64,000 bases of DNA from Octopus vulgaris (taxonomy: Eukaryota), in NCBI GenBank assembly GCA_951406725.2, contig OX597829.1, positions 9,300,001-9,364,000 on the forward strand, given 5' to 3'. Within the stretch, counting starts at the first letter, position 1. Each line of letters starts with the position of its first letter. Positions 1 through 64,000 of this stretch are shown here, one piece after another. The notes beneath the pieces were generated by a model. That model had not been told where the DNA came from. It saw only the letters and a list, made by a program, of their open reading frames with translations, and made no database searches. The position numbers and the translations under genes are program-made.

Positions 1-366
1 CGAAAGCAGGGATCAAATACTCACACACCTCCACATCAATAATATCTTTACACACACGCAGTCATATACTGATGCAACACACAACACACTCACACACACA
101 CACACACACATACACCTATAGACACACAGATAGATAGATAGACTAAAAAGAATATATATATATATACACACTTTAAATACATGTATATAAACACTGAGTT
201 CAAATATGCACGCATAAAGTACGGTCATATGAAAAAATTTTTCATATATATGTGCATATACATATACATACGCACATACACATTCGTGAAGCTACACGTA
301 TACTTAGGCATTAATACATAACTGAAAAAAGACAATTATATGTAACACACATTTCTCTGTCTCCCT

Positions 367-428
<62 letters not shown>

Positions 429-488
429 GTACATATGACATGCACGTGTGCATATATACTTATACATACATACATATGTATGTATATG

Positions 489-522
<34 letters not shown>

Positions 523-855
523 CTGTTGTGTCTGGGGAGAGTAATTTTCTTTTAGTGCCTTATTATTTAACACACTCAACGGTAAAATTTCCACTTTGTT
601 CTCTTATTTTTATTTTCTAAAATTTTCGTTGCGTCTTGCAACCTTTTCAATAGTCTTGGGTCTCTTGAAAATGTTGCAAGACGCAACGAAAATTTTAGAA
701 AATAAAAATAGGAAATAAGTGGAAATTTTACCGGTGAGTGTGTTAAATAATAAGGCACTAAAAGAAAATTACTCTCCCCAGACACAACAGAATATGCTTC
801 AACACACGAACTCATATAAAGAATCTTGCAAACCAAATCCCAAATCGAAATATAC
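523..855. mobile_element. Palindromic non-autonomous element (arms ~523-650 / ~665-790, right arm continues to ~855); probable inverted Penelope-type pseudo-LTR pair
   Basis: ctgttgtgtctggggagag... mirrored by ...ctctccccagacacaacag; single-arm copies at 8395-8525 and 50655-50790; starts in (TA)n. Confidence 0.75.
617..653 (-). ncRNA. Candidate minimal type I hammerhead, U3-A8 core variant
   Basis: Minus strand cua-UUGAAAA-g-guugc(aagac)gcaac-GAAA-au-UU-uag; stem I only 3 bp. Confidence 0.4.
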
Positions 856-1196
856 ATATATATATATATACGTGCATTGTCTCAAATATTGTTAATAACA
901 GGTGTTCCTTTGTTATGTAATTAAATAGATCTAACGGAAAATAAAGAATACTTCGTTTATGAGATTGAAAAATCGCTTATATCACTGAAAAATTGCTTAA
1001 CTATATTGAGGTTGCTTATAGCATAGGAACGTTTAAAAAGTATTCATATACACGCATACCCTGTATATATATATATATATATATATATACATACACGTAT
1101 ATAAGGTACATTTTCCCCTTATAATTTATCTTAGTTAAAATTACTGAGGTTATGTTTAATTGATAACAGATCTAAAGTTTTAGATTACTATGAATA

Positions 1197-1296
<100 letters not shown>

Positions 1297-1564
1297 TTAG
1301 ATAAAATAATATTTAAGCAGTCAAAAATGATTCAGACATCAAGTGAATAATATTGCTGACTACATATAAAATGAGAATCAGTAAAATTTAACTCATCTAA
1401 AATTTTAGATTATCATTGAAAACAAAAGATAAAGCAGAATTTAAACAATCAAGAAATTATTCAGACATCGAGTGAATAATCTAATTATTTACGCACATAC
1501 GTTCATATATATACATAAATACGGTAGTCCATAAATAATTTTTAACTCCTATTTCTAAATTCGG

Positions 1565-1732
<168 letters not shown>

Positions 1733-2214
1733 AACACTCACAAATATATATACCTGTACTCACATACGTAAAATATACATCAAAACATTATATCCATATA
1801 TACATACACTACAAGTCGATATATAATTATCTATGCCTATCAAAACTTACACATGGTAGTTTATACTCATGCAAGCATAAACATAAGTACCTACATTTAC
1901 ATTTTCATACGCTCATTACATGTCAAAAGCACACACTAATTAATTTATAAAGATATACGCATATACATATACACATATACATGCATTCACACAAACACAC
2001 CATATATATAAAAATAAGGGTATTTATATAATTAAGAATATATATAAAAATATATATATATATCCAGATTTATAGGTATAATACTATTATTAGAAAATAT
2101 TCTGGAAAGAATAAAATTAAATAATATAGAAAGATATTCATATAAAGGAATACGCACACATGCACACACACATACATACACACATACACACACACATATA
2201 TATATACACACACA

Positions 2215-2435
2215 TATTCGGTCCGGCATTTGCCATGATTGATCACTAGCCACTAAACATTTTTTTAATTATTTTCTTTATCTGTTTCTTTCTGTGTTCC
2301 TTTGTGTCGAAGAGCGTAGGCTCGAAACGTAAAAGACTTTCTCACTTCCCGAGCGTTAAACTAATAGATTTGTTTGTTGTTTACACACCCGTTTTCGTCT
2401 TTTGTATTGTTTATTTTTGTTTTGTAAATTTCAAG
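2215..2435 (+). mobile_element. Solo Penelope-type pseudo-LTR fragment with degenerate hammerhead (2300-2335)
   Basis: gaagagcgtaggctcgaaacgt...cacttcccgagcgttaaactaata matches the reverse complement of 59410-59540, which follows a GIY-YIG ORF. Confidence 0.7.
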
Positions 2436-3444
2436 TATATAGATGTATATGTATATATATGTGTGTGGTGGAGAATTAAATATATGCAGAAGGAATTTTA
2501 ATATAATGGTGTATCTAGTGTTACTATATAGTTGATGATTTATCAGAACAGTTAATGAAAAAGTTATGTAGAATATACCAGATAGAAAAATTAGACATAG
2601 AAATTATGAAGTATAGCAATTCTATTCTGGAGTATTGCGTAATTGATATAAAAGTTTAGTAATGGTTAAAAAATTATTAGCAGAAAAAATATTCAAAAAT
2701 ATTATTAATAGAAAAATAATCAAAAAAATTATTAATAGAAAAATAATCAAAAAAATTATTAATAGAAAAATAATCAAAACTTGTTTATAGAAAAATAATC
2801 AAAATAAATATTAAAATAAAAATAATCAAAAAAATTTTAATAGAAAAATAATCTAAAAAATTATTAATAGAAAAATAATCAAAACTTTTTAATAGAAAAA
2901 TGATCAAAAAAAATATTAAAATAAAAATAATCAAATAATTTTAATAGAAAAATAATCTAAAAAATTATTAATAGAAAAATAATCCAAAAAATTATTAATA
3001 GAAGAATAATCAAAAAACTATATTAATAGTAAATTAATCAAAAAAACTATATTAATAATAAATTAATCAAAAAAATTCTTAACAGAGAAATAATCAAAAG
3101 ATTTTTATTTGAAAAATATATTTAAAAATTATTAATAGAAGAATAAAGAAAAAAATTATAAATAAAAGAATAATAAAAAATTTTTAATAGAAAAATATTC
3201 AAAAAAATTATTAATAGAAAAATAAATCAAAAAAATTATGAAAGAAAAATAATCTAAAAAATTATTAATAGAAAGATAATCAAAACATTTTAATAGAAAA
3301 ATAATAAAAAAAATATTAATAGAAAATTCATAAAAAAATTTTTAATAGAAAAATGATCTAAAACATTTTTAATAGAAAGATAATCTAAACAGTTATTAAC
3401 ACAAAAATAATAATAAAAATGTTCATAGAAGAATAATCAAAAAA

Positions 3445-3775
3445 TTACGGAGATATATTTGCATAGCAAGTGACCTGATCTGAGATTGTGTGCTGGAGCG
3501 AAAACAATTGCAGCGTGGAAGGTGTTTATAAGCAATTTAAGAAACACGTTAAAACTGTTAGATTCATTTCAACATTTAAATTTAATTTGTCAAAATATTT
3601 TCGTCGCTTTCAGACCGCGACCTGTTCACTGACAAAATTCCGTCTGAAAGCGACGAAAATATTTTGACAAATTGAATTTAAATGTTGAAGTGAATCTAAC
3701 GGTTTTTGTGTGTTTCTTAAATGGCTTATAAACACCTTCCACGCTGCAATAATAAACACCTTCCACGCTGCAATA
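3445..3775. mobile_element. Palindromic pseudo-LTR-like element (inverted arms ~3506-3615 / ~3642-3750, terminal ~23-bp duplication)
   Basis: attgcagcgtggaaggtgtttataag... mirrored by ...cttataaacaccttccacgctgcaat; ataaacaccttccacgctgcaat repeated twice at right end. Confidence 0.8.
3586..3636 (-). ncRNA. Minimal type I hammerhead ribozyme, G3-C8 core variant
   Basis: Minus strand uuuguca-GUGAACA-g-gucgc(ggucugaaa)gcgac-GAAA-auau-UU-ugacaaa: 7-bp stem I, 5-bp stem II, palindromic stem III. Confidence 0.7.
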
Positions 3776-3920
3776 AAAAAAACTATTAATAGAAAAATAA
3801 ACAAAAAAATTATTCATAAAAAAATAATCAAAAAGATTATTAATAAAAAAAATAATCTAAAAAGCATTAATAGAAAAATAATCAAAACAATTACTTACTT
3901 TACTTACTTACTTTTTACTT

Positions 3921-4313
3921 TTTTACTTGTTTCAGTCATGTGACTGTGGCCATGCTGGGGCACCGTCTTTAGTCGAGCAAATCGACCCCGGGACTTATTC
4001 TTTGTAAGCCTAGTACTTATTCTATCGGTCTCTTTTGCCGAACCGATAAGTTACGGGGACATAAATACACCAGCATCGGTTGTCAACCGATGCGGGGGGG
4101 GGGGGACAAACGCAGACACACAAACATATACACACACATACATACATATATATATATATACACACATATATACGACGGGCTTCTTTCAGTTTCCGCCTAC
4201 CAAATCTACTTACAAGGCTATAGTAGAAGACACTTGCCAAAAGTGCCACGCAGTGGGACTGAACCCGGAACCATGTGGTTGGTAAACAAACTACTTACCA
4301 CACAGCCACTCCT
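3921..4313 (-). mobile_element. tRNA-derived SINE, family A
   Basis: Minus-strand head aggagtggctgtgtggtaag...ggttcagtccc (A/B-box-like); internal (CA)/(TA); homologous copies at 6012, 11920, 62470. Confidence 0.85.
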
Positions 4314-4859
4314 ACTCATTAATAAAAAAATAAATAAATATTATTAATAGAAAAATAATTTTAAAAATTATCATTAAAAAGGTAATCAAAAAAATTTTAT
4401 AGAAAAATAATCCAAAAAATTATTAATAGAAAAATTATAAAAAAATTATAATAGAAAAATAATCAAAAAAATTATAAGTAGATAATAATAGAAAAAATTA
4501 TTAATAGAAAAATAATATTAAAATTTTTAATAGAAAAAAATACAAAAAATTATCAATAGAAAAATAAATAAAAAAAATTTTAATAGAAAAGTAATCCAAA
4601 AAATTATTAATAGAAAAATAATTCAAAAATTATTAATAGAAGAAAAATGAAAAAATTATTAATTGAAAAATAATCAAAAAAATTATTAAGAGAAGAATAA
4701 TGAAAAAAATTATCAGTAGAAAAATGATTAAAAAAAATTTAATAAAAAAATAATACAAAACATTTTAATAGAAAAATAATCCCAAAAATTATTAATAGAA
4801 AAATAATCAAAAAAATTTTTAATAGAAGAATAAAAAATTATTAATACAAAAATAATCAA

Positions 4860-4915
4860 CATGGAGGCTATGGTCACGGTTCCCGCAATGAGGAGGGAAT
4901 TAGGCTGCTGGGGTT
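4860..4915 (+). mobile_element. Short LINE apurinic-endonuclease fragment (RTE-like)
   Basis: Translates HGGYGHGSRNEEGIRLL, resembling the G.G.RNEEG.RLL motif of RTE-type LINE endonuclease. Confidence 0.55.
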
Positions 4916-5238
4916 ACTGAATACACTATGTCTGTAGTACGACGTATTAGACTCTGGGCTGTCATTCAAAGAGATGCTTTTCTTACGTGAAAGACAACTT
5001 CTCAAGAATAACATAACAGGATCATAATGACCGTAGTGGATTTTAAAACAAAGGGAATATGTTGATTTCCTGCATGAAAGATAAATTACCAAGTGTATAA
5101 TATAATGTTCATATAGCGTACAAGATAAGTGCGAGGAACAGAATTTCTAGGAATTAAAAACTATTTGCAAGGAGTGGGCAACACTGGCTGTCCTCTTTGA
5201 AATTATGTATGTGTACATTTATATACAAGTGTGCGTGT

Positions 5239-5412
<174 letters not shown>

Positions 5413-5952
5413 AGATATAGATATAGATATACATATCGATATATATATATATATATATATATGATGGTGATTGTCTACTCCTTATTCAGTGTTTGACCAG
5501 CTCTTCTACCTACACATTAGGTCTCTCATGGCGTCTGATGTGGCTTTTTATACCAGAAAATGTTTTAAAAAGACACCCACATTGTTATTGCCTATCTGCT
5601 TTGGACCATCGCATTGACAGGTATGCACAGATAGTTTTCAACTAGCAATAACCACGCCTCGGATTTACCTCATTGGCCAGATAGATAGATAGACAGAGTA
5701 CCTAGTGGAGGTTCTTTTATCACGGGTCCTCAAATGAGATTGAGGCCCAGCAAAAGAAGGCATATATATATATACACACTCACACGCATATATAAATGTA
5801 TACATACACACAAATTCAAAGACATATATGTGTGTGTGTATATATACAGTTATAGTATATCTGTAAAGAATGTAGTAGAATACAGTATAAAGCTCGTCCA
5901 TCTTCAGGTTTGCGTTTGAGCACCTGACGTGTGTGAATAAATAATACGCACG

Positions 5953-5999
<47 letters not shown>

Positions 6000-6011
6000 C
6001 CTATTATTGTA

Positions 6012-6362
6012 TTTATTTACATGTTTCAGTAATTTAACTGTGGCTTTGCCGGAGTGTCGCATTGAAGGTATTTCTGTTTCTCTCTTGCACAAATCGACCA
6101 TAGGCCTTATTTCTGAAGCCAAGTACGTATTATGTCGGTATCTTTTGACGAACCGCTTCTCAAGTGGTAGCGGATAAACAACGACACAATAACGCACGCA
6201 TACAGCTATTTATACATAAATATACGACAGGTGACTTTCAGTTTTATCTACCCAATCCATTCAAGGATTTGTTCAGCCTCAGACTATAGTAGAAGACACT
6301 TGCCCAAGGTGCCACGCATGATTTTGGGAAGCATTCTTCTCACCACACAGGTATTCCTGCCA
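6012..6362 (-). mobile_element. SINE family A, diverged copy
   Basis: tttacatgtttcagt...ctatagtagaagacacttgcccaaggtgccacgca homologous to 3921-4313. Confidence 0.8.
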
Positions 6363-7342
6363 ATATGTATGTATCTATATATTAATATGTATGTATGTGT
6401 ACGTGTGTGTGTGTGTGTATATATTGCCTCGAAGAAATGTATTATATAATTACGTCTAAATTAATGTTATTTAATTTTAATGGGTACTTTAAGCTATTTC
6501 CAAAAATTTAGAAATACATTCAAATATTTCAATTCTTCATTATAATAATCTTTTAATAGTTATATAATAATATTAATTCCTATAAAAGGGTTTAATATAA
6601 TGAATAAATAGATAATTAATAATCTGTCGTAAAGTAATTAATCTTATATTAATCATAACGTGGAATTCTTATCTGATATCTTCATTTATAGTCATCCAGC
6701 AAAGTCATCAGTAGTTTTATATATTATTAACTATAATAATGTTTTAATTATTATATCATAAGATTAATTTACATAAAAGCATTTGATATAATAAAGAAAT
6801 CATTAATTATTGCGACGTAAAGTATCTAAGTTTCTGTTTAATGTAACGTAGAATTCTTTTCTGGAGTTTCTGTTCTCTAATTATCCAGCGATGTCATCTA
6901 TATTTGTCTATAAAAATACTCATTTTTAGGTAATTTTTTCAGGTTATTTTCCAATATAGATTTCAAATTGTCAAAATATAGGATTACTATGATGCTTTTT
7001 AAACATCTTTTGTTTGGATTTCATCATTGGTAGCTTCAGTCTCCAATAATTGAAGGACTTTTCTTAAAGACGTTTATTTTTTATTTTTCGCTTTATATTT
7101 ATTCTTATTTATATTCCTATTTTTATTTTGATTAACCAAATAAGTTATGCAATGGCATCACTAATGGTTGAATCAATGAATGTCTTAATTAGAATTTGAT
7201 TTAGGTTACTCTCTTCGTTAGCGTTTATTAAATACAAATGTTTTTAAGATGTTCAGTTAGAATTTCACCAATTTGGATTACCTTAATAATGTATTAACAT
7301 ATATTTTCGAAAATAGCATTATCAATTTTAATAATATTGTAT

Positions 7343-7465
<123 letters not shown>

Positions 7466-8394
7466 TGTATGTATGTATGTATGTATGTATGTATTTACGT
7501 ATGTATATGTATTAAGAACGAAAGTGCGATTCAAAATACATAAAAGCTGTCTCGGTAGCAATTTATTGACGCATTCTGAGAATACGCCATGGAAAGCCGC
7601 CAACTTCAGGTAAATTTGAAGCATATAGACAGGTAAGGCAGAATTTGGATGTGTGCAGTTCACCAACGATCATTGTGAAACAAGTGAAATTTGGAGAGAG
7701 TAGAAGAGAATTTGTAGAGGAAGTAGATCAAAAATACACAGAGCAACTATTTCAAAACTGCGTATAATCGGATTGGTGTCTTAGTGTATAATCCTGTCCG
7801 GTGGTCAAGGATTATGTATGGTCATATAATACAAAAAATGAATTTAAAAGGGGCTATTTGAGTAAGTCGTTCGGGTTAGACAGCATATCAAAGAGTTAAG
7901 TGAGTATGAAGTGTCGCCAGTCTTCCTACAGTAGAATAGAATGACACTCTTAAACATATCACATTCAAAAATATATTCACTCGTTCATATAGCTATACAC
8001 ACATGTAGAGAGATAGAGACATATTTAAGTGTATACACACACATACACACACACACACACACAGAAATTTTACATGGCACATAGTTTCAAATTGTACTCA
8101 CCACCATAAAGGCAAAGAAGTTTTACTATTTGGCAACTAGCACGAAATTTCACCTGATAAATTTCTACACACTTCGAAAAGAGAATAAAAGATAATATAT
8201 TAACTTAAATAATCTTTTCATACCAAGTGAATACTGCATTTATGCTTATTAAAGGCTAAAAATATACGGAATTCTCTGTTAATAAAGAATGTCTACTTTG
8301 GGCACACAATCGTAACTACCAACGAGATTTTATTATTTGCACCGGAGTCATGTGTCGAAAACAGTGATATTTATATTACTTTTCATTATATTCC

Positions 8395-8525
8395 GTTGTG
8401 TCTGGGGAGAGTCATTTTCTTTTTGTGACTTATAATGTAACACACACACCAGTAAAATTTCCACTTTTTTCTTATTTTTATTTTCCTAAAATTTTCGTTG
8501 CATCTTGCAACCTTTTCAATAGTCT
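8395..8525 (-). mobile_element. Single-arm copy of the 523-855 element
   Basis: gttgtgtctggggagagtcattttc...cttgcaaccttttcaatagtctt. Confidence 0.8.
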
Positions 8526-9407
8526 TATTTATTGTATATTTTAAAAATTTTAATATTCTATACACCAGACAGTTTTTAAATATATCTGTATGCGTATATA
8601 CGTCATGGTGTATATATATATATCTTGCTGTGCATATATGTATGTTGATATATATTTTTACGCATATGTGTATTTGTATATTTGTATGCGTGTTGCATGT
8701 ATGTATGTATATATGTACATATGAATGTCTTTTTATATGTGTGTGTTTGCCAGCTTTCTCTCTCTTTCTATCTGTCAATCTATTTTTCTCTTTCTTTTTC
8801 TTTCTTTCACCACTTCTTTCTCTCTTTCTTTTTCTTTCTCCCACCACATATTATTCTCTGATTTTCTTTCCGTTTTCTTTCTCTAGTTTCTAACAACTAA
8901 GTCCTATATTTAGAAATACAGACGTGGATACCTATGTATGCCGATAGCTATGTATGCAATTAGCATATATATTTATGTTTTACTTGTTTTTGTTTGTATA
9001 TGTGTGTAGGCATGTACCAACATTTGTATGTTTGTAAGTTTCGGTTATTTTAGTATGTGTAAGTATTATTAAATGTATATGTATTTTTATGAGGTTAGTT
9101 CTTTGTAAATGTTATTATTTCAAACAGACATATATTCTAATTTGAATTTATTTTACCCTTTAATAAATTTACCCTGTCTATACAAAATTTTCTCCTTCTA
9201 CTAAAGCTAAGTTTTGATTAAGGTTTTCTTCGACTTTAAATAATACGATTTTGAATAGTAATTTTTTAATTTCATATAATCAGTTATTGAGCAGACCTTT
9301 AGTTGAAAAGGACCAGTGATACAAAAGCAATTTCAAATGTGTATCTATCCATGAAATTGAATATTTATGCATATAAATATATCCTTATTTTTGCTCCATT
9401 CTAAACG

Positions 9408-9453
9408 AAAACTCTCCGACGAATGGGAACGTGAAACTCTGAGTAACAGTTTT
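9408..9453 (+). ncRNA. Degenerate minimal type I hammerhead in the Penelope 5' repeat
   Basis: aaaacucu-CCGACGA-au(gggaac)gu-GAAA-cucugag-UA-acaguuuu; U4 mutated to C. Confidence 0.55.
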
Positions 9454-9667
9454 TGTGATGTCTATACAGCTTTATTAATAAAGCATATTACTCTACCTCC
9501 GGTATTCGAGTTATATTATTTCCCACCTTGTTTCGTATTTATGCGCTTATTCTGGTGTCGCAGCTCTTTTTTAAGAAACTCTGAGCGACTGTCCACATGT
9601 AGAAAGAAGAAATAGCTGAAAGAAATGGATTTTTCCCTAAACAACACCTATCCTGGCACAGCAGCAA

Positions 9668-10196
9668 TACTTTAAAGCCTCGAGTATAGTCCGCCCTTGA
9701 GTATAATATGCAGGGGATTTTTAGAAGGCTGTACCTCTGAAAAACGTAAACCTTGTGTATAATACGCACCGCTTCTCTAACTTGAGTCAAGGAGGTCTAT
9801 ATACCGTCGTTGGTTTGTAAAAATGTATACGGTAACGTCCTTTATTATTATTGTATATATAACATAATGCAAACGTGTTTTTTTTTGTGTATTTTGTTTG
9901 CAGAAAATAAAGAAATAACAGTAATAACGTTTAATAAATGTTGCTTACTGCAAGTTATGGATGATTCTTTTATGACCTCATTGCTTTCAGGCTTAGCTTA
10001 AGGTATTTTCACGCCCGACATCATAAAAATGCGTCTGAATAAACATTGCCGAACAGCAAATAGAGACTCAGACATTGCTTAGAAAAGAATTTTCATTTTA
10101 GCCTCGTATATAGTACGCACTAGGGATTTTGACACTTAAATTAATTTTTTTTTTGTGGTGGGGGTGGGTGCGGATTATACTCGAGGATTTACGGTA
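9668..10196. mobile_element. Non-autonomous TIR DNA transposon (Tc1/mariner/pogo-type, TA target) nested in the Penelope ORF
   Basis: TA-ctttaaagcctcgagtatagtccgc ... gcggattatactcgaggatttacgg-TA; flanks rejoin as QQQ-Y-FKSLIEK. Confidence 0.8.
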
Positions 10197-10581
10197 CTTC
10201 AAAAGTCTTATTGAAAAAAAAAGAAACAAAAAAATGGAGGATTTTATCCAAAGAATGAGATGTAAAGCTTATTTCTTTGACACCAAACAATAAATTAACA
10301 GAAACACATTATGGCTTTAAATCTTCTAAAAAAAAAAACACCACCTATTTCGGAATTAGAAGATTTTGAAAAAGACATTTTGAAGCTTATTAGAAGAATA
10401 AAATTCCGCAACGTTAACAATCAATTCCAGTGAGATATGAAGTAAAAAATCAGAAACATTAAGAACTCGGAAAAGATCTTCGTAAACTCTGACAAAACAA
10501 AAAACTATACGCGGTTGACAAAGATGTTTAGAAAGGTGTACTTTGGAATAGCATTACAAACACCCACAAAAAAAAGATAAC

Positions 10582-11613
10582 ATGAATTTATATAGAGTGA
10601 CGAACTTGGAAGCAAGAAGAATTGGTAACAATCTTAAAGTTAGTGATAGGATAGAATACCTCTCCCCACACCAACCCTTTATTACCCTGAAGGACTACAA
10701 AGCAAATTTCAATAGAAACCCTAAATGTAGACTAATTAACCCAGCTAAACCTGAAATAGACGTTATTAGCAAAAGTATTTTAGTTTCTATTTTAAGCAGG
10801 TTAAATAGTGAATTAAATTTGCAGATTTGGGGAAATAGCAAGCCAGTGATTGATAGGTTCAAAGGAATTAGCCATAAACACAACTGCAAATTTACTCAGT
10901 TCGATATTGTCGATTTTTACCCGTCAATATCCAGGCCTTTACTTCTTAAAAAATCAGACTTCGCAAAGCAGTATGTCAACATCGATAACTCGGATTTAGA
11001 TGTTATCTTGCATGCAAGAAATCTCTCTTTTTTTTACGATGATTCCACCTGGGCTAGGATTCTCTATCCAATGTACCGATGGGGGAATTTTATAAGGGCG
11101 GTGTTGTGTATGTTTATAGAAGCTTATATTTTGCATAATTTGCATCCAGAATTCCCTTTTATAGATGCAGGATTATTATGCAGGGATGACGGTCTTATAG
11201 TCACCCATCATTTAAACGGCCATGTGTTAGATAAACTTAGGACGAATCTTATTACTTACTTCCAAAGAATTGGCTAACAGATAATGATAGAAAGAAATCT
11301 TAATAAGGTAGATTTTTTAGATTTTAATTTAGATTTGCAATTAGATAAATTTAAACCTTACCGTAAGCCCAATGATAAGAGTGTTTTTTTATATATCAAC
11401 AAAGAATCAAATCATCCGCACGTAATTCTTAAGAACCTAGTTAGTAATATAGGAAGGCGCATAACATCCATATCTTCAGACGAGACAGCGTTTCAAAATG
11501 TTGCGCCGTATTATTGTAATGCATTAAGTAGATTCTCGGAGAAGAGCCAGTATAGTGAAACTGCTTCTAGCAATAATAGACCAATTAAAACCAGAACTAG
11601 GAAAGTTTTGTGA
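10582..11613 (+). pseudogene. Penelope-like reverse transcriptase pseudogene
   Basis: ORFs 10582-11277 and 11284-11613 are in the same frame, split by a stop; RT motifs as above. Confidence 0.9.
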
Positions 11614-11919
11614 TTTAATCCGGCATTTAACATTACCACAAAGACAAATATAGGTAAGGGATTCTTAAAATTAATTTCTAAACGTTTTCAAACCAGCCAT
11701 AAGTTCTATAGAATTTTTAACCGGAGAATGCTGTAGGTAAGCTATTCTTGTTTCAAAAACTTCTCTTTTATTAATAAGCACATGGTATTTTTTCGGTTGA
11801 CAATTAGATATATGTATGTATGTATATATATATATATCAACCATACAGGAATCGTTGGCGATTTTCTCCTTCCGTGGTCGAGAAGCAAGATACTTAACAC
11901 ACAACCACACCTGCGCCTA

Positions 11920-12305
11920 ATGCGTGGTTGTGTTAAAAAGTATGTTTCCCACAACACGAGTCCGGTTTCAGTCCAACTGTGCGGTATGTTGGTCAACTAC
12001 CTTTTACTATAGCCTTGTCCAGACCAAAGCCTTGTGATTGGACCTGAAAGACGGAAACTGAAGAAAGCCAATCAAACACACACACACACACACATACGCA
12101 CACACACATACGCACACACACACACACTAACACAGATACGCGTATTTATGTCTTTATTAACTCAGGGTTCGGCAAAAGAGACCGACAGAATAAGAACCTG
12201 GTTTAAAAAGAAAAAAATACCGGGAACCGATTCGCTGGAGTAAAATAATAGAAGTTGCTCCAGCATGACCGCTGTCTAATGGCTGGAAAAAAGTAAAAGA
12301 TAAAA
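11920..12305 (+). mobile_element. SINE family A, diverged copy
   Basis: ctatagccttgtccagaccaaagccttgtg...ggttcggcaaaagagaccgacagaataag...gctccagcatgaccgc. Confidence 0.8.
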
Positions 12306-12348
12306 GACATATGTGTGTGTGTGTGTGTGTGTGTGCGTGTGTGTGCGC

Positions 12349-12394
<46 letters not shown>

Positions 12395-12481
12395 CTATGT
12401 GTTTGCTCGCATGTGTATGTGTGTGTAGATACACTTATGTAAAACACTTATAAATAGATTTACACACAGAGGCACTCACAC

Positions 12482-12546
<65 letters not shown>

Positions 12547-12717
12547 CATATATTTATGTTATACATACACACACACACATATATATATATATATGTATGT
12601 ATGTATGCTTAACATATATTTATATATATACATACAAACACATGTATATATTTTGACTGTAGTATTCTATGCGGTGGTTTGCTTGTGTTCATACGTATTT
12701 ACTTCTATATATGTATG

Positions 12718-12777
<60 letters not shown>

Positions 12778-13137
12778 GGTATGTTTATACGTATTATACA
12801 CATATATGTGTGGCTTTATACCTGGTAGAAAATATGGTAGGCGTATACATTACACATATTTGTCAAATCGACTTTTAATTGCAGCGAACAATGGTATTTT
12901 ATTTGAAATAGCGTTTATACATCTGTGCACGTGCATGCATAATGTTAGAGTGAGCATACGTGCGTAAGTGTAGGCACGCATACATGACTATGCATGAAGT
13001 GAACGATACAATTCACATGGATGTAAGATTTTGTGTGAAAATGTGTGTGTATGAATATATATATACACACACATGTATATAATTGTATAATTGTGTGAAT
13101 ACAATATATATATATATACACACATAAATATACACAC

Positions 13138-13181
<44 letters not shown>

Positions 13182-13382
13182 TTATATATATGTAAATATG
13201 TATATATGTATAAGGATATATATTTATATGTATGTATATATATATATATATGTATATATGTATATACATATATGTATATAATATATATTCATATGTATAT
13301 ATATGTGTATATACGTATATACGTATGTATATATTTATATATGTATATATATGTATATATGTATATATATATGTATAAATAT

Positions 13383-13420
<38 letters not shown>

Positions 13421-13596
13421 TGTATATATTTATGTATATATATATATATATTTATATATATGTATGTATGTATATATATATATATTATATATGTCTATTT
13501 ATATACACATGTATATATGTATGTGTATATATATATACACATATATATAAACATATTGCGTGTATACATACAGATACATATATTTTAAATACACAC

Positions 13597-13656
<60 letters not shown>

Positions 13657-14514
13657 ATATATATATGTATATATATTTTTATATATGTGTGTGTGTGTGT
13701 GTAGATAAACCTTCATTGTTTTTTATCTCCATGTCTTTCTCATGTAGACAGAGACATTTTAAATTTTGAATTTTTACCGTTGCATTCTATATCACTTTTC
13801 AAAGTTAGTGACTGGTGGATATTATTAACTCTGTTTTAACATTGTGCTGGATTCTAAGTATTCCTTGCACCATTAACTGTTTCCATTTCGTGGGAATTCT
13901 GTATAGGACAAATGTGTTATTCACTACGTTCCTCCTAATTAATTTGTTTCGTGTTGTTGGTATTACATTGACTTTTGCAATTGGTCCTTGTTATATGTGC
14001 ATGGTGTGTCATCACAAGAATCTTTAACACGATGGCCTTGTAATCTATTTTGTATGTTACATTAGTTAATTGCCGTTCGTATAATCGTTATTATCGGACC
14101 CCGTTTAATTTTTCGTTTTGAGATATATTATTATTATTATTATTATTATTATCAGATTCAATATACACCAGGCGTGTGACTGATATTCTTTAGTCATGAG
14201 CATACTGGGAAATGTCTCAAAAGATTTTGCGTTCAGGCTTCATAACTTTTGATAATATATTCATCTATTCTATACATTTGATTTATATAATACACATTAT
14301 GACTCGTTTGTACGTTTTAGTAGATATATTTATTGCTTTGTTCGTGTAGTATTCAATGGTTCGGTCCATTATTTTGTTGCAAAACCTATTGTGTTGAGCA
14401 CTGATGGTTTTATTCTGTGAATTTTTTTTATCTAGTACTATGATGGTGTAGGAGAATCTAAATGTTCTTTTATGTAAGGATTCCACACATAAAATTTTCC
14501 ATGGATATTAACTG

Positions 14515-14785
14515 CTTCTCACGTCATTGCTGTCCATCTCCCACTAGACGATCGTTGTAGGCCTCCACTCTCATTCGACCCTGGAACTGCAGGTTGGAAG
14601 TAGCCTCGCGGCAGGCCCTGCATCACATGGCTGGATGTGATTGCGGAAGATCTCCAGAGGCTCGACATCACCTCAGAGCATGCAGAGGGACTGGCACGGA
14701 ACCTCCAGCTATGGAGGATACTGGTGGACCTGGTCGGCTCTACGCATGATAACGTCTCTGACCCCAGCCATATCAAGTAAGAACA
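14515..14785 (+). mobile_element. RTE-like LINE 3'-end fragment
   Basis: Translates GWK*PRGRPCITWLDVIAEDLQRL...ARNLQLWR, typical RTE C-terminal RGRP..W...WR pattern. Confidence 0.7.
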
Positions 14786-14789
14786 TGAA

Positions 14790-15100
14790 GCCGAGCCAGG
14801 TTACATTAGTACAAGGATCTGTATGTGTCTTTGAAATGGATGTAGATGTTTGAGATATATTAGCTATATTTTAGCAGTAGATTTATGTGTAGAATTGGAA
14901 CCGTTGCATTACTTGGAAATATATTTTCGCTGTTCTAAACTTTAAAACTGAGTTTGTATAATTTGTTGAAATCTTACATTGTAATTATTATGAAGCGCAT
15001 ATCATCCACATACCAAGTATATATCGAAATTTTAAACCTTCGTACTATTTCGTTATCATCATGGCCAGATAGAACGTTGTAGACTTGTAGGCTCATATAA
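14790..15100 (-). mobile_element. Heavily decayed RT relic (possibly Penelope-like), may continue to ~13800
   Basis: Minus-strand IYTWYVDDMRF (YVDD-like motif); little else recognisable. Confidence 0.35.
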
Positions 15101-15172
15101 ATTGTGATATGGTCAGAGGAACTTTTCCTGTACAGGACACAAATAATTACTTTATTATGTTGAATAATATCA

Positions 15173-15692
15173 TTACATGGAAACATGCGAGCATGAAAAG
15201 TAATATTCCTAAGATTAAAAACCTGAAAAAGTACAGGACAAGTTATTACACCTGGAAAAGTATAGGACAAGCTATTACTTGTAGTAAAGTAAAGAATAAG
15301 AAAACTTTTTACTTAAAATATTGCGGCAAAGAATGCCAGTTCTGCTAATTTATCCCTCTTTACAGTTCTCATCTTTTAAGTTTATTGTACAAAACTGTTC
15401 AGCTAATTTGTAAGTTTGTCTAATTAATCACTTTTTTTCTGTTTTTAAGGTAGTAAATTAGCCAAATTCTACTTAAATAAGTATTATGTTATTTGTAAAC
15501 TATAATAAAATATTTTTAATATTCAAATTTTGATTTTATCTGCAATATTTTCAGTAAAAAGTTTCTTATTCTTTACTTTACTTGAAGTAATAGTTTGTCC
15601 TATATTTTTCCAGGTGTAATAACTTATCCTGTATTTTTCCAGGTTTATAATCTTAAGAATATTACTTTTCATGCTCGCATTTTTCCACGTAA
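15173..15692. mobile_element. MITE-like element with ~150-bp imperfect terminal inverted repeats
   Basis: ttacatggaaacatgcgagcatgaaaagtaatattc... vs ...gaatattacttttcatgctcgcatttttccacgtaa. Confidence 0.8.
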
Positions 15693-16719
15693 ATCATGAT
15701 TTTTCCAGGCATTGCTGTTATAAGATAATTAATAATGTGTCAATAATTTAAGATTTTACCTTATAAAATACTGAAAGATAATATTTCAATTTTTCCATGT
15801 AGGTGATGATAATATATCAAGTTTTTTTTCCATGTTTAATTGAAATGTATGTTATGATTCAATTATTTTATATTGCCCATCCACACCAAATTAATGGTAG
15901 GGGTTTTTACCATGTTGCTAGTTGCATCATGGCTCACCAAAAGTAAGTTACAAACAATAAGGTCTCAAAACCATCAGTTACCAGGCTCACCTAATTTTGC
16001 AATATTAGGAGGTCACAGGAATTCATTTACCAAAAAAAAACCAACAAAAATCCAATGACTCCGGGATTGGGGCCAGGAACGCATCCACCACATTTTTTCC
16101 GAACCAAAATAAAGGATTTGCAGCATGTTAGGAGGTCAGGGTACTTGATCCCATGCAAAAAATCAAATTTTTTGTTTTTTTTTTCTTAGTGAAAATCGTG
16201 CGGGTGTTAATATAGAAATTTACCATAATGTTGTTGTTTTTAAGTCTCAAATCAATCCTGATACTGCAAACATATCATCAGAGACATTCCAGTCTTCAGC
16301 AAACCGTCTTTTTAGGGATAATCTAGGATATTACATACAATGGGCGTGTGAGTTAGGTAGGAGTATACTTTGGCTGCTATTTTTAGCATGTCGAGCGACC
16401 AGATAGAGGCTCTTTCAGTGGTTCGATTGCGTGATGACTTTTTTACACATATATGTAATATGTTTATATATCATCGGCAGAAGATAGAGAGTAAGTCAAA
16501 AGCTCAGAGTTTCGTGTATTGGCACTTATCAAACACAAATTTGTCCATTGTCAATCTGTAACTTCCGGCGAAATAACTTCTAAAATACGAAATTTTATCA
16601 AAAACGTTAAGAGCAAACCCTTTTCTATGTGACACATTCTATCAGTATCGGAAGTTTGAAAGTGTTTAGTCAAAAAAAAATTAATTAATTAATCTGTAAT
16701 TGAATAGATCCGAAATGGG

Positions 16720-16820
16720 TGAAAGGTAAAGTCGACCTCGGTGGAATTTGAACGTAAAGAAAGACGAAATACCGTTAAACATTTGCCCGGTGGGGTAACG
16801 TTTCTGCTAGCTCGCCGACT
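16720..16820 (-). mobile_element. SINE family B 5' fragment
   Basis: Reverse complement of ggcgagct...ttcaaattcc(a/g)ccgaggtcgacttt seen at 22519. Confidence 0.75.
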
Positions 16821-18059
16821 TAGAATGCAAACATTCATTTTAAAAATATATTCTCTTTTCTGATTGCTTGGGCGTTACTCCTTTATTTCCTTACTTATTG
16901 ACATTAAATTTCGAAACATTTTACCTCTTAACTATTTTTCAACTAATTTCTGTTCAATGTGACTAACGATTCTGAATTCTTTATGCATTTTTCTATCATT
17001 TAAGCCTAGGAAATGTATACTTTAATTTTAAAATTAAAAGAATTATGTTAATTGAAGATGAATAGGTGTCTTACTCCCCCACCCCTTGAGGTCGCAGATA
17101 TTTTGATGTAACATTTTTCTATTGAACCAAATCTCAAACTATTTATGCCAAATTGTAGCTGAAGAGGTGTAGGTGTCCTCTTTAAAAATGTTAACAGTTT
17201 GCAATTTAGTTTACAAATGAATGAAGCTTGAAAGCTGCTGCGATTGACGAAATGGCGGACTTGAGAATATATTCAACCACTACTGTGGTTGAATCATATA
17301 GTAGGTGGTTACATTTTTGCAAGTTTTTATTCGTTGTTAGTAAAGGCGTTCATCCTACTCTTTTGTGTATGGAGAGAAATTCTAATTTAATTTAAATATT
17401 TGATGCATTCGTTATAATTATCTATAATCATATAACCATGACGAGAATATGCTGGCGCTACATTCGGTTTTTATGGACACATGCGCTCTTTAAAAGATGG
17501 AGGATAAGTGCATTATCACATATCTGTAAAGAAATGAAGCCACCAGAGTAATATATAATAAACGAAGATAACTAATCTATTGCAATTTAATTATTATTAT
17601 ATATGCACAAGAAATAATTGAGGCATCAGTAGATCCACTGACATTCCTCGTAAGTCCAAACTTAATTTGCTTTGTATCAATTATCATAATTGATATGAGA
17701 TCAAATTTGATATTTTGAAGTTAAATAGTCGCAAGAGGATATTATGGAAAATCTGTGCAAGTCAGCGTATATGGAATGTAAATCACTTATTGTGTGTGTA
17801 TGTATGTATATTATTATTCAGTTTTATTTCAAGATTTCTTGCCAATAAGGAGCCGGTTTCTAACCTAGATTCAAAGCTCCTTCTTTGGAATTTTAACAAA
17901 ATTAACAGGGTATTTTTGTATGTTGGTATATATGTATATGTGCAGATTTTTTCTTTTGTATTTATTCTCATACATATCTAGACATGCTCATATATACTTA
18001 AATGACAATGTATGTATATATACGTACATATGTATAAAAGAATGATCTCTCTCTCTTTT

Positions 18060-19440
18060 TAATTTAGAATGAATCTTGACCGACCACCTGCTTGGTAGCG
18101 AGGATGTGAAGAAAAGCATCTTGTTTTGTTAAGCATCCTTTAAATCTTAAGAAGGGGTCTTACGAATTTCTATGATCCCTCATATCGAGATTATTTGTAG
18201 TGTATAAATTAAGGATTTGCATTTTCTTCCCATCTTCCCAAGTTCAGTCATACTTTGCCACAGACGAGTTCGTATGCATCATGTTGCTCCAATAATAGGT
18301 ATGAAAGTGTATCTTGGGTTCCGGATTTGCAAACACTTTATGAATAGTCCATAGATGTCCTCTTCCTCTTGTAAGTTTCTAACCACTTTGGTAGCTAGAG
18401 GTTAGTTTATTTCCACAACAGAACATACCTTTTTCTTGTGATCCCACACAACAATATCTGGCCGGTTTAGTTTTAAGGTTCTTTTGGTTTCTAAGTTCCA
18501 CCAATATTCTTTTGGCCCATTAGTCTCAATATAGTCGACTTCGTCTGAAAGAGTTTTCTCTTTCGTTATCCTGTTCCAGGCTGTCCTGACCACCGCACAA
18601 TGTCTCATGGAAAGATAATCTCTGGATGACATTCTCTCTCAGTTGACCATTAGTCTTCAGTCACGGTCTTGCAGAGCCTACATTTGTTGTCTGTCAGTGT
18701 TTTCTGCCTTTTGAGCTCTTGATACTTGGTGGAAATCTCTTGTTCTTGAATTCCATTTAGGTAACTTTCTAAGTAGGATATCACAAACTTATCAGTGTCC
18801 ACGTACCAAACTTTTCAAATGATCGTTTCCTACCATGGTTTGTGTTTTTCGTTCAAAGTACCCCGGAGCTGTTTTCTCAGTGAACTGATTTATTTCATCA
18901 TTTTCTTCTTTTGATAAATAAATTTCATCAGTGCTCATGATGGAGAGATCTGTATCAGCTCTTATTTTATACCTTTCCTAATGTTTATAAGTTATCATAA
19001 TTATGTTGTTGATTTCATGCTCATATGCCTGTCTGGGCATTATAGTTACAAGTCTATTTCCCATTCTAGAGATGTTTCAGCGACCCAATGTGTTCCATAT
19101 GACAGCGATACAGATTTGAGACCAAAGCCATCATCCTTGCGTGCGAAGTAAAGCCGGTCTACATAACCATTGATGTTAAAATTTCCAGTTTGCAAGTTCA
19201 AACATGTCTTACTGAGATCAGGTAATAATCAGTTCAGAAGGCGTGAAACCAGGTACTAAAAAGGTGTTGCGAGCAATGTGCTTGTTGTAAGATGTGAGTT
19301 CTGATGACTATATTTTTTTTTTACTCTCCTGGTTCTCTCCTTATTTGTTCTCTCCATCATATCTGACATTCTCATTCTGTCCAATATATCTGTAATTGTT
19401 ACCTAATTAGCGATTATATCATCAAACCCTTCATTTTAAA
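18060..19440 (-). mobile_element. R4/Dong-like non-LTR retrotransposon 3' portion (late RT, Zn-knuckle, restriction-like endonuclease), decayed
   Basis: Minus-strand VDRLYFARKDDGFGLKS, CRLC, YLSMRH..VV, LNRPDIVVWDHKKKVCSVVEI. Confidence 0.85.
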
Positions 19441-19876
19441 GTTAAATGTGTGCGTGAACGTGTGTGAATATGTGTGTGTGCGTTTGTGAGGGTGGGTGTG
19501 TAGGGATTTGGTTGATTTTCCACACTATCAGCAGCCAATGATGAGGATGTTATTACCAGGTCGTATTTTTGTTGACCACAGAAGTTTCATGCTCCTCATG
19601 TCGATGAATATTTCAGGTTTTTCCAGGATATGCAGTTTCTCATGAAGGTGGGGTTAGTAATTTCGAGTTCCAGATATATAAAAACATTTATTTCTAGTTC
19701 CAGGTTGACATAATATACACAGTATTATAGCATTGTTGGTGGATTACTGAGAAACAAGTTGGGCTCACAAACCCATTCGTACCCCGCTCAGTTATACTGT
19801 GTATTTCGGTACAAAATGGCTATTCTGAATTATCCGACGAGCTGCGATTATTGATATGGAATGTTCTATTGTAATA

Positions 19877-20760
19877 TACAGGGTGGGTGGAAGGTAACTA
19901 GGCATTAGAAATTGCTTATAGAATTTTTAGTATCACTGAAGTCATGACGAAAGCATTTTTTAAACAGACAACACTAATGGAGATTTCTTATTTTCTTTTT
20001 GTCTTATATCTTATTTCTTATTTTCCAGATGACCGGTCGCTTGACTGTTCAGGAGCGAGCTAAGATAGCAGCATGCTATGAAGTATGTTTTGGTTCAGAG
20101 ATGGTGGCATGCAACACTTCGTCTGGAAAGAATAAAAGTTCTCATGCAAAGCTGATGACCACGAGGCCTCTGTGAGCGATGCAAGAGAAAGTGGCAGTCC
20201 AACCACATCCCAATCAGTGGAGAACATGACAACAGTGCGAGAAATGTTTAAATGCAGCCCGCAAAAATCAACACATCAAGCAGCTCTTGAAATTGAACTA
20301 ACAAGACACACAATACGTACGGTGTTGCATAAAGAATCGAACTTTGGAAGCCCTATTATGTGCTGGGGCTAAAACGTGAAGACTGTGTTCGCAGAATGGA
20401 ATATGGAATGGCCTTCAAGAAGTCCATACCTCGCATCATGTAATTTTTACGTGTGGGGTTCCACAAAAAAAGGAGGTGTACAATACGAAATCTCGCACAC
20501 TGACGGATTTGGAGACCCGGATTCGGGAGACTCGCAATGATATCCCAGACGATGTCATTGAGAAGGTTGTTCATTCCATCCCTGGCCGTTTGAGGAAACT
20601 GGTTGACACCACCAGCGCTCAAGTTGAAATATGATGATTTACTTTAATTTTCTCATGTAATAAAGAATATGTATCATATGTTTCAATGAATTTGTAAAAG
20701 GAATATGGATTTTATTACCAATTTTTAATGCCTACATCTCTGTATTTCACCCACCCTGTA
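19877..20760 (+). mobile_element. Internally deleted Tc1/mariner-superfamily transposon with TIRs and TA target duplication
   Basis: TA-cagggtgggtg...taggcattagaaattg / caatttttaatgccta...cacccaccctg-TA; HTH remnant SPQKSTHQAA and a WPSRSP/PCDF.LWG-like C-terminal remnant; catalytic middle missing. Confidence 0.88.
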
Positions 20761-21779
20761 GATATGCTATGCTCTTTTCCCTGCCCAGAGATGAACAACG
20801 CCTGGTGGCAATTGCAGCTACGAACAATCGGATAGCTCACGGCAAATGACATTGTTCGCACTTAATGCTGAAATAATTGTTTAACTATATAACTATATAA
20901 AAATAAATAAATAAATGCATATATATTGTTATATTTCGTGATGGTCATTTAAAAAGCATTTCTGCCAAATAAACACACGCACTAAATATTCGTTCTTCAC
21001 TTCGGATTTGTTTTACTATTGTTCTTATTTTATGTCCTGTCTGAAAATCTTTCATCATACAACCTGTAACCTCTTCAGCGACTCTTCACCCCACGTGTCT
21101 TCACCTCTCCTGTTTAGTTCATTTTGTATTTCCTATATATATATATATATATATATATACGAATGAGGCTTTGCATCCTCCCCTGTCCACCCACGTGAGT
21201 TATAGAGCAACAAATTCCTACAGAAGGATCTGTAGTTTATTATCAGGGAGAGAATTATATTGTCAATAATAATAAGGGTAAAATTAATTAATTAATTAGT
21301 AATTAATAATTTTACCAAGCAGTGTTCAGTATGTAAAAGGACCATTTACGGTAAATTTAAACATTACTGTCTGGGAGACTCTTCTTATGGTAGAGGAAAT
21401 AGCTAAATTCTTTGGCTGCTATTTCTAAAAGTTCGGTATGTGGTAAAGCAAATTTTTTTTTTTTGCTAAACACCAACCGGGCGGTTCATTGTGTTCTTGA
21501 TCAGAAAACTTCATATTACGTTGCTCTGCGATAGCTTCGACAGCTGATGCGTGGTACACTTGTGCACGTGTTCAGGCAAAGTCGATTTGATGTAAGGGAG
21601 GAGGGAGCTAATGTGCGGCACCAACACTATTATAATTCATTTGTGCTGATCGTTCGGCAAAAGTTGAACGCTCATACGTCTTCTTGAGGGGAAAGTTCAT
21701 CATCATCATTATCATCATCGTGGTCGTCGTCGTCGTCGTCATCATCATCATCATCATCATCATCGTCATTATTATTACT

Positions 21780-22325
21780 ATTGAGTGAGGGATCAGTTCA
21801 TGCCATCAAAGTGACACTGGGGTAAGATATACAAAGCCCAATATACCCATCATGACTACCCGTCTGATAAGGGTATACCAGGCACATGCATCACAACCAT
21901 ATGTGCGCGACATGGTGATTTCATATCAAGATAAACAGCATATGACCTTGCAGGTGGGGCTCAGTTAGAATTTTCTTTTGGTCGAGTAGCCCTTCCCGCT
22001 CAAAAGGTCCCCGAATAAGGGTTATTTAAGGATGTTGAACGATCCAAAGGTGAATTATCTAAACCCCCAAAGAATCCCTCTCAACACATGGCTATAATGC
22101 TCCCCCCACTACTTCTGCTCGTGATCAGAGATGCACATATCGTCAGCCACTAAGGGACATGCTCAACTGGTTATGGTCAAACAACTGACAAGCAAATCTG
22201 TGGTATTGAGCAGAATATTTGCTGTAGCCCATCTTTTATACCAAGACAAAACAAGGTACATGATAACACTTCCAATCAGTTAAGATCAGAAGCCATGAGA
22301 GCCACTGACTTGTACAGCATCAAGG
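21780..22325. repeat. Interspersed repeat of unclear class between (CAT/ATT)n tracts
   Basis: Higher-GC complex block bounded by trinucleotide repeats; resembles a recurrent cephalopod repeat from memory only. Confidence 0.4.
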
Positions 22326-22455
22326 CCATCATCATCATCATCACCATCACCATCACCATCACCATCACCATCATCGTCATCATCATCATCATCACCACCA
22401 TCATCATCATCATAACCATCACCACCATCATCATCATCATCATCATCACCATCAC

Positions 22456-22493
<38 letters not shown>

Positions 22494-22518
22494 CCATCAC
22501 CATCATCATCATCATCAT
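22326..22518. repeat. (CAT/CAC)n microsatellite
   Basis: Direct inspection. Confidence 0.95.
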
Positions 22519-22735
22519 GGCGGCGAGCTTGCGGAATCGTTAGCATTCCGGGCGAAATGCTCACCGGTATTTCGTCTACCGCTACGTTTTGAGTTCAAAT
22601 TCCGCCGAGCTCGACTTTGCCTTTCATCTTTTCGGAGTCGATTAAATAAGTACCAGTGAAACACTGGGGTCGATGTAATTGACTAGTCCCCTTCCCCAAA
22701 ATTCAGACCTTGTGCCTATAGTAGAAAAGATTATT
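22519..22735 (+). mobile_element. tRNA-derived SINE family B, near full length
   Basis: ggcggcgagcttgcggaatcgttagc...gagttcaaattcc (B box)...taagtaccagt...ggggtcgatgtaatt. Confidence 0.85.
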
Positions 22736-22744
22736 TAGTAGTTT

Positions 22745-23302
22745 CATTTTATCACGTGCTTTCACTGCACTACCGAGCGCAGCTGTGTGCCTTGGGTGTG
22801 TGCTGTGATTTGTTGTGGTGCTCTTATTTTTACTGTATTGAAAGTGTTTTGCGTAGGATGTGTGCAGTGCCTAGTAGTGCTATTTACTGCATGTTATATA
22901 TATTTGTAAGTGCTGCTGTTTTTGTTATGTATCTGTCTGAATATCTTTTAAATCATACCTAATGGTTCTACAATGATAGGAATTGTTTCTGTTTTTAGAC
23001 TCCACATTCAAGTTACTTCTATTTCCAGGTCTTTGTATTTTGAAAGTTTCTCCATTTCTTTTAGAGAAACGTTGTCATCTGCTGGTATTGATACATCAAT
23101 TAGAAAGCATTTTTTCTTTGTGATCTCTGACAACTATATCTGGCCTATTGGCCTTAATTTCTCTGTGTGTATTGGCATATCCCATGGTTGCTTTCTCGTT
23201 TTCTGTGACCTTTTCTGGTGTGTGCCTATACCATCTTTTTTCTGTTGTTACTCCTTAGTGTTGCATAGCCACCAGTGTACATAGGTCCCAACTCTGTCGT
23301 GT

Positions 23303-23305
<3 letters not shown>
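22745..23305 (-). mobile_element. R4/Dong-like LINE 3' end (REL endonuclease + 3'UTR), 5'-truncated at an (ATT)n tract
   Basis: Minus-strand WYRHTPEKVTENEKA, EIKANRPDIVVRDH, IALLGTAHILRKTL. Confidence 0.88.
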
Positions 23306-23344
<39 letters not shown>

Positions 23345-23400
23345 GTTGTTGTTGTTGCTGTTGTTGCTGTTTTTTGTTGTTGCTGCTGTTGTTGTTGTTG

Positions 23401-23437
<37 letters not shown>

Positions 23438-23901
23438 TATTATTATTACTATTATCATTATTATTATTAGCGGTATTAGTATATTTATTTGATACACAAT
23501 TTTAATTAAGCATATAAATCTTATATTGGAACTAATTAAACAATGATTTATGTATGTACATACGACGAGATGTGTGTTTATATGTTTACATACACACACA
23601 CGTACACACACAAATACACACACACATACACATAAAGAAACACAAACACACACATAAAGAAACACAAACACATACGCACATATCTATTTAGCTATTTATC
23701 TCTTTACATATATATATATACACGCGCGCATTCATACACATACATATATTGGAATTTGGCGTTCATCAGTTATAGAAAGCAACAATACAATTGTTGATGT
23801 GGTTTCATCCTCCTTGGAAAGCATATTTAAAAAATAAATGTTTAAATTCATTTGAGCATCAAAGCTTACAGTAGACTGTAGGTAAATTTATATATATGCT
23901 C

Positions 23902-23940
<39 letters not shown>

Positions 23941-24099
23941 TGAGAAAGTTGGTGTGTGAAAGCACGTGGTTGAATATATAGAAAATAGTAAAAAGTGAAA
24001 AAACTACAGAAGGCTTGTTTTAAAAGGTTAAAAGATATATATTTGAGTCATTATGTCAGAAGAATGTTATCAATTTTTTTCATACAATGACAGTTTTTG

Positions 24100-24139
24100 A
24101 AGAAACGACCGGTTTCGCGTTCAGCTTTTCAAATTTCTT
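24100..24139 (-). ncRNA. Minimal type I hammerhead ribozyme, U3-A8 core variant
   Basis: aagaaau-UUGAAAA-gc(ugaac)gc-GAAA-ccgg-UC-guuucuu: 7-bp stem I, palindromic ACCGGU stem III, GUC site. Confidence 0.75.
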
Positions 24140-24509
24140 ACATCATTATGTTTTCGTTGAGAAGTGTAGAGAAGAGTTCCAGATAAGGGTAGGTAATAAG
24201 TGATTTCTTCCGGTGTATATATATATATATAAACCAGCTTAGAGAAGAAGAAGAAACGAAACGAAACGAGACGAATCGAATCGAATCGACGCGAGGGCGC
24301 TCAGTCATACAATAGTGTAATAAATAAAATATATGCATACATACAAACATATATGTACGTACCTACATCTACATGTATATATACATGCATATATAAATAT
24401 ATATACGTGTGTACAGGACACCACAAATAGACGAAAACGTAAAAACAGCATGGAACGGACCATTTTTTAACAACGAAAAAACAGAGTACAGGACACCTAC
24501 ACAAGGTAA

Positions 24510-24606
24510 AATCCCCTTCATCAGCTGTCCCTAGTTCAACTCCAGCGTGTTTCGAAGGTGAGGACAGAACACGTCTCGTCGAACTAGTCCTTCCTGCGAA
24601 AGAATT
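24510..24606 (-). ncRNA. Candidate non-circularly permuted hammerhead ribozyme, family 1 copy A
   Basis: AAUUCUUU cgcag GAAGG a CUAGUUCGAC gaga CGUGU U CUGUCC uca CCUUC GAA ACACG cugga GUUGAACUAG GGACAG CUGAUGA AGGGGAUU. Confidence 0.7.
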
Positions 24607-25281
24607 AAATAAAATTCCTTTGCAGAGGGGTAAAAACAAGGAAAAAATGTGACAGAAACAGGACGTAAAAACAATACAATTAAAAACAAATACAAAATAA
24701 ACATACAATTACAAAAAATACAGTACAAGAAGGAATAGAAACAGGACAGGAAAACAAATAATGAGGGCCTATAAGCCTAGACCAGGAAAAAATTTTCACG
24801 AGCGCAGGAAGAAAAATGTTTACTTGAAGAAGGCCGCCAGCGAAAGGAAGTTCGTCCACCCGGCTGTGAGAGAGATGAGGAGGAGTGAGAGAGAGAGCGA
24901 GATAGAGAGGAACGACGCCAAAGAGGGTGAAAGAAAGAGAGAAGAAGGAGTTATAGAATTTCGCGTCATAATTATATATAAAAAAACAGCTTAGAGAAGA
25001 AGAAGAAACGAAACGAAACGAGACGAATCGAATCGAATCGACGCGAGGGCGCTCAGTCATACAATAGTGTGATAATAAAATATATGCATACATAAAAACA
25101 TATATGTACGTACCTACATCTACATGTAATATACATGCATATATAAATATATATATACGTGTGTACAGGACACCACAAATAGACGTAGAACTCAACGAGA
25201 AACGAAAAAGTAAAAACAGCATGGAACGGACCATTTTTTTTAACAACGAAAAACAGAGTGCAAGACAACTACACAAGGAAA

Positions 25282-25370
25282 AATCCTCTTCATCAGCTGT
25301 CCCTAGTTCAACTCCAGCGTGTTTCGAAGGTGAGGACAGAACACGTCTCGTCGAACTACCCCTTCCTGCG

Positions 25371-25373
<3 letters not shown>
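25282..25373 (-). ncRNA. Candidate non-circularly permuted hammerhead, family 1 copy B (5' closing strand truncated)
   Basis: Same core, stems I, II and III as 24510-24606. Confidence 0.65.
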
Positions 25374-25441
<68 letters not shown>

Positions 25442-25486
25442 AGTATATGTATATATATGTATACATATATACAAATATGTATATGT

Positions 25487-25960
25487 GGAGGCGCAATGGC
25501 CCAGTGGTTAGGGCAACAGACTCGCGGTCGTAGGATTGTGAGTGCTTATTGAGCGAAAGCATCTAACGCTCCACGAAGCTCCGGCAGGGTTTGGTGGTGA
25601 ACGCTGCTGTACTCTTTAACCACAACTTTCTCTCACTCTTTCTTCCTACTTCTGTTGTACCTGTATTTCAAAAGGCCAGCCTTGTCACACTCTGTGTCAC
25701 GCTGAATCTCCCCGAGAACTACGTTAAGGGTAAACGTGTCTGTGGGGTGCTCTTGCACATTAATAAATGAGCTACGACGTCACTCAGCGCCAAGCTGCAT
25801 CGGTCTTTGCCTTTCCCTTGGATAACATTGGTGGTATGGAGAGAGGAGGCTGGTATACGTGGGCAACTGCTGGTCTTCAATAAACAACCTTGCCCAGACT
25901 TGTACCTCGGAGGGTAACTTTCTAGGTGCAATTCCATAGTCAGTCATGACCGAAGGAGGT
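25487..25960 (+). mobile_element. tRNA-derived SINE family C
   Basis: ggaggcgcaatggcccagtggttagggc head; homologous to minus-strand copy at 47510-47810. Confidence 0.82.
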
Positions 25961-25964
25961 CACA

Positions 25965-25999
<35 letters not shown>

Positions 26000-26066
26000 A
26001 GTTTGTGTACATATAAATTCGAACGGAAGCGCAACGAAGAAGCAAGTGGAGAATTCACACAACGCT

Positions 26067-26151
26067 GCTGATTCCTCGTCAGTTATCGCCCCAGGGTCCT
26101 TACAATTTCATGCCTTCATCGATAATATTGTTCACATTTGGTGGCGTCAGC
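26067..26151 (-). ncRNA. Candidate non-circularly permuted hammerhead, family 3
   Basis: GCUG ACGCC a cca aauguga ACAAU A UUAUCG augaa GGCAU GAA AUUGU aaggaccc ugg gg CGAUAA CUGACGA ggaau CAGC. Confidence 0.6.
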
Positions 26152-26280
26152 GATGAGAAGCTACTGGGTATAGCGAACCTATATATATATATATATTAAT
26201 AATAATAATATGACAACAAAAGAATGAATAAGACCTCGATATTACGTAAATAAAGGAATTTATCTATAAAAATAATATTC

Positions 26281-26411
26281 GACAATTAGTTGTTTGTCAT
26301 AATAAAACTCAGAGTTTCGGATACCGGGGCTGAAGTTTTCTCCATCATCTCATCAGACTTCAGCCCGGCATTCGAAACTCTGAGTTTTATTACGACAACC
26401 AACTAATAGTC
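26281..26411. mobile_element. Palindromic pseudo-LTR fragment with truncated type I hammerhead on the minus strand (26300-26356)
   Basis: Arms 26281-26335 / 26357-26411; minus strand CUGAUGA-gaugaugg...ccgguaucc-GAAA-cucugag-UU. Confidence 0.65.
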
Positions 26412-26416
26412 ACATA

Positions 26417-26499
<83 letters not shown>

Positions 26500-26500
<1 letters not shown>

Positions 26501-27524
26501 TAGCAGTATCGCCCGGCGTTGCTCGGGTTTGTAAGGGAAATAACTATATAAGCATTTTTAGAGAGTTACTTCCCTTATAGATGCCAATTCGGGCTTTCTT
26601 AGCCATTTCTGTTTTGGTGTCTTCAAGCCATGAAGTCATTGTTCTAAAAGAACGCTGGTCTCCTTGACAACGCTTTACGACGTTGATTTCCTTACACTCC
26701 CTTCCCCACAGCTTCACGAGGGAGGGAAGAAGGGGGAGAAGCAAACAGGTGCATGTGTGACCATGGACGCCAACTCCGCCGCCATCGACACACGAAAAAT
26801 TATGCATTAAAATGGAATAAAAAATGATGTTAAATTATTTTTAAAATCGTAGACTCATCGTAGATGCGCGCTAATACTCAGACGGGCTCGATATGAATCA
26901 CGACTATAAGATACCCGAATTTGGTTAAACTGCACCGCAAAATGTGGGAGTAGTTAGGAATCTAAATCGAAGGGGACAGACACTCACACAACTACAGTTT
27001 TATATATATACTAGCAGTATCGCCCGGCGTTGCTCGGGTTTGTAAGGGAAATAACTATATAAGCATTTTTAGAGAGTTACTTCCTTTATAGATGCCAATT
27101 CGGGCTTTCTTAGCCATTTCTGTTTTGGTGTCTTCAAGCCATGAAGTCGTTGTTCTAAAAGAACGCTGGTCTCCTTGACAACGCATTACGACGTTGATTT
27201 CCTTAAACACCCTTCCCCACAGCTTCACGGAGGGAAGAAGGGGGAGAAGCAAACACAGGTGCAGGTGTTTGAGCGTGGACGCCAACTCCGCCGCGATCGA
27301 CACACGAAAAATTATGCATTAAAATGGAATAAAAAATGATGTTAAATTATTTTTAAAATCGTAGACCCATCGTAGACGCGCGCTAATAGCCAGACGGGCT
27401 TGATATTAATCACGACTATAAGATACCCGAATTTGGTTAAACTGCACCGCAAAATGTGGGAGGAGTTAGGAATCTAATTCGTAGGAGACAGACACTCACA
27501 CAACTACAGTTTTATATATATAGA
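26500..27524 (-). mobile_element. Two head-to-tail non-autonomous Helitron copies (26500-27010, 27011-27524)
   Basis: Minus strand 5'-TCtatatata... and 3' hairpin cccgagcaacgccggg followed by CTAG; inserted in (TA)n. Confidence 0.85.
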
Positions 27525-28029
27525 TATATATATATATATATGTAATATATATATATACTAGATAAAAATCATGTAAAAAGATTCGCCAAAACAATCGCAA
27601 TAATGAAAACATAGGAATCCAAAATTTCAGGATTGCAGGTCCGGATTCAGCACGGAGTGTTTTTAATTTACTCACGAAATCAGCCTGATTCCAAAATGGT
27701 ATATGTTGGTCTACGTTCTCTAGGAGTAAAGTTGAAAAAGTGTGACGCACTGACACACTGACATTCACATTTATTATATTTAATATGTTTAATAGGAGAC
27801 CCTATTTCATTTAAAGTATATTTTATAGTTATATGTGCGTGTGTGTGTATGTATATCTATGTGTGTATATATATATACACACACACACACACACATATTT
27901 ATGTACTAAAGAAAGGATAAAATAAAACAAAACGATAGTGTTCAGTAGATGGTTCAGTATGCTGACCACAGGAATTTCTGTCCAGGAAAGTTGTACATCA
28001 TCTCCCTCTTTCACTCACATCCTCACTCT

Positions 28030-28071
<42 letters not shown>

Positions 28072-28323
28072 ATTGCCATCACCAATACTACTACTTTTAA
28101 TAAAATATCAACTCTCCCTAAATTTCTCTCCCTCTCTTTCTCTCCCTCTCTTTCTCACTCTCCCTCTCTCTCTCTCTGTCTTCGCCGCCGCCCTCACCGC
28201 ATCTAGACCAACTATTACTCTCACCCCAGCATGAAAAAAGTATCATTGAATAATGAGAGACGGGGTTCAATGTGTGACACAATGACACACAGAAATTAGT
28301 TTCTGCATTTATCATATAATATT

Positions 28324-28415
<92 letters not shown>

Positions 28416-28588
28416 TTTTATTGTATTACGTTTCAGTCATTTGACTACGGCCATGCTGGAACAACGCCTTAAGGTTATTAGTCACAGAAAGCCCCCCCCC
28501 CCCTATTTGTATGTGAATATATATACATATATATAAATCTATATTTACCTTTCTCTCAATCTCTGTCTTTTTGTCTATGTACATATAC

Positions 28589-28648
<60 letters not shown>

Positions 28649-28661
28649 GTATGTATATACA

Positions 28662-28804
<143 letters not shown>

Positions 28805-29691
28805 CATAGATATAGATACATATATATATCTGTAGATGATAAGCATTATTTGATCTAATCCAGGCAAAATTTATACAGTCAATAAGTACACAATTTTTGA
28901 ATGAGACTCGCCCTAGAACGATGCTCAAAATGTTCAGCTTTTCTGAGAACGTATTTCATTGAGTTTTTCAGAAAACTCACGATAAGAATATATTTATAAA
29001 GAAAAATGAAGAATTGTACTAATTTATCTAATTAGTGCAACTGATTAGAACGTTTCCCGAGAAATATTTACGCGTCCACAATTCGACAAGGTCGAATGTA
29101 TTTTGTTTCTCTGTCTACGTTAAACAAAGTAATTTTAGTAAAATTTGCATAACCTGAAAACTTCTTGCAAGGATGTCGCTCTTTGGAAATGTTTCAGCGA
29201 CATAGGTGCAAAACAGTAGTCGCTATCTTGACGTATGGGGGCATTCACTTAAATACACATGTATGTATGTATGTGTATATGTACTGCATATATGCGTGCG
29301 TACACAAACGCATACGTTTCAATGGTTGTCTGTGTTTATCGACAATGCTCTGCGTCGTCTTGACTATTCAAGTATTTTAGTAGAGAAGAATGTTCTCAGC
29401 TTCGTAGCAAGCGAGTTTCATTGACTGACACATCGATATACAAATTTATATAGGCGTACACACACACGCACACACACACACACACACACACATACACACA
29501 CACACGCGCGCGCATACACACACACACACGCGCGCGCACACACACATACACAGACACAGTATACACATATTTGCATGTATATATATATACATATATATGT
29601 AAATATATGCATACATACATATATGATATATATATGTATATATGTATATATATATTTGTATATATATATACATGTATATATATATGAATAT

Positions 29692-29726
<35 letters not shown>

Positions 29727-29939
29727 CACTCCCACACATATACACAGCAGTGTCAACGTAAAATATACGGAAAGAGATAGACAGACACACAGTCAAGCAT
29801 CCAGATAGACAGATGGATAAAGAAATAGAAAGATACATGGATATATATATATACATATATACATGGCAAGAAGTTGGTTAGATTCACAATCTCTCTCTTT
29901 GAATTAAATAAATAAATAAATATATATATATATATATAT

Positions 29940-30007
<68 letters not shown>

Positions 30008-30208
30008 ATAGATAGCTAGATATAGACAGATATATAGAAAAATAGATAGATAGGTAAGCTTGGCCTATGTTCATATATACACTTACTGATAGTTACAGTT
30101 ACGCTTCAAGTTATTATTCTTTGATTCTTTATCTGTGTCTCTCTATCTAGATATGTGTATGAAGCAGTTTTTGTGTGTACGAGCTTGTATGTGTATACGT
30201 GTGCGTGT

Positions 30209-30260
<52 letters not shown>

Positions 30261-30701
30261 GAGAGAGATATCTAAGGGAGGAGTGCGAAGACAGCAAGCA
30301 ATTGAAAATATGTACAACTATAACAAATTGCGAGTCAAGGCGGACAATGTGGGCGGGTTGCGAACCCCGATCGCCGGATACACATGCATCCACTCTATAA
30401 AAGCATGGAATACGTTTGAAGATAAGGCGTGGCCGTTTCTAGACACGGGATTCGACTGTCATTGGAATGTCATTGAAAAATTCAAGTCTATGTTGTCTTT
30501 TGAAAAGAGTGCCAAAGTGTCTTGGTACTCTTCCTGACAGACTCCCAACCCATGACACTCCTGCAACACCCATGGCTTGGTCACATACATACGTATAGAC
30601 ACACGCACACACATGCACGATCACACACAAACGCACACACACACACACTCATTGATTGGGCACACCCATTTTCTTTCATATTATTGTAGTTTGCGTACAG
30701 C

Positions 30702-30771
30702 GACGACGGCGGCGGCGGTGGTGGCGGTGGTGGTGGCGGCGGCGGTGGTGGCGGTGGTGGCGGTGGTGGGT
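30702..30771. repeat. (GGC/GGT)n GC-rich trinucleotide repeat
   Basis: Direct inspection. Confidence 0.9.
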
Positions 30772-31027
30772 GAATTTCGTTTCTATTTGTATCTCAGAAC
30801 GGTGTTCTTCAATATTTCTGCAACATATTGTCAATAACCATCTATATACACTCGTTCTGAAAAAAACATATACATAAACATATAAATACATATATACAAC
30901 CGTACATAAATACATACATAAGTACGTACATACATGCATATATACATGCATACATACACACATACTTACGTGCGTACATACATATATGTAATATGTATAT
31001 ATATATATTTATTTATCTCTTACTCCT

Positions 31028-31093
<66 letters not shown>

Positions 31094-31256
31094 AACTCAA
31101 ATACAGAAACTTTTGCAAACACGGAACACATAAGCATACACTCATGTTCACACAATCTCACAAACACATTGACACATCCACTCACAAACACGCGTATATA
31201 ACTGTGTGTGCGCAAACACACACACACAGACATATATATATATATGCAAACACACA

Positions 31257-31289
<33 letters not shown>

Positions 31290-31643
31290 ATGTAGAAAGT
31301 GAGAGAAAGAGAGAGGAAGTGAAAGAGGGAGAGTGTGGGAGAGAGGGGAAATAGAAATTACAGAGAGGAAGTGAAAAAAGAGAGGGAGAGATTCATTAAC
31401 AAAAGCCCAGCATGCATCACAGCTGCACGCAGTTAATGAAAACGCAAACTTAAAGCACATAAACACAGATATACAAACACACACACATACACGTCTGTGT
31501 GTGTGTGTGTGTACATTTTATATATATATATATATATATATAAATACAGGAATGTATATATCATATGTATGTATATATATGTATATATACATATATATAC
31601 ATACATGAATTTATATATATATATCATATATATGTATATATGC

Positions 31644-31695
<52 letters not shown>

Positions 31696-31963
31696 ATATA
31701 TATGTATGTATGTATATACATAGATGTACTCTCTCTCTCACACACATACTCACATACATTACTTTATATATATCACACATATATATGTAATATATGTATA
31801 CACATACACTTCAGCAAAATACACTCATCTCAATGATATAAACAATTACACGTGCTTATGCTGATATTCGTTATTCATAAGATAGATTTATACATTCCAA
31901 AACAGACGAATATATATGCATGTATATATGTATGTATATCTTTGTACATCTATCTATCTATCC

Positions 31964-32043
<80 letters not shown>

Positions 32044-32045
32044 CG

Positions 32046-32130
<85 letters not shown>

Positions 32131-32519
32131 ACAGATACACACACACGCACATATTAGTAAACAGAAACTATTGACACCTCTGAATTGCAATATCCCCAGG
32201 CATAAAATGGAATATCGCTGTTGTTACCCGGTGAGGTCATTAGTGAGAGCTAAAAGGAGGCCCCCAAGGAGAATTAATGGAGGATGTTGTCAGAAACGGT
32301 TCATGTGTTAGTGTATAGGTCCCGTGATCAGTTAGTTTATATTACTGTGTGGAAGTATATATATATATATATATACCGATATACATACACAACACTCCCA
32401 TACGTAAATGCACGCGCGTGCACACATACACACACAAACGTACGAATTCATGCACCAGCATATACACTTGTGTGAACATTTGCATCTACGAATATGTGTA
32501 TACATATACGAGCATATTG

Positions 32520-32608
<89 letters not shown>

Positions 32609-32789
32609 CATACAGCGGAGTACCAATTTTTCTCATGAGCATGCACCCTTGCCAGGTACATATATCTCTTTGTTCATTAGAGCATCAATATCGTTGTAGT
32701 GCCAGAAAATACTTTCTATTTTTTAGAGCGAAATATGTGGAAGTCTACCGAAACTATAGATTATATTAATATTTCTTATCTGTTATAAT

Positions 32790-33390
32790 TTAAAGCGGCA
32801 GCGGTCATCACGATGGATGCAGACTGGCAGGTTTTCGTAGCTTGACCGATAAAGAATTTAGATCAAACATGCTTCAGGCGTTGGGGGACAGTTGCCTCCC
32901 TGCCGATTCTATTGTCATTCAATTGTCTATCGTCAGCAAATTCACTTCCCATGTACGAAAAGTCCTTCAACATTCTCCTGAGCAAATCAACTGGACTTGT
33001 TGATACACTTCCTTACCATTCATTGCTGGACTGAAGACCAGCCTACAAGCTATCGTTGCTGGGATGTGTGATCATTCGATGCGTTACCGAAAATGTGGCA
33101 CTAAAGATTTCGGCACTAAGGTCATTGGCGAAGTCAAGGACTGTGAGGTTTCCATCTCCCCATTCAATGCCGTATACAAGGTCTCCAGTGGACTTCCTAA
33201 TGATGAATCTTACCACTAGCATGAACCTCTTCTTTCGTTCTGTTGCACCAATATGTCCTCCAGCAAAGTGGTCACATGATGCTGATGTAGTAAGTGGACA
33301 CTCAATACATCTTAATGATTTCGCATAAAAGTTCCCCATGAAAACTTTCAAAGGATTTCTTGAAGTCGAGCTTCACCATACGGCTATGAC
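32790..33390 (-). mobile_element. RTE-like LINE RT fragment, decayed
   Basis: Minus-strand GIEWGDGNLTVLDFAND (L.DLDFADD-like), KDFSYMGS, NRIGREA. Confidence 0.7.
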
Positions 33391-34140
33391 ATCACAGGCT
33401 GGTTATGGAAGAGGTGAATCACCGAGCTATAATGCAGAATGTGGACAATCAGAAGAAGATAGATAGAAAGACTGTCGAAAGTATACACATCTCACACATA
33501 ACTCCATCCATCCATCCACACAGCCATATATACATATATCCAAACATTCTGGTTATTTTAGCTGAGTATATCCATCTCGCTTTCACTGAAGATTTCTGTC
33601 CCTGATTTTATCAAAAGTATTAAAAATCAAATCGATTCGTGCAATGCATTCAGTGTTGCATATCTTAGCTACATCACTCAGACACATCTTACAGTATGAC
33701 AAGTCTGGTTTCAAGTGTACTTATCATCTTGATGTTTGACAACAAGACTATTAAACTCTTCCGTCAAACTCATTGAATGCTCTTATGATACAGACTTACG
33801 ACTACAATATCCCTCCAACACACACACACACTATATATATACATAAAGATTTGTAGAGGTAACACACGAGTAAGTAGATATTTAGCGCTCACAGTCAGTC
33901 GAACTTGACTTGTCATGCTACCAGAACCAAAAGATATTATCACGTGTTCTTTCAGGAAAAAGGAAAGTAAACTATGAATGTTACTTGTAATTTTAATCTT
34001 AATTTAATTTTTTTAATAGTTCTTTTCTCTATATATATTCCATTTTAGTCCATATTTTTGATCAAACTTCTTCAAAAACCGAAACATATAACAAGAAAAT
34101 TCAAATGTATCCAATTTTAAGAAAGTATTTTCGTTCTTTT

Positions 34141-34193
<53 letters not shown>

Positions 34194-34949
34194 TAGACTA
34201 ATTAGTTAATGCATAGAAAAAATAAACACAAGAGTAGGAAGGCAGATTATGAGCTAAGAAGATGACAAAGCAAATATTAAGTTAAGTAAGTAAATCAAGC
34301 AGCAGACAACGTCAGAAATATGCAATGATACAATATTAATCAAAGAGTATTTTATGAGGAACATATATATGCCAATTAAGATATTAGAAGTTCTAACATT
34401 TCAGGTTGTACCATATGCCAAAAACGAGAATGTAATAACAGTGGAAAAGATAAAGAAATAGAAAACGATGTCAAATTTACGACATGCGTTTACATTATAG
34501 GCTTAATGTAAAAAGGATTGCAGATACAGGAATGGTTGCAAAAAGTGGCTAATAGTGAGAGTAAGTGAGGAAAGTGAAAGAGAGGGAGATGGAAAATGAG
34601 GGAGGGGGAATAAGTGAGAAAGCAGTGAAGGATGGAAAGAGAAAGAGAGAGAAAGCGAGTGATGAGGAAGCGGTGAATGAAAGAAATGAAGAAGCAAACG
34701 AGAGAAAAGGGGAAAAACCTTCTGTGCTTTTCAAGATGTTATTGCTCGTACGTATACATGTGTCCACGCGCGCTTAGTGAACTGTAATCTTCACCGTGAG
34801 ATTTGCATGTTTATTATTTGCATATTGAATCTGGGTGGTTGCCTCCACGAACATTATTAGAAACCAGCTAACTAACTTTGCCGAGATCGACTGAAGCAAC
34901 TGTCAACAGAGTGGAGGTGCTGTAAGTCGCACGTGCCGTGGAATAATGA

Positions 34950-35640
34950 CACAGTTGAGAAAGAGATCATAGCAGCAATTAATCTGACGTCATTGAAGCT
35001 CTAGGCAATGAAGTTCAATCTTAGGCATTGACAAATTCTACAGCATTTCATATGGGAACTGTTCTAAGCGTGGCTGGTTTTGAGGCTGCATTCAGAGACT
35101 AGACTGCTGAAACTTACAACGTCTCTTCAGTGGAACAATTAAGCATCTTAGATTGCACTGTGGTTGTAAAACTAAACATTCCAGTCTCCCAAGAATACCA
35201 CTTGTCATGTCTGTTGTAAGTGTTACTGATTGAACTATAGCCGTAGAAACTGGAGCCGTTCAGCGGAATAACACTTGATCTACAACCGAGGATAGTTATG
35301 TTTACATATGCAGAACGATGTTACCGTCGTGGCAATGGACGCACAAAATATTCAGGCGTGGGACAAAGAGTTTCTTTTTTAAAAAAAAACTGCACCGCAT
35401 AGAAAAAAAAAGAAAAAACAAATCAATATCCAAGTTACAATTTCATCATACGACAAGCAACGACGGTCCCCAAATCACCAAATCTTTTGCTAATATTATT
35501 GCCAACCAAAACGTAATTCTAAATTCAGGTTAATGCACATTGCAACTGATATCCGGATGGACCTTTTGTACGACCTGGAAGAAATCTATGCGAATGATGT
35601 GCGGACTGGGGAGAACTTGGAGTAGAAGTTTATGAGAATA
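34950..35640 (+). mobile_element. Possible very old LINE relic
   Basis: Weak GITLDL...FTYA and TWKK..AND-like pieces only. Confidence 0.3.
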
Positions 35641-35781
35641 TTAGGGTCCACTGATCCTAAGATAAAATTGCTTTATCAGCCGCCCCTCAATTTTTATATG
35701 TCGTGTTTTATTTATGTTTTAATACAAATCCATATTTTGTTTTCCTTTTGTTTTGTTTATTGAACTATTCCAGTACGTTCA

Positions 35782-36164
35782 TCTCTCTCTATATAAACGG
35801 CAGTTTGTCTGTGCGTGTTTCTGTGTGTCTGTTTGCTTGTACCCTCACCCTGGCCACGGCTTTCAACCGATTCTGATGAAACTTGACACACACATAGCCC
35901 AATGTCATAATTCAAAACTAACGTAGCGAAAATTTTGAAAAGTTCCCCCAGTTCTGAAAAAAATCGATAAATTCGACATGGGGTCGAGAATCAGAAACAC
36001 AAACCGCAAACTGTCTAGGGGACGCAACTCCACCTTTTTTCACTCTCAAAAAAAATTTACCATAATTTTTTCCATTTTTTTGCTATTTTTTGGCTATAAC
36101 TCTCTAAAAATGCTTTATAGTTATTTCCCTTACAAACCTGAGCAACGCCGGGCGATACTGCTAG
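35782..36164 (+). mobile_element. Non-autonomous Helitron
   Basis: a|TCtctctctatataaac ... cctgagcaacgccgggcgatactgCTAG|t; shares its 3' end with the 26500 family. Confidence 0.85.
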
Positions 36165-36309
36165 TATGAAATAACGATGTCTCTCCATTCATTTTAATAC
36201 GACGTAATCTTGTTTATTCCCAAATTTTTGTTTTTATTAATATCTATGAGTAGCATCCTTTTATATATAAATGTACTCTGTTTTAAGAGTATGAATACAA
36301 ATGATCACA

Positions 36310-36527
36310 GAGTACTTGGATGTGAAGAACTGGGACGAGGGCTCCGGATAATCCCTTGCTAATAGTTATAAGATTTAGCTTTGCAATTGCCTTTCGTCTG
36401 TGTCAGAAAAATTATTTACCAGTTAATTATCAGTATGCTTAATATATTTTCATATTTATTGCTGTGTTATCCATGGTTATTTTAACAAGAATATCCGGTC
36501 GGTTAGAGTTGATTTCCATGTCTGTGC

Positions 36528-36528
<1 letters not shown>
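36310..36528 (-). mobile_element. R4/Dong-like LINE endonuclease fragment
   Basis: Minus-strand ICTDMEINSNRPDILVK. Confidence 0.55.
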
Positions 36529-36570
<42 letters not shown>

Positions 36571-36573
<3 letters not shown>

Positions 36574-37202
36574 CAAGAAATTTTGTATGCATAGCACATG
36601 GAACTTCAGAAGGGTCTGCACATAACCATCTGTCATTTCTTCTGTTAACTTTTTTATCTTGGTCGAAGTATTTCTCGTTTGAGAAAAACCAAATCAAATC
36701 TTCTTCTGCTGGATTTTTCAATTTATTTAAGAGCCTTTTAGATCTGATATAGTGATTTTCTTTTGCTTTTTCTGACCAATTGACCTTTCCTCATCATATA
36801 AGACTTATATCTGATGTGTCCGTGGACAACATTTCTTACTGTTCTTTCTGACAAATGGAGAGCTTTTGCAATTGATCCCATAGACTTTCTGGGATTGTAA
36901 TTAAGGGTCTGTTGAATTTGCTGGATAAATTCAGGTGTTCTGATGATTTCAGACTGTTTAGACTGCTTTTTATGCTCTGATACTGGTGATACCTTTCCAT
37001 CTTTGTAGACGAAAGATCTGGCAACTTTAAATAATCGAGATATTTCTAAATCGCTATGCTCGGCCTGTATAACCACAATAACAGCATGCCTCTTCATTTC
37101 TTGAGTAAGCTGAGGGGTCTGAAACAAAGGCTTTACAGAGTTAGCAAAAGATGCAGCAATGACCCCCAAAAAGGTATGTCTTCAAATACCTTACGCACAC
37201 TG

Positions 37203-37204
<2 letters not shown>
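36571..37204 (-). mobile_element. Tc1/mariner-superfamily (maT/DD37D-like) transposase 5' part, truncated
   Basis: LEISRLFKVARSFVYK, NPRKSMGSIAKALHLSERTVRNVV, IWFFSNEKYFDQDKKVNRRNDRWL; TA-cagtgtgc end. Confidence 0.88.
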
Positions 37205-37266
<62 letters not shown>

Positions 37267-37313
37267 CACACATATATATCCATATATACATACATATATA
37301 CATACACACATAC

Positions 37314-37353
<40 letters not shown>

Positions 37354-38600
37354 TTTGTGTGTGTGTGTGTTTTGTGTGTGTTGTGTGTGTGTGTGTACCT
37401 GAACGTGCATGTGCCCACGTGCATAGGCGTGGCGAAGAGCTCATTGACAATGGGAAAAAAGGACGAAACTGAAACGATAATAGCAGAGACAATAAGGCCT
37501 GGCAACATGAAAATATTGCATTAGCCATGTTGTGTATTTGGTAATTGAAGTTTGTAACTCTTACCATCAGATTTGTACTCAAAATAAAAATCTGAGGTTT
37601 TTGTAAAATGCAGGTATATAGTTAAATACTTTATCTGAAATTAGTACAGTGACCATAAAGTTATAATTGTACATTTATGGTGCATGTAAGCAGTGGTGCA
37701 TGTATGGAGACGTGTTGCACATCGCGCAATGCTCTTTTGAAATATAAATAATCCAACTCGAGCACGAGAATATTCTGCAATTTCTTGCGGAAGGATCTGC
37801 ACAGATAATTTGTTTGCAGTGATTAAATGCATGTGCTGCACTTTAGTTCACTCACTCCATCAAATCGACATTTCTTGAATAGGTGCACAATGTAGTGATC
37901 GCCGTGCAACGTGAGATAAAGTGCTTTGTTCAAAAACACAGCACAACACGCTGTCTAGGCATTGAAATCGTTATCTCGCGATCCTGAATGCAACAACCTA
38001 ACATCTTATCCATGCATCCTGTCTTTATTTCACCTTATAGGATCGTAAACGTGATATCTTTCTATCACACTCTAACGACATATATATTATTTATAGTTAT
38101 GTTCTTATTTTGTTGTTTCCATTATCCATTTTCGTTGTTTCCCGTTCAACCGGGAAGCTCTTTTTATACAATAAAACTGTGTTTTATTATATGCAACTCA
38201 ATTCTTTAGATAGAAAAACATTTAAAGCACATTTTTGATTTCATCTAACTGGATTTTCCCCAGGATACTGTGAATACTCGAAACGGAAGTAGACAGAACT
38301 TTTACTGCGTAGTTACTTACAGAACAGAGGGATTCCATTGGTTGCTATGGATCTGATGATTCATTCTTGATTCAAAAACTGATATTATGATAACTAGGTA
38401 AAACGATGTATTAATACGGACTGACAGACAGGCAGATAATCAGACACACATACATATATTTATATGCACATATAATCATGTGTGCCTATGTGTGCGTATG
38501 TGCTATTATAAGAGTGTTTGTGTGTATGTGTGTGTGTATGTGTGCATGTGAATGAGTATGTATATATATATATATAGATAGATAGATAGATAGATAGATT

Positions 38601-38684
<84 letters not shown>

Positions 38685-38745
38685 GACAGATAGATATAGA
38701 TATAGATGTAGATATACATATATATATATATACACATTATATGCG

Positions 38746-39680
38746 AAGGTTTTCTTCGATTTTTATAATATGAATTTTAAACTGTAATTGTAATTTCAAA
38801 TTACCGGTTATTTAAAAAACCGTTAGTTGAAAGGACCAATCAAACAAATCCACTTTCAAATGTGTATCTTTCAAAGTAATTGTGTATTCATGCATATAAC
38901 TATGCATTCCAAAATGCTGCACCTTATTACAATAGCTCATTAAGGAAAAGTGGATTCTCTGAGAAGATCCAGTATAACCAACTTAATGCTAGCAGTAATG
39001 CTACACGTAGAACTAGGACCAGAAAAGTTTTGTGGTTCAACCCAGCTTTCAATTTGGCCGTGAAAGCAAATATTGGTAGGGAATTCTTGAAATAAATCTC
39101 TAGGCATTTTCAACCGGGACATAAATTTTATTGAATATTTATTAGAAGAACGCTTAAGATCAGCTATTCTTGCTGGAGAAACTTTGCCTCTTTCGTTAAC
39201 CAACACAACAGTAGGATAATTGCTAATAACTATAGTGCCGATCCTCTTAAAAATTGTAATTTCAAAGATGGGTCTTCCTGTCCGTTGGAAGGGAAATTTC
39301 TGGAGAAAGGAATCGCATATAGAGCCAAGGTGCAGATAGAAGGCTCACGCGAATATAGAACTTATACAGGGGCTTCTGAAAATTCTTTTAAAACCCGATT
39401 TTATTCGCATAAAAATTCCTTTACATACCTCGAAAATAGGACGAAGACCAGCCTGGCGAAATATGTCTGGAATTAAAAGAAAAAGAAGCCCGACCTTTCA
39501 ACGTGTCATGAAGTATTTCGGATAGAGCGGCACCATTAGGCACGTGCGCATAAGAGAAATTTCAAGTGCGATTTATGTTTGCTGGAAAAATATTTTATTT
39601 TATTCCAATTCTTTAAATCAAAGAAGCGAACTCTTGAATTCATACAGACACGCAGCTAAATTTAAAATGTCGACTAGCAA
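38746..39680 (+). mobile_element. Penelope-like element 3' part (post-RT region, Cys motif, GIY-YIG endonuclease), same family as 9219-11790
   Basis: AFQNAAPYY, RKVLWFNPAF, KISYSC, CNFKDGSSCPLEG, GIAYRAKV...YTGASENSFKTRFYSH, TSLAKYVWN; preceded by a repeat similar to 9219-9385. Confidence 0.92.
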
Positions 39681-40173
39681 TATATCATATGGATAGCGTA
39701 TATTTTTGATTCTTGGACTAGTTTTTAATCATACTGTTGGATTTGTTTCTTATTATGAATGATTTATTCCACATCGCAAAGTTTTTGTATACATTTCGAT
39801 ATATTTCTTAAGAAAAACCTTCGACTGTTATATACTAATATTATTTTCTTGTATAGGATTCTGCTTTTATTTCATTTCATTTTATTGTATTTTATGAACC
39901 CAGTTTGATCGTTTAATTTATAGATAATTCGATATAGGGTGATATATTTTGCATGTCTTTTATCTAAATTTTATTATTATGCACTCAGCAATTTTTAAAA
40001 ATAATGTTGTTTGTATATACGTCAGATCCTAGACATGTTTTTATGTGAATATTTGTATTGGCATGCATATTTATTCGTATACATGCTTCTATGTATATGT
40101 GTAAGTGAGCGTGTATATTTATACTATACCTACATACATACATACATACTTACATACATATATATATACATAC

Positions 40174-40239
<66 letters not shown>

Positions 40240-40403
40240 TCACACACGTATATATATATATATATATATATATAAAGGAATGTAAGTGTACGTACGCCGT
40301 CATATGTATATAAAAAAGGAATACAAAAATGGGACAAGAACGCAAACCATACAGACAGACGATACAAAAGAGGAACAAGAAAAATCACGGACGGGCCATT
40401 CGA

Positions 40404-40498
40404 AGTTTTCTCTCCTCAGTCGAGTTCCAGATTATCTTTGCAATTTCGGCTGGTTATACTCGAGATTGCTCCAATCTAGTCAGCTCCAAGGCAAAACT
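40404..40498 (-). ncRNA. Candidate non-circularly permuted hammerhead, family 2
   Basis: AGUUUU gccuugga GCUG a CUAGAUU gga GCAAU C UCGAGU auaac CAGC c GAA AUUGC aaagau AAUCUGG a ACUCGA CUGAGGA gag AAAACU. Confidence 0.68.
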
Positions 40499-41030
40499 AA
40501 GCCAAGACCATTAGATTCCTTGGAAGAAATCAGTGAACGTATTTGAAAACAAGGACAGAAAAAAAACGGAGACACGGTACACAAATACAAATGCAAATAA
40601 CAGGACATAACAACAGGTGTCTTTCGACTAAGAACGAATTGAATTAAGTTGGCGTGTATGAAAATGAAGCCTTATGGCAGGGACATAAGAGTTGACAGGT
40701 ATGGGGAGGAATATAGATGTTGCAGAGATGGTAGTCGAACCAAGAAAGAAAGGTCAGGCTTGGCTGAACACTGGTCACGTGGGGAGAGAGAAGAGAGATA
40801 AAATCATTAATGATTTTACCAGGGGTTCAGCGCGGAAATGAAATTTTACGAATATTTTAATAATTATATAAATAATTATAACGAGATATTGGTTGTAAGC
40901 GTCTCCACGAGCTGGAAAAATAGACGCCAAAAGCCGGTATTACCACCTTAAAAACTCCGAAAATAAATATTTCTACGAGTGTGTATGTATATTTGCTGTA
41001 CGATGATACTGTTCGTAAATACTATGAAAG

Positions 41031-41102
41031 ATCATTGCTGATGAGAGCAATAAGTAATATTTCTTTTTACTTTAAGCTTGAAAGAGGATCCTGTACAACA
41101 GT
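41031..41102 (+). ncRNA. Type I hammerhead, partly degenerate
   Basis: uug-CUGAUGA-gagc...gcuu-GAAA-gaggauccug-UA-caa; near-palindromic stem III. Confidence 0.55.
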
Positions 41103-41250
41103 TTGTTTCATTATCTTTCTTTTGCCCGACTTCAGCCCAATGTTTTATTTTCGAAGTTTTTAAGGTGGTAATAGCGTCTTTTGGCATCTAATTTTCCAGA
41201 GTGTGGAGAGGTTTATAGCCAATTCCTTGTTATAATTATGTATATATTTA

Positions 41251-41341
<91 letters not shown>

Positions 41342-41429
41342 TAATATGAGGGAATACTATTCCAAACTTACAGGGAAAAATTCAATTTAGAAATACTAAA
41401 TTAAAGTTCACAAAATATAACAACAGCTG

Positions 41430-41469
<40 letters not shown>

Positions 41470-41650
41470 AAAAAAGGATAAAATCTCCATAAGAAATTAT
41501 CAAGTAGTTAGCGTGAAAAACTTCATAGGATTACGAAATCACTGGTGATCTGCAGCTAAATTCTGTTTTTAAATGACTTGCTTTGAGACTTGCATTCGGT
41601 ACGATATGTTTATTTTGGGAGTTTTGACTTAAAGAGTCCCTCCTGCCCTC

Positions 41651-41701
<51 letters not shown>

Positions 41702-41708
41702 ATATATA

Positions 41709-41779
<71 letters not shown>

Positions 41780-41821
41780 TTGAGTTGTGGGGTATCGCAC
41801 GAGTGGGATTATATAAGAAAA

Positions 41822-42837
41822 AAGGTTTGAAAATGCAATTTAAACGATGTTTATTTACTTAACCGGTTTCACTCTTTGGTAAAAGATTGTCAAAAGTTAC
41901 ATTTAAGGAAACATTGAATAATATGGGTTCAAAAAAAGTTTTTTACATAATTGTCACATTGAATATTATGCATTCAAAAAGTTTTTTACATAATTGTCAC
42001 ATTGGATATTATGGGTTCATATATGTGGGTGCGTTGTGTGTGGGTGTGTGTGTTCTGTGTGTGTGTGTGTTGTTTGTATGTGGTTTGTGTTTGTATACTA
42101 TGTGTGTGTGTGTGTGTGTATTTGTGTGTGTGTGTGTTTGTGTGTATATATATGTGTGTGACAAACAGACGCTGTCTGACCAGCAGGCACGGACACATCT
42201 ATTCACACTTGTGCATACTAACCTCTCTGATAACCCCAAAATCATTCATGCATAAAGGGGAAGTATACACCACATTGGCTACTTCTGTTCTCTCAGTTCA
42301 GCCTTTCTGCTAATACTGACAGGTCAGTAAAAACATACTTAAAATATTCTGAGATGGACAAAAAATCCATTTTAATTTTTGCTGTCAAAACGCTGTATAT
42401 ATATACCAAAGATTGTATATATATACATGTAATGTGACAATTTGCGACAACCAATAATTAACGCAACCAATTCCCAATAATATATTTGTTTTATCCTTTT
42501 CTGCCAAATTTTCCCAAATAATGTGACAATTATGTATAAAAAAACATTTTTGAATTCATAATATCCAATGTGACAATTATGTAAAACTTTTTTGAATGCA
42601 TAATATTCAATATGACAATTATGTAAAAAACTTTTTTGAACCATAATATCCAATGTGACAATTATGTAAAAAACGTTTTTTTGAATGCATAATATTCAAT
42701 GTGACAATTATGTAAAAAACTTTTTTGAACCCATATTATTCAATGTTTCCTTAAATGTAACATTTTGACAATCTTTTACCAAAGAGTGAAACCGGTTAAG
42801 TAAATAAACATCGTTTAAATTGCATTTTCAAACCTTT
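41822..42837. mobile_element. Inverted pseudo-LTR pair (41822-~42020 / ~42520-42837) containing ~44-bp tandem subrepeats
   Basis: aaaggtttgaaaatgcaatttaaacgatg... mirrored by ...catcgtttaaattgcattttcaaacctttt; unit tgtgacaattatgtaaaaaacttttttgaa... Confidence 0.8.
41857..41897 (-). ncRNA. Minimal type I hammerhead, U3-A8 variant (mirror copy on + strand at ~42760-42801)
   Basis: acuu-UUGACAA-ucuuu(uacc)aaaga-gu-GAAA-ccgg-UU-aagu. Confidence 0.6.
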
Positions 42838-42843
42838 TAAAGT

Positions 42844-42866
<23 letters not shown>

Positions 42867-42874
<8 letters not shown>

Positions 42875-43514
42875 TAAGGGCTCCTAAATAAAGATGCCGA
42901 GTGCTGGGAACACAAAAAGCACTCGGCATCTTTATTTAGGAGCCCTTAATTGTATAACCACATGAATAATATTTTTCTATATGAATAATATTTTCGTCTT
43001 ATGACTAATTCGTCTTTTGTGCTGGGCACCTGGTAGTAAATAATATTACTACCCTTCTTGTTTATATTCGCATACTACATGATGAATTTATTCGTAAAAT
43101 TCTTCCCGGCATGCCCGTGTAAATTTTGCGTCTGCGCAGAGATTTGAAAAGTTAAGATCTGCTAGTAGTCGGGTTTAACATATAGCCCCACATCGCTGCA
43201 GACCTCGATTAAATTCAGGCGACTCGCTGATGAAGCCAGCCTTAGCAAACATATTCTGTGTTTTGCTAGAAAGAAGCAGAAACCGCGGTACGAGTTGTTA
43301 AAATTATCGGTAAACGTTTTTGATTTTCACTCTCGATAAATTCATCCCCTTTTTGTGTTCCCAGCACTCGGCATCTTTATTTAGGAGCCCTTAATTGTAT
43401 AACCACATGAATAATATTTTTCTATATGAATAATATTTTCGTCTTATGACTAATTCGTCTTTTGTGCTGGGCACCTGGTAGTAAATAATATTACTACCCT
43501 TCTTGTTTATATTC

Positions 43515-43515
<1 letters not shown>
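42867..43515 (+). mobile_element. Non-coding Penelope-type/retrozyme-like unit: short inverted copy plus 445-bp-period direct repeat
   Basis: 42867-42918 is the reverse complement of ~43350-43401; 42919-43070 is repeated at 43364-43515; flanked by (TA)n. Confidence 0.85.
43218..43299 (+). ncRNA. Type I hammerhead ribozyme with intact core
   Basis: ggcgacucg-CUGAUGA-a-gc...uagcaaac/guuuugcua...gc-a-GAAA-ccgcgg-UA-cgaguuguu; palindromic stem III. Confidence 0.8.
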
Positions 43516-43584
<69 letters not shown>

Positions 43585-43721
43585 GAGAAAAAACACCTTT
43601 TATCAATTCAATAATGAAAAATTAAATCTAGAAAACTACATATTATTGAAAAATTAAATATAATATAAAAAATATTAAGTAATGTGCAAAATAATAAATA
43701 AAAGGTATTTATTTTGTAGAA

Positions 43722-43825
43722 TAACGAAACTTGTTTCGTGGCGATATTTAAGAAATGATTATAGTAAAAACATTAGTAGTAGTAGTAAAATTATTTCAAT
43801 ATAAATATTGCCACTCATCAGGTTA
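43722..43825 (-). ncRNA. Type I hammerhead candidate with long stem II
   Basis: uaac-CUGAUGA-guggcaauauuua...uaaauaucgccac-GAAA-caaguu-UC-guua. Confidence 0.6.
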
Positions 43826-44289
43826 AAGATAACTACAATAATAAAATAATTAATTAATAAATATACGTAAATAATCTTTTAAAAATATAAACGTATATGT
43901 AAAAATATAAACGTATATATACATATGTATATGTATTAGTGGATGCTTTTTGCGCATGTATGTATATGCATATGCATGTGTTTGTTACCTGTGTACATAT
44001 ATATATATATATGTATGCAGAATAAGACTGAAGTTTCGATTTTGACTGTATGATATATGAATATAATGACATTATTTGTTGAATTAATGTGCTTACATCT
44101 TTCATAGGCATCTGTCTATATATTATGTTATACTATATTATATATGTGATATATCATATATTATATTATACTATATTATATTATACTATATTTTATGTGA
44201 TATTTTCCATCTACTCTGTATTGTGGCACATAATCTAGTATTGGTATTAATAATAATAATAATAATATTAATAGTTTTGGTAATGTAAT

Positions 44290-44827
44290 GACAGTTTAAA
44301 CAGTGCCTAGCGACCCGTAACCTCCACTTAGCTATGTACTTTCGATATGTTGACGACATTAAGCTTGTCGTGAAATGTAATAATAATACAGACACAGAGA
44401 TAGACTCTCCACTAAATGAAGAACAGGTGATGACAGCTATACAACACATAGCTGACTCTATTCATAGCAGTATAAAAGTTACCGTGGACTACCCCAGTAA
44501 TAGATTACCTGTCCTAGATATTGAGCTGTGGATGGAAAATACTATGATTAACGGAACTGTTAAACCCTGTATACTCCACTCACACTATTGTAAACCTATG
44601 GCTAATCCACTGGTAATCCGTAATGATTCAGCAATGTCGAGTACTACCAAGCTCAACATCCTGGTGGCAGACTTAGTTAGAGTAATGAGGAATGTATCTC
44701 CACTATGCCAACCACAAGAACGACAACAACACATCCAGCACTTCATATTCCGAATGCAACGACCAAGATACACACACTATTACAGAATCAGAGTGTACAA
44801 AGGAGCGAAAACAAGATTCGAACGCAT
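44290..44827 (+). mobile_element. Penelope-like RT C-terminal/thumb fragment (different family from 10.6 kb)
   Basis: YFRYVDD, IKVTVDYPS, RLPVLDIELW, HYCKPMAN, SAMS...KLNIL. Confidence 0.85.
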
Positions 44828-45278
44828 TCTAAGTTACGGTTCAGTTCAGTCCATTATCAATGAAAATTTGGATATGAAGCGCGTGTCTGCCACGTTTTTG
44901 CCAAAACTGCTTTCAGCTGACCAAGAAGACACTCAGGTTTCAGTTGTACAAGATCTCCTTGACTGTGTCGAGAAAGATGAAAACATTTTGAAAAACTTTG
45001 CGTAGGCCTCTGAGCAAGTATAGCCTCGCTTTTGGCAAAATTTGATGCATATTCTCTCTCTCAACTTTCTCTGTCATTATCGATGAGATGATCACACGCT
45101 ACATACGTTTCTTCCAAGCATTAGTGTAGACAGTAGAAATGCACTACAACGTTAAAATTTGTGCACATGCACAACAGTGTTCAAGGTCAATTTGTGCCAA
45201 GCAGCTTCACTTTACGCTTTTTAGCTTCGTTACTTTGGCAACAGTCCGTATATTTATTGATCAGACCCACGCGTGTAT
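44828..45278. mobile_element. Rearranged mariner relic: internal part on + (44828-~44997), 5' end with TIR on - (~44997-45278)
   Basis: + strand LSYGSVQSIINENLDMKRVSATFLPKLL; - strand MTEKVE..ICIKFCQKRG and ggtctgatcaataaatatacggactg TIR-like end. Confidence 0.8.
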
Positions 45279-45493
45279 ACATATATATATACATATATAT
45301 ATTCTTTTATCCTTTTACTTGGTTCAGACATTTGACTGCAGCCATGCTGGAGCACCACTTTTAGTCGACAATGTTAGGGTACAAACACAAACACACAAAC
45401 GTAAACACACATACACACACATACACACACACACAATCACACACACACACAAACACACACACGCACACACACACGTATATATATATATATATG

Positions 45494-45877
45494 TCAATAT
45501 AAGGGTAGCAAAAAATTCAAGAAAAATATTTCGCCACCATCGAATATTGTTGAAATTATATATATATAGTCTGTAACTATTTCTCTTTCTCACTAGACCG
45601 CTGGTGGCGAAAAATTTTTCTTGAATTTTTTGCTACCCTTATATTGATTAATTGATGACTTTTTGGCTAATTTTGAAATTATTTCAGCAGATTATATTTG
45701 CTGCTGAGAAAATGGTTTACCAAAGTGTCGAAACTATGCATAGTCCAAAGATGATAAGGGTAAATGTTTTTATTTCTCCCTTGGTTTCAGAATTACAACT
45801 ATTTAGCGGTTTGAGTTTGGCTGCTCTTTCTAGTGGGTCGAATGGCCTATCAGGGCCATTCCTTAATATTGTTGAAA

Positions 45878-45880
<3 letters not shown>
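45494..45880. mobile_element. Palindromic pseudo-LTR-like element (arms 45494-45539 / 45602-45647, right arm extended)
   Basis: tcaatataagggtagcaaaaaattcaag... mirrored; extension has gac...gtc-GAAA-ctatgcatag-TC with a degenerate first core segment. Confidence 0.7.
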
Positions 45881-45921
<41 letters not shown>

Positions 45922-46433
45922 AGATCCAGGGATCGAGGTGTAGGAAGAAAGTTAGCTTCAAGCAACCCATGGTAAATACAAAAATATAATAATAACTTCA
46001 GGAACACTATTGGTTGATTAAGACAGAAAATTGTGGATTTTTTCGTATCGAAGAGCGATAAACTGAAAACAAATACTGATTGAATCTTCTATGTGTAGCA
46101 TGGACATCCTTATAACCTTGAAGATATCCTTGGCCTGAGGGGTACCACTTCTGAGGTTCCGCTCGCTATAAAACATATGAAGCCAGGGTTTTAATCTACT
46201 TCATTCCGTAACCCTTACATTTTTATTGGCATACCCGACAACTCTAGTTGCGTACCGTGAAAAATAAAATAACTTTTTCAGTTTATCGTACTGCGATACA
46301 GAAAAAAACATCCACAACCTTCCGCCCCAATAAACCATTATTGGTCTTGAAAGTTGTTTTTATATATTTTCTACGGATGGCTTTAAGCTCACACCCTTCC
46401 TACATTTCGACCTTTGGATCTTACGTTTTATAT

Positions 46434-46535
<102 letters not shown>

Positions 46536-46584
46536 TTTCATCTAGTTTCAGCTCACGAGCTGTGGTCATGCTGAGGCACCGCCA

Positions 46585-46626
<42 letters not shown>

Positions 46627-46697
46627 TATATATGTGTATACATTTATATACACATTATATATATATACATAAAAATACAAATAAATTTATATATATA

Positions 46698-47191
46698 CTA
46701 GCAGTATCGCCCGGCGTTGCTCGGGTTTGTAAGGGAAATAACTATATAAGCATTTTTAGAGAGTTACTTCCCTTATAAATTCGGGCTTTCTTAGCCATTT
46801 TTGTTTTGGTGTCTTCAAGCCATGAAGTCGTTGTTCTAAAAGAACGCTGGTTTCCTTCACAACGCATTACGACGTTGATTTCTTTACACTCCCTTCCCCA
46901 CAGCTTCACGAGGGAGGGAAGGGGGAGAAGCAAACAGGTGCAGCTGTGAGCGTGGACGCCAACTCCGCCGCCATCGACACACGATGCATTTTATGCATTA
47001 AAATGGAATAAAAAATGATGTTAAATTATTTTTAAAATCGTAGACTCATCGTTGACGCGCGCTAATAGCCAGACGGGCTCGATATGAATCACGACTATAA
47101 GATACCTGAATTAGGTTAAACTGCACCGCAAAATGTGGGAGGAGTTAGGAATCTAAATCGAAGGGGACAGACACTCACACAACTACAGTTT

Positions 47192-47200
<9 letters not shown>
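46698..47200 (-). mobile_element. Non-autonomous Helitron, third copy of the 26500 family
   Basis: ctagcagtatcgcccggcgttgctcggg...ggacagacactcacacaactacagtttt. Confidence 0.88.
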
Positions 47201-47231
<31 letters not shown>

Positions 47232-47444
47232 AGCGCACACGTGCACGTGCACACCCCCACATACGCAGTCAAGCACGAGCAGGCACTCGCACGCACGCAC
47301 ACTCACGCACACACCTTTATGTTCTTTGCTTTGTTTTGTTTTTTCGTTTATTTCCTTGTTGCTGTGTTTGCGTCACTACCTATATATATATATATATATA
47401 AACCAGCGTGCGACTATATTCGATAACATACATATGTATATGTA

Positions 47445-47498
<54 letters not shown>

Positions 47499-47509
47499 TG
47501 TATATATAT

Positions 47510-47810
47510 CACCGTGATCACCGTGACCGACCAGGCTATCAGATGTTGATACACATCGCTGGTCACAATGCACTTCGCATTGTTTTAGCCTTCAAATGAC
47601 GCCACCCTGCTGGCTAAGCGAGCTGGCCAACAGAAGAAAGAGTTGTGGCGAAAGAGTACAGCAGGAATCGCCACCACCACCCTGTCGGAGCCTCGTGGAG
47701 CTTTAGGTGTTTTCACTCAATAAACACTCACAACGCCCGGTCTGGGAATCGAAACCGCGATCCTACGACCGCAAGTTCGCTGCCCTAACCACTGGGCCAT
47801 TGCGCCTCCA
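47510..47810 (-). mobile_element. SINE family C (head shared with 25487, different tail)
   Basis: Minus-strand tggaggcgcaatggcccagtggttagggc...ggtttcgattccc (B box). Confidence 0.85.
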
Positions 47811-47811
47811 C

Positions 47812-47855
<44 letters not shown>

Positions 47856-47989
47856 CACATGTTCCAAGCTGTCGTGATGCGCGCGCGTATTTGCAAAGAT
47901 GAGTGCGTTCATGTAAATACGCAGTGCGTGTGTGGTGCTACACGTGTAGATATAGAAAGGTTATTTAATCGATATCACTGAGAGGGCGC

Positions 47990-48630
47990 TGGTGGCCAAA
48001 AGTGGTGGAAGTGATGGAGATGGTGATGCACTTCGTCTTATTGCAGATGATGCTGGTCGTGGTGTTTGTAGAAGCGATGGCGATGGTGGTGGCAATTATG
48101 AAGATTGTGGTGGTGGTAGTGGTGGTGATGAAACGAGGACAATAACGATGATGGTGGTATTGGTGGTGGTGGTGGTGTGGTGGTGGTGATGATGGTGGTG
48201 GTGATAGTTATGATGCTGATGATGTGCTTATGAAGTCGACGTTATGACAACGTTGATGATGATAATGATGGTGATGATGATGATGATAATGATGGTGATG
48301 ATGATGATGATAATGATGGTGATGATGATGATGATAATGATGGTGATGATGATGATGATAATGATGATGATGATGATTCTGATAATGATGGTGATGATAC
48401 TGTTGATAGCGGTTGACGACGGCAATGACGATGATGATGATGATTGAAGCAATAGTAGTAATTGTGGTTTGGTCGTTACTAGTAGTTTTGTGTGTGTGTG
48501 TGTTTGTGTGAGTGCTTTATTGTTGTTCTTAAAATTGATGTTGGCGGTGGTGTTGACGGTAATGGTGGTGGTGGTGGTTGTGGTGGTGGGCGGTGGTGGT
48601 TGTGGTGGTGGGCGGAGGATGGAGGAGGTA
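47990..48630. repeat. Degenerate (GGT/GAT)n low-complexity tract
   Basis: Direct inspection. Confidence 0.9.
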
Positions 48631-49321
48631 GAAAGTTTAGAAATTCAGGAAAGCTAAACCAAAGTACTTTAGGCCGACGCGACAATCTATTTCTTCTTCA
48701 ACTCGGAGTAAAACACAAAACCAGAATAATAGATAAAGCATACAACAGAGAAATACGCTCGCACGCACGCTCACACGCACACACACACACACACACCTAC
48801 TCACACAGACACACACAAACACAGAACAAATCACAAACACCCAGACATACACATACACACAGAGACATACACACACACACACACAACAAATCTCACACAC
48901 ACATCTAAACACACTCAAACGCCTAGACACACATACAACAAATCACACACACATACACCTACACACACACGCACAACAAATTGCACACACACACCTACAT
49001 ACACACACAGACACAAACACTTACACACATACAACTAGTCACATACATACGCACACACATACCTCCCTCCCCCGGCACACACTCAATGCATGAGTATGAA
49101 TAAACACGCTTAAATGTATATGCGGGTGTGCATGTTGTGTGTGTGCGCGCGCGTGAGATGTACATGTGCATTTGCAAATGTTCATACGTGTATACGTATG
49201 CATAGAGATGCCCACATGTGTATGAAATATACACACGTATACACGCATTTACGCATATGCATACATACAGGGACACACAGACACACACACATGCACATAT
49301 ATTCATACATCAATATGCGTA

Positions 49322-49356
<35 letters not shown>

Positions 49357-49358
<2 letters not shown>

Positions 49359-49375
49359 TATGAAGTAAAGCAAAG

Positions 49376-49441
<66 letters not shown>

Positions 49442-49512
49442 TATGAAGTAAAGCAAAGTGATGTATATATATATATATATATATATATGCTATGAAGTAA
49501 AGCAAAGTGATG
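49357..49512. repeat. Three identical 24-bp units separated by variable (TA)n
   Basis: gctatgaagtaaagcaaagtgatg at 49357, 49440 and 49489. Confidence 0.9.
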
Positions 49513-49576
49513 TATATATATATATATATATATGTATGTATTTGTTTATATATATATATGTATTTGTGTGTGCATT

Positions 49577-49634
<58 letters not shown>

Positions 49635-50079
49635 TATATAAGTGGTACAAGAAACAGTTTGCCCAAACACATAAAATTCCAACCATCTATCTTTACAGGT
49701 ATTGAAATAGATAATGATAGAAAAAGACAGTGATAGAATGAAAAATAGTGAGAGAAAAAGGAGAGAGAGAAGGAAAAAGAAAGGCAAGCAAAGAGAGAGA
49801 GAGGGGGTCAAAGTACGTTAGTTTGAAATCATACACAACCGCCTTCCACCCAACGACCATCCTCACTCACTGATGTAGCCTGCATCTCCTACACCAGCTT
49901 ATACATACATCGCCTGTAAAATCTTCTGCAAATCTTGGTAAATTGTTCAATTGTCGATGCTTTTACCGAATAAATTGGATTTCGATCCTGGGTCACTTCG
50001 AATTAAGTATATGGACAGGCGTATATGTGTATATAAAATTGTGTTGATGTTTTTCAGTATATTGAGAGTCATGCCATAC

Positions 50080-50164
<85 letters not shown>

Positions 50165-50175
50165 TATATATATAC

Positions 50176-50251
<76 letters not shown>

Positions 50252-50654
50252 TGGTAGATCTTTTAAAGTTGTGTTTTATGTATGCATAATGCATGTATGT
50301 ATGTGTATGTACGTATGTGCATATATATATATACACACGCACATATATATATATATATATATATGTATATACATGCACGCTTATGTGTAAATAAGTGATT
50401 ATCAATAAAGGGGCATTCTGCAGATATGCGTGTGTCAAAACATGTAAAAGTTTCCAAGGAGCAAAGTACACACAAGCCTAGACTCACAAAGTAACCTTCA
50501 GATACAGGCACATACACTCTAACGGATATAAATGCGTGTATGAGTGCATTATACGTGTGTTCGCGCGTTTGCATTTGTGTGTTTGTGTGTGTGCATACTG
50601 ACATACGGATATACGCATATTTTTAGAAATATGTTTAGAGAAACATATATATCT

Positions 50655-50790
50655 GTATTTCGTTTTTGGATTTGGTTTGCAAGATTCTTTATGTGAGTTC
50701 GTGTGTTGAAGCATATTCTGTTGTGTCTGCGGAGAGTCATTCTCTTTTACTGCCTTTTAATGTAACACACTCACCGGTAAAATTTCCACT
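50655..50790 (-). mobile_element. Fragment of the 523-855 element
   Basis: ggatttggtttgcaagattc...gtgttgaagcatattctgttgtgtctg...ccggtaaaatttccactt is the reverse complement of ~717-850. Confidence 0.8.
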
Positions 50791-50877
50791 TACTGATGAT
50801 ATATACTGCATACATATATGTACTAACAGTATATATCTGTATTAATTACATGTACTAAAAATGTATATGTATGAATG

Positions 50878-50935
<58 letters not shown>

Positions 50936-50992
50936 TATATAATATATATACACCCATACATATATATATAATATATATACACACACACATAC

Positions 50993-51027
<35 letters not shown>

Positions 51028-51151
51028 ACATATATATATAGTAATCAATATTATTATCATTTTAACATCTATTTTTTATGCATACATATGTATGTGTAAA
51101 GTTTTGCGCAGGTCTTACTATTTAAGTATTTCCGTTGATACACACACATAC

Positions 51152-51183
<32 letters not shown>

Positions 51184-51591
51184 TACATTGTGTGCGTGTG
51201 TACTTGCATACCCAACTGTTTCTTTCTTTTATTGACTTGTATAAGTGGCAATCGTTGAGTTGTAGCAAAGTAGAAGCAACGCCATATATTATACAGTTTT
51301 TGACATTGAATCTCCCTACATTTAAAATACTACATATTTTTTGTGACCTTGAAGAGTATGCATAGGCTAAAATTTGAACTGAGGACTTCAATATTAAGCA
51401 AATTTTTCATGGTCTAACAAAACCCCCTCATTATTTACTCAGTCCCAAGAACAATACTGCCAATCAAAACCACTCAAACTGCATCCACCCACCCACATGC
51501 AACCTCTTATATAAATATATATATTTATTTAAATACACACATTCAAATATATGTGTATTTATGTATAATATATATATGCTTGTATAGATAT

Positions 51592-51843
51592 ATTGTAAAG
51601 TATATTTGCCACCTAAATGTGGCTGACCCATAAGGGACGATGCTACTGTAGTTTGTAGCCCCAGGAAGACATCTCCTACAGCTGGCTAACGACACACTCT
51701 TTGTTGCCCGATCAGTATTTGCGAAGGGAAATCATTGTTCCCATCCCTAGCCTTACCTGATACACACGGACCCGGGTTATAAACTAAAGTAGCATCGTCC
51801 CTTAAGGGTCAGCCACATTTAGGTGGCAAATATACTTCACAAT
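51592..51843. mobile_element. Inverted-repeat element (~70-bp arms), MITE or inverted pseudo-LTR
   Basis: aagtatatttgccacctaaatgtggctgacccataagggacgatgctac... / ...gtagcatcgtcccttaagggtcagccacatttaggtggcaaatatactt. Confidence 0.75.
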
Positions 51844-51887
51844 GTCGTGCTGCTGCTGTTTACATCTCGCTCAGCAATTTATTATTG

Positions 51888-51922
<35 letters not shown>

Positions 51923-52146
51923 TTGCAATATATATTTATATACGTATACTTCTTCTTTCTGGCGAAGAGCCATGCTCGAAAAGTTTATAAATGTCTCCTC
52001 TTTTCCTCCTTTACTGGACGTCAAACTAACACATTTCAAGTGTACGTCGTTTTGACTATAATATATGTATATATATGTATATATATATATATGTATGTAT
52101 GTGTGTGTGTGTGTGTGTACGTGTGTGTGTGTGTGTGTGTGCGTGC

Positions 52147-52266
<120 letters not shown>

Positions 52267-52564
52267 TCTCTGGCCCGCTCGATTCACCTTTTGTTAAATG
52301 CATCAGGATATTCTCCTAGCGTTGACTATTTCTGTCTACAATGTGGTCCTAAGGCCTTATTTTGTTCGTCTATCTATATCAGTTCGTTTCTACGCTCACA
52401 GTCCCGTTTCTTTCCTTTGCCATCCTTCACACATCCACTACTTGTCTCGTTTTCGATTACATTTATTCCACGTTTGTATGTTAACTGTCTGTATCGCATT
52501 CTTGTCTGTTTGTACATGTCTTGTCTTATTTCTTGCTTTTTGGCTCTCTAATTCCTAGCGGCAT

Positions 52565-52662
52565 TTGCCGCCGGCGGCGCCACCAGTAGAGTATTTAGTA
52601 TTATCGGTTAGGCACGAAATTACGGTTGACCCACTAGACGATAACTGATGAGAATTTGGTAA
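52565..52662 (+). ncRNA. Candidate non-circularly permuted hammerhead, family 3-related
   Basis: UUGCCG ccggcg GCGCC a ccaguag aguauu UAGU A UUAUCG guua GGCAC GAA AUUA cgguugac ccacuag a CGAUAA CUGAUGA gaauu UGGUAA. Confidence 0.6.
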
Positions 52663-54639
52663 CCCTCTCTGTCTGTTTTCCGTTTGTTTGTGCATTTATT
52701 ATATATTTTGAACTCATTACATATATAGTTATATATATATATATATATATATATATAGCAATAAGAAAATAGAGAGGATCAATAGGTTCATCAACTTTCA
52801 GACATTATATTACGTTAACTTATTTATTTATTTACTAAACTGATAATTACAAAAATATACATACATACATACATACATACATACATACATACATACATAC
52901 ATACATACATACATACATACATACGTACATATAACATATTATGCTTTACATATAAGATATAAAATATAGTAATATATTAGGATACCTGTAATTATTATAA
53001 AATAACAAACATGAATATAAATTGGGAAAAGATATATATATGTATATATGTGTGTATGTATGTATGTATGTATGTATGTATGTATGTATGTATGTATGTA
53101 TGTATGTATGTATGTATGTATGTATGTATGTATGTATGTATGTATGTATGTATGTATGTATAATATTACAATGTCGTAAAATAAACTACGAATCTTGTTA
53201 GATACAGCTATACAGGGTTTCCTGCTCGAAATCCTAATTTATTTCGCCATTTTTCAAGCTGAGAAGACCGTTTGTGTATACGTTCTTTTTCTTGGCTTGT
53301 TTTCGTGAGCGAATTTTATGCAGAGTAAAGTCCTTGTCAGCTGCAGGCTTGTTCATATTGAATACGTTTCTTTTCCTGATATATATTTTGCAGTCATATT
53401 TAACCCTCAATAAACGAAAACTACAACATTAACATATAAAAGTTTGATAGATCTAAACGTTAGCGTTGGACGTTAACAGCCAGGTGTGTAATCGACATGT
53501 TGGACGTTACTCACCCATGTCCTCAGATATAATCTCAAGGGACTTGTGTATGGCATCCTACAACCGTGTGATATCCAGCAGCTATGGCCATCCCATCTTA
53601 AATATTTGACCACGTACGTTTTTTTTAGAATATCTAGTTGGAAGATACTTGTTTTGATCGAAGATTAAAAATTATTTTATTTGGATACATTTTAATCGAA
53701 TCCATCACACTAAATTACCCAAAAGCAAAATGAGAAAACCTGGAAAATGATAATGCAACCAAATCAGAAGCAGAAGTGACAAGCATAAATCAAACAAGAA
53801 AAATATAATAACTGTAGAAACATATGAATATGGAACTGACACATTCAAAATGAACAGAAAACTCAACACCGCTAAAAATTTGAATTACTATAGACTAATG
53901 ACCGAAAAACAAATGGACGGGAATAACAGGACGGTAAAGACTGAAAGAACGCCTAAAACAAGTGACATTCGCTAATTCCCATATAATCTGTTGGTTTGAG
54001 AAGCAACAATGATTCCACGAACAAACGCTTCAAACGATTTTCTCAAGAACCATGAAAAATAACGTAGAAATTAATGCAATACTAACTGCACGAGAAATGG
54101 AAGAATTTGGAGAAAGGTTTGTGCAGCAAAGGAATCTCCACGGACGCAAAAGTTCAAAACAGCAGAGATGGCCTTTCCATTGTGGAGATGTTACAAACAA
54201 TAAACAACTAGAAGGTATCAAGGCGTGATAAGATTCTACACAATTTAATAAAATGCTGAAAGAGCGGTAGAAAAAAACCCCCATCTAATTGGTTCACTGA
54301 GGTGAAGAGACCCTTCGAAATCAATCAGACAACATAAAGTGAACCTTTAAAACCTCGAGTGCCTTAGAAAGCCTTATCAGTGCAATATTACTGAGATCAA
54401 AATACAACAGAAGGGGGAAGGGATTAGTTTTCCATTAAATGGATGATGGTGTTCTCATCACTTGTTGATTCTAGAAACATTAGCGGCATCGTTAGGATAG
54501 AACCACAAGCAAGCAGATACATTTAACTTGTCACGAAGAGATAGAGAAAAAGTCCGTAGACACAGAAAAAAAGTGGGGAATTATAAACTAATTCAAACTC
54601 TATTAGAACTGAAATGTGTCAAGAGGAGTATTTCTCTTC

Positions 54640-54743
<104 letters not shown>

Positions 54744-55131
54744 ATATATCTATCTATCTATCTATCTTTCTATCTATCCTTCTTCAAGTACCACTTGAAA
54801 AGGAAAGACATTGAGCATAATCCTATGAACCCAGAAATTGAAAACAGAGGGTTACCCACTTGCAAACAAATGTGGTAACATATAACAATATTGACACGAT
54901 CCCTATTGATCGTATTTTTTTCCTCTTCCCCTTTTTTCCCCCTTTTTCTTCCTTTTTCATTTCTCTTTTCTTTTTGATCCTTTGCCTTTTCTTTTTTTTT
55001 GTTCTTTTTATTCTTTTTATTTTTTATTTTATTTATTTATTATTATTTTTTTTCTTTTGTTTTATTGTTTTTTCATCCCCCAAAAGAAAAGCTCTACCTT
55101 GTAACTTGTCCCATCTGTGTGCAGCCCTGTG

Positions 55132-55250
<119 letters not shown>

Positions 55251-55719
55251 TCCTTTCGTTTTCTGTTTGGAGTCAACACCTTTAACCATCATGTTAAACT
55301 AGACTGGTATTTGGTATAAATATTTTGGGAGGACAATGCACCATATTCTGGAAATCCAGAGTACGTCTATGAAGATGTAGTCATCTTCTCATAGAATCGT
55401 GTCCTTGGGCGTACTGATGTATGTTCAACACAGTATTAACATCGGATGCCATATTTCCCGCTAACATTCAATATTCTCAAAATATACAATGACGTAATTT
55501 CTCTCTTACCACATAATTGATAACTTGATCCAGATGACACATGATAATTCCGTAAATAACTCCACGAATAACTTCACAAATTAGATGTATTCGGACACTG
55601 AACGAGTGCTTTGAGAAACGTTTCTCGATTTACAGTTCCATAATCCATGAATGCAAAGTCCTCCTAAAAGACACTTTATCTCGTTTTTATGATACTCTAT
55701 GTTAATAATTTAATAATAT

Positions 55720-56900
55720 TCTAGATCAGAATAATATTTAAGATGATGAAAACAAAGTGAGCTCAAAGATAGAACACAATATTTTCAGCACCATAATAAA
55801 ACTAAAGAAAACAAAAATAAAATTTCTTGATTCAAAACATGTAGGGTACCTTCATTTTAAATGTGGCATCCAACAACGTAACAAGCTAAAAAATTCAGAA
55901 ACATTTCCCACACAAGCATTCTTACCACAAAACTTTCTTTATAGCATAATCAGAGTTTCCAATTTGGACAATGAAATAGATGCCAACAACTTACTCGTTA
56001 TCCCACTCATCGGAATATTGCAATACTCATTAAAGTAACCTTATTCTGCAACATAAAAAAGTAATTCATTGGACTAGAAAGACATCACCCACCAAACACA
56101 TTTTTACAAGTAGCTATATCACAAACAACAAATATGTTTGTTTTTAGCCACTGCTTTTCATATGCTGTCACTATTTCAATATATGAAGTAACTAAATGGA
56201 CATTGTTTACGTCCATGTAAATCCGAGACACTTGTGTCTCTTCTCCGTGCTGATCATACTCCTAATTCCCCTCCAGGAATATAATCTCCTGGAAGTCGCT
56301 CAACACTCACCTTTTCTAATAAAGGGAATTACTGTGTCTCTATTAAAAAAAGTCAGTAAACTTTCTAGACATAAGTTTAGACTTAAAGATTGGTAAATAT
56401 CATCCTTACAGGAAATTTTTAAAACAATTACATTTAACATATATATTCTATACACACTAATGATAAAGAATGTTAAAGATTAATAACCTTTTGATAAAGT
56501 TCTAGAATATTACAATGATGATTAAAGCAAAGCGGGCTCAAAGAAAGAACACAATATTTCCAGTATCATAATAATATGAAAGAAAACAAAAATATAACAG
56601 GACATCTCAGAAACTCAAAGCACTTCCCACACAAGCATTCTTACCACAAAACTTTCAGTTACAGTTATACCAGAGATGTGGCTATTACAACAGCTAGGAA
56701 AAATAAATAAATGAAATATTCCACACTGACGAAATGTAACCTATATTGGATTATGTGAAGGAGAATTTAAAAATCGCTATGCCAATCACATAGCCTCCTT
56801 CTGACGTAAAGATAAGTTTGGCTAGATACGTATGGAATTTGAAAGATAACGAAGCACCACATGTGATTAAGTGGATAATAATTGAGAAATACATACGTAA
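55720..56900 (+). mobile_element. Scrambled, decayed Penelope-like fragments (RT thumb, duplicated post-RT segment, GIY-YIG)
   Basis: VNFLDISLDLKIGKYHPYRK (~56356-56415); KHFPHKHSYHKTF twice (~55900, ~56620); YIGLCEGEFKNRYANH and SLARYVWNLK (~56740-56850). Confidence 0.8.
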
Positions 56901-57031
56901 TAATCTGGTGTAGGACTCAATACACGTATGCTTCAGAACGAAGTTGTTAAAGGAGTATAGAACGGAAATAAGAGAAGAAATAAGAAAATGAGATGACAAA
57001 AAGAATAAATGATTATACTATGTACTTTATT

Positions 57032-57112
57032 AGCTCACAGCTGTGTCTGCTACAAGATGCAGTGCACTCATGGTCGAGGACCTGAGTAACACCTTGTAGC
57101 TTCATCAGAGCC
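57032..57112 (-). ncRNA. Inactivated type I hammerhead
   Basis: ggcu-CUGAUGA-a-gcuacaag...cuuguagc-a-GACA-cagcug-UG-agcu; GAAA and the H17 position are mutated. Confidence 0.6.
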
Positions 57113-57169
57113 TGGCGTCAAATTTCAGTATTTTTCTCTTTATTTTTATCTTAACGCAATATTCTTTTG

Positions 57170-57545
57170 GCTATGCGTTCTGAGTCCAAGTTCTGCCGAG
57201 GTTGACCATGTCATTCATCCCTTCAGGATCAAAGTATTAGTAGTTGAGCAGTGGGGTGGGAGTATCAATGTATCTTGCACCGTCCCCAAATTTCAAGTTT
57301 TGCGTCTATTGTCGAATAAATTATTAACTCACTACAAGGCAGATAGCTGGCCGAATCGTTAGCACTCCTGACAAAAGTCTTAGTTTTATAATCTGAGTTA
57401 ATATTACACGGGGGTCGACTTTCCTTTTCATTATTTCAGGAGAAAAAATTAAGTACCAGTTGATCACTGGGGTCGATATAATCAACTAGTCTCGCCCCCC
57501 CCCACACACAAATCCAAGACCTTGTCCCAGTAGTAGTTAGAATTA
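57170..57545 (+). mobile_element. Two diverged SINE family B copies
   Basis: cgttctgagtccaagttctgccgaggttgac...; ggcagatagctggccgaatcgttagcac...aagtaccagttgatcactggggtcgat. Confidence 0.75.
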
Positions 57546-57811
57546 ATGCAATGTCATGCACTGTAAATTCTTTCGTCGCAAACTCTTAGACACACAGACG
57601 CATTCCAAACACGGATGCATTTCACAGACACGCATATATACTCATATAATGACATGGCTCGCACAGTTCATGATATTGTGTGTCTACGATTATTGAGGAT
57701 ATTCCACTGATATTATCGTCAGGACATCAAATAGATAACAGTGCATTATTAGCTTATAAAAGACATTTATTAGCATGTAGCAATAAAAAGAAAACCTGCG
57801 AGTAAATAGTC

Positions 57812-57849
<38 letters not shown>

Positions 57850-58473
57850 TGTTTATTTATTTATTTTATTCCTTTTGTAATTATAGAATCAGTCTGGAAA
57901 TTTCGCAGTTTTAGTATTGGTTCGGGAGTGTGAATAAAAGAGTGAAAATTTCGTAAGCGTGAAAAAAAAAAGAAAAGAAAAAGAAAGGGAAATAAATGAA
58001 TAAAAAAAATTCAAAGAAAAGATTTAATCGTTTACGAATTATAGAAAAATCCATAAATAGATTATAGATATAAAGCAATAACGGAATACATATCAAGTCA
58101 ACCCAACATTATCGCAGAACTATCTATGTCATTGGAGAACACTCAATAATCAGGAAGCATGAAAGGGAGGGAGGTTTCTTCAAAAATTCAAATGACGGGG
58201 ACATAAGGGTGAGGCTGGGTGAGGAGGGATGATGTCTGGCTACCTGACTGAGATATTGGACAAATGTGTTGTAGTCAGACAATTGCAGATTTCTAACAAA
58301 GAGACGGTGAGACGGAATCGTAGGTACCAACGCGCTGACAAAGAGACAATCAGACAAATTCATCCCCGTACAAATGCAAAGGCGAATAGACAAACAGAGA
58401 GGCAGAAAAGCAAGTACATATACACGAAGCATTAATTTCCGATACACTATTGGTCGATTTATATGTATAACTT

Positions 58474-58566
<93 letters not shown>

Positions 58567-58606
58567 AAATCTATCTATCTCTCTATCTATCCATCCATCA
58601 TCATCC

Positions 58607-58649
<43 letters not shown>

Positions 58650-59348
58650 CATCTATCTATCTGTCTCTCTCTCTCTCTCCCTCTCTATCTGTCTCCCTCC
58701 CTCTCTCTCTCTATCTGTTTATCTATCTCTCTACATACATACATATATGTATGTATGTGTGACACTGAAACATATATGTGTGTGTGTGTATGTGTACATG
58801 TGTGTGTGTGTGGGTGTGTATGTGTAAAGGTAGGATCCAACGATCAAGGTGTAAGAACTTGGTGAGCTTCAAGCAATCTGTGAAACAGATAAGAAAACAT
58901 CTTTTAGGAACAGCAGTGGCTCATTGCCGCAGATGGTTGTAAATGTTACTCTTATCCAAGTAAGCTGGGAAAAGTTAATGCCATAGTTCACGGTTAGCAA
59001 CAGGGGTTGTTTGATATGCGAATCAACATTAAAAAATTGAGGAATGAATTGAAATAAAATCCAGGCTACATATGTTTTATAGCTAGGGAACCTCGGAAGT
59101 AGGAAATTATCCAAATGAAGGTTAGACCGGAAGCTACTCTTCAAGACAATGATACCTTGTTTATATAAAGTTCATATTGTCGTTAAGAGATACCGTGTTA
59201 ACTCGTTAAGAATTCGATCGAAATGTTAAAATACCCTTCACCTGAAGTGTAGTTTGCGGTCCACCCCTCGTTTGGATAATTTACTACTTTCGGGGCTCCA
59301 TTAGGCATGAAACATATGTAGTCTGGATTTTATCAACTTCATTCTCTA

Positions 59349-59390
<42 letters not shown>

Positions 59391-59399
59391 ATGGGGGGG

Positions 59400-60150
59400 G
59401 GGGGGGAGAATTCACAAAAAAACAAAACAAAAGACAAAGATAGGTGATGTAAACAACAAACAGATGTATTAGTATAACGCTCGGGAAGTGAAAAAGTCTT
59501 TAATGTTTCGAGCCTACGCTCTTCCACAGAAAGGAACAGGGAGAGAAAATAAAGAATATGTAGTCGAGAGGAAGAGGAAGAGAATGTGAGAGGAAGAGAG
59601 GAGAAGGGAGGGGGGTTAAATGAAGAGGGGAGGAGAGTTGAGCCCATGTGGTGCAAAGGAGCGAAGAGATAAGATTAATCCCTGTTCACTGCGAAGATGG
59701 GAGTCCAGATGGCCCCTGTTCAAGGACAATCCGAACACAGACAGATGTTGCAAAGAGTGACCGGTAGAGCGGAAATGGTGCGAGACCGAGGTGTTATTGC
59801 CGAGTCGGATGTCTCGGAGGTGTTCGGCGAACCGGTCAACCAAGCGGCGTCCCGTTTGCCCGATGTATAGAGAAGGGCAGAGAGAGCAGGAGATGCATTA
59901 GATGACATTGGTAGAAGTGAAGGTGAAGGAGTCGGTGATATGATAGGGTCGATGATGGGTGCCGGTGAGGAGGGTGGTGTTGGAGCGATAATGACAAGTG
60001 CGGCACCATGGGTGGGAGCAGAGGAACGAGCCAGGCTGGGAGGTTGTGTTAGGGAAGAAGCTGTGGACCAAGAGGTCTTGTAGGTTGTGGACCCGTTTGA
60101 AGGAGGGTAGGGGTCGGCTAGGGAAGATGTGAGAAGTGGAGGGGTCGGAC
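59400..60150 (-). mobile_element. Penelope-like element 3' end: Cys/His motif + GIY-YIG endonuclease + pseudo-LTR with degenerate hammerhead (59498-59533)
   Basis: Minus-strand CRTCHY, NVI*CISCSLCPSLYIGQTGRRLVDRFAEH, VSHHF, PHGLN; then cuuu-CUGUGGA-a-gagc(guag)gcuc-GAAA-ca-UU-aaag. Confidence 0.9.
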
Positions 60151-60162
60151 TGAATTTATATA

Positions 60163-60659
60163 TATGAGCAAAATTTAGGTTGGTTGAAATATGCTTGTCA
60201 CATATTTGAACTGCTAAAAGCAAAGTACTGTGGAGAGTATATATAATTTATATCAAAAATCTGTGAAAACACTCGATTCGTTCAGTGTCGCCATCTGTTA
60301 GGAATCCCAGACAACGATGCTTCAAGCTAAACATGTTTAGCACTAGCACTTAGTTATTTTCCTCGATCAGGCGATTTATTACCGCAAATCAGTCAACGTG
60401 TTCACTGAATCATACATAAAGCTTTATAAGTTCTTTCAGAGTTGTCTCTCTTAGCTACATTTCATCGAAAAGAGCCAAGAAGCTTGATATATCGATGTCT
60501 GAGATTCCTAATAGATGGCGACACTGAACAAATAGTGTGTTTTCACACCTTTTTACCATAAGAGAGATTTATTCTTCGTGGTAACTGCAGTGTATTTGCC
60601 TTTCAGCTGTTGAAATATGTGACAAAAACATAGTTCAGCTAGCTTAAATTCTGGCCATA
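60163..60659. mobile_element. MITE-like element with ~170-bp imperfect TIRs
   Basis: ttgtcacatattt...ttcagtgtcgccatctgttaggaatc / gattcctaatagatggcgacactgaa...aaatatgtgacaa; TA ends. Confidence 0.78.
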
Positions 60660-60719
60660 CCTAAACACTGCTTAGCGCTAACGCCTCATCATATCTATAT
60701 GTATATATATATATATATA

Positions 60720-62265
60720 CTAGCAGAGATACCCGGCGTTGCCCGTGTCACATGCAATTCAAGAATTAGTCTTTTCTGTTATATTTTCTGCAATGAACTG
60801 GAAAATCTATGTTTCGAATTTCATCAAATTTGCAGATGAGGGTTATTTCCCTCTTTACACACCCAAGAAAAATTGTAATCGTGCCACATGTATCCAATAC
60901 CACTGAATTCCAAAATTCCAGTCTTATAGAACCTGTTAAAAGGATTTTGCTCCTGAAAAATGAAGGTCATGGAGCTCTAAAATGTGAGAGTTAAGGCCCC
61001 AAGAAGAGAAGTTGAATTGTTGAGAATCTTTTTAACTTGGAACTTATATCTATTGTTTGAATTTCTTCGAAATAGGAAATATATGTTCACTGGGTTTGTA
61101 AAAGAGAGCAAAGCTACAGGAAACCAAAAGACGAATAAGCAGTCAGCTACCCTACCCCAGTCGTTACCACTCCCAATGTAGGATTCCTCACCATCCAGGT
61201 GACAAATCTATAGCAATCGGAAGGGCGTGACCCAACTGAAATAAACGTTAACAACTGTGTGACGTGAGGGTTAAGGAGAAATTAAAGTGTCACCTCTGGA
61301 GTTTGCAAAGGACCACTATACTGATACGTAACTGGACAGAATAAATTTACAATCTATAAATGTCCTTGAATAACCAGTCACTCATCTGGGAAGGCCTTGA
61401 AATCAATGTTACCATCTGGGAACTATGTGTGACCCAGTGACAATAAAATGTCTGAAAGGAGGTCTGCAATCAAATAACTTTACTCAACACTTTGCAACTG
61501 ATCAGTGGAGTCAAAGATGCCTCTCATTTACTTGACGATTTATGCAGCACATTGCAGAAATCACAATGTAAGTATATGTCAAAGCAAACTGTTACACTGT
61601 TGTACCATTGAATTACATCTTTTATGCTTGGGTGACTACTGTATTCGTCTTTGCTTAGATGAAATGAGTAAATTGTGGGTGTTAAGTCCCCATGAAGGGG
61701 TCTTTCTAACTTGTAAAAAGATGAAATTTTATATATATTACTTCATTTGTGTCTAATATCAACGCAAAAATATATGAATTGCCATGGGGTTATGGCCTTT
61801 ATGCTTAAAATATAATTTCCAAATTTTGTAAAGATCCATTCAGTACTTTTGATCTAGTCATAAAAGAAATGACTAAAATTTGGGAGTTAAGGACCCCATT
61901 AGGGTGTCTTAGAATCTTCATGTGAAGTGGAAACTTTGAGAATACTTCTTGATGTGTGTGGTTGAAATTTCATCAACATCGAAAATTTATGAATTTTCAT
62001 GGGGGTTCTGTCCCCTTTAAGCCATCTGAAATTCAAACCAAACATATTGCATTATACGCGCCCTTATGCATTGAATCTAAGTTCCAAATATCATAAGGAT
62101 CCATTCCGTAATTTTGATCCATGAAATTGTATGAAGCACACAGTATTACTCTTCTCCTTATGCTTGAATTTTGTGTTCCAAATTTCATTATGATCGGTAC
62201 AGCAGTTTTCGAATGTATAAGTAACACACGAACACACATTAAGACATTGACTTTGATATAATAGA
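60720..62265 (-). mobile_element. Longer non-autonomous Helitron-like element
   Basis: Minus-strand a|TCtattatatc 5' end and cgggcaacgccggg hairpin + CTAG|t 3' end. Confidence 0.65.
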
Positions 62266-62316
62266 TATGAATATGCACATATACATACATGTATATATAT
62301 ATATATGTGTGTGTGT

Positions 62317-62370
<54 letters not shown>

Positions 62371-62469
62371 ACACACACACATATATATATATATACACAC
62401 ACACACAAAGATAAATTGATAGATACAACTGAGTGGGGAAACAAAAATATGAGACGCAGCCTAGCGCTT

Positions 62470-62797
62470 TTTTATGTTGATAAGCCTGGTACTTATTCTA
62501 TTAGTTTCTTCTTGTGAAACCAGTAAGTTATGGGGACGTAAGTAAATGAACTGCAGTTGTGAAGCTGTGATGAGGGTGAAACACAGAGACAAAGGCACAC
62601 ATATACACTTACATATATACATACATATATATGCGAGTGATTTCTTTCAGTTTCTCTCTACAAAATCCCCTGACAAGTCTTTGGCTGATCTGAGGCTATA
62701 GCAGAAGACACATGCCAAGTCACCACACAGTGGAACTGAACCTGGGACCATGTGTTTTGGAAGCAAGTTTGTTACCACACAGCCACACCTGCACCTA
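62470..62797 (-). mobile_element. SINE family A, diverged copy
   Basis: taagcctggtacttattcta...gaggctatagcagaagacac...ttaccacacagccacacctgcacct. Confidence 0.82.
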
Positions 62798-62816
62798 TGT
62801 ATATGTGTGTGTGTGA

Positions 62817-62910
<94 letters not shown>

Positions 62911-64000
62911 TGAGAAAGAGTGAGAGAGAGAGACGTATGCACTAGTACAAATTCACTCATATTAACATTTACTGGACAGCAGATATGATATCTTAATTCC
63001 AGATAGAGAGGAGGGTGACACAAGGGTGTGAGAGTAACCACACATCACTGCCTTTCGTCAGTTTTCTGTTGAAATTGATGCATCATGGACGACTGCTATT
63101 GTTCCCTGGCTTTTGAATTACAAAGAAGCTGTGAATTTACACGGCCAGCTTTCAAATATTGTTGGGGAATCAACTGTTTCTGTGAGGACAAAGAAATCTG
63201 AACACGACCCCTTTTTGCTCACGTCATTTTTCTTGCAAGTGGTGACTACACATGTTCATATTAATATCAGTTTTGTCTCTGAAAAGTTGAAACCAGATGT
63301 AGAGTTGTGTAGTCGAGTCTGTAAAAGTGGGAAGCGAGGTTCAATAGGACTCTGTCCAGGGATTTTTCCTGTATAACAGAAGCAAAATTTTAGAAGCCAA
63401 AATCTACAGTTGTTACAATCTCATCATTCCCATGGTCATTAATAAAGACTGTAACTCTGAGATTGCCTGGAATTTCATATCCTATTCGAATTAGTAGAAA
63501 TTGGATGATTATTTTATGAAAATGATTGTCTATATGGTTTTCCTAATATGGAATTATATTATCAGAGATATCGATATAATTATACACATTCAGACGGGGA
63601 ATGTTTGTATGCTGCATCATGCTGACGTCGACCCTCTACTTTGCAATTATAATACGCAACGTTATGCTTGATAGACTAGCCAAGTGGAGAGAATGCTTGT
63701 CCACAGGATATTCAAAAATATGTTTTGCTTTCACGGCGTACAAAAGTAACAAACGAAACCGTTGAACGGTTTCCATGAAGGAAATTTGGTAAAGAGCTGG
63801 ACTTGTTAGTTTGTAACAGGTATATGATGGAAAAAGATTTATGATAAGACCTAACAGTAGATACCACTGGAACCCGATGCGTAGATGTAGAAAACCTCAA
63901 GAAGCAACCAACACAATGATACATTATACTCGAGGACACAAATGACCAAACTGCAGAGAAATTTGTGTATACCGCATCGTAATATATAATCAAAACACCG

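Follow-up and report, generated by a model that had tools for sequence, protein, structure and literature searches.

A predicted hammerhead ribozyme opened within its core, in a Penelope-type repeat of an octopus genome

The question raised by this locus is whether a complete set of hammerhead components in an unusual strand order forms a ribozyme, and through which helices the chain would have to run. The components occupy positions 24606-24510 on the minus strand of the window, the 64,000-nt stretch of DNA analysed here, and with its extra helices the full motif extends over 24513-24630(-) (Table 1). We consider it probable that this is a split-core hammerhead of the order IV'-(hairpin VI)-II-V-III'-UH(cut)-I-II'-GAAA-III-V'-I'-CUGANGA-IV, in which the strand ring of types SGC and CSG is opened between A9 and G10.1, and that it resides in a Penelope-like element (PLE). 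The core CUGANGA, the GAAA and an NUH site are present, stems I, II and III surround the core with covariation and a G10.1-C11.1 pair, and contact between stems I and II would be provided by the covarying helix V, a role assigned by analogy with type-SGC. In the window copy stem III is CGUGU/ACACG, the site is GUU, stem I is CUGUCC/GGACAG, stem II is GAAGG/CCUUC with the G10.1-C11.1 pair and helix V has 10 bp. The order is none of those of types I, II and III (CGS, GSC and SCG) and reads S-G-C with a split C. The sequence-only reading had listed these components, called their order a non-circular permutation and predicted the cut site; the components and their coordinates are confirmed on the minus strand, the order is supported by strand coordinates and covariation, and the sequence agrees with the predicted position of the cut. 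The interval 24500-24620(-) excludes IV' and half of VI, and the predicted energy fold of a comparable fragment sequesters CUGAUGA.

Table 1. Positions of the predicted ribozyme, its carrier insertion and related copies in the window
Feature	Position	Strand	Remarks
Helix IV, 5' strand CCCCU	24626..24630	-	pairs with 24517-24513; 92% paired, n=48 copies
Hairpin VI	24594..24625	-	96.5% paired, n=48; abuts helix IV' and G10.1 with zero linker
Stem II, 5' strand GAAGG	24589..24593	-	G10.1 = 24593; 3 pairs altered on both sides, 10-11/30 rows
Helix V, 5' strand (stem I-stem II interaction helix)	24578..24587	-	two-sided change in 4/7 counted pairs
Stem III, 3' strand, with U16.1 (24569) and H17 (24568)	24568..24573	-	predicted cut 24568/24567; covariation, 5' truncation pile-up
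Stem I, strand 3' of cut, CUGUCC	24562..24567	-	both sides changed in 5/6 pairs
3-nt linker UCA and stem II 3' strand CCUUC	24554..24561	-	C11.1 = 24554
GAAA (G12-A15.1) and stem III strand CACG	24546..24553	-	GAAA itself 24553-24550; 48-copy alignment
Helix V, 3' strand	24531..24540	-	48-copy covariation
Stem I strand GGACAG and core CUGAUGA (C3-A9)	24518..24530	-	CUGAUGA = 24524-24518; sequence, covariation
Helix IV, 3' strand AGGGG	24513..24517	-	immediately 3' of A9
Whole insertion, 1.5 tandem units of 772-nt repeat, without RT	24232..25373	-	flanked by (TA)n runs
Optional 3' tail, 81 nt	24232-24312	-	within insertion
Upstream ribozyme copy, 5'-truncated	25285..25373	-	without IV' and 5' arm of VI; 772 nt upstream
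F3 copies, decayed, stem I UUAUCG/CGAUAA	52545-52665; 26065-26160	+; -	plus copy, predicted cut 52600/52601
F4 copy, stem I UCGAGU/ACUCGA, core CUGAGGA	40400-40520	-	predicted cut 40464/40463

For the family of the window copy (F1), pairing was assessed in an alignment of 48 full-length copies picked from about 90, with truncated and near-duplicate rows left out. The six-helix model (IV, VI, II, V, III, I) is 94.2% paired across these copies, two-sided changes occur in 13 of its 34 pairs, and the covariation score of 0.279 (0.163 shuffled) is reached by none of 500 shuffles; slid controls bring pairing down to 39.5-48.5%. As the copies are related, individual cells are not independent events and cell counts are inflated, so that the subfamily is the useful unit. 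The alignments show that predicted stems I, II, III, V and VI covary and that the predicted helix IV does so across families, which includes the two-sided changes in the helix V that the earlier reading had proposed as a bridge between stems I and II. Hairpin VI has a stability of -8.3 kcal/mol on its own, carries one U-A to C-G change in 15 of the 48 copies and fills the gap from IV to G10.1 without a linker in F1, F2, F3a and F5, while F4 has a short linker in its place. Helix IV is GACCCU/AGGGUC in the sister family F5, reaches 10 bp in F3 and is weak or imperfect in most F2 copies (1/32 perfect).

The extra helices are also where the sequence-only reading needs revision. Closure of the ends between A9 and G10.1 stands, and the strands given for helix IV do not, as AAUUCUUU/AGGGGAUU is 86.5% paired with 251 of 500 shuffles as high and no covariation. 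The 5' strand of that pairing is the 3' arm of hairpin VI, and the true partner of AGGGG is the CCCCU at 24630-24626, beyond the coordinates of the earlier finding. Because that helix IV pairing was wrong, the two three-way junctions built on it are likewise unsupported; in their place, stems I and II meet helix V in a single three-way junction, and helices IV and VI widen the core junction. With hairpin VI placed between helix IV and G10.1, the chain does not run directly from A9 to G10.1. Pairing of upstream GCAGGAA with downstream UUCCUUGU as a further helix was set aside unscored, hairpin VI and helix IV accounting for those bases.

The predicted split-core ribozyme is present in five families and thousands of chromosomal copies in the 2.8-Gb genome of the window, where copies 98-99% identical to the window motif occur genome-wide (40 of 1622 candidates scored). 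Pattern searches, which fix some bases by design, yielded 1866 F1 matches with a looser pattern against none for the reversed pattern, 566 F2 matches against 3 in the control, 90 F3 matches against 0 and 726 F4 matches against 0; F5 was discovered beside one locus (40 of 2715 candidates scored). The looser F1 matches comprise at least five subfamilies with differing stems. Across the five families the core bases and the NUH site (GUU, GUC, GUA, AUA, AUC) are conserved while the stems are wholly different. Within the window, a descriptor of the order III'-UH-I-II'-GAAA-III-I'-CUGANGA matches at 24524, 25296, 26082 and 40419 on the minus strand and at 52645 on the plus strand, and these five matches compare with 3 in 100 dinucleotide shuffles and none at strict settings. 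The F4 copy of the window lies in a host repeat at about 40150-40800, and its G10.1 position appears mutated. Elsewhere in F4, a subfamily at loci L062, L096 and L179 has the stem I UCAAGA/UCUUGA and an altered stem III, which are more compensatory changes. A long inverted repeat at 26307-26388(-), part of a dispersed repeat, whose loop contains CUGAUGA and one of whose arms contains GAAA, gave no hammerhead parse. A metagenome pattern scan for the motif returned 0 matches, and contigs from four sequencing runs (four organisms or samples) cover the stretch, showing neither ends nor strand.

Since stem II is invariant within F1, its 3' strand has two candidate partners, the upstream GAAGG from which the earlier reading had built the stem and the GGGG after A9. 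With the latter, the active form would be an ordinary type-SGC hammerhead (A9, an extra A, and GGGG pairing with CUUC) and the upstream GAAGG pairing an off state or switch. Pairing of GGGG with CUUC is possible in 97% of F1/F5 cells, an extra base after A9 has precedent in the available parts of two papers (PMC3705267, PMC10085705), and the S-G-C order and UCA linker are those described there for HRIMA-1 (PMC10085705). However, this pairing has no two-sided change and is matched by 188 of 500 shuffles, its middle two pairs are G-U in 44 of 109 F1/F5 cells, and the duplex is weaker than the upstream one (-2.6 versus -4.6 kcal/mol) and competes with helix IV (-7.4). F5 decides between the candidates in favour of a predicted stem II formed with the upstream strand: in 19 F1 and 11 F5 rows GAGCA/UGCUC stands in place of GAAGG/CCUUC, exchanging A-U for G-C, G-C for C-G and G-C for A-U in three of five pairs on both sides. 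The upstream stems of the remaining families (F2 GACACC/GGUGUC, F3 GUGCC/GGCAC, F4 GGCUGG/CCAGCC) have no possible downstream counterpart, 0 of 83 F2, F3 and F4 copies offering at least 4 Watson-Crick pairs. For the 5 nt before GAAA, an upstream partner with at least 4 Watson-Crick pairs is best in 75/82 F1, 25/32 F2, 16/26 F3 and 23/25 F4 copies, the best partner lies directly after A9 in 1/82, 0/32, 0/26 and 0/25, respectively, and perfect 5/5 pairing in a downstream control window is absent from all four families. The upstream stem II is thus supported, and an ordinary type-SGC active form is very improbable. A chance parse of a repetitive element could draw on the shortness of the motifs, the AT-rich genome and the unremarkable minimum-energy fold of the fragment (z -1.68), but is refuted by the near-zero shuffle and reversed-pattern controls, by covariation in the copies and by the by-eye recurrence of the fold in other phyla, in the consensus records available, and we give it almost no credence.

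A second group of observations concerns whether the conserved fold cleaves. Hammerheads use G12 and G8 in acid-base catalysis and leave a 2',3'-cyclic phosphate and a 5'-OH, and Mg2+-dependent cleavage after GUU would be expected to yield these same ends here. Cutting of the RNA at the site should leave many reverse transcripts that stop immediately 3' of it. The offsets of F1 5' ends at (TA)n from the cut, read by eye at 99 loci from the first 100 of 184 rows, are -19 to -1 at 9 loci, 0 to +14 at 58 and +15 to +41 at 32 (p ~1e-12), and a separate F1 set shows the same trend (23/28 loci). For F4, tested in a narrower window without a downstream bin, 30 of 48 5' ends fall at or past the site, 9 of them at 0/+1 (p 0.002), with a second peak upstream of the cut (10/48 at -10/-9). 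The truncation peak could also arise from stalling of the reverse transcriptase (RT) at the structure, and microhomology with TA is a further candidate cause. A fold that is conserved yet does not cleave, or that needs a protein or dimerisation to do so, would serve as an RNA handle for the RT/endonuclease. The majority of genomic copies run through the predicted cut site, which favours such a handle, and in the published passages available metazoan PLE hammerheads cleave poorly in vitro (PMC4209133), while for the Poseidon PLE PAc hammerhead cleavage is dispensable for insertion in vitro and no RNA-seq ends are found at the site (Frangieh 2024, PMC11167929). Against it, the catalytic positions and the NUH are all kept in five families with unrelated stems, stems I-III are of full length and accompanied by the interaction helix, and the truncation peak starts at the predicted bond. 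A non-cleaving or assisted handle is therefore unlikely, though a stronger competitor than either the ordinary type-SGC form or chance.

In the preferred split-core fold, helices IV and VI would stack, as both share one unbroken strand, such that A9, where the chain passes into IV, and G10.1, where it comes out of VI, are brought together at the nick in the manner of the crossover of a perfect four-way junction. A standard core would then form, in which stems I and II are tied to each other by helix V, as they are in type-SGC. Helices II, III, IV and V span the cut, and the ends would consequently stay together after cleavage, favouring re-ligation or circles.

The putative ribozyme is situated in a non-coding, (TA)n-targeting Penelope-type repeat. 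The insertion in the window begins with a unit truncated at its 5' end and continues with a complete one of 772 nt, and the F1 element has the pseudo-LTR partial tandem, the 5' truncation and inversion, the optional tail and the microsatellite target that mark PLEs in the available passages of Craig et al. 2021 (PMC8557442) and Frangieh et al. 2024 (PMC11167929). At 30 loci inspected by eye, 14 3' ends carry the tail, 14 are without it and 2 end otherwise, the two fixed points lying 81 nt apart. The 5' ends are variable and some are inverted (e.g., an inverted 5' piece at locus L007). At locus L074 (G000:C1:25674993) the 5' junction has a short II/V leader stretch repeated three times, which suggests template slippage at the ribozyme. 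The non-coding tandem units, with the 772-nt tandem in the window and same-strand motif pairs 831 and 824 nt apart on contig C1, are also those of non-LTR retrozymes, although the type I hammerhead that these carry in each unit is absent from the element of the window. No RT-like frame, and hence no RT plus GIY-YIG ORF, is seen in the 772-nt unit, which makes the F1 element non-autonomous, and no RT ORF is linked to F1 among the 70 of 79 RT matches examined.

Other Penelope-like sequences occur in the same genome. A PLE ORF near locus L008, of the P0001 family, was considered as that of F1 and rejected as a neighbouring insertion that shares only the microsatellite in 19 loci; no rearranged motif was seen behind the P0001-family ORF. 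This family has 150 scored matches throughout the genome, many with frames of about 899 aa. An abundant young PLE family, seen at L091:2754-5167, has many open frames of about 899 aa and frequently occurs in tandem or inverted; this ~899-aa PLE family is a possible helper for the non-autonomous F1 element. Open frames resembling Penelope-like RT fragments are also present in the window at 10552-11274(+) and 44292-45002(+). For the element itself, a ribozyme in the pseudo-LTR would release unit RNAs, with 772 nt from one cut to the next, from tandem or read-through transcripts, and a Penelope-like RT/endonuclease would copy these RNAs into (TA)n; processing of tandem or read-through transcripts has likewise been proposed for PLE hammerheads in the available text of PMC4209133.

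Among known hammerheads, type-SGC (HRIMA-1, PMC10085705) is the closest in the passages available, having the same S-G-C order, conserved core, short I-II linker and joining helix between stems I and II. The stem I/II end is alike in both, with one spacer base and an interaction helix abutting stem I, and the UCA linker is also found in SGC-1 (from oligo sequences, PMC10085705). In contrast to type-SGC, the window motif has both the interaction strand and the 5' half of stem II relocated to its 5' end, so that block C is split; in type-SGC this block is intact, with the stem II strand 0-2 nt after CUGANGA. Helices IV and VI are additional, and the setting is a chromosomal retroelement rather than a metatranscriptome RNA. 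The published SGC descriptors, as available, need CUGAUGAG or CUGAUGAUG and are not matched. The window motif would thus work like type-SGC and yet is no member of it, being opened between A9 and G10.1 and failing these descriptors. With type-CSG, represented by two metagenome sequences (PMC10085705, in part), it shares the strand ring, opened at A9/G10.1 and not at the stem III end. The PLE pseudo-LTR hammerheads (Cervera and de la Pena 2014, PMC4209133) and the non-LTR retrozymes (bioRxiv 10.64898/2026.07.22.740005), in the portions available, similarly have the ribozyme in the flanking repeat, partial tandems and a non-coding derivative, and the 772-nt unit falls inside their reported 51-972 bp, but their hammerheads are type I, often minimal and dimer-dependent, whereas the window motif is pseudoknotted with long stems.

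Insertions at the A9/G10.1 step are known on a smaller scale. In the parts of the literature available, one extra base is tolerated there in CChMVd (PMC3705267) and HRIMA-1 (PMC10085705), the extra A of CChMVd slowing cleavage moderately (PMC3705267), and small core insertions are listed that in some cases cripple hammerheads (Perreault 2011, PMC3088659). The insertion in the CChMVd(+) hammerhead with A10 is one base (PMC3705267), where the window motif has two helices plus a break in the strand. Variants 'containing additional helices' are mentioned in a 2026 paper (PMC13725137, in part), and text passages of PMC10162972, which that paper cites, and of two other papers contain no core-inserted helices. 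Precedent for helices between A9 and G10.1 was not found in the passages available, and full-text searches of openly accessible literature turned up neither a split-core hammerhead nor Naiads with permuted hammerheads. A comparison with Rfam gave no match at the gathering score, sub-threshold matches at E<=10 all being unrelated. The predicted fold is a real variant of the hammerhead class, undescribed in the literature searched. In the available text of Eckert et al. 2023 (PMC10085705), blocks C, G and S are assumed uninterruptible, giving six orders of which SGC, CSG and one GCS are validated; apart from the GCS, which is bacterial, none of these has a known genome as its source. The predicted fold would break the assumption of indivisible blocks at the A9/G10.1 step in thousands of chromosomal copies, and would bring to animal chromosomes the non-circular forms that, in the same passages, come from environmental sequence only. 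As standard descriptors and Rfam miss the fold, counts of animal ribozymes would be too low, and the insertion point in the core would be useful for ribozyme engineering.

The F2 family connects the fold to the Naiad PLEs, of which the consensus records and text considered below are the portions available from Craig et al. 2021 (PMC8557442). Naiads are reported there without canonical hammerheads, eight being flagged HHR_half_core, and the cephalopod Naiads are described as long inactive. They resemble the element of the window in (TA)n targeting, pseudo-LTR tandems, inverted 5' pieces and the optional tail, while the F1 family of the window has no ORF. By sequence match, F2 corresponds to the 3' ends (3' UTR) of the Naiad_Obim and Naiad_Ovul consensuses, a match to published octopus Naiads that makes an octopus the probable host. 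The F2 motif lies in sense behind RT fragments at 3 of the 30 top descriptor loci and, among 40 additional RT loci, at 11, where each strand also gave one spurious match. This linkage to Naiad RT is seen for F2 and was not found for F1 in the 70 of 79 RT matches examined. The RT fragments ahead of F2 carry GIPMG and YxDD motifs, and a Pfam scan of four decayed RT/EN fragments gave no significant family.

Naiad records of the Craig 2021 supplement, as far as available, were parsed by eye around CUGANGA places, covering nearly all 32 places for three CUGAUGA contexts and the first 18 places for each other core word. The entire fold including IV and VI is seen in three Acropora records, Naiad-2_Movir (Morbakka), Naiad_Plae (Pomphorhynchus) and one record of part 9, with weaker fits in Naiad_Bfor (Beroe; very short stem I) and Naiad_Esco (Euprymna; mismatches). 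The consensuses with the split-core fold belong to octopuses, to corals and a box jelly, and to an acanthocephalan, the weaker fits aside. Among the nematode Naiads (Naiad_Parc, Naiad-2_Nbra and neighbours, supplement parts 13-16), five parse as intact type-CSG with an interaction helix. Several arthropod, bivalve and hemichordate records have no such fold among the places screened, and the fold is thus not universal in Naiads. For the puzzle of Naiads without canonical hammerheads, taken as PLEs that may not need them, a candidate answer is offered, in that the split-core fold may supply the ribozyme that seemed 'missing' from a large group of transposable elements in invertebrates. The 3' part of Naiad-1_Movir resembles a permuted-order twister consensus (CAGAGGG ... 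CCGGUCACAAGCCCGG), and from this twister-like stretch Naiads may swap ribozyme classes.

Follow-up and report, generated by a model that had tools for sequence, protein, structure and literature searches.

The closest described relatives of the structure reported here are the permuted hammerheads of Eckert et al. (2023, PMC10085705), who defined three sequence blocks of the ribozyme, S, G and C, as uninterruptible and recovered the types SGC and CSG, the latter known from two sequences, in metatranscriptomes and metagenomes; the accessible text of that paper places none of them in the genome of a known organism. Where the accessible text of Perreault et al. (2011, PMC3088659) treats insertions into hammerheads, these amount to one or two bases rather than helices. 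Among mobile elements, the Naiads of Craig et al. (2021, PMC8557442) are described as lacking a canonical hammerhead, having (TA)n targets and carrying a 'half core' in eight cases.

The window analysed here is a 64,000-nt stretch of the Octopus vulgaris genome (contig OX597829.1). About 26 kb into it lies what we read, with a probability of roughly three in four, as a worn and likely impaired copy of a predicted self-cleaving hammerhead of S-G-C order, in which a four-way junction is predicted to interrupt the core, carried by a non-coding repeat likely mobilised by Naiad Penelope-like retroelements. The parts of this copy, in order along the minus strand, are the following.

26020–26180, minus strand: 5'-truncated fragment of repeat family A, 160 nt, a non-coding dispersed repeat
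26167–26174, minus strand: helix IV, 5' strand, partner of 26075–26067; A26169 is a mismatch private to this copy
26148–26166, minus strand: hairpin V, adjoining helices IV and II with zero linker
26143–26147, minus strand: helix II, 5' strand, a piece of block C moved to the 5' end
26135–26141, minus strand: helix P, 5' strand, the predicted stem I–II interaction helix; three of its seven pairs are broken in this copy
26132–26134, minus strand: predicted kink-turn, non-bulged strand, between P and III
26120–26131, minus strand: block S, comprising helix III 3' strand (26131–26127), H17 (A26126) and a helix I strand (26125–26120)
Between 26126 and 26125, minus strand: predicted cut, after H17
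26102–26114, minus strand: block G, comprising helix II 3' strand (26114–26110, with A26111 mismatched), GAAA (26109–26106) and a helix III strand (26106–26102)
26096–26101, minus strand: predicted kink-turn, strand with the 3-nt bulge and tandem G-A
26090–26095, minus strand: helix P, 3' strand, departing from the family majority by three substitutions and one deletion
26076–26088, minus strand: block C, first half, comprising a helix I strand (26088–26083) and the core CUGACGA (26082–26076)
26067–26075, minus strand: helix IV, 3' strand, directly 3' of A9, with a bulged base at 26070

The family A fragment begins 6 nt ahead of helix IV, after a (TA)n run, and its 3' limit lies near the usual 3' end of the family; the (TA)n/(CA)n flanks are the microsatellite bounds that the first-pass annotation had reported. 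That annotation had also recognised a permuted hammerhead, and its catalytic part is confirmed on the minus strand: the core, the NUH site AUA at 26128–26126, helix I with 6/6 pairs, helix III with 5/5 and helix II, given as ACGCC/GGCAU with one mismatch, with 4/5 (26147–26143 with 26114–26110). The fold as a whole is wider than the proposed range of 26151–26067, extending over 26174–26067. An aged copy had been suspected, and the sequence bears this out: against the family A majority it has 14 substitutions and one deletion across 117 nt, and 5 of its 32 pairs are broken (one in II, at the second pair from the junction, one in IV and three in P). This divergence of 12% from the majority is typical of the family (0.80–0.96 identity). 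The helix that had been called a weak helix V is indeed weak at this locus, but it is the decayed form of a 7-bp family helix, our P. The idea that the mismatches in II and in this weak helix are the consensus state fails, the family majority having 5 bp in II and, depending on count, 6–7 bp in P.

What distinguishes the fold from other hammerheads is the path of the strand through the core. Homologues share six helices (I, II, III, IV, V and P) and the block order S-G-C, and the CUGANGA segment runs into helix IV, then hairpin V and then helix II, not directly into II. Helix IV is formed by the bases directly 3' of CUGANGA with those directly 5' of V; it follows A9 in all family lines, the 5' strand of II lying some 65–85 nt upstream of A9, and none of the lines joins A9 covalently to that strand, as the hammerhead class does. 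The joins from A9 to IV, from IV to V, from V to II and from II to G12 have zero nucleotides. Helix P links the far ends of II and I, in the manner of the stem I–II interaction of hammerheads, and is paired in 43 of 48 cells across the eight family lines described below; the other class features, the core CUGANGA, the GAAA and the NUH site, are kept in 8/8. Hammerhead position 10.1–11.1 is typically G-C. The junction pair of II is G-C in seven of the eight lines and A-U in one, and that of IV takes all four Watson-Crick forms; because the junction pair of II keeps the form typical of 10.1–11.1, helix II probably sits on the A9-G12 pair of the core, the stacking of an ordinary hammerhead, with IV stacked on V. 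We found no precedent for a break between A9 and N10.1, which may lower or abolish activity.

In a kink-turn two helices flank a 3-nt bulge and the tandem G-A and A-G pairs that come after it. The letters between P and III predict such an element clearly in families A, D and E; the pattern is shifted by one pair in lines B1, B2 and C2 and is not clear in C and F. Among 31 copies of family A the four G/A letters are kept 24–30 times and the third bulge base varies; the 26 kb copy retains the kink-turn letters.

Family A is old and dispersed. A comparison of 26020–26180 with the 2.8-Gb genome gave at least 40 matches, 71–84% identical (the best 40 of 230 candidates were scored), and a family A 19-mer has 60 exact matches. 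The majority line, from an alignment of 30 loci, shows all six helices with zero linkers. Pairing and covariation were assessed on 25 of these loci, five (L009, L014, L016, L021 and L027) being left out on account of truncation or indels. Pairing is present in 85.9% of 943 cells, against 28–48% for slid partners, and 1 of 500 shuffles attained the covariation score; the number of pairs that change on both sides, attained by 77 of 500, is unremarkable. The covariation evidence inside this old family is thus modest. Among the 63 full-length copies of the family one, L010, has no broken pair but an extra base beside the site. In a single A unit examined for ATG-started frames the longest has 94 codons, and an ORF scan of the flanks gave, among the matches listed, only microsatellite frames and unrelated repeats.

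The fold was also compared across families, for which the window itself offers further copies.

24513–24630, minus strand: family C copy, same fold, 24/24 scored pairs
24220–25375, minus strand: young family C element in partial tandem, its two ribozyme cores spaced by 772 nt
40407–40529, minus strand: family D copy, same fold
52550–52660, plus strand: family B copy, the closest relative of family A, with the same helix I sequence

The strand order that the first-pass annotation saw as common to 26, 24.5 and 40.4 kb is indeed shared by these copies, and extends to 25.3 kb, where the second, 5'-truncated family C copy lies (core 25296–25290, period 772). The kinship with the 52.6 kb copy suggested there also stands, as does the status of a separate family, which the genome homologues and the cross-family lines support. 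The family C copy at 24630–24513 is the best assay candidate. In the genome the best 40 of 204 candidates were scored for family B, the best 40 of 2141 for C (96–98% identical) and the best 40 of 661 for D. Subfamily C2 (L210–L221), with 110 exact matches, differs from C by compensatory changes in I and P; family E is represented by 231 exact matches to a 22-mer of the Naiad_Ovul end, and F by a single copy related to D and of the same fold (L178, G000:C20:5483695-5486722).

Eight lines were built from 30 A, 8 B1, 10 B2, 30 C, 12 C2, 30 D, 12 of 20 E and 1 F loci. The B lines use 18 of 30 B loci, truncated ones being dropped, and only after division into subfamilies could family B be annotated automatically. 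With zero nucleotides at the joins, 234 of 248 cells are paired, a figure that leans high since the cross-family registers were chosen by script to maximise pairing under the assumed topology, and a two-sided change is seen in 30 of 31 columns. Exchanging strands between groups that are unrelated leaves 671 of 1426 cells paired. By helix, the lines pair in 48/48 cells for I and in 39/40 and 38/40 for the two other stems that flank the core. We regard the fold as well supported by this comparison of families A–F. A simple descriptor, consisting of I 6/6 and III 5/5 only in S-G-C order, matches the 64-kb window four times (cores at 40419, 26082, 25296 and 24524) and matched once in 150 dinucleotide shuffles of the window on both strands, a shuffle that does not preserve the microsatellite layout.

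Rfam hammerhead models gave no match at E up to 10 in 26010–26410 or 24440–24700, and over the whole window no hammerhead appeared among the best 150 of 265 matches, which were mostly microsatellite-driven microRNA matches. Several other features of the window may be recorded alongside. Adjoining the locus, 26290–26395 is an inverted repeat of about 100 nt with CUGAUGA at 26356–26350 (minus strand), and each arm has a short stem started by GAAA. Its appearance is that of fragments of a minimal hammerhead of Penelope type set head to head, though without an Rfam hammerhead match. A U4 snRNA-like match at 5550–5690 (minus strand; 36.5 bits, under the gathering score of 46) is probably a pseudogene. 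An AT-rich minisatellite with a unit of 26–27 nt forms three arrays (2668–3444, 3772–3893 and 4318–4859), and two arrays of a 42–43-nt unit lie in opposite orientation at 41911–42019 and 42520–42746, possibly as DNA transposon ends. The open frame at 36741–37181 (minus strand) has a weak helix-turn-helix match (HTH_23, E 0.00017, below cut-off) and is perhaps a transposase fragment.

Does an RNA of this shape cut itself? The most serious competing view, unlikely in our estimate, is that the fold is under selection but does not cut or is stacked otherwise: it would be a signal for protein binding or reverse transcription at the element's 3' end, or helix IV would stack on the core. Kink-turns are a known protein-binding motif, which counts in favour of the first of these roles. 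The family E motif, moreover, has the ORF on one side and the 3' end on the other, which a cut would sever from each other, and 54 of 60 E copies extend beyond the site. The points at which copies start bear on this question from both sides. In family C, starts were mapped for 80 of 394 matches, picked in listing order by a 29-mer downstream of the site, and their best change point lies at -1 from the predicted cut: 26/80 starts fall in the 23 nt after the cut against 4/54 in the 23 nt before it (Fisher p 0.0006), or 0.016 against 0.002 per nt. This step fits templates with a ribozyme-made 5' end; it could also arise from an enzyme stalling on the structure. Family A has no step at the predicted cut (19/60 vs 10/41, p 0.5), nor does family E (6/60 vs 4/54, p 0.75), which speaks for a fold that does not cut; the copy boundaries of A are old, AT-rich and blurred. 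Assembled contigs of public sequencing runs gave no start or end sites at the motif, and short contigs from two other organisms' runs match part of it at 90–95%, none spanning it. What tells against a non-cutting role, besides the step in C, is that the catalytic letters and the NUH site persist in all eight lines despite unrelated helix sequences, that the purine-pyrimidine form of the junction pair is kept by II and not by IV, and that other Naiads, examined by eye, have other ribozyme-like motifs at the same place. We retain a predicted self-cleaving hammerhead as the preferred reading of the fold.

It is a separate matter whether the 26 kb copy itself still cuts, in which case it may act on a host transcript. 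Its core, site and helices I and III are intact, in a family whose core is kept in only 29 of 63 full-length copies (among 79 distinct copies), and its kink-turn letters survive as well. The damage lies in helices II, IV and P; in type SGC, breaking helix II or the interaction helix stopped cleavage, according to the accessible text of Eckert et al. (2023, PMC10085705), and the 26 kb copy is therefore probably impaired as a ribozyme. Structure prediction for this copy gives a fold without IV, V and II (z 0.19); for the family A copy L002 all three are predicted. With a divergence no different from the rest of its family, continued activity of this copy appears improbable, more so than a non-cutting role for the fold. 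The copy is probably a fossil, whose value is as covariation evidence for the fold, and since it spans the predicted cut site it must derive from an uncut or re-joined template.

The wiring originally proposed for the locus differs from ours. In that scheme GCUG pairs with a strand five bases after the core (helix IV, GCUG/CAGC), II is joined to the core by this single helix, and hairpin V is absent. The pairing does form 4/4 in the 26 kb copy, is possible with G-U in A, B1 and B2, and is paired in 77% of A cells, much as hairpin V is (76%). It rests, however, on C26070, which is private to the 26 kb copy, the family majority having U. In the fold preferred here GCUG is the 3' arm of the hairpin 26166–26148, and the strand following CUGACGA pairs with 26174–26167, outside the range then given. 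A comparison of homologues, which the first-pass annotation had itself put forward as a check, finds II, P and the core pairing conserved and the proposed helix without covariation (345 of 500 shuffles score as high). In the same register that helix makes 0–2 of 4 pairs in C, C2, D, E and F, five of the eight lines, whereas IV and V form in all, and five unpaired bases separate the proposed helix from A9. Such a pairing may compete with the preferred fold in families A and B alone; as the general wiring it is very improbable. Least credible of all is chance pairing in an AT-rich repeat or a box C/D snoRNA remnant, to which a weak SNORD49 match over the motif might point (26053–26126, minus strand; 16.7 bits, E 0.13, 14-nt identity around the core), but that score is far under the gathering score of 37 and is taken as chance, and the descriptor counts and cross-family pairing argue against both.

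What could move a repeat with such a predicted hammerhead? The first-pass annotation gave no host; we place the system with Penelope-like, Naiad-type retroelements. The published Naiad_Ovul and Naiad_Obim sequences end with family E of the fold, and of 30 loci matched by a C-terminal peptide of the Naiad RT, 16 have a family E ribozyme 0.4–1.3 kb downstream on the same strand; families A–D were found downstream of none of the 30. Searched the other way, with 14 Naiad RT peptides that leave out the endonuclease part, no peptide lies within 1.5 kb of any of 95 A loci, and the corresponding counts for Naiad peptides are 0/30 for B, 0/72 for C and 0/30 for D. The identity of these peptides comes from comparison by eye with the printed Naiad_Ovul sequence; Pfam, a Protein Data Bank sequence search, one protein-database search and a word search of the supplement gave them no name. 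The arrangement of an autonomous Naiad, with a GIY-YIG/RT ORF upstream of the 3' end, is thus seen in E and not in A.

The layout of the repeats is nevertheless that of Naiads, with (TA)n targets, partial tandems and inverted truncated copies. Partial tandems have units of 640–810 nt (periods of 638–725 in A, 745–781 in C and 727–809 in D); family A has same-strand pairs at L002 (725) and L209 (638). Inverted pairs lie at L005/L022, L196 and L266/L267, and inverted copies adjoin microsatellites. Families A–D look like non-coding, retrozyme-like dependants, and Naiads likely mobilise them. The link of A to Naiads rests on the shared fold, target and layout, because no Naiad peptide lies within 1.5 kb of its loci, and family A is at most a non-autonomous dependant.

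Outside the octopus genome the fold was read by eye, not computed, in the last 330–400 nt of 48 Naiad sequences, eight of which show it: three from Acropora, Morbakka-2, Clytia-3, one from Pomphorhynchus and two from Octopus, hosts that comprise corals, a box jellyfish, a hydrozoan, an acanthocephalan and octopus. The Morbakka and Clytia folds have one extra base at the junction. Other Naiad ends, also read by eye, take different forms. Six nematode Naiads end in type-CSG-like hammerheads, Morbakka-1 and several bivalve Naiads appear twister-like, hemichordate and oyster Naiads HDV-like, and in spiders and ostracods the core at the Naiad end is arranged in other ways. It may be that one ribozyme class can replace another at this single position of Naiads.

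We envisage the following course of events for a functional unit. Helix P would hold stems I and II together, and the kink-turn would bend P away from III; the RNA would be cut after H17 (26126 in the 26 kb copy), reducing tandem or read-through transcripts to unit length. Some unit-length RNAs might be re-joined into circles, which a Naiad enzyme would copy into (TA)n sites. More broadly, we think it probable, if a little less so than our reading of the 26 kb locus, that animals possess an active natural hammerhead opened inside block C and closed again through a perfect four-way junction, that this is the ribozyme hitherto missed in many Naiads from corals to octopus, and that it drives the retrozyme-like repeats of about 700 nt and provides the first non-circularly permuted ribozymes placed in eukaryotic genomes. 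If true, this would break the rule that the three hammerhead blocks cannot be interrupted and add a fourth opening of the pseudoknotted hammerhead circle. Non-circular permutations, known from rare environmental contigs, would gain a place in abundant animal repeats; it would become clear why descriptor searches saw nothing more than 'half cores' in Naiads, and whether a 3' ribozyme is required by Penelope-like elements would again have to be asked. We found no description of the fold in the literature, including the accessible text of Forgia (2023, PMC10162972) and of PMC13725137; subscription journals and the supplements of Eckert et al. and of the bioRxiv study cited below could hold one.

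Set against known systems, the octopus fold shares the conserved core letters and stems I, II and III with the canonical hammerheads of types I–III as given in Rfam and in the accessible text of Perreault et al. (2011, PMC3088659), but it has no three-way junction in linear order and, as noted, escapes the Rfam models. With the metazoan non-LTR retrozymes, as described in the accessible texts of Cervera and de la Pena (2020, PMC7229834) and bioRxiv 10.64898/2026.07.22.740005, the repeats have in common non-coding tandem units with one hammerhead each and a tie to Penelope-like elements. Those retrozymes, however, carry type I hammerheads in tandem units of 150–450 bp and their circles have been shown, whereas the octopus units measure about 640–810 nt, their ribozyme is permuted and circles are only proposed. 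The Naiads in the accessible text of Craig et al. (2021, PMC8557442) agree with our repeats in targets, partial tandems and inverted truncated copies, and Naiad_Ovul, marked there as HHR_half_core, is one of the two that end with family E; family A differs in having no ORF or linked RT within 1.5 kb.

The nearest system remains the type SGC/CSG hammerhead (HRIMA-1 and a variant), with which, going by the accessible text of Eckert et al. (2023, PMC10085705), the fold shares the core letters, the NUH site and the order S-G-CUGANGA. A helix joins the far ends of stems I and II in both, and the linker from stem I to stem II has 2–5 nt here and typically 3 there. The differences are that the octopus fold resides in an animal genome, where its copies number hundreds to thousands, that it contains a predicted kink-turn, and above all that its block C is split, whereas Eckert et al. 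assume at most one or two inserted bases between CUGANGA and the stems. The block order is thus that of type SGC, but block C is interrupted and the ends of the molecule lie in helix IV, inside C, and not between C and S. The topology is that of the SGC/CSG circle opened within block C, and the fold would work like a type-SGC hammerhead and yet fall outside the definition of that type.

Follow-up and report, generated by a model that had tools for sequence, protein, structure and literature searches.

Introduction

The closest described relatives of the RNA reported here are the type SGC hammerheads (HRIMA-1 and variants), which represent a non-circular permutation of the ribozyme and cleave at 0.007-0.13 per min. 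In the accessible text of that study they derive from metatranscriptomes and from no genome of a known organism, and the CUGAnGA sequence and the stem II strand are assumed to be inseparable (Eckert et al. 2023, PMC10085705). A second related system is formed by the non-LTR retrozymes, for which the accessible texts give a unit length near 300 nt (Cervera and de la Pena 2020, PMC7229834) and a range of 51-972 nt (Li et al. 2026, bioRxiv 10.64898/2026.07.22.740005). For the Naiad elements, the accessible part of the original description reports no canonical hammerhead, flags an 'HHR_half_core' in eight of them, and describes those of cephalopods as remnants that have long been inactive (Craig et al. 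2021, PMC8557442).

Hammerhead variants with additional helices are mentioned in passing in the accessible text of PMC13725137; the accessible text of PMC10162972, which it cites, contains no form with a split core. No such form was found in searches of the openly accessible literature.

Here we describe a motif in a 64,000-nucleotide stretch of the 2.8 Gb Octopus vulgaris genome, referred to below as the window. We hold with considerable confidence that it lies in a decayed, 5'-truncated copy of a non-coding tandem repeat, that it represents a split-core SGC hammerhead predicted to self-cleave, and that the repeat was likely copied into TA microsatellites by a Penelope-like reverse transcriptase (RT) acting in trans.

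Results

Architecture of the motif

The assigned parts of the motif, 5' and 3' referring to the minus strand, are as follows.

40404..40498, minus: permuted hammerhead motif, in the order IV - II(10.x) - V - S block - G block - V' - I(2.x) - CUGAnGA - IV'
40488..40498, minus: stem IV 5' strand, 6 + 3 bp flanking a 2-nt bulge; the least supported helix
40498-40493 / 40409-40404, minus: 6-bp part of stem IV, AGUUUU / AAAACU
40480..40485, minus: stem II 10.x strand, upstream of all other hammerhead parts and not after A9
40484-40481 / 40452-40449, minus: pairing of stem II, GCUG / CAGC
40485 and 40448, minus: position 10.1, A40485 opposite C40448
40473..40479, minus: stem V 5' strand, CUAGAUU, the equivalent of the type SGC stem I-II interaction helix
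40470..40472, minus: non-bulged strand of the kink-turn motif, 3n-1n = GGA
40458..40469, minus: block S, with the stem III 16.x strand, C17 at 40464 and the stem I 1.x strand
40464/40463, minus: predicted cut between these two nucleotides, after AUC
40440..40453, minus: block G, with the stem II 11.x strand, GAAA at 40447-40444 and the stem III 15.x strand
40469-40465 / 40444-40440, minus: stem III, GCAAU / AUUGC
40434..40439, minus: bulged strand of the kink-turn motif, AAA (3-nt bulge), then G1b A2b U3b
40427..40433, minus: stem V 3' strand, AAUCUGG
40463-40458 / 40425-40420, minus: stem I, UCGAGU / ACUCGA
40413..40425, minus: stem I 2.x strand and core, CUGAGGA at 40419-40413, with no stem II strand after it
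40404..40412, minus: stem IV 3' strand, beginning directly after A9

A sequence-only reading of this DNA had proposed a permuted hammerhead here, and all elements that it listed are present at their places when the minus strand is read directly. Its architecture stands at the sequence level; that SGC is the closest type and that the core is split were not recognized. It also overlooked a kink-turn motif between stems III and V, three further stem IV pairs adjoining the core (40490-40488 / 40410-40412), and a competing helix of the upstream strand with the core. In a kink-turn, two helices are separated by a 3-nt bulge and the tandem G·A / A·G pairs that come after it.

The core blocks run in S-G-C order and the chain is open between A9 and G10.1. 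The nucleotides of the hammerhead core (C3-A9, G12-A15.1, U16.1 and H17) are all present. As read from this order, the RNA is an SGC ring, its usual ends closed with the putative kink-turn, that has been opened inside the core.

With canonical type I, II and III hammerheads (Rfam) the motif shares CUGAnGA, GAAA, the NUH site, stems I-III and a purine-pyrimidine 10.1-11.1 pair, but its strand order is not a circular permutation of theirs. It has more in common with the type SGC ribozymes, as far as the accessible text describes them: the S-G-C blocks, stems I and II as pseudoknots, all core nucleotides, a 4-nt linker from stem I to stem II, and a helix joining the distal sides, which is stem V here. 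In contrast to type SGC, block C is not intact, its 10.x strand coming first, and the natural SGC ends are joined through the kink-turn motif. The type SGC examples are metatranscriptomic, whereas the present form occurs in thousands of copies in an animal genome.

Searched against Rfam, the window gave no match at gathering scores, and the region around the motif gave no hammerhead at E up to 10. Nested folding of the motif is ordinary (z -0.61, with 52/200 shuffles as good), which is expected for a structure with stems I and II formed as pseudoknots; neither stem appears in a plain folding prediction.

Covariation across lineages

The unremarkable folding and the lack of an Rfam match would suit chance complementarity within a repeat, amplified by copying. 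We give this reading almost no credence, because the helices covary over unrelated sequences, shuffled sequence yields no descriptor matches, and the same strand order occurs in a coral element. Nine lineage representatives were compared (2a-2d, 1a, 1b, 3, 4 and the Naiad type). In these, stems I, II, III and V together are paired at 167/171 positions, compared to 48-68% when strands are swapped between lineages. Own-lineage pairing amounts to 45/45 positions in stem I, 44/45 in stem II, 36/36 in stem III and 42/45 in stem V, against strand-swapped means of 0.59, 0.52, 0.68 and 0.48; the own-lineage values lean high, since representatives and registers were selected by how well they pair. Every position apart from U16.1-A15.1 shows between two and five pair types.

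The catalytic letters CUGAnGA, GAAA and NUH are kept while the stems around them are replaced, so that the replacement of stems around a fixed core, originally noted between two families, extends over all nine lineages. A kink-turn GA/GA with a 3-nt bulge can be parsed at the sequence level in 9/9 representatives.

In four of five family-2 representatives the upstream strand pairs with the 11.x strand at 5/5 positions, while the strand after A9 does so at only 1-2 of 5 positions in all five. A canonical SGC stem II formed with the 3'-side strand was rejected for family 2 on this count. Families 1, 3 and Naiad could also form a weak stem II with that strand, rich in G·U and with up to 4/5 pairs.

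A strict descriptor for this strand order returned 129 matches in 1.06 Mb of window and locus sequence, a set that was chosen by family search and is redundant. It returned none in 3.17 Mb of block-shuffled sequence and none in 200 shuffles of the window. The window copy itself scores only 2 on stem II, below the threshold, owing to its A·C mismatch, and its support therefore comes from its family. Judged by this comparative evidence, the motif is a real, selected hammerhead-like structure and not a product of chance.

The repeat and its copies

The motif belongs to a dispersed repeat, and the window holds four more motifs of the same architecture, from three other families.

40284..40798, minus: non-coding repeat copy of family 2a, 5'-truncated; unit about 750 nt
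40170..40280, no strand: microsatellite, (TA)n, adjoining the 3' end of the copy
24518..25365, minus: family 1, two motifs 772 nt apart in one tandem unit, H17 at 25340 and 24568
26067..26175, minus: family 4, same architecture in a decayed motif; H17 at 26126
52548..52663, plus: family 3, same architecture in a decayed motif; stem IV and 10.1 are separated by an extra hairpin

The extra hairpin between stem IV and 10.1 is found in family 4 as well as in family 3, and the 10.1-11.1 pair is mostly A-U in family 4. Elsewhere in the window, an open reading frame (ORF) fragment at 36738-37181 (minus) resembles a Tc1/mariner transposase N-terminus. At another locus (L074), a 284-aa frame upstream of the repeat resembles a fragment of a Helitron PIF1-type helicase.

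Copies end at (TA)n about 150 nt past the cut, are truncated to variable extents at the 5' side, and occur as tandem or inverted (partial) pairs. Tandem units measure about 750 nt in family 2a, 772 nt in family 1 and 720-726 nt in family 2b. The 2b range is represented by an array of five motifs with unit lengths of 726, 723, 724 and 720 nt (G000:C1:79499425-79502351, L312), which consists of near-identical units with TA tracts at both ends. The window copy continues beyond a short TA tract and includes the initial 15 nt of a following unit (40298-40284), from which we infer a tandem or circular template. Family 2 units contain no conserved ORF and no ORF for a GIY-YIG endonuclease plus RT; the 2b unit has a low-complexity frame of 197 aa, and the corresponding frame in 2a is not open. 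No run listed as containing the repeat is on record as RNA. Contigs from four runs, presumed to be RNA, cover most of the 2b unit and are deepest near the motif; ends and levels not being visible in contigs, they are not counted as evidence here.

This organization resembles that of the non-LTR retrozymes. As described in the accessible texts, both consist of non-coding tandem units with one hammerhead each, range from monomers to multimers and have dispersed copies, and a Penelope-like origin has been proposed for both. The hammerheads of the retrozymes are type I, unlike those described here, and circular RNA, putative for family 2, has been demonstrated for the retrozymes.

A search for the family of the window copy gave 668 first-look candidates, of which 40 were scored at 89-92% identity. 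Of 68 distinct full copies, 46 have G-C at 10.1-11.1, 9 have A·C and 4 have G·U. The A opposite C in the window copy had been put down to mutation, and this distribution bears that out: the copy has A at both 10.1 and 10.6, where the family majority has G. The consensus likewise bears out the core, each letter of which is kept in 59-68 of the 68 copies, and it repairs stem II, the outer pair of which is formed in 62/68; the other mismatches of the window copy are minority states. At the stem V position 40478, 56/68 copies have C-G. In total the window copy carries two stem II mismatches. With A10.1·C, one more mismatch in stem II and only one motif, the copy is probably dead, and efficient cleavage by it is unlikely. 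The sister family 2b is young, with many 99-100% identical copies and double changes in stems I and V.

Copies that start at the predicted cut

An exact pattern for family 2b matches the genome 2,990 times (control 0). Among the first 100 of these matches, 9 start exactly at nucleotide 1.1 with (TA)n-type sequence joined directly to it, 2 keep C17, and 2-3 start between -13 and -5. Nine of 14 starts thus fall on a single one of 14 visible positions, with about 5 spread over the other 13 (p about 7e-8). The flanks of the nine copies differ from each other, and in two of them a T immediately precedes 1.1 and disrupts the TA register. Eighteen matches among the same 100 begin ATAT at -14 and are ambiguous; eight of them are tandem pairs, which indicates a variant of a sub-lineage.

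In a set of 40 family 2b copies obtained with queries beginning at the cut, the start lies at -4 or -3 in six, two without C17 and four with it, and none of the 40 copies with flanks starts between -14 and -5. Cut-site starts are not enriched in family 2a (2/46, p 0.14) or family 1 (1/32, p 0.32), and number 2/40 in the Naiad type. The family 2b starts near the cut that keep C17 (4/6, plus 2 more) are not explained by a simple cut; speculatively, they could arise from a reverse transcriptase jumping the nick onto a 5' fragment that is still paired.

These starts bear on the possibility that the fold is real and selected but non-catalytic, being a hammerhead-derived structure for 3'-end recognition or protein binding. 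Starts near the cut would then reflect RT stalling at a tight fold and joining at AT microhomology, which would account for the six near-cut starts that keep C17, situated on AT that matches the target repeat, and for the absence of cut-site enrichment in three of the four families. The kink-turn motif could bind protein. We nevertheless regard a non-catalytic fold as improbable: all catalytic letters are retained in nine lineages that have replaced their stems, and the 9 of the 100 listed 2b copies that begin at 1.1 lack C17, two of them with the register-breaking T. The many short family 2b copies beginning exactly at the predicted cut suggest that the design likely cuts in the animal, and we consider cleavage by the intact lineages likely.

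Stem IV and a competing helix

Of the five helices in the original proposal, stems I, II, III and V are well supported, but stem IV is statistically indistinguishable from chance pairing, which reduces the well-supported set to four. It did not exceed shuffles in two tests, and its own helices average 6.5 bp compared to 5.9 bp across groups, with 1/11 reaching p<0.05. Several lineages show complementarity from A9+1 onwards, with concerted changes between 2b and 2d.

The 5' strand of stem IV together with 40487-40486 can pair with the core instead. In family 2a the calculated energies are -10.8 kcal/mol for this upstream strand-core helix vs -4.4 kcal/mol for stem IV (locus L007), with corresponding values of -8.7 vs -4.3 kcal/mol in the window copy and -11.3 vs -9.8 kcal/mol in family 2b. 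In this energy model, the stronger upstream pairing may silence the core in family 2a. The bases just 5' of 10.1 (the 40487-40484 region and its equivalents in families 1, 2b and 3) are repeatedly complementary to the CUG at the start of the core, which suggests a conserved off-state helix.

Family 2a may accordingly be switchable or dead, its core normally hidden by the upstream strand so that cutting would need refolding, a protein or a second unit, while lineages such as 2b are self-sufficient. The core-hiding helix is about 6 kcal/mol stronger than stem IV in L007 vs 1.5 kcal/mol in 2b, family 1 also has a core-complementary upstream strand, and cut-site starts are strong in 2b and weak in 2a. 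However, the energy model omits the two pseudoknots and the tertiary contacts of the core, and two family 2a copies do start at the cut. We consider this reading rather unlikely; it would modify, and not exclude, the preferred interpretation of a self-cleaving split-core hammerhead.

Naiad and other Penelope-like elements

Inspection by eye of 11 published Naiad 3' ends, in the part of the data set accessible to us, identified the full wiring in three: Naiad_Ovul, the record preceding Naiad_Ovul, and the coral element Naiad_Amil. The latter has 6 bp in stem II, 6 bp in stem I, 12 bp in stem III, 10 bp in stem V and 8 bp in stem IV straight after A9; like family 3 it contains an extra hairpin, and a kink-turn is absent. 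Naiad_Esco shows the S-G-C order with a poor stem II. The motif is absent in the other 7/11 of these 3' ends (three bivalve, one hemichordate, one hydrozoan and two incomplete cephalopod records). The bivalve and hemichordate 3' ends accessible in File S5 of Craig 2021 have a different conserved, GC-rich 3' motif and no hammerhead core; this motif is possibly another structured RNA.

In the octopus genome, the motif taken from Naiad_Ovul has 269 exact matches (control 0). One of these matches lies 1.3-1.7 kb downstream of a matching RT remnant on the same strand, RT motifs being found at only 1/40 Naiad-type loci. This remnant is Naiad-like and belongs to a family that is separate from family 2 but shares its fold. 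A tblastn search of the Naiad-type locus, with intact Penelope-like ORFs as queries, gave no match, and a locus taken at greater length (L322) has no RT motifs.

The window also contains broken Penelope-like RT/endonuclease remnants at 38904-39660 (plus) and 10552-11613 (plus), which we take to be Nematis-like. A young family related to them has many identical copies and open frames of 700+ aa. The endonuclease remnant at 39135-39476 was considered as part of the repeat and rejected, since it is on the opposite strand, on the far side of the TA array, and is part of a different element. In its intact relatives, a canonical minimal type I hammerhead follows about 1 kb past the stop codon (L117:3080-3125, plus; also L120, L121 and L125), so two hammerhead topologies coexist in the Penelope-like elements of one genome. 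A second RT remnant at 44292-45005 (plus) has relatives with open frames of up to 1,312 aa (L151-L162), a group that we assume to be Neptune-like. In the 3' regions fetched for two Neptune-like families, the split-core motif and any CUGAnGA core are absent; near the 3' end of L154/L155 there is a CUGAUG-like stretch with GAAA after it. A Pfam search with four ORF remnants of the window returned no informative match.

Like the Naiads, as described in the accessible text, family 2 shows (TA)n targeting, 5' truncation, tandem and inverted copies and a short tail extension, and the octopus and coral Naiad 3' ends have the same ribozyme wiring; unlike them, family 2 encodes no protein. The shared wiring and TA target raise the possibility that the repeat is a non-autonomous Naiad derivative still moved by Naiad enzymes, all the more as the two other Penelope-like groups found here have a canonical minimal hammerhead or none. 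On the other hand, cephalopod Naiads are long-inactive according to the accessible text of Craig 2021, yet family 2b has many 99-100% identical copies, and the long open frames found here, in searches with non-Naiad queries, belong to other Penelope-like groups. We regard this origin as credible, though somewhat less likely than not; in the preferred interpretation of the repeat, a Penelope-like RT likely acts in trans.

Discussion

The element appears to work like a type SGC hammerhead placed in a retrozyme, and lacks one defining feature of each. Covariation suggests that stems IV, V and III form one long hairpin. The kink-turn would bend this hairpin and bring its top loop into pairing with both sides of the large internal loop, generating stems I and II as pseudoknots and assembling a normal core, which in the window copy would self-cleave after AUC at 40464. 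By analogy with the non-LTR retrozymes, a transcript across tandem units would be cut to unit-length RNA, perhaps circularized, and the unit RNA would use the UA tract that it contains for priming on a nicked (TA)n target. Reverse copying, with the Penelope-like reverse transcriptase supplied in trans, would then give rise to 5'-truncated, tandem or inverted insertions.

On balance we lean towards a wider interpretation, in which the motif represents a seventh natural hammerhead topology, outside the six-permutation scheme and built as a kink-turn-folded hairpin. It would be an overlooked ribozyme of a Naiad branch extending from corals to cephalopods, and of abundant retrozyme families that are still cutting and spreading.

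If so, the stated rule of an inseparable CUGAnGA block and stem II would be broken. A compact kink-turn scaffold with free ends at the core may be of use in ribozyme engineering, and the role of a ribozyme in Penelope-like transposition becomes directly testable with a 95-nt RNA. The split core would explain why descriptor searches reported Naiads to be devoid of hammerheads, and non-circularly permuted hammerheads would move from environmental RNA to animal genomes, where they are present in thousands of copies.

What the first reader, a model, noticed from the sequence alone, without database searches (positions are those of the whole stretch)
52565..52662. Plus-strand permuted hammerhead related to the 26.1-kb copy, with a compensated stem III
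Shares stem I (UUAUCG/CGAUAA) and the GCC/GGC part of stem II with 26067-26151, but has a different stem III (UAGU/AUUA, site GUA after 52600), a CUGAUGA core and a different closing helix (UUGCCG/UGGUAA). Divergence elsewhere with retained pairing supports structural conservation within family 3.
Basis: partly seen in the sequence, partly recalled or inferred. Interest (0 to 1): 0.7.

Follow-up and report, generated by a model that had tools for sequence, protein, structure and literature searches.

The report
Split-stem permuted hammerhead of Naiad retroelements
This is one worn copy of a very abundant repeat carrying a hammerhead ribozyme core with its parts in scrambled (non-circular) order and one arm of stem II supplied by a separate upstream strand; the same predicted fold sits at the 3' end of Naiad retrotransposons, so it is likely the self-cleaving RNA they were reported to lack.

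Summary
The core is real. 52596-52651 holds all conserved hammerhead nucleotides in the order cleavage site (GUA, 52600), GAAA, CUGAUGA: the non-circular 'SGC' order, in print only from environmental RNA contigs. The window has five such cores (0.03 expected); the genome has 15,531 GAAA-before-CUGAUGA matches against 1,433 control. Instead, stem II's 5' strand comes from upstream, and the chain leaving A9 enters a predicted four-way junction. In 26 of 27 unselected genomic cores the base after CUGAUGA cannot pair with C11.1, so this breaks the block rule of the published permutations. The same architecture lies 0.8-1.4 kb downstream of 14 of 30 Naiad reverse-transcriptase remnants here. Read by eye, it also ends published cnidarian and octopus Naiad consensus sequences described as lacking canonical hammerheads; nematode Naiads show type CSG. 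In a sister family, insertion 5' ends pile up just 3' of the predicted cut. Not shown: cleavage, expression, and sequence homology of this family to a Naiad ORF. This copy is decayed. New variant; interest 0.8.

The parts
52266..52720 (+). 5'-truncated copy of the repeat (about 450 nt of a roughly 786-nt pyrimidine-rich unit), between (TA)n tracts
   Evidence: Homology to other genomic copies starts about 52290-52305 and ends about 52700-52727; flanks
52547..52554 (+). Helix A, 5' strand; predicted to pair with 52652-52659 and close the structure (5 contiguous pairs plus 2 in this copy)
   Evidence: family helix 71.8% paired
52555..52574 (+).
   Evidence: pair probability 0.99 for 52558-52562/52567-52571; A-U/G-C exchanges in 11 and 10 family copies at two pairs
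52577..52581 (+). Upstream-supplied 5' strand of stem II ('B'); G52577 is predicted to pair with C11.1 (52615); one C-A mismatch in this copy
52583..52587 (+). Helix D, 5' strand (stem I-II bridging helix); one mismatch in this copy
   Evidence: 82.1% paired in family, 9 two-sided changes at one pair
52596..52606 (+). Block S: stem III strand, GUA cleavage triplet (predicted cut 3' of 52600), stem I strand
52611..52622 (+). Block G: stem II 3' strand, GAAA (52616-52619), stem III strand
52633..52637 (+). Helix D, 3' strand
52639..52651 (+). Block C: stem I strand and CUGAUGA
52652..52659 (+). Helix A, 3' strand, starting directly after A9
26056..26175 (-). Related copy with the same architecture (upstream A pairs with U11.1)
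24230..25372 (-). Sister family: two ribozymes 772 nt apart bounding one unit, same architecture, no unit-wide sequence similarity to the finding's family
40395..40510 (-). Third family, SGC core with decayed upstream helices (boundaries approximate)

Best explanation
This is a decayed copy of a high-copy repeat whose hammerhead core is in the non-circular order site-GAAA-CUGAUGA, is predicted to take the 5' strand of stem II from a separate upstream segment through a four-way junction at A9, would cut its own RNA 3' of 52600, and likely belongs to a non-autonomous Naiad-type Penelope-like retroelement. SHOWN in sequence: all core nucleotides; stems I and III; seven complementary helices in the order A, hairpin, B, D, III, I; the same order in several genomic families with different sequences; that architecture downstream of Naiad RT remnants. 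INFERRED: the fold (helix B stacks under the G12-A9 pair as stem II; helix A and the hairpin branch off between A9 and position 10.1; helix D ties the outer ends of stems I and II, like the interaction helix of published SGC ribozymes); hammerhead chemistry (5'-OH and cyclic phosphate; established for the class); that cleavage sets the 5' end of, or releases, the element RNA from tandem pseudo-LTR transcripts; that Naiad RT mobilises this ORF-less family. Odds: architecture conserved and real 0.93; intact members self-cleave (alone or protein-assisted) 0.8; family moved by Naiad machinery 0.7; this particular copy still cleaves 0.35.
For: Window enrichment. Genome count 15,531 vs 1,433 reversed control. 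Of 75 distinct pattern hits in 70 fetched loci of contig C1, 27 have a matching S block (shuffle control 1.1); the base after CUGAUGA is A 15, C 6, U 5, G 1, local stem II is 0 bp in 26 of 27, and an upstream partner of 5 bp or more is present in 18 of 27 (control 3.7). On 49 family copies the full model is 80.7% paired (0 of 500 shuffles as high), 63 cells with two-sided change (0/500), covariation score 1/500, slid controls 25-47%; a local stem II is 43% paired. 7 of 11 hand-picked representatives of other families exceed all of about 200 shuffles for helices A+hairpin+B+D. 14 of 30 Naiad RT loci carry the motif, whole or part, on the same strand 774-1443 nt downstream. By eye, the same seven helices end published Naiad consensus sequences of octopus and Acropora and four further entries. 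Sister-family insertion 5' ends: 17 of 68 at risk stop at -2..+23 of the predicted cut vs 4 of 51 in the next 26 nt and 6 of 74 in the previous 24 nt (Fisher p 0.016 and 0.011); 22 of 69 in a partly overlapping set. Two ribozymes bound units of 714-787 nt at five places, and inverted pairs occur, as in Penelope-like insertions.
Against: No cleavage assay. In this copy helices B and D each carry a mismatch, the peripheral helices do not beat shuffles (44 of 498), and the nested minimum-energy fold is a different rod with z +0.5 (pseudoknots cannot be modelled). Only 27 of 65 family copies spanning the core keep it intact. Within the family the number of pairs with a two-sided change is not above shuffles (422/500), helices A and B are only 72% paired, the model was derived from these sequences and the shuffle ignores relatedness. 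4 of 11 representatives did not beat shuffles. The family's unit has no BLAST similarity to the 38 Naiad RT loci held and no RT motif was found beside it. The 5'-end excess is smeared over +4..+19 rather than at the cut, the bin was chosen, and RT stalling could contribute. Many insertions, this one included, run through the cut site. In another Penelope-like element, cleavage needed protein and was dispensable for insertion in vitro (PMC11167929, passages).
Confidence: 0.72

Rival explanations
1. The fold is conserved but is not (or no longer) catalytic: it is a protein-binding or RT-positioning structure near the 3' end of the element.
For: Many insertions span the predicted cut; in the Anolis element hammerhead mutants did not affect insertion in vitro and no RNA-seq reads ended at the site (PMC11167929 passages); a break between A9 and 10.1 has, to my knowledge, not been tested.
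Against: All catalytic nucleotides and the UH site are kept across families and phyla while every helix changes sequence; insertion 5' ends are enriched just 3' of the cut.
Confidence: 0.12
2. The core forms between two RNA molecules or two tandem repeats (one gives blocks S and G, the other the B strand and block C), not within one chain.
For: The monomer needs two closed rings of helices; elements occur as partial tandems and inverted pairs; dimeric cleavage by Penelope-associated hammerheads is reported (title seen in a reference list only).
Against: Published SGC ribozymes with the equivalent bridging helix cleave as single transcripts of about 80 nt and have the same stem III-to-bridge connection (PMC10085705); linker lengths here are tightly conserved (B start 22-27 nt before the cut).
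Confidence: 0.09
3. It is an ordinary published-type SGC hammerhead with a one-pair stem II (G52652-C52615), closed, and the upstream helices are incidental or inhibitory.
Confidence: 0.06
4. Chance assembly of short motifs in a repeat-rich genome.
For: About 9% of the genome-wide pattern hits are expected background.
Confidence: 0.01

Closest known systems
Type-SGC non-circularly permuted hammerhead (HRIMA-1 and SGC variant; Eckert et al. 2023, PMC10085705)
   Same: Block order site-GAAA-CUGAUGA; short (3-5 nt) linker from stem I to stem II; a helix bridging the outer ends of stems I and II; all core nucleotides.
   Different: There stem II's 5' strand follows CUGAnGA directly, stated as an assumption defining block C; here it lies upstream of the site and a helix-plus-hairpin junction is inserted at A9. 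The paper states that none of its motifs, apart from one GCS candidate, was found in genomes of known organisms; here it is in an animal genome in at least about 14,000 excess matches.
Naiad Penelope-like elements (Craig et al. 2021, PMC8557442)
   Same: (TA)n targets, 5' truncation, fixed 3' end, partial tandems and inverted copies; motif about 1 kb after the RT; the paper's 'HHR_core' and 'HHR_half_core' notes cover entries in which I read this fold.
   Different: The paper reports that Naiads lack canonical hammerheads and gives no structure; the finding's own family has no detected ORF and no sequence similarity to the Naiad loci held.
Non-LTR retrozymes and canonical Penelope-like pLTR hammerheads (preprint 10.64898/2026.07.22.740005)
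   Same: Non-coding unit bounded by two hammerheads, proposed to be non-autonomous derivatives of Penelope-like elements; unit lengths up to 972 nt reported.
   Different: Those carry type I (circularly permuted) hammerheads in tandem arrays; here the topology is non-circular and copies are dispersed 5'-truncated insertions with a fixed 3' end.
Type-CSG hammerhead (Eckert et al. 2023)
   Same: Same cyclic order of blocks; the split form equals CSG reopened between A9 and 10.1. By eye, nematode Naiad consensus sequences carry intact CSG.
   Different: Only two CSG sequences, from metagenomes, were reported; block C is unbroken there.

Membership tests
Hammerhead ribozyme class | Core C3 U4 G5 A6 N7 G8 A9, G12 A13 A14 A15.1, U16.1 H17 | tested here: met
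   52645-52651, 52616-52619, 52599-52600
Hammerhead ribozyme class | Stems I and III flank the core | tested here: met
   6 and 4 pairs; 91.8% and 93.8% paired in 49 copies
Hammerhead ribozyme class | Stem II closes the core next to G12 | tested here: met
   Met only with the upstream strand: 4 of 5 pairs here, 72% in family, 5 bp or more in 18 of 27 unselected cores
Hammerhead ribozyme class | Site-specific self-cleavage 3' of H17 | not testable with these tools
   Only indirect: insertion 5'-end excess in a sister family
Canonical hammerhead types I, II, III (Rfam models) | Cyclic block order C-G-S without pseudoknot in the core | tested here: not met
   Order is S-G-C; no hammerhead model among 4 Rfam matches at E up to 10 for 52450-52720
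Type SGC (Eckert 2023) | Block order S, G, C | tested here: met
Type SGC (Eckert 2023) | Short linker from stem I to stem II and a helix bridging stems I and II | tested here: met
   4-nt linker 52607-52610; helix D 82% paired
Type SGC (Eckert 2023) | Stem II 5' strand directly follows CUGAnGA (unbroken block C) | tested here: not met
   43% paired in family; 0 bp in 26 of 27 unselected cores
Naiad Penelope-like element | ORF with N-terminal GIY-YIG and C-terminal RT | tested here: not met
   No RT motif beside family copies; unit not similar to 38 Naiad RT loci. Met only for a different family with the same ribozyme architecture
Naiad Penelope-like element | (TA)n insertion bias, 5' truncation, partial tandem and inverted copies | tested here: met
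Non-LTR retrozyme | Type I hammerhead in each tandem unit | tested here: not met
   Ribozyme is not type I; at most two units seen in 2-3 kb loci
Non-LTR retrozyme | Circular RNA intermediate | not testable with these tools
   Only contig-level runs were available

The most novel reading that the evidence does not exclude
Naiad retrotransposons across animal phyla carry self-cleaving non-circularly permuted hammerheads, and in cnidarian, cephalopod and crustacean lineages the catalytic core is opened between A9 and 10.1 into a four-way junction: a four-block hammerhead topology outside the six published permutations, present in more than ten thousand copies in one genome, with cleaved RNA used as template for new insertions.
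Probability: 0.62. Interest if true: 0.88.

Novelty: new variant of a known kind. Interest (0 to 1): 0.8.

Why it matters
It would answer a stated puzzle (why Naiads, which dominate many invertebrate genomes, 'lack' the hammerheads of other Penelope-like elements), give non-circular hammerhead permutations their first home in a cellular eukaryotic genome and a biological context, and show that the CUGAUGA-stem II junction, treated as unbreakable in descriptors, can carry a whole junction. All standard searches (Rfam, type I/II/III descriptors) miss it, so animal ribozyme counts may be far too low: here the permuted order is about three quarters as abundant as the canonical order. It is directly testable with 110-120-nt transcripts.

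Tried and rejected
Rfam scan of the whole window gave only microsatellite-driven miRNA noise in the 150 of 440 rows shown; the local scan gave no hammerhead. Search for an ORF next to family copies: tblastn with four window PLE fragments found nothing, motif scan nothing credible, 12 extended loci of a young subfamily showed only unrelated LINE-like ORFs; a pair 3.77 kb apart on C30 showed no ORF of 130 aa or more. Pfam did not classify the window's RT fragments. Sequencing runs: no RNA holder listed. Laying four guessed-RNA contig runs on the sister family gave many repeat-like contigs but cannot show strand, ends or expression; not used as evidence. Nested folding of the copy is unremarkable (z +0.5). 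Earlier findings of the scan: none returned. In the Naiad supplement passages seen I found no such motif for bivalve, hemichordate or fish entries, none at the 3' end of Naiad_Omin, a different unclear arrangement in the squid entry, and only a 2-bp stem I in Naiad_Bfor; I saw passages around search terms, not all 54 consensus sequences. Circular-template random priming was considered and disfavoured because 3' ends cluster.

Full report
Observation. The window is G000:C16:9300001-9364000 of a 2.8-Gb, microsatellite-rich genome. At 52596-52651 the plus strand holds a complete hammerhead core: G-U-A at 52598-52600, stem I 52601-52606 with 52639-52644, GAAA at 52616-52619, stem III 52596-52599 with 52619-52622 and CUGAUGA at 52645-52651. 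The 5'-to-3' order is site, GAAA, CUGAUGA, which is not a circular permutation of types I-III. A scan for all six orders found five such cores (52645+, 40419-, 26082-, 25296-, 24524-) and one canonical type I (43227+); 30 block-wise dinucleotide shuffles gave 0.03 SGC cores per window. The 26.1-kb copy is a true relative (E 1e-14 to the family profile). Rfam has no matching hammerhead model here.

What is in print. Eckert et al. 2023 (PMC10085705; I read parts 1 and 3-6 of 8 of the text, searched its supplement, saw no figures) named this order type SGC, validated cleavage, and state that no motif except one GCS candidate was found in genomes of known organisms. They define block C by assuming that CUGAnGA and its adjacent paired nucleotides follow one another directly.

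The stem II problem. In this family the bases after CUGAUGA do not pair with those before GAAA: 43% of cells paired over 49 copies (49 full-length, non-young copies chosen from 98 found). Instead an upstream segment supplies three things in a row: a strand that pairs with the bases after A9 (helix A), a hairpin, and a strand that pairs with the five bases before GAAA including C11.1 (helix B, the functional stem II). Next comes helix D, pairing with the bases just 5' of stem I. On the alignment this seven-helix model is 80.7% paired (0 of 500 shuffles as high), has 63 cells with two-sided change (0/500) and a covariation score reached by 1/500; slid controls give 25-47%. The count of pairs with a two-sided change is not above shuffles (422/500), and the model was derived from these sequences. 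I therefore replace it.

Other families decide the matter. The pattern CGAAA-N18-28-CTGATGA has 15,531 matches in the genome against 1,433 for the reversed control; the canonical order has 20,984 against 3,054. I fetched 70 loci in list order from the start of contig C1; they held 75 distinct hits, of which 27 have an upstream S block with stem I of 4 bp or more and stem III of 3 bp or more (shuffle control 1.1). Many of the other 48 are visibly 5'-truncated or decayed and some are chance. In the 27 the base after CUGAUGA is A 15, C 6, U 5, G 1 times, so 26 cannot pair with C11.1, while 18 have an upstream partner of 5 bp or more starting 22-27 nt before the cut (control 3.7). In hand-picked representatives the hairpin ends directly at the B strand and helix A starts 0-2 nt after A9; 7 of 11 beat all of about 200 shuffles, 4 did not, nor did the window copy (44/498). 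The inferred fold is a core opened between A9 and 10.1 into a four-way junction. Topologically it is the CSG/SGC cycle reopened inside block C, with helix D equal to the published stem I-II interaction helix.

The element. The finding lies in a roughly 450-nt 5'-truncated insertion between (TA)n tracts. Longer copies show a pyrimidine-rich unit bounded by two ribozymes 714-787 nt apart at four loci (one more at 546 nt), five loci have inverted pairs, and the sister family in the window has a 772-nt unit. 3' ends cluster about 100-116 nt after the cut in this family and at about 265-280 or 366 nt in the sister family. These are the structural marks of Penelope-like insertions described by Craig et al. 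2021 (PMC8557442; passages, metadata sheet and parts of the supplement seen). That paper says Naiads lack canonical hammerheads but that some have a core that fits no descriptor, eight with GAAA 35-50 nt away on either side.

The Naiad link. Reading the published consensus sequences by eye (not computed), the 3' ends of Naiad_Obim and Naiad_Ovul, of three Acropora entries and of four further entries whose headers were outside the passages (supplement parts 9, 12, 12, 19; by file order hydrozoan, cubozoan or rotifer, and crustacean) show the same A, hairpin, B, D, III, I arrangement with almost every pair complementary and A, C or U after CUGANGA. Eight entries in the nematode part of the file show type CSG with an intact stem II, and one in the spider part shows SGC with a downstream stem II. 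Entry names are assigned from neighbouring headers and file order. No such motif appeared in the passages for bivalves, hemichordates or fish. In G000 itself, a Naiad RT motif search gave 8 loci, one with the ribozyme on the same strand about 1.1 kb after the ORF fragment, and 14 of the 30 best of 137 RT matches carry it, whole or in part, 774-1443 nt downstream on the same strand within 1.5-kb flanks. The finding's own family shares architecture but no detectable sequence with those loci, so calling it a non-autonomous Naiad-type element is inference.

Mechanism. By hammerhead chemistry (established knowledge) the RNA would be cut 3' of A52600. In a pseudo-LTR tandem transcript this would set the 5' end or release a unit. 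Indirect support comes from the sister family, whose cut site is not AT-rich: anchored 104 nt downstream of the cut, 87 distinct copies stop at 0.14, 0.47 and 0.34% per nt approaching the core, 0.96% per nt at -2..+23 (17 of 68), then 0.30, 0.16, 0.26 and 0% per nt upstream (Fisher p 0.016 and 0.011). A partly overlapping set gave 22 of 69 in that bin, on which the bin was chosen. The excess is smeared 3' of the cut, so end trimming or RT stalling must be invoked, and many copies run through the site, so uncut or re-ligated RNA is also copied. In the Anolis Poseidon element cleavage was protein-assisted and not needed for insertion in vitro (PMC11167929, passages). This copy keeps the core but has mismatches in B and D and a shifted helix A; only 27 of 65 family copies keep the core intact, as expected for decaying insertions.

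Novelty. Eight literature searches found no report of non-circular or split-stem hammerheads in Naiads or any animal genome. The 2026 retrozyme preprint (10.64898/2026.07.22.740005; parts 1-3 of 5 read, supplement closed) used type I models only. Perreault 2011 (PMC3088659, passages) lists core insertions and weak stems II but no helix at A9 in the passages seen; PMC13725137, PMC10162972 and 10.64898/2026.09.16.752053 (passages) add nothing on this. The library lacks most subscription journals, figures were not visible, and bioRxiv supplements are closed, so prior description cannot be excluded. Verdict: works like a hammerhead; fails one defining feature of type SGC and the order of types I-III; new variant of a known kind, interest 0.8.

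Noticed in passing
window 43218-43290 (+): Canonical type I hammerhead-like core with 9-bp stem I and 8-bp stem III, long stem II region.
   Followed up: no
window 10552-11613 (+), 44292-45005 (+), 39135-39476 (+), 59616-59897 (-): Broken Penelope-like RT and GIY-YIG fragments of other clades (assignment from recalled motifs; Pfam only weakly hits GIY-YIG).
   Followed up: partly
G000 genome-wide: About 18,000 excess canonical-order cores, dominated in the listed rows by one family with an extra A after CUGAUGA, often in close inverted pairs.
   Followed up: no
L068, L115-L121, L145-L153: A near-identical repeat (about 40 of 85 hits) carries only the S-G-C part of this family, without the B strand or hairpin, fused to unrelated upstream sequence.
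   Followed up: partly
Craig 2021 supplement, nematode Naiad entries: Type CSG hammerheads with intact stem II and a bridging helix, a permutation reported from only two metagenomic sequences; read by eye.
   Followed up: partly
Craig 2021 supplement, part 17 (spider entries): An SGC-order core with downstream stem II and a roughly 110-nt S-to-G linker; read by eye.
   Followed up: no
L097 (G000:C12:78364000-78373999): A 5.4-kb tandem duplication containing the Naiad-type ribozyme and an exon-like stretch resembling a signal peptide.
   Followed up: no
window 51620-51845: Short inverted-repeat element just upstream of the insertion's microsatellite flank, seen by eye.
   Followed up: no
L376 / L143: A sister-family ribozyme copy is inserted in opposite orientation inside a Naiad RT remnant.
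   Followed up: no
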